The notes below the pieces were generated by a model. That model searched no databases, was not told where the DNA came from, and saw nothing but the letters and a program-made list of their open reading frames with translations. From positions 1 through 17,144 of the forward strand of contig JBHIDR010000018.1 in assembly GCA_046760225.1 (NCBI GenBank): a DNA stretch of 17,144 nucleotides, given 5' to 3'. The stretch is from Candidatus Aenigmatarchaeota archaeon. GTDB taxonomy: Archaea; Aenigmatarchaeota; Aenigmatarchaeia; Aenigmatarchaeales; JACQIB01. The translations under genes and the position numbers were made by a program. Positions 1 through 17,144 of the stretch are shown piece by piece; positions within the stretch are counted from its first letter, which is position 1; every line of letters starts with the position of its first letter.

Positions 1-1
1 A

Positions 2-361
2 ATGGAGAGGTCAACTGAGGGTGATGAGATCGAGACCGCGATAAAAAACCTGCTGAATGATTATTACACGTTTCCGGACAAGGAATATTTGGTTGCGGAG
101 ATCGAATGGGCACAGGTGAACGAACCAGAACTTGGACACGGGCTTGATGACAAATGGCAGCACATGGTCGAGCTGTCTGCTGAACTGCAGAGCAATATCC
201 AGGACAAGGAAAAGCTCAAAAAGCTTGTGGTCTTTGACAAGGAATATGAAGGCTTCAACAACATAAGGAAGGAAATAAGGGAAAGAAGAAGGGTCATGAA
301 GAAAGAGGAAAAGCATATAGGGAAAAGGTTCCATTACGAGAAATGGAGAGACATAGTCTAG
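2..361 (+). CDS. Hypothetical charged, helical protein (possibly 5'-truncated by the window edge)
   Basis: 119-codon ORF with purine-rich, Glu/Lys-rich coding like the neighbouring genes; no recognisable motif. Confidence 0.6.
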   Translation: MERSTEGDEIETAIKNLLNDYYTFPDKEYLVAEIEWAQVNEPELGHGLDDKWQHMVELSAELQSNIQDKEKLKKLVVFDKEYEGFNNIRKEIRERRRVMKKEEKHIGKRFHYEKWRDIV

Positions 362-453
362 AATTTGCACTTAAATCTTTTTCTACCCAAATCTTAATTA
401 TGCTGGCATTAGCAAGGAATAGCGGAAACGATATCTTTAATCTTGGGGGAGTT

Positions 454-1320
454 GTGGAGATTGAAGAGGTATGGAGAAAGAGGGACAGGGAAATAGACAA
501 GGCAGGTAAAGTAGAATGGACATACGTAGAGCATCCCAGGAATGCCATAGACCATTCCAAATTCTATATGAGGGTCTATCTGGCCAGGGAGAGACTGGGT
601 GTAAATAACAAGGATGCAGAGAAGAAGCTGAAGAAGAAGAAAGGAAAGAAGATAAAGTTCAAGAAAATGAAAGACAAGGAACTTCAGGATGCCTTTGAGG
701 AAATAAACAGGATAGAGGAGAAACTGGAATACCTGGAAAAAAAGAAAAAAAATAAGAACCTTTCAGCAAGGAAAAGGAAGAAATTCGTTCAGCGCTACGA
801 GTATCTCTGGCAGTACAGGAGAGCTGTAAGGAGCGCTGGTTCTAGGCTAAAGAGAAGGGTATTGGATTACGAAAAATGTTATGATAACATTTTACAAAGA
901 CAGGAAGCAGAACTGGAATACATAAGGCAGACAAAGACCTCAGGAGAGAGGTTTGTTGAGCAATTGAAGGGTGCTGGTGCAAAGATTCTTGTGGGAATGG
1001 GAGCAGCAATGCTTTCAATGCCCCTAACTGATGAGTGGCCCTACTGGGGTGCAGTAGGGGTTGGAGGTACATTTTTGGGCCATTTCCTTCTGAGAACATA
1101 TGCTTGGACAGCTGAGGACAAGGCTATATTGAAATACCAGAAAGAATTTGAGGATATCAGTAAGGAGCTGGAACACGAGAAAGCAGAAGTATATGTGCAG
1201 ACAACATTTCTGGCATTGAATGCTTTGGAAGATTCCCTTAAGGTCAATACAAGAAGGAAGACATTTTTAGACTATAGGAAAGAAGCGAGAAAGATAAAAA
1301 CTAGGAAAACAAAATATTAG
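454..1320 (+). CDS. Hypothetical Lys-rich coiled-coil protein with a two-helix membrane hairpin
   Basis: The open frame is 343-1320. The start is uncertain: ATG 343, ATG 400, or GTG 454 after GGGGGAG, and 361-450 looks intergenic and AT-rich. A hydrophobic segment ILVGMGAAMLSMPL...WPYWGAVGVGGTFLGHFLL is flanked by charged helices. Confidence 0.7.
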   Translation: MEIEEVWRKRDREIDKAGKVEWTYVEHPRNAIDHSKFYMRVYLARERLGVNNKDAEKKLKKKKGKKIKFKKMKDKELQDAFEEINRIEEKLEYLEKKKKNKNLSARKRKKFVQRYEYLWQYRRAVRSAGSRLKRRVLDYEKCYDNILQRQEAELEYIRQTKTSGERFVEQLKGAGAKILVGMGAAMLSMPLTDEWPYWGAVGVGGTFLGHFLLRTYAWTAEDKAILKYQKEFEDISKELEHEKAEVYVQTTFLALNALEDSLKVNTRRKTFLDYRKEARKIKTRKTKY

Positions 1321-1330
1321 TAGTGATAAA

Positions 1331-1654
1331 ATGTTCGAATCTGAGGAAAAAAAGGACGCCAAAAGTACATTGGAAGTGTATGAAAGCAAAATCGAAAAGT
1401 TTTCTTCTGTTGTAGAGAGTATGAAAAACGGTGATTATAATGGAGACTCTGATGAAATACAAGCTACTTATGACAATCTTGCTACGTTAGAAGGAAACAG
1501 CCTAGGAATGCAAATAGATTTAACGAAGAGGGGATACAAGGATTTGGCAGAAAAGGCTGCTGGACTTTATACTCAAGCACGAAGGATGAAAGCGATTGTG
1601 GAAAGAACTGCAGAAAAAGAAGAAGTAAGTCTGGATGATGACCCTGAAGATTAA
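1331..1654 (+). CDS. Hypothetical helical protein with acidic C-terminal tail
   Basis: 107-aa ORF with a GTGAT Shine-Dalgarno-like motif upstream; 4-nt convergent overlap (TTAA) with the dph6 stop. Confidence 0.7.
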   Translation: MFESEEKKDAKSTLEVYESKIEKFSSVVESMKNGDYNGDSDEIQATYDNLATLEGNSLGMQIDLTKRGYKDLAEKAAGLYTQARRMKAIVERTAEKEEVSLDDDPED

Positions 1655-2325
1655 TCTTTCCCTACAAGCTTGACATCAAGGATGATGTATTCACCGGAGT
1701 TGCCTTGCCATCTTTTTTCAGCGTCCCTGATTTCTATCCTCTTCTTGAAGAGCGGGCAGTCAAGGACAACACTATCATATTCGCCCCCCTCTCCTACAAG
1801 GCTTATTGCATGCTTCTTTTTAAGTTCAAGAAGTTTCTCTAGTGTTTCTTTGCCAAGCTTTTTTCCCAGCCATTCAATATCAAGTCCCTCAGCAGCCACG
1901 CTAGTAATAATTATCTCGAACTTGTTTTCGATTAGTTCTTCCAGGTATCTTTTCGTGTCTGTGTGCCAGAGTGGCGCTAGCAGCTTGAGCCCGAGCTTTT
2001 CGCATACGCTTGCTACGCGCGAGCGCTGGTACTCGCTTGCAATTGCACCGCATACCACGCCTTCCACACCCAGGCCGCTCAGTGCGTCCTCCAGATCCTT
2101 CACTTCCTTCTCCTTTTCACCCGAACTGAGCTTGCTCACGAGCCTGATTCCCATGACTTCTGCCTGCTTGAGCACCATGCCTATGTTCACTGTATGGTAC
2201 ATGTAGCTGTCAGGCCTTCTGGCAATCACTGTGACCAGATATTTTATCTCATGGCCGCTCTGCACAGCCTTCCAGACTGCGGCAAGGCTGTCCTTTCCAC
2301 CGGAAACAAGGGCTGCCAGTTTCAT
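1651..2325 (-). CDS. dph6: Diphthine--ammonia ligase (PP-loop ATP pyrophosphatase, Dph6 family)
   Basis: N-terminal SGGKDS PP-loop, SYMYH, GAIASEYQ, L.PLW and GEGGEY motifs. The ATG at 2325 is preferred over the GTG at 2334, which serves as the SD (GAGTGA). Confidence 0.92.
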   Translation of the reverse strand: MKLAALVSGGKDSLAAVWKAVQSGHEIKYLVTVIARRPDSYMYHTVNIGMVLKQAEVMGIRLVSKLSSGEKEKEVKDLEDALSGLGVEGVVCGAIASEYQRSRVASVCEKLGLKLLAPLWHTDTKRYLEELIENKFEIIITSVAAEGLDIEWLGKKLGKETLEKLLELKKKHAISLVGEGGEYDSVVLDCPLFKKRIEIRDAEKRWQGNSGEYIILDVKLVGKD

Positions 2326-2351
2326 TGTTATCACTCTTTCGTGAAATTGCC

Positions 2352-2390
2352 TTTAAATACTATTTAAATATGTTTAAATACTATAAAATA
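2352..2390. promoter_or_regulatory. Divergent promoter region with tandem TATA boxes between dph6 and tbp
   Basis: TTTAAATA at 2352, 2363 and 2373 and TATAAAAT at 2382; TATTTAAATA (2361-2370) is a perfect palindrome. Confidence 0.65.
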
Positions 2391-2439
2391 TACACGCTCA
2401 AAAAATTTACCAAATCACAATCAAACAGGAGGTTGTAAA

Positions 2440-2976
2440 ATGGCATTCAGAATCAAGATAGAGAACGTTGTTGCATCTGCTTCTCTTGGTGTTCCTGTAA
2501 GGCTTGAGAAGATTGTTGCCGGACTGGAAGGCATAGAGTACGAGCCAGAGCAGTTCCCAGGGGTTGTGATGCGGCTCAAGGACCCGAAGGCAGCTGCCTT
2601 GATTTTCTCATCAGGAAAAATAGTCTGCACAGGAGCAAAGAGCCCGAAGGATGCAAAGCTGGTGATAGGGAAGATAGTCACGAAGATAAGGAAGCTCAAG
2701 ATAAAGGTACCAAGGGACCACAAGATAAAACTGGAAAACATTGTTGCAAGCGCCAAGCTGGACAGAGAACTTAATCTTGATCATATTGCGTTCACATTGG
2801 AGAACACTGAATATGAACCAGAACAGTTCCCAGGGCTGGTCTTTAGAATGGATGATCCCAAGGTCACGTTCCTGCTTTTCGGCTCTGGTAAGATAATATG
2901 TACAGGCGGCCGGAGCATAAAGGACGTTGAGAGAGCTGTTGCAAAGCTTGACAAAAGGCTGAAGAGACTGAAATAG
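2440..2976 (+). CDS. tbp: TATA-box-binding protein
   Basis: Two direct protein repeats (IENVVASA...EYEPEQFPG...LIFSSGKIVCTGA / LENIVASA...EYEPEQFPG...LLFGSGKIICTGG); strong SD AGGAGGT at 2427-2433. Confidence 0.98.
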   Translation: MAFRIKIENVVASASLGVPVRLEKIVAGLEGIEYEPEQFPGVVMRLKDPKAAALIFSSGKIVCTGAKSPKDAKLVIGKIVTKIRKLKIKVPRDHKIKLENIVASAKLDRELNLDHIAFTLENTEYEPEQFPGLVFRMDDPKVTFLLFGSGKIICTGGRSIKDVERAVAKLDKRLKRLK

Positions 2977-2994
2977 CAACCCCGAGGGGGTGGA

Positions 2995-5900
2995 ATGGCA
3001 GAAGCAGAGAGATTTGAAGAATTTTTTAAGCAGTTCTATGAGAAGGAGATGATGAGCGCTGCAGCCCATGGAAGGAAATCAATTGAGATTGACTTCTCCC
3101 TTCTTGAGAAGTTCGACCATATGCTTGCAGACAAGCTGCTGAACGATCCTGGAGTGATAATTGATGCAGCAAGAATGGCAATAAAGGCAGTGGACCTGCC
3201 AGAAGGCTCGGTCAGTCTGGAGCCCAGGTTCAAGAACCTGCCAGAGGAAAGTACAGTGAGGATAAGGAACCTCAGGGCAGAGCACATGGGAAGGTTCCTT
3301 AGCATAGAAGGTGTTGTGAGGAGGGCCAGCGAGGTCAGACCGCAGATATACCTTGCCAAGTTCCAGTGCCCTGCATGCGAGAACATGATTGATGTCGAGC
3401 AGAAGGACAGGACAATAAAGACGCCGTCAGTATGCGAGTGCGGCCAGAAAAGCGGGTTCACCATGGTTGACCAGAGGCTCTTTGACATGCGATGGCTCAC
3501 AATAGAGGAGCCATTCGAGGTTGCCACTGCAGAAAGACCCGGGATGATTAATGTTTATCTCAAGAACGACCTGACCACGCCAGAAATGCAGAGGAAAACA
3601 GACCCGGGCAACAGACTGAAGATAAGCGGGACAATAAAGGAAATAAAAAGGATAACGAGAGGAAAGGCAAAGACACAGCTGGAGATTTACCTGGATGCAA
3701 ATCATATTGAGTCTACTGAGATAGAGTGGGAAGAGGTGAGAATAACGCCTGAGGACGAGAGGAAGATAAGGCAGATGGCCTCTGACCCGGAAATCTACAA
3801 GAAGATTGTTGCATCAGTTGCACCCTCAATGTACGGCATGGAGGAAGTAAAGGAGGCAATTGCATACCAACTGTTCGGCGGTGTGCCCCAGTACCTTCCT
3901 GATGGCACAAGAATAAGGGGTGATGTCCATGTGCTTCTTGTTGGTGATCCGTCCATTGGAAAAACACAGATACTGAAGCTTGTTTCAAAGTCCATGCCAA
4001 GGGGCAAGTATGTTTCAGGAAAAGGGGTCACTGGGGTTGGTCTTTGCACAATCCCTGATTCTTTAATCACTTTGAAGAACGGCGAATTAATTAAAATAGG
4101 AAATCTGGTTGAAGACAACCTAAGGAGAGGTAAGAGAGAAATTAAAGATGGGATTTTTATAGCAAAAAAACCAGAGGAAATGGAAATCCTAGCATTTGAC
4201 CAGAAGGAGCTTAAAATCAAACCATTAAAAATAACCCAATACTGGAAAATCAGGGCACCAAAAAAACTTATGAAAATTAAGACAAGAACTGGAAAGGAAG
4301 TTACAGTAACACCCAATAATCCAGTACCTGTAATCAAGAACGGGAAAGTCAAATGGAAAGAAGCAAAGAGCTTGAAGGAGGGCGAATTTATCGCTACTCC
4401 AAGATCAGTAGCAAACCAACCAGAGTACTCTAACACTTCTATTCTAAATTTTTTGGATAAAACCGCCCATCTGCTAAATGCCCAAGACATTATAAAACAT
4501 ATCCTCGAAAGGGTTAGGGAACGTGGAACTATAAGGGATTTTGCAAGGAAGTTGCAAATTGATGAGAATCAATTATGTCATTCTTGGAGATTAGGCAAAG
4601 GTTCACCACAGCTAGATATTCTGGAAACGATGTGCAACCATGTAAATCTAGAACTGGAAGAGGTATTGCCAGAGAAAATGCAGCTTATGCAGTATAATGG
4701 ACATGTCATAAACTTATCCAAATCCTTCACAACTAAACTATTATATTTAATAGGATTGGTTGCTGGAGATGGTAATGTATCAAGAACGCCTCATGGTGGC
4801 TTTTGCATAGAATTCCATTCTGCTGAGAAAGAATTACTGGAAAAATTTTATACTGTTTGTCAAAATGAACTGAATATAGAACCACATTATTACAAGCATC
4901 CAGATAGAATAGCCTATTGTAGCATAAATTCAAAAATTGTTGCCCAGTTGATGCATAAGCTTGGTGTACCAAATGGAAAGAAATCCCAGCATATTGAGAT
5001 TACGCAAGAACTATCAAACCTTCCAAATGAACTAGTAGCTGCATATTTACACGGCTTGTTTGATACAGACGGATGTGTTGTTGAGCCAAAAAACAAAGGT
5101 TCAAAATTTGTAAGCTTTAGCACATCCTCAAAAGCATTTGCAAAGGGGCTCCAATTACTTTTGCTGAGATTTGGCATACTGTCATCCATGAGAAAAAAGG
5201 CCGGGAAAACGACCTACATAAAAAACAGACCTGTTATATCAAAGGATAAATATGAAATAGAACTAAGGGGCCTTGAAAATCTGTTAAGATTCAAAGAAGA
5301 GATTGGTTTTGGATTCTCCAAAAAGAAAGAAAAACTAGAAAAAATAATCAGAAAAATATCAAAAACCAATACCAATATAGACATAGTACCCGAGATTTCA
5401 AATCTTTTGGCTTCTGCACGCAAAGAGCTAGGAATTTCAGCTAAAACACTGTATGGCTATAAAAATTATTCATATGAAATGGGTAGAAGAAAGCCATCAC
5501 GTCAACAGCTGGCAAAAATAGTTGGGAAGATGAAATCCTTTGGCAACAGCAAAACTATTGAAAGGTTAGAAAAATTAGCTAAATCAGATATCTTCTGGGA
5601 CGAGATAAAGGATGTTGAAATAGTCAAAAATAAGCAGTTCGATTATGTTTACGATGTTACTGTTGAGGATGAACATTCACTCATAGCTGATGGCATAATA
5701 ATCCATAACACCGCAACAGTGACCAAGGATGAGGAATTCATGGGAGGCTGGGTGCTTGAGGCAGGTGCAATGGTGCTCTGCCACAAGGGAATAATTGCAA
5801 TAGACGAGTTTGACAAGATGCACAAGGACGACCAGATAGCCATGCATGAGGCGATGAGCACACAAAGCTATCATGGAGATACGAAGATAACTCTTTCGGA

Positions 5901-8292
5901 TGGCTCAATAAAATCTATTAGAAACATTGTGGAGAATATGTTGGAAAAAAATAAAGGTAGTGTTATTAATGGTCAGGGGTGTGAGGTACTTCTTCTACCA
6001 GAAAATGAATGCATAGAGCTGATGGCAACAAATTTTAATAAAATTTTCAGTAAAAGGATTACGCGAGTTAGCAGACATACTGCACCAAAATATTTTTTTG
6101 AAATAGAAACTGATAGTGGAAGGAAAATCATAGTCACTCCAGAACACCCATGTTGGGTCATGGTGGATGGAAAAATTGTATGTTTGCCAGCAAGTAAGTT
6201 AAAAAGGAGTAACTGGGTTCCTGTTCCATTAAATTTACCAATCGAAGGTCAAAAGCAAAATATTAGTATAGTTCAGAAAGATATAGCTGTCAATCGTGCG
6301 TCTAATCATATTTCTATACCAAGAAATTGCCCACAGCTTTTCAAATTTGCCGGCTATATGCTGAGTGAGGGTAGCTACGAACTTAATAAGGGAATCAAAA
6401 ACGGCATAAACTTCACCAATTCCAATCCACTATTGCTTAATGATTTCGTGACCACAACTACTGGTTTGTTTGGCATAGAACCCTATATCCATATAAGAGA
6501 AGGAAAGACCACTATGGCCAGATACATTTCTAGGGAACTTTATAATTTTGTTAATAAAATCGGACTATCTGGAATGGCTTTTGAAAAGAAAATTCCAGAT
6601 ATTTTCCTCATGGGAGCGAAAGATGATGTCAAATTGCTTCTTCAGAAGCTTTTCGATGGGAATGGCGGCTTGATATCCAAACAAAGAGGGATGGAGATAG
6701 TTTATACCTCCAAAAGTAAAACTCTTGCTTTACAAATTTCAGATCTCTTGCTAAGATTTGGAATCCCGAGTAAAATAAGAGAAACTCAATATAAAAATAA
6801 AATTTATTTTAGAGTTGCGATAACAGGTAAAAAGTACCTAAAAAGTTTTCAGGAGCATATAGGATTTTCAGACGAAAAAACTAACAGGAAGCTTGCTGTG
6901 TATGTTAAAGGAGAGACATCCTTAAGGACAAATCTCTGGGGCACGATTCCACAAATCGGAGCGCAGATTGCAGATATCTTACGAAAACTTAAACTTCCAC
7001 AGAAAAGAATTGTTGGTTGGAATATAACAGAATATGAAAGATACAAGCTTAATTTTTCAAGAACGGTGTTAGGAAAGGTAATTAAAAGAGTAGAGCGTTA
7101 TCTTGCTGAAATTGAAAGGCAAATAGAAATCATTGAAAATCTTCCTTCTGAAAAAAGGACGATAAAGAAATTGCGACGTATTAGGACTGCCTATAGAATT
7201 AGTACGCAACAAGTTGCAGAAAAATTAGGATTATGTCATCAATTGATTTCTTTTAGGGAAATTAAATCACCAACAAGAAAGTTTGCTATCAGATACAAAC
7301 AGGCACTTGTAGATATCTTCAAGGACATGCTTCAGCAAAGGTTTGAAATTGGGAGAATCAAGAATCTTGTAAATGCAGATGTAGGCTGGGTTAAAATAAA
7401 AAATATCAAGAAAGTAGAGAATAAAAATGAAAAATTTGTTTATGATGTTACAATTCCAGGTCAAACGTTTATTTCCAATGGTATGGTTCTACATAATACA
7501 ATATCTGTTGCAAAGGCCACGATTGTTGCTACCCTGCCTTCACAGACAGCTGTGCTTGCAGGAGCAAACCCAAAGTACAGCAGGTTCGACCCGTACAGGC
7601 CAATAGTGGAGCAGATAGACATCCCGGACACCCTGCTCAGCAGGTTTGACCTGAAGTTTGTTCTCAGGGATGTCCCGGACAAGGCAATGGATGAGAAGCT
7701 CGCAACATATGTTGTTGGTGCAAGGCTCAGGCCTGATGATGTCAGGCCGCTGATAGCTCCTGAGATGCTAAGGAAATATATTGCATATGCAAGGCACAAC
7801 TGCTTCCCGAAGATGACACCTGAGGCAGCAGAGAGGATAAAGAACTTCTATATTACCATGAGGGGGATGTACGCGGGTGAGGAAAGGCCCACGGTGCCAA
7901 TAACGCTCAGGCAGTATGAGGCGCTGATGAGGCTTGCTGAGGCATCAGCAAAGATAAGGCTGAGTAACAAAGTGGAGGTAGAGGATGTAGATAGGGTTAT
8001 AAGGATTATGGAATATTCTATAAAGCAGCTCGGATTTGACAGGGAGACAGAAAAGATAGACATTGACAGGACAGAGGGCGTGCCGAGCTCGCAGAGGAGG
8101 AAGATACATTCAATAATAGACATAATAGAGAGGCTGGAGAAGACAATAGGAAAGCCGGTTCCCATTGAGGAGATAAAGGCAACTGCACAGGACGAGGGAA
8201 TAAAGGAAAGCGATACAGAGGACATGTTGCAGAGGCTGAAGAAAGAAGGCATAATATTCGAGCCAAAGGCGAACTTTGTGCAAAAATTATGA
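2995..8292 (+). CDS. mcm: MCM replicative helicase precursor with two inteins (spliced product ~666 aa)
   Basis: Zn finger CPAC...CEC, Walker A GDPSIGKTQ, Walker B IAIDEFDKM, arginine finger LLSRFDL, sensor 2 PITLRQ and a C-terminal winged helix. 1765 aa minus 555 and 544 aa of inteins leaves 666 aa. Confidence 0.98.
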   Translation: MAEAERFEEFFKQFYEKEMMSAAAHGRKSIEIDFSLLEKFDHMLADKLLNDPGVIIDAARMAIKAVDLPEGSVSLEPRFKNLPEESTVRIRNLRAEHMGRFLSIEGVVRRASEVRPQIYLAKFQCPACENMIDVEQKDRTIKTPSVCECGQKSGFTMVDQRLFDMRWLTIEEPFEVATAERPGMINVYLKNDLTTPEMQRKTDPGNRLKISGTIKEIKRITRGKAKTQLEIYLDANHIESTEIEWEEVRITPEDERKIRQMASDPEIYKKIVASVAPSMYGMEEVKEAIAYQLFGGVPQYLPDGTRIRGDVHVLLVGDPSIGKTQILKLVSKSMPRGKYVSGKGVTGVGLCTIPDSLITLKNGELIKIGNLVEDNLRRGKREIKDGIFIAKKPEEMEILAFDQKELKIKPLKITQYWKIRAPKKLMKIKTRTGKEVTVTPNNPVPVIKNGKVKWKEAKSLKEGEFIATPRSVANQPEYSNTSILNFLDKTAHLLNAQDIIKHILERVRERGTIRDFARKLQIDENQLCHSWRLGKGSPQLDILETMCNHVNLELEEVLPEKMQLMQYNGHVINLSKSFTTKLLYLIGLVAGDGNVSRTPHGGFCIEFHSAEKELLEKFYTVCQNELNIEPHYYKHPDRIAYCSINSKIVAQLMHKLGVPNGKKSQHIEITQELSNLPNELVAAYLHGLFDTDGCVVEPKNKGSKFVSFSTSSKAFAKGLQLLLLRFGILSSMRKKAGKTTYIKNRPVISKDKYEIELRGLENLLRFKEEIGFGFSKKKEKLEKIIRKISKTNTNIDIVPEISNLLASARKELGISAKTLYGYKNYSYEMGRRKPSRQQLAKIVGKMKSFGNSKTIERLEKLAKSDIFWDEIKDVEIVKNKQFDYVYDVTVEDEHSLIADGIIIHNTATVTKDEEFMGGWVLEAGAMVLCHKGIIAIDEFDKMHKDDQIAMHEAMSTQSYHGDTKITLSDGSIKSIRNIVENMLEKNKGSVINGQGCEVLLLPENECIELMATNFNKIFSKRITRVSRHTAPKYFFEIETDSGRKIIVTPEHPCWVMVDGKIVCLPASKLKRSNWVPVPLNLPIEGQKQNISIVQKDIAVNRASNHISIPRNCPQLFKFAGYMLSEGSYELNKGIKNGINFTNSNPLLLNDFVTTTTGLFGIEPYIHIREGKTTMARYISRELYNFVNKIGLSGMAFEKKIPDIFLMGAKDDVKLLLQKLFDGNGGLISKQRGMEIVYTSKSKTLALQISDLLLRFGIPSKIRETQYKNKIYFRVAITGKKYLKSFQEHIGFSDEKTNRKLAVYVKGETSLRTNLWGTIPQIGAQIADILRKLKLPQKRIVGWNITEYERYKLNFSRTVLGKVIKRVERYLAEIERQIEIIENLPSEKRTIKKLRRIRTAYRISTQQVAEKLGLCHQLISFREIKSPTRKFAIRYKQALVDIFKDMLQQRFEIGRIKNLVNADVGWVKIKNIKKVENKNEKFVYDVTIPGQTFISNGMVLHNTISVAKATIVATLPSQTAVLAGANPKYSRFDPYRPIVEQIDIPDTLLSRFDLKFVLRDVPDKAMDEKLATYVVGARLRPDDVRPLIAPEMLRKYIAYARHNCFPKMTPEAAERIKNFYITMRGMYAGEERPTVPITLRQYEALMRLAEASAKIRLSNKVEVEDVDRVIRIMEYSIKQLGFDRETEKIDIDRTEGVPSSQRRKIHSIIDIIERLEKTIGKPVPIEEIKATAQDEGIKESDTEDMLQRLKKEGIIFEPKANFVQKL
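4045..5709 (+). mobile_element. Intein 1 (555 aa) with LAGLIDADG homing endonuclease, inserted at GVGL/TATV
   Basis: Starts with Cys (CTIPDSLI) and ends YVYDVTVEDEHSLIADGIIIHN followed by Thr+1. LAGLIDADG helices LIGLVAGDG and YLHGLFDTDG. Removal restores the MCM motif GL-TA.V.KDE. The DNA is visibly more AT-rich than the exteins. Confidence 0.95.
5866..7497 (+). mobile_element. Intein 2 (544 aa) with LAGLIDADG-like domain, inserted at AMSTQ/TISVAKA
   Basis: Starts with Ser (SYHGDTKITLSDG), has block B TPEHP, and ends FVYDVTIPGQTFISNGMVLHN followed by Thr+1. Endonuclease helices FAGYMLSEG and LQKLFDGNG. Removal restores HEAM..Q-TISVAKA. Confidence 0.95.
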
Positions 8293-8304
8293 GATGGTGA
8301 ACAG

Positions 8305-9054
8305 ATGGAAAGGAAGAGGCTGACAGCAAAGAAGGCAGGGATAGCAGAAATAGTTACAGGAAGGTTTGTGCAGAGGAGCGGCTTTGAGAGCAACTATGTC
8401 ATTACAAAGCTTGGAAGGAGACTGTCAAGGGTCAGGGCACTGGGACTGGTGGTTGACAAGTTCGTGAGCGAGGACGGGAACTATGCAACGCTCACGCTGG
8501 ATGACGGAAGCGAAACAATAAGGTGCAAGACTTTCGTGAACACAAGGATTTTTGACGGGATAAATCCCGGTGACCTTGTTGACGTAATAGGGAAGGTAAG
8601 GGAATACAAGGATGAGATTTATGTCCTGCCTGAAACAATCAAGAAGGCTGACGCCAACCTTGAAACACTAAGGATGCTCGAGCTCAAGAGGCAGGGTGAT
8701 GAGCAGAGAAAAAAGATAAAAATAGTGCTCGACCTGAAGAACCAGACAGCTGATCTGAATGAGCTAAAGGCAATTGCGCAGAAATCTGGGGTAAGCAATG
8801 AGGAAGCCGAAGCTATCCTAGAGGCGCAGGAACTCATAGAGGTTGAGATGGAGAAAAAAGCTGAGGAGAGCACAGGAGTGAAGGAGAAGTTGTTGAAGCT
8901 AATAGACGAGATGGACTCTGGTGAAGGAGTGGACTACATGGAACTACTTTCCAAGTCAGGACTGGCTGAGAATGTTGTTGATTCTGCAATACAGGAACTC
9001 CTTGAGTCTGGCACATGCTTTGAACCAAGGGCAGGAAAGATAAAGCGGATTTAA
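8305..9054 (+). CDS. RPA32/RPA2-like single-stranded DNA-binding protein (OB fold + C-terminal winged helix)
   Basis: SRVR..G.VVDKF...LTLDDGSETIR...GDLVDVIGKVREY OB-fold signature; C-terminal LLESGTCFEPRAG winged helix; SD GGTGA; directly follows mcm. Confidence 0.85.
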   Translation: MERKRLTAKKAGIAEIVTGRFVQRSGFESNYVITKLGRRLSRVRALGLVVDKFVSEDGNYATLTLDDGSETIRCKTFVNTRIFDGINPGDLVDVIGKVREYKDEIYVLPETIKKADANLETLRMLELKRQGDEQRKKIKIVLDLKNQTADLNELKAIAQKSGVSNEEAEAILEAQELIEVEMEKKAEESTGVKEKLLKLIDEMDSGEGVDYMELLSKSGLAENVVDSAIQELLESGTCFEPRAGKIKRI

Positions 9055-9506
9055 TGTTTATTTTTATGTCACTTATTTTAGAAGAGCGAGAAGAAAAAGA
9101 AACAACAAAAACCAAAGAACAAGCACAATCACAAATGGATATGGACTATTACAAACCTGATAGGGATCCGCACACATATGCTATGCAGAAAGCTATATCT
9201 TCTTATGATGACGGTGATGATCCTCCATCAGACCCTTATGATAATGATTCTTCAGATTCCTATGATGGTGGGTCTGGTGGTGTTGCGTATTTTAAGGCTG
9301 AACAAAATCTTGGTCTAGGGACTCGATTATTGTATAGTGGGCTTGTTGGTCTTTTAGTTGGTTCTGTAGTCGGATGTATAAAAGGAATTTATGATTATCT
9401 GCTTACAGGGAATGTGGATTGGGCTGAATTACAAGAAACTGTTTTTTACTCAGGGCTAGGTGGCGGGATAGGCTCTTTTATTATCAGCAAATATGTTAAA
9501 GAATAA
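9054..9506 (+). CDS. Hypothetical membrane protein with acidic low-complexity linker and two C-terminal TM helices
   Basis: TAATG stop-start overlap with the upstream gene; Asp/Ser/Tyr-rich linker; two Gly-rich hydrophobic segments. Codon usage is more T-rich than the neighbours and the start codon is uncertain. Confidence 0.6.
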   Translation: MFIFMSLILEEREEKETTKTKEQAQSQMDMDYYKPDRDPHTYAMQKAISSYDDGDDPPSDPYDNDSSDSYDGGSGGVAYFKAEQNLGLGTRLLYSGLVGLLVGSVVGCIKGIYDYLLTGNVDWAELQETVFYSGLGGGIGSFIISKYVKE

Positions 9507-9538
9507 TTCTTTAAATATTATTCTATGCAAGTGATATC

Positions 9539-9946
9539 ATGCAAAGCTATGAGGAGCTTCTAAAAAAGGCAATGGAGAAGATGCCAAAGAAGAAAGAGGG
9601 CGGGGAAAGGTTTGAGGTTCCCAAGGTAGAGAGCATAATCCAGGGGCACCAGACAATAATAAGGAACCTTGGCCAGATAGCTGAGGCCCTCAGGAGGGAA
9701 CAGAAGCACCTGCTCAAGTACCTTTCAAAAGCCCTGGCTGCGCCGATAAATGTTGATGGCACAAGGGCAATAATACAGGGAAAAATACCGCAGAGGACCA
9801 TACAGAAGAAGCTGGAGAACTATGTGAAGGAGTATGTTCTCTGCAAGGAGTGCGGGAAGCCAGACACGAAGATAGAAAAGGAAGACAGGATTTCTTTCCT
9901 GAAATGCGAGGCCTGCGGTGCTAAAGGCGCCGTGAAAGGCATTTAA
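9539..9946 (+). CDS. eif2b: Translation initiation factor 2 subunit beta (aIF2beta)
   Basis: YEELL..A...ERFEVP...TIIRN...LRR...HLLKYL and a C4 zinc ribbon CKECGKPDT...CEACGA. Confidence 0.95.
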   Translation: MQSYEELLKKAMEKMPKKKEGGERFEVPKVESIIQGHQTIIRNLGQIAEALRREQKHLLKYLSKALAAPINVDGTRAIIQGKIPQRTIQKKLENYVKEYVLCKECGKPDTKIEKEDRISFLKCEACGAKGAVKGI

Positions 9947-9968
9947 ATGTGAAAATTCTATTAAGGTT

Positions 9969-12900
9969 ATGGCGCAGGGATTCGGGAGAAGGGTCACGGT
10001 ATATGCAGCACTTGTTGTTCTTGGAATAGTTGCTGTTTTTGGCCTGAAGTTTGTCCCAACAGCCTATGTGACATATTCGTATCTTGGCAATGGGACGGTG
10101 TTTACGTGTTGGGACGGCCCACCTAGTAATGACTATATTGATTTTAACAATGACCTGGTGCCAAGTCCCATACCTTCAGGCAGCGGGCCTAATTATTATT
10201 TGAACTGGACATGCCCCCCACCAACATGCCCTGGCTATTCAGGAACGCTCTATCAGATTATTGGTGCCACTGATGGCGGCTGCTGGAATCCCAAAGATTG
10301 CCTGCAGCTTTCTGGTTGGGACGTCTGCACAGGGCCGAACACTACAGAGGCGACTGGCTGGACATTTGATGTTCTTGAACTAATACCTCCGCCAACAGAG
10401 TGGCCACAGGTCCAGAGGAACGAAATAAACAATGGAACCATATCTCAAGCTGGCCCTGTAACCAACAGTACAAGATGGGTATTGGAAGGCACTGGAGCAG
10501 TCTGGTCAGGATTTTCAGTTGTAAACAACACTGTCTACTTTGCCACATATGAGCAGTCGCCCAATTATGTTTGCGCAGTTGATGCAACAACCGGTGAATT
10601 GAACTGGAGCGCACCAATGATGGGCTTGGATTATGGTTCATTCCATGGAACACCAACATATTACAATGGCCTTGTGATCGTTCCGACAAGGAATACAAGT
10701 AGCGCATACTCTCCTGGAAGGGTTTTTGCTTTCAATGCAACAACCGGAAGCCCGGTCTGGATGCATGACAGCGATGCAGGGGGGCATGATTATTCTGGCG
10801 TTGTTGCAAACGGCAAGTTCTATATAGGCTCCAGGGAAAACCCCCAGTACGGCTACAACCCTGATTTCTATATAATAAACGCAACAACCGGTGTCCGGAT
10901 TTGCAAGCATGACAAGGGCATATCCGAGCAGACACAGTGCCATTTCTATTCTGTTATTCCTGCTGTAGCAGGGGGCAGGGCCTATACATATTGTACCACG
11001 CGCGCTGCAACAACAGGACAGTTCATGGCATTTAATGACGGTGATTGCTCATTGGAGTGGATAACCCCGGCAAAGGGCAGTGACCTTCCTGGTGTGGCCA
11101 CATGTGGCATGGGCCAGAATGCCATGCATTATGAGGGCGGATTTGTGTATGCTCTGCATCATTGCGCCAGATGGTTCAAGATAAATGCAGCCACAGGCGC
11201 ATACACAGCAGGCTATGATTGGGAGAGCGGCGGTAGTTATAATTATGGTCCGAGAGCCACTGCAATGGATAGCTCCTACCTCTACAGTGCTGACTATACC
11301 AGCCAGAGCGGCTCAAGGGACCTGAACTTCACAGCAATAAACAAAAGCGACATAAGCCAAAAGATCTGGTCATGGGGGCCATTCCCTGACAGGAGCGGCC
11401 CGGCCGGCTCCCTGTCGACCATGGTCATGGGAGGGGACATCGCATACTTCACAATATACAGTGACAGCCCGAACATGACAATGGCCATCAATGTGACATC
11501 GCGGCAGAACATATGGAACTATACCTTCAACAATGCCAATTCGCCGCGCGGTCCGATTGCCCTTTACAACGGCACATTGTTTGTCGGGGCCAATGACAGT
11601 GTGCTCGCATTTGGCTCTGGTAGTGCATCTCCAACAATCGAGTACCTTTCTCCTGACAATGGCTATATAGTGGACAGGAGCGGAATCAGGGATGATTATG
11701 ATGACTATGCAGTACTTGTTGCAAGGATATCCAGCAATTCTTCTGATGTGCCAGTGAAATTCTATACCAAGAGGAATGCACCCACCACAGGCGGCACAAC
11801 ATACCTTGGCAACAACACAACAAACAGCTCGGGCATTGCCACGTTCAAATGGGACCCCGATGAGAGCACAACATATGCAGGCAATTACTCATGGTGGGCA
11901 GCATCTGGCATATGCGGTTCTATAGCGGATACCCCAAGATATGTTTATCTCTACGGTGGCCTGAACGTTTCCTTCATGTTCAATGATACGTTCCCGAATT
12001 CCTCCTATGAGAGCGGTGATATAGTAGAGGTCCAGGTCAATATCACTTCTCTGAGCCCTGAGACCCAAGATGACCTTGTTAATAACTATAATGCCCAGGC
12101 AAATGCCACGTTAAGGCCGCCCACACAGTCGCCTAAAACATTCTCGCTCACCAATATTTCAAAAACAACCACCAGCAAGACAGTTTATGGCAATGGCACT
12201 GCATACAGCTGCATACCAATGATGGAGGGCTTTATTGACATTGATACAACTGATGATATTGTCCCCAGCATGCTGCCCAATGATTGTTGGGAATACGGAA
12301 TATCTGGATATTACCTGAACTGGACATGCAATTCAACAACATGTCCTGGAGAGTCAGGAGAAAGCTATGGAGTATGGACAGCAGGTGATAATGATACCTT
12401 CTGCGGGAGCTGGAATAATCTTGATTGGCTGGAAATAAGCAAGCTTGCATGCCCTATCCCTCCTGATCCTCTAGGATGGGAGTTCGAGATTTATAGCGAA
12501 ACAACTACCACCCAAAAATACTGGGGAGGCAACTATACCCTAAGCACTGAAGGAGGAAGCTGGAGCGCTGATGTTGATGCTTCGGCTGACTGGTTCTTCA
12601 GCGGAAGCAACAGCAGAGGATTTTCGGTTCCTGTTGAAGAGGTTGTGGTGGTAGAAGAGGAAGCTGCTGCTCCTGAGGGAGCTGCGCCCAAGAGAAGTCT
12701 GGAGATGAGCATTGAGGAGATTGAAATCAAGGAAGGAAAGGGTTACATCAGCATAGAAAGGGGCGGTGAAGAGGAGGTAGAGCTGGTGATGAACAATACA
12801 GGAACGATCTCGCTCTATGACCTGAACATAGAGATTACTGGAATTCCGGAAGAATGGTTCCAGCTGGAAAAAGAGAGCATTGAAGAGCTTACCACAAAAG

Positions 12901-13268
12901 AAGGATATATTGTCAGACTAAAGTTCAATATACCTGCAGATGCAGAGCCAGGTGAATATGAGGCAACTGTTACTATGAGCAATGTGTATGTTAAAATGAC
13001 AAGGAGCTTTGTGGTGGATGTTCCAAGTCCGTGCCTGGCATGTGCTGCTCCTTCTGAATGGACAGACTGCATAGGAGGCAAGAGGGGAAGGACAACCTAT
13101 ACATGCAGTGCTGAAACTGGCTATAAATGCCAAGAGGTCCTGGAAGAGGAAGCATGCGCAGTGCCGGCAGCACGCTTGCCCTGGGAGTGGGTTGCTGCAG
13201 GCATAGTGGTTGTGGCAGGAGCTGTATACATGCTTAGAAAGGGACCTAGAAGAAAGCTAAAAAAATAG
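9969..13268 (+). CDS. Large membrane-anchored surface glycoprotein: PQQ-like beta-propeller, Ig-like domains, duplicated Cys-rich module
   Basis: N-terminal signal/TM helix; WPQVQRNEINNG propeller start and repeated A.(N/D)ATTG...W blades; many N-x-S/T sequons; C-terminal Ig-like domain (IPADAEPGEY), Cys-rich module, TM helix and basic tail. Confidence 0.85.
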   Translation: MAQGFGRRVTVYAALVVLGIVAVFGLKFVPTAYVTYSYLGNGTVFTCWDGPPSNDYIDFNNDLVPSPIPSGSGPNYYLNWTCPPPTCPGYSGTLYQIIGATDGGCWNPKDCLQLSGWDVCTGPNTTEATGWTFDVLELIPPPTEWPQVQRNEINNGTISQAGPVTNSTRWVLEGTGAVWSGFSVVNNTVYFATYEQSPNYVCAVDATTGELNWSAPMMGLDYGSFHGTPTYYNGLVIVPTRNTSSAYSPGRVFAFNATTGSPVWMHDSDAGGHDYSGVVANGKFYIGSRENPQYGYNPDFYIINATTGVRICKHDKGISEQTQCHFYSVIPAVAGGRAYTYCTTRAATTGQFMAFNDGDCSLEWITPAKGSDLPGVATCGMGQNAMHYEGGFVYALHHCARWFKINAATGAYTAGYDWESGGSYNYGPRATAMDSSYLYSADYTSQSGSRDLNFTAINKSDISQKIWSWGPFPDRSGPAGSLSTMVMGGDIAYFTIYSDSPNMTMAINVTSRQNIWNYTFNNANSPRGPIALYNGTLFVGANDSVLAFGSGSASPTIEYLSPDNGYIVDRSGIRDDYDDYAVLVARISSNSSDVPVKFYTKRNAPTTGGTTYLGNNTTNSSGIATFKWDPDESTTYAGNYSWWAASGICGSIADTPRYVYLYGGLNVSFMFNDTFPNSSYESGDIVEVQVNITSLSPETQDDLVNNYNAQANATLRPPTQSPKTFSLTNISKTTTSKTVYGNGTAYSCIPMMEGFIDIDTTDDIVPSMLPNDCWEYGISGYYLNWTCNSTTCPGESGESYGVWTAGDNDTFCGSWNNLDWLEISKLACPIPPDPLGWEFEIYSETTTTQKYWGGNYTLSTEGGSWSADVDASADWFFSGSNSRGFSVPVEEVVVVEEEAAAPEGAAPKRSLEMSIEEIEIKEGKGYISIERGGEEEVELVMNNTGTISLYDLNIEITGIPEEWFQLEKESIEELTTKEGYIVRLKFNIPADAEPGEYEATVTMSNVYVKMTRSFVVDVPSPCLACAAPSEWTDCIGGKRGRTTYTCSAETGYKCQEVLEEEACAVPAARLPWEWVAAGIVVVAGAVYMLRKGPRRKLKK
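10080..10373 (+). repeat. Cys-rich protein module, copy 1 (copy 2 at 12186-12491)
   Basis: Shared pattern Y.GNGT...C...ID...D.VPS..P...YYLNWTC...TCPG.SG..Y...C.....D.L..S...C...GW.F; the DNA core TGAACTGGACATGC is present in both copies. Confidence 0.85.
12186..12491 (+). repeat. Cys-rich protein module, copy 2
   Basis: YGNGTAYSC...FIDIDTTDDIVPSMLP...YYLNWTCNSTTCPGESGESY...GWEFEI aligns by eye with copy 1. Confidence 0.85.
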
Positions 13269-13270
13269 CT

Positions 13271-13693
13271 CTAGTATAAAACGCCTATTACTTTCCATTC
13301 TATTGCAGATTCAGGGAACCAGCCATCGTCCCAGAGGTTGTTGTCCCCCTTCATCTTGTAGTACCTTTCACCCGCTCTACTATCTATGCCCACTATCCTG
13401 TGCACTATGAGGTCCTTGCCGCTCCTGTAAAGAACTATGTCGCCTATACCCAGGCTGTCAGGCTTTGCAATAATGAGCGTGTCGTCATCAAACGTAGGAA
13501 GCATAGAACCAGTGTCAAGGGCCTTGGCTATCTCTATATCCTGGTTGAATTCGACGCTGCATGCGGAGTCGCTGCAGCTTATGTCCTTCAGATAGGTCTC
13601 AGAAACCCTTGCTGAGCTTCCCACAGTACCCAGGGTTGCAAGTATTGCAATTGAAACCGCAAGAGCCGCAGCCATTATCTTGTATACACGCAC
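13271..13693 (-). CDS. S26 family signal peptidase I-like protein (Sec11/ER-type Ser-His)
   Basis: N-terminal TM helix, TGSMLPT (catalytic Ser), GDIVLY, IVHRIV (His) and KGDNN..DD motifs; GTG start preceded by GGTGG. Confidence 0.85.
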   Translation of the reverse strand: MRVYKIMAAALAVSIAILATLGTVGSSARVSETYLKDISCSDSACSVEFNQDIEIAKALDTGSMLPTFDDDTLIIAKPDSLGIGDIVLYRSGKDLIVHRIVGIDSRAGERYYKMKGDNNLWDDGWFPESAIEWKVIGVLY

Positions 13694-13794
13694 AGTTAAC
13701 CACCGGATAGTAATAACTACTATATAGTAATAAGGTCGAGGGGGTATATAAAGCTATGTGTGGGGCTTAAATATGTAAAAATTCTAGTCTAGTT

Positions 13795-14019
13795 ATGGCA
13801 AGAAGAAGGAAAAGGAGAATGAAAGGGCGGAAATCGCCATTACCTGCGATTATACTCCTGATAATAGCGCTTGTTGCCCTGATATATTCAGAATATACCA
13901 AGACCACGAGCTATTTTGTATACAGTGGTGGGGCTGCTTCTGCAGGCCTTGGCATAGGGCATGCAATAGCCATAATCTGCCTGCTCGGAGCAGCTGTTTG
14001 CTTCTTCAGAATGAAATGA
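13795..14019 (+). CDS. Small membrane protein (basic N-terminus, two TM helices)
   Basis: 74-aa ORF with an Arg/Lys-rich start and two hydrophobic helices; TTAAATAT TATA-like element ~25 nt upstream. Confidence 0.7.
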   Translation: MARRRKRRMKGRKSPLPAIILLIIALVALIYSEYTKTTSYFVYSGGAASAGLGIGHAIAIICLLGAAVCFFRMK

Positions 14020-15016
14020 ACCTCATGAAAGGGAGCTCTCTTTTCACTATCCTTTCTGAGCAGTGCATTTCCTTTGCAAGTTTTTCTACAAGTTCCCTGT
14101 TCTCAGTCCTTGGGTAGAATGCAGGCGGCCTGTAGGGCGTGAAGCCCCTGCTCGGCTTCCTGAGTGCGCTCAGTCCTGCAAGCATGTCAACTGATTTCTT
14201 GCTGATTCTTCTTAACAGGTCTGCCTTGCTCAGTATGTCAAAAGCAGCTGCCCTCTGCATGGGGTCTGCAAACTCCCTTGCAAGGTTTTCCTCGACCCAG
14301 AAGAATATCTCAAATGGGTCCTTTTCGCAGCTCTCTATTGCATTGAGTGCGGTTTTCACGTTTCCTGACTTGAAGAGCGTTCTGAGTGTCTCGAATATGT
14401 TGCCCTCCCTGTCTCTTGAAAACCCGATTCCTGCAAAGCTCTCCAGGTCAAGGAGCGCTGCCCTTATATCGCCTGCAGCAGAATAGGACAGGCTCCTTAT
14501 GGCCTGCTGCCTGTGCGGTATTCCTTCCTTTCTGCATATCTCGTGCAGCATCTTCTCTATTTCAGCTGCCTTGACCCTCTTGAACTCCAGCATGTCGCAT
14601 GCTTTTCTCAGGAATTTGAACCTTGGATGATAGGGATTGTCCACTATCAGGACAACAGGGTATATGCTTTCCTTTATCAGCTTTGTGAGCAGCGCCATGT
14701 TTGTGTTTTCTGCTCCATCCACAGCCACTATCTTTCCTTTCTTGAACAGGGATGCCTGTTTCAGGGAAGGTATCATGCTGGCCAGGCTGTCCTTCTCATC
14801 AGAGCCATCAATCTCAATCAGGTCCAGCTTTCTTTCCCTTGCCAGTGCATACAATACAGAGTTCTTTCCAACACCAGGCGGGCCATGCAGGATAAGCGCC
14901 TTGCCCTTTCTCCAGGAGTTGAACCATATCACCAGTTTCTGCACAGAGCTTTTCTGGCCTATTATGTCTGCAAGGGTCTGTGGCGCATATTTTTCAGTGA
15001 AAGAACTATATCCCAT
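14006..15016 (-). CDS. rfcL: Replication factor C large subunit-like protein (degenerate AAA+ motifs)
   Basis: From ATG 15016: TEKYAP.TL.DIIGQ (RFC boxes), LHGPPGVGK, GDIRAALLDL and WVEENL..EF. The upstream extension to 15157 overlaps hjc and is rejected. Length 336 aa. Confidence 0.85.
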   Translation of the reverse strand: MGYSSFTEKYAPQTLADIIGQKSSVQKLVIWFNSWRKGKALILHGPPGVGKNSVLYALARERKLDLIEIDGSDEKDSLASMIPSLKQASLFKKGKIVAVDGAENTNMALLTKLIKESIYPVVLIVDNPYHPRFKFLRKACDMLEFKRVKAAEIEKMLHEICRKEGIPHRQQAIRSLSYSAAGDIRAALLDLESFAGIGFSRDREGNIFETLRTLFKSGNVKTALNAIESCEKDPFEIFFWVEENLAREFADPMQRAAAFDILSKADLLRRISKKSVDMLAGLSALRKPSRGFTPYRPPAFYPRTENRELVEKLAKEMHCSERIVKRELPFMRFISF

Positions 15017-15079
15017 GGGATAATAGTTATGCGATAAAGTATTTATTGTTCCTTGCCATAATTTGTTTTGTGTGATTCC

Positions 15080-15409
15080 ATGGCTGTGAACAAGAAGGGC
15101 CACAGGAGAGAGAGGCAACTGGTGGAGAAGCTTGTAAAGGAAGGCTGGGTGGTCCACAGGGTTGCAGGCTCAGGGCTGAAGGACAGTGCAATATGCGACC
15201 TGATAGCAATAAAGCATGGGATAACGCACCTCATAGAGGTCAAGAGCAGGAAGAAGGTGTTCTATACAAAGGAGCACCATCCGCAGTTGAAGGAGATGAT
15301 CTCTGCTGCAAAGAAGTGCGGTGCTAGGGCAATGCTGGCTGTAAAGCTGGATTACAGGGAGTGGCAGTTCATTGACCTGCACGAGGGCATACCGCACAAG
15401 GTTGGTTAG
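15080..15409 (+). CDS. hjc: Archaeal Holliday junction resolvase (Hjc family)
   Basis: KG.RRERQL...GW.V.RVAGSG...DLIAIK....LIEVKS, a PD-(D/E)xK signature; ATG 15080 preceded by GTGTGA. Confidence 0.9.
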   Translation: MAVNKKGHRRERQLVEKLVKEGWVVHRVAGSGLKDSAICDLIAIKHGITHLIEVKSRKKVFYTKEHHPQLKEMISAAKKCGARAMLAVKLDYREWQFIDLHEGIPHKVG

Positions 15410-15699
15410 GTCCTTTCCAGGACAGCTATGTAATAACCTGTTTTCGCGTCCCTCAGTGTATCGATTATGTTGTCATTTCCCTTGCTCAATATTGGTTTTC
15501 TGGAATGGACAGTATCGTAATCATTTCCATTGCTTCCTTCATAAACAAGAATTGTTTCCCTGTCGTTCAGGTGTATGATGCCAACACCTCTTTTTCTTTG
15601 TTTTTTCATCTCCCTTACCTCGTTCCTCACAACAGCATTCCATACTTCCCTATCTTCTCGATAACTAGGCGTGCTTATCTTGATTGCAGAATACACCAT
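15406..15699 (-). CDS. Hypothetical protein
   Basis: 97-aa ORF with a strong SD (AGGTGG) upstream; 4-nt convergent overlap with the hjc stop. Confidence 0.65.
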   Translation of the reverse strand: MVYSAIKISTPSYREDREVWNAVVRNEVREMKKQRKRGVGIIHLNDRETILVYEGSNGNDYDTVHSRKPILSKGNDNIIDTLRDAKTGYYIAVLERT

Positions 15700-15741
15700 T
15701 AACCACCTATTAATAATTGGCAGAACTTCGATATAAAATTA

Positions 15742-15942
15742 TCAAATTCCAAGAAAAATCTTTTTTGCACCCTTCTTTTCCAGCTTTGATTCGACTACAT
15801 GGGAAACCACGCTGAGAAGCAAAAAGAGTATTACGGCATATACAATATCAAGTGATCCCGTTACTATTGACAGTATTGCAAGCAGGAGGGCAATGTAGAA
15901 GAAAACATGCTCCAGTGCTCCAAAGAGCTTTATCTTGTTCAT
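15742..15942 (-). CDS. Small two-TM membrane protein
   Basis: 66 aa with two hydrophobic helices and a basic tail; ATGA start-stop overlap with the upstream gene. Confidence 0.7.
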   Translation of the reverse strand: MNKIKLFGALEHVFFYIALLLAILSIVTGSLDIVYAVILFLLLSVVSHVVESKLEKKGAKKIFLGI

Positions 15943-16352
15943 TCTGTCACCTGCAGAAGGATTGTTATTTCCTGGTTGTCTGTCTGCAGGAGCGCTACAA
16001 GCTCACGCAGCAAGTCGCTTGCTGCCTTGTTCGAGCGCACACCTATTGTTGCGTTGTCAATGAAATCAGACTTTGTTACAACAATATTATTTTTGTCTGT
16101 CACCTTTGCCTCAAATGAGCCAAAGGCGAAGATTACGTCCTCATTACCTGCTGTGCCTATTGTTAATGAGAGCTTTTTCCTGTCCCTTATTGCTGTCTTG
16201 AAGTCATCAGGCAGGTCAGCTGCAGCTGCGCTTGCTTCAACAGCAATGACAGAGTCGTCAAACACTTCTTTTCCCTTGGTTATTACTATCTTTTGAGGGT
16301 CCCTTGCTGAAATCTTTGGGTTGCCCTTTGCCCTGATTATGAATTCTATCAT
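15939..16352 (-). CDS. DUF371-like protein (divergent)
   Basis: IRAKG.P.I.A...I.ITK, VVTKSDFID..TI.VRSNKAASDL.RELV..L resembles the archaeal DUF371 pattern (recognised from memory); ATGA overlaps on both sides. Confidence 0.7.
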   Translation of the reverse strand: MIEFIIRAKGNPKISARDPQKIVITKGKEVFDDSVIAVEASAAAADLPDDFKTAIRDRKKLSLTIGTAGNEDVIFAFGSFEAKVTDKNNIVVTKSDFIDNATIGVRSNKAASDLLRELVALLQTDNQEITILLQVTE

Positions 16353-16684
16353 CTTACCCTCTCCTCAAGCTTCAGTCTTAATTTGTTCACTTCACTTTTT
16401 TCCAGGCCGTGTGGAGTGGCTGACAGCTCATCCCCAATTTCCCTGAGTATCCTGAATGCTCCTTCCTTGCCTGTTTCTGTTTCACCTGCCCTCTGCTTTG
16501 CAAGGGGCGTTAGTTCGATTCTGCTTACCTGGCAGAGGTACTCGGCTGCTGGAAGAAGCTCCTTGCCTGCTTCACCCTCCTCCATCCTCTTCAGCAGGCG
16601 GTGAAGGTACTCCCTTGCTATTTCCTTTTCCTGCCTCCTTCCAGGCTTGCCCCTCCTTATCTTTCCTTTTGCAGGCTTGACCAT
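16349..16684 (-). CDS. Hypothetical basic protein
   Basis: 111-aa ORF, first gene of an ATGA-coupled three-gene run, divergent from the tRNA. Confidence 0.65.
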   Translation of the reverse strand: MVKPAKGKIRRGKPGRRQEKEIAREYLHRLLKRMEEGEAGKELLPAAEYLCQVSRIELTPLAKQRAGETETGKEGAFRILREIGDELSATPHGLEKSEVNKLRLKLEERVR

Positions 16685-16703
16685 GACTATAAGATAAGCA
16701 AAC

Positions 16704-16714
16704 TTTTATATAAA
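16704..16714. promoter_or_regulatory. TATA box of the tRNA gene (possibly bidirectional)
   Basis: TTTTATATAAA ends ~24 nt upstream of the tRNA 5' end and lies ~20 nt upstream of the divergent ORF start. Confidence 0.65.
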
Positions 16715-16737
16715 TTCAAAGTTCATTCTGAAATTAC

Positions 16738-16907
16738 AGCGGGGTGGGGCAAAATACCAGGAATTCACTTGGTATTCCCTAAGCCTGGAGTGCCCGTCGA
16801 TCCTGAAAAGGAGCGGATGGCTCAGAGGGATTGTCCTTGGATACCCGAAACAGTAGACTGCTGTCTGCTGTGGGTAAAGGTCAAGAGTTCAAATCTCTTC
16901 CCCGCTA
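16738..16907 (+). tRNA. Initiator-Met-type tRNA body with four BHB introns; spliced anticodon reads CAG
   Basis: Exons 16738-16751, 16783-16799, 16819-16826, 16843-16848 and 16878-16907 join into a 75-nt cloverleaf: acceptor AGCGGGG/CCCCGCT plus A73, D stem GGGC/GCCC, anticodon stem TCGGG/CCCGA, loop CTCAGAA, variable loop AGGTC, T arm AAGAG-TTCAAAT-CTCTT. CCA is not encoded. Confidence 0.92.
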
Positions 16908-16911
16908 TCCA

Positions 16912-16919
16912 TTTCTTTT
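16912..16919 (+). terminator. Oligo-T tract, putative archaeal terminator of the tRNA
   Basis: TTTCTTTT 4 nt after the discriminator base. Confidence 0.5.
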
Positions 16920-17009
16920 ATTGACGTTGTAGGCTGATTGACGTTATGAATTAATTATACATTTAAATACTTCGTGTATATAGTTAATTTAGTTAATTGG
17001 GTGAAATGA

Positions 17010-17144
17010 ATGGCTAATTTCAAGGAGATACTTGCAAAGAAAAAACCCATAATCTGGGAAGAAGTCCAAAAATATTTATTAAAGGAAGGACCATTTGGGT
17101 TCCCAGAGATAGTAAATGAATATCCAAAGAGGCAGGGGAAATAC
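17010..17144 (+). CDS. Hypothetical protein, N-terminal fragment (runs off the window)
   Basis: ATG 17010 preceded by SD GGTGA; frame open to the window end (MANFKEILAKKKPIIWEEVQKYLLKEGPFGFPEIVNEYPKRQGKY). Confidence 0.6.
   Translation, partial: MANFKEILAKKKPIIWEEVQKYLLKEGPFGFPEIVNEYPKRQGKY

Follow-up and report, generated by a model that had tools for sequence, protein, structure and literature searches.

Archaeal initiator tRNA-Met carries an A1:U72 pair at the end of the acceptor stem and three consecutive G:C pairs (29-31:39-41) in the anticodon stem, and its CAU anticodon is recognised by MetRS. Initiators with changed anticodons are reportedly laboratory-made, as in the engineered amber-reading initiator tRNAs of E. 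coli. Multi-intron tRNA genes whose introns are framed by BHB motifs are well known in the Thermoproteales. Marked disruption of tRNA genes has been described in DPANN lineages, where undetected disrupted genes are said to remain (PMC5829648, PMC4090602). A passage of the tRNAscan-SE 2.0 paper (PMC8450103) gives three introns per tRNA gene as the archaeal maximum, and any comparison made here with a three-intron limit is with that passage. A literature search, with subscription papers outside its scope, turned up no archaeal tRNA gene with four introns, and a search that combined tRNA introns, Aenigmatarchaeota and splicing endonuclease returned nothing.

The locus described here bears on both subjects. 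It lies in the window, the whole 17,144-nt stretch of DNA that was analysed, whose host, known from hydrothermal vent metagenomes, is a small-genome DPANN archaeon related to Aenigmatarchaeota-labelled genomes. An earlier note had read in it an initiator-tRNA body with a CAG (CUG-reading) anticodon in place of CAU. The locus is very probably a normal initiator tRNA gene in function, set apart from other archaeal ones only by its four small introns. The coordinates of its parts, of its surroundings and of related features elsewhere in the genome are collected in Table 1.

Table 1. Parts of the initiator tRNA gene, neighbouring genes and related features of the genome (window positions unless a contig is named)
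Feature	Location	Strand	Remarks
TATA-box-like TTTATATA	16705-16712	+	about 30 nt upstream of mature 5' end; seen in sequence
Whole pre-tRNA, initiator type, positions 1-73	16738-16907	+	170 nt; no CCA encoded
Exon 1	16738-16751	+	acceptor 5' strand, positions 8-9, D-stem 5' strand, A14
Intron 1	16752-16782	+	31 nt; D loop, about position 14/15
Exon 2	16783-16799	+	D-loop remainder, D-stem 3' strand, G26, positions 27-29 (TCG)
Intron 2	16800-16818	+	19 nt; position 29/30
Exon 3	16819-16826	+	G30, G31, loop positions 32-37 (window: CTCAGA)
Anticodon	16823-16825	+	window CAG; contigs of sequencing runs CAT
Intron 3	16827-16842	+	16 nt; canonical position 37/38
Exon 4	16843-16848	+	A38, anticodon-stem 3' strand CCCGA (39-43)
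Intron 4	16849-16877	+	29 nt; position 43/44
Exon 5	16878-16907	+	variable loop AGGTC, T arm, acceptor 3' strand, A73
T-rich tract TTTCTTTTATT	16911-16922	+	seen in sequence
Diphthamide synthase	1651-2334	-	domain match
TBP	2440-2976	+	domain match
MCM helicase gene	2995-8292	+	1,765 aa, interrupted by inteins
aIF2-beta (eIF-5_eIF-2B domain)	9539-9946	+	domain match
RFC-like AAA+ clamp-loader subunit	14006-15157	-	domain match
tRNA_int_endo domains	G000 C2: 22994-23254, 24053-24328	+	open frames 166, 203 aa
tRNA-like spans	C16: 9513-9705, 10621-10809; C4: 13894-14086	-	counted on reverse complement

The acceptor stem and T arm were located with a scan of our own, the exons were joined by coordinates, and the product was passed to ARAGORN. 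The acceptor stem pairs AGCGGGG (16738-16744) with CCCCGCT (16900-16906), so that 1:72 is A:U, and A73 follows at 16907. The D stem (GGGC/GCCC) includes G11:C24, the variable loop AGGTC has 5 nt, and the T arm reads AAGAG-TTCAAAT-CTCTT. The anticodon stem, TCGGG/CCCGA, sets its three G:C pairs (29-31:39-41) against the loop and is assembled from three exons: G29 (16799) lies beyond the second intron, 19 nt upstream of G30 and G31 (16819-16820), the 5' half of the loop follows as CTCAGA (16821-16826), and A38 with CCCGA (16843-16848) stands 3' of a 16-nt intron. The joined exons (75 nt) form in ARAGORN a complete class-I cloverleaf with all stems paired: acceptor 7 bp, D 4 bp, anticodon 5 bp and T 5 bp. 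The program names this product Leu(cag), from the anticodon alone. Letters and cloverleaf thus bear out the initiator body of the earlier note (A1:U72, G11:C24, the three G:C pairs, the short variable loop and A73) and its exclusion of tRNA-Leu, since the variable loop has 5 nt, position 37 is A and the orthologues of the body are initiator genes. The reading of the anticodon also holds for the assembled letters, which when spliced at 37/38 give the loop C-U-C-A-G-A-A, with CAG at 16823-16825. Nor can these letters be spliced into a proper CAU loop, as the note had already argued: once the other three introns are removed, single deletions in the anticodon region that keep a loop of 7 nt and 4 or more stem pairs yield the anticodons CAG, GGA, CGA and CAA only.

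Standard tools pass over this gene. ARAGORN reports 0 tRNA genes in the window, and misses this one in the whole genome even when introns are allowed. Rfam has 0 matches in the window at its gathering score (29) and, with E up to 10, a mis-registered tRNA match of 14.5 bits only. ARAGORN and Rfam at its gathering score miss the gene in the window because four introns interrupt it; a gene that standard tRNA finders miss would leave the genome annotated without an initiator tRNA. Upstream, TTTATATA, which we take to resemble the archaeal TATA consensus, is a probable archaeal promoter, and similar A/T-rich, TATA-like stretches lie at an equal distance from the orthologues L002 and L004. Downstream, TTTCTTTTATT would probably act as the transcription stop.

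All four introns have two 3-nt bulges around a 4-bp central helix, the arrangement that defines the BHB motif; the helix joins the final bases of the exon to the intron's 3' end, and the splice sites lie in the bulges. For introns 3 and 4 the exon side of the helix is made of bases 32-35 and 38-41, so that it competes with the anticodon stem. In intron 1 the central helix GGGG/CCCT is fully paired (4/4), with bulges CA|A and AA|G and a hairpin of 9 bp; in intron 2 it is CCGT/GCGG, again 4/4, with bulges CG|A and AT|G and a 4-bp hairpin, TCCT-GAAA-AGGA. Intron 4 is equally regular: central helix ACCC/GGGT 4/4, bulges GA|A and AA|A, hairpin 9 bp. Intron 3 is better called BHB-like, its central helix CTCA/TTGG pairing at 3/4 (a C34-T mismatch) between bulges GA|G and AT|A, and its hairpin is short (GGA-TTG-TCC, 3 bp). 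A central-helix mismatch occurs at the equivalent place in intron 3 of the orthologue L002. Position 16825, the disputed base, belongs to the 5' bulge of intron 3, so that the motif is the same with G or with T. In an independent search, all BHB-like candidates in the 170 nt were listed, up to four were combined, and products that fold as a cloverleaf were kept; the best class-I solution was exactly these four introns.

The gene would be transcribed as a 170-nt precursor, from which the archaeal splicing endonuclease would excise the four BHB introns, in the D loop and at 29/30, 37/38 and 43/44, and RtcB would join the exons into a tRNA of 75 nt. The genome encodes candidates for both activities. 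PF01974 matches twice, at adjacent splicing-endonuclease genes on contig C2 (85 and 66 bits), a pairing which suggests a two-subunit enzyme, the type that PMC5829648 links with non-canonical introns. The RtcB ligase gene (PF01139, 497 bits) is on contig C35, where the match at 1477-2834 (+) falls in two pieces, the N-terminal one (profile positions 3-52) read through 2 TAG codons; an inserted intein, a frameshift or a fault of the assembly could account for the split.

Does the organism carry the G that makes the anticodon CAG? The window and the deposited genome (contig C18, identical to the window) both have G at 16825. Four runs of one hydrothermal-vent study contain the window, and these were compared with it over 16300-17144 as per-run Logan consensus contigs. 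In X1 an 18,583-nt contig (depth 21.4) spans all 845 bases, and its sole difference from the window is T at 16825. In X2 an 11,085-nt contig (depth 20.8) spans 16300-16907 (608 bases), again with T at 16825 as the sole difference. A 333-nt contig of X3 (depth 3.3) also has T there, together with five further differences, all downstream of the tRNA, and in X4 a contig break over 16795-16850 leaves the base uncovered. The independent per-run assemblies that cover the position therefore agree on T (3/3), which gives the loop its canonical initiator form, with CAT. Both from one study, X1 and X2 contain 99% of the sampled words of the window and are probably the source data of the deposited assembly; the point stands even so, because an independent assembly of the source data lacks the G. 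No RNA run containing the window is listed among the sequencing runs, and a pattern for this exact locus with N at the disputed base had 0 matches in metagenome contigs. Very probably, then, the deposited assembly is wrong in this one base, the G at 16825, or has at most taken a rare allele into its consensus, and with the same high confidence G is not the base that the population carries. Of the explanations listed in the earlier note, a single T>G error at this position is the one that the run contigs and the orthologues described below agree with, and T at 16825 in reads or relatives is the observation by which that note had proposed to overturn its own reading.

Consensus contigs drop minority variants, so a rare G allele could escape them, and the next reading to be weighed is that the G is a real minor allele, T36G in the sole initiator gene of a sub-population, which the assembler happened to write. 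The deposited assembly does have the G, consensus contigs can hide such variants, and the locus varies between strains, with several differing low-depth contigs just downstream. Against this, the two contigs of about 21-fold depth have T and are otherwise identical to the window, an assembler normally writes the majority base, and no strain-type differences accompany the G when the window is set beside X1 and X2. This reading is improbable. The tRNA of such an allele would probably be poorly charged by MetRS, and the allele would be deleterious or transient rather than a device for recoding. That the G is fixed in a rare strain whose only initiator tRNA reads CUG is very unlikely; if true, nature would have produced a non-AUG initiator, and both charging and the choice of start codons would have shifted to match.

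Strain variation is evident just beyond the gene. In the assembly graphs a branch point coincides exactly with the tRNA's 3' end: the main contig of X2 stops at 16907 and two records continue with unlike sequence, while a second strain downstream shows 27-29 differences in about 220-280 bases (X2 and X4). The X3 contig stops at 16995, with five of the second-strain differences, and the window's own contig terminates 237 bases after the tRNA. These observations point to strain-variable DNA adjoining the tRNA gene, from 16907 to 17144. The wider context is an archaeal information-processing neighbourhood (Table 1), in which the P-loop domain of the MCM helicase contains two Intein_splicing and four LAGLIDADG_3 stretches.

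Related genomes also bear on the disputed base. Orthologues were sought in 41 genomes of 0.3-2 Mb (the window's own, G000, and 40 relatives from its genus, family and order), with two directed pattern searches and one pattern scan of genome contigs. The contig scan gave 50 loci, 40 of which were dropped as chance matches, mostly in bacterial G+C-rich sequence; the 10 tRNA loci kept included three duplicates (L051 = L002, L056 = L004, L064 = L003). In all, 15 distinct orthologues were obtained (L002, L003, L004, L006, L013, L016, L019, L024, L026, L031, L033, L040, L062, L069 and L070), six from the search of the 40 relatives, seven from the contig scan and two from genomes G002 and G004. In a spliced alignment every one of these genes, all from related DPANN archaea, has the loop CTCATA with anticodon CAT (15/15), and A1:U72 and the three G:C pairs at 29-31:39-41 are common to them all. 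A CAG conserved in relatives, which the earlier note had thought worth looking for, is thus found in none of the 15. No initiator tRNA was found in G001, a genome of the same genus, or in G005 (87% and 83% complete), where pattern matches were coding-like sequence or tRNAs ending ..CCCCGCAC.

With the window these orthologues share exon sequence and the introns at 29/30, 37/38 and 43/44, and the number of introns among them ranges from 1 to 5. L031 and L002 have four each; L003 probably has five, the fifth, in the T loop, having been read by eye where part of the T arm aligned poorly. Intron 1 is missing from L004, L016, L069 and L070, and is similarly placed in L006, L013, L024 and L031. The 3' end of intron 2 reads ..CGGAT|GG in 11 of the 15 and ..TGAAT|GG in L013, and in L003 the G of this intron that pairs with T27 has become A, with the pair retained. 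Intron 4, ending ..GGGTAA, is present in L026, L031 and L040, and there is none in L004, L016, L033 or L062. The orthologues suggest, independently of the window, that the introns are real splice units.

The more radical reading is that of a working CAG initiator that starts proteins at CUG, or one whose G36 is corrected after transcription. Taken by themselves, the letters of the window would suit it, with an intact initiator body, a promoter-like TATA and intact splice motifs around CAG. It is opposed by the T of all three covering runs, by the CAT of every orthologue and by the start codons of the genome itself. These were counted as NTG triplets that follow GGTGA at a distance of 4-9 nt, begin a reading frame of 100 or more codons and have a stop no further than 15 codons upstream, in the deposited assembly (851,505 bases in 83 contigs, 83% complete). 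ATG accounts for 64 of the 78 starts, GTG and TTG for 5 each and CTG for 4, in a genome where CTG triplets (36,147) outnumber ATG triplets (33,042). ATG, which makes up 64/78 of the starts preceded by a ribosome site, is the codon at which this organism begins its genes and for which a CAU initiator is required; the enrichment of CTG starts that a CUG initiator might have brought is not seen. A second initiator gene to serve AUG was not found in the assembly either: the scan for T arms with 7-bp acceptor stems gave 34 spans, and A1:U72 occurs in the window's gene only. Since the assembly, which is 83% complete, yielded no other A1:U72 tRNA gene, a non-AUG anticodon in this one would leave the cell no known AUG initiator. 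A scan of metagenome contigs for a CAG form of the intron-2-bearing initiator gene had 0 matches, a weak result, being without a CAT-form positive control. Together, these results leave the dedicated CUG-initiating tRNA proposed earlier unsupported and its editing variant unneeded, and both are most unlikely. The idea of a decaying extra copy, to which the frequency of mutated anticodons among tRNA pseudogenes (noted in PMC8450103) lends some colour, can be dismissed as exceedingly improbable, since the assembly yielded no further gene of initiator type, all stems are perfect, the four BHB motifs are intact and the odd base is missing from the contigs of the runs.

What remains is a locus where one assembled base differs from the contigs of the runs, which makes it a normal tRNA-iMet(CAU) gene. 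In all likelihood 16738-16907 is the initiator methionine tRNA gene of this genome, its true anticodon CAU, and its product would be charged with methionine and start translation. The CAG first noticed is real in the assembled sequence; the assumption that the G is the organism's base fails. Before recoding is claimed from a lone odd base of a metagenome-assembled genome, the reads should be consulted.

The whole genome was also scanned for anticodon loops with CAT or CAG and an intron at 37/38. Most of the output was noise, with a single credible CAT tRNA, at C6:21468-21595 (+), whose acceptor stem begins with G1:C72, so that it is not the initiator. At this locus a CTCATG loop stands on a 5-bp stem and position 37 is followed by an intron of 22 nt; the gene probably encodes an elongator Met or Ile2 (CAT) tRNA and contains further introns. 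ARAGORN calls it Asp(atc) with an intron, and the calls of this program on the intron-bearing tRNAs of the genome are unreliable. No credible tRNA-Leu(CAG) gene appeared in the loop scan, a result made unreliable by multi-intron genes and 83% completeness. A second probable four-intron gene, tRNA-Arg(TCT), spans 178 nt on the minus strand of C2, at 18413-18590 counted along the reverse complement; if C2 is the contig of 52,881 bases, this corresponds to about 34292-34469 of the plus strand. Its best solution has four BHB introns, which score 7, 7, 7 and 6 of 7 for the motif, and the Rfam tRNA model matches it as a 19-bit fragment only. Three further tRNA-like spans, 189-193 nt long, lie on the minus strands of C16 and C4, and their acceptor stems and T arms are good. 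Solutions with at most four introns were unconvincing for these, the best needing odd variable arms or loops, and five or more introns, or disruptions of another kind, may be present.

How does the gene compare with the systems already described? It resembles the archaeal initiator tRNA-Met (CAU) in A1:U72, G11:C24, the G:C pairs of the anticodon stem, the variable loop and A73, and differs from it by the assembled G at 16825 and the four introns. With tRNA-Leu(CAG) it shares the assembled anticodon only, its variable loop having 5 nt and its position 37 being A. A CAG initiator, if real, would have been like the engineered amber-reading initiators in that the anticodon sets non-AUG initiation, and a natural CUG-reading initiator would have been a remarkable departure in how translation begins; here, however, the changed base is missing from the contigs of the runs. 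There is also a likeness to the multi-intron tRNA genes of the Thermoproteales and other archaea with broad-specificity splicing endonucleases, with which the gene shares short BHB introns at canonical and non-canonical positions; splicing-endonuclease and RtcB genes are present in this genome too. Set beside those genes it differs in having four introns, and its modest but real interest is one of structure: four BHB introns here, four in L031 and L002, and probably five in L003.
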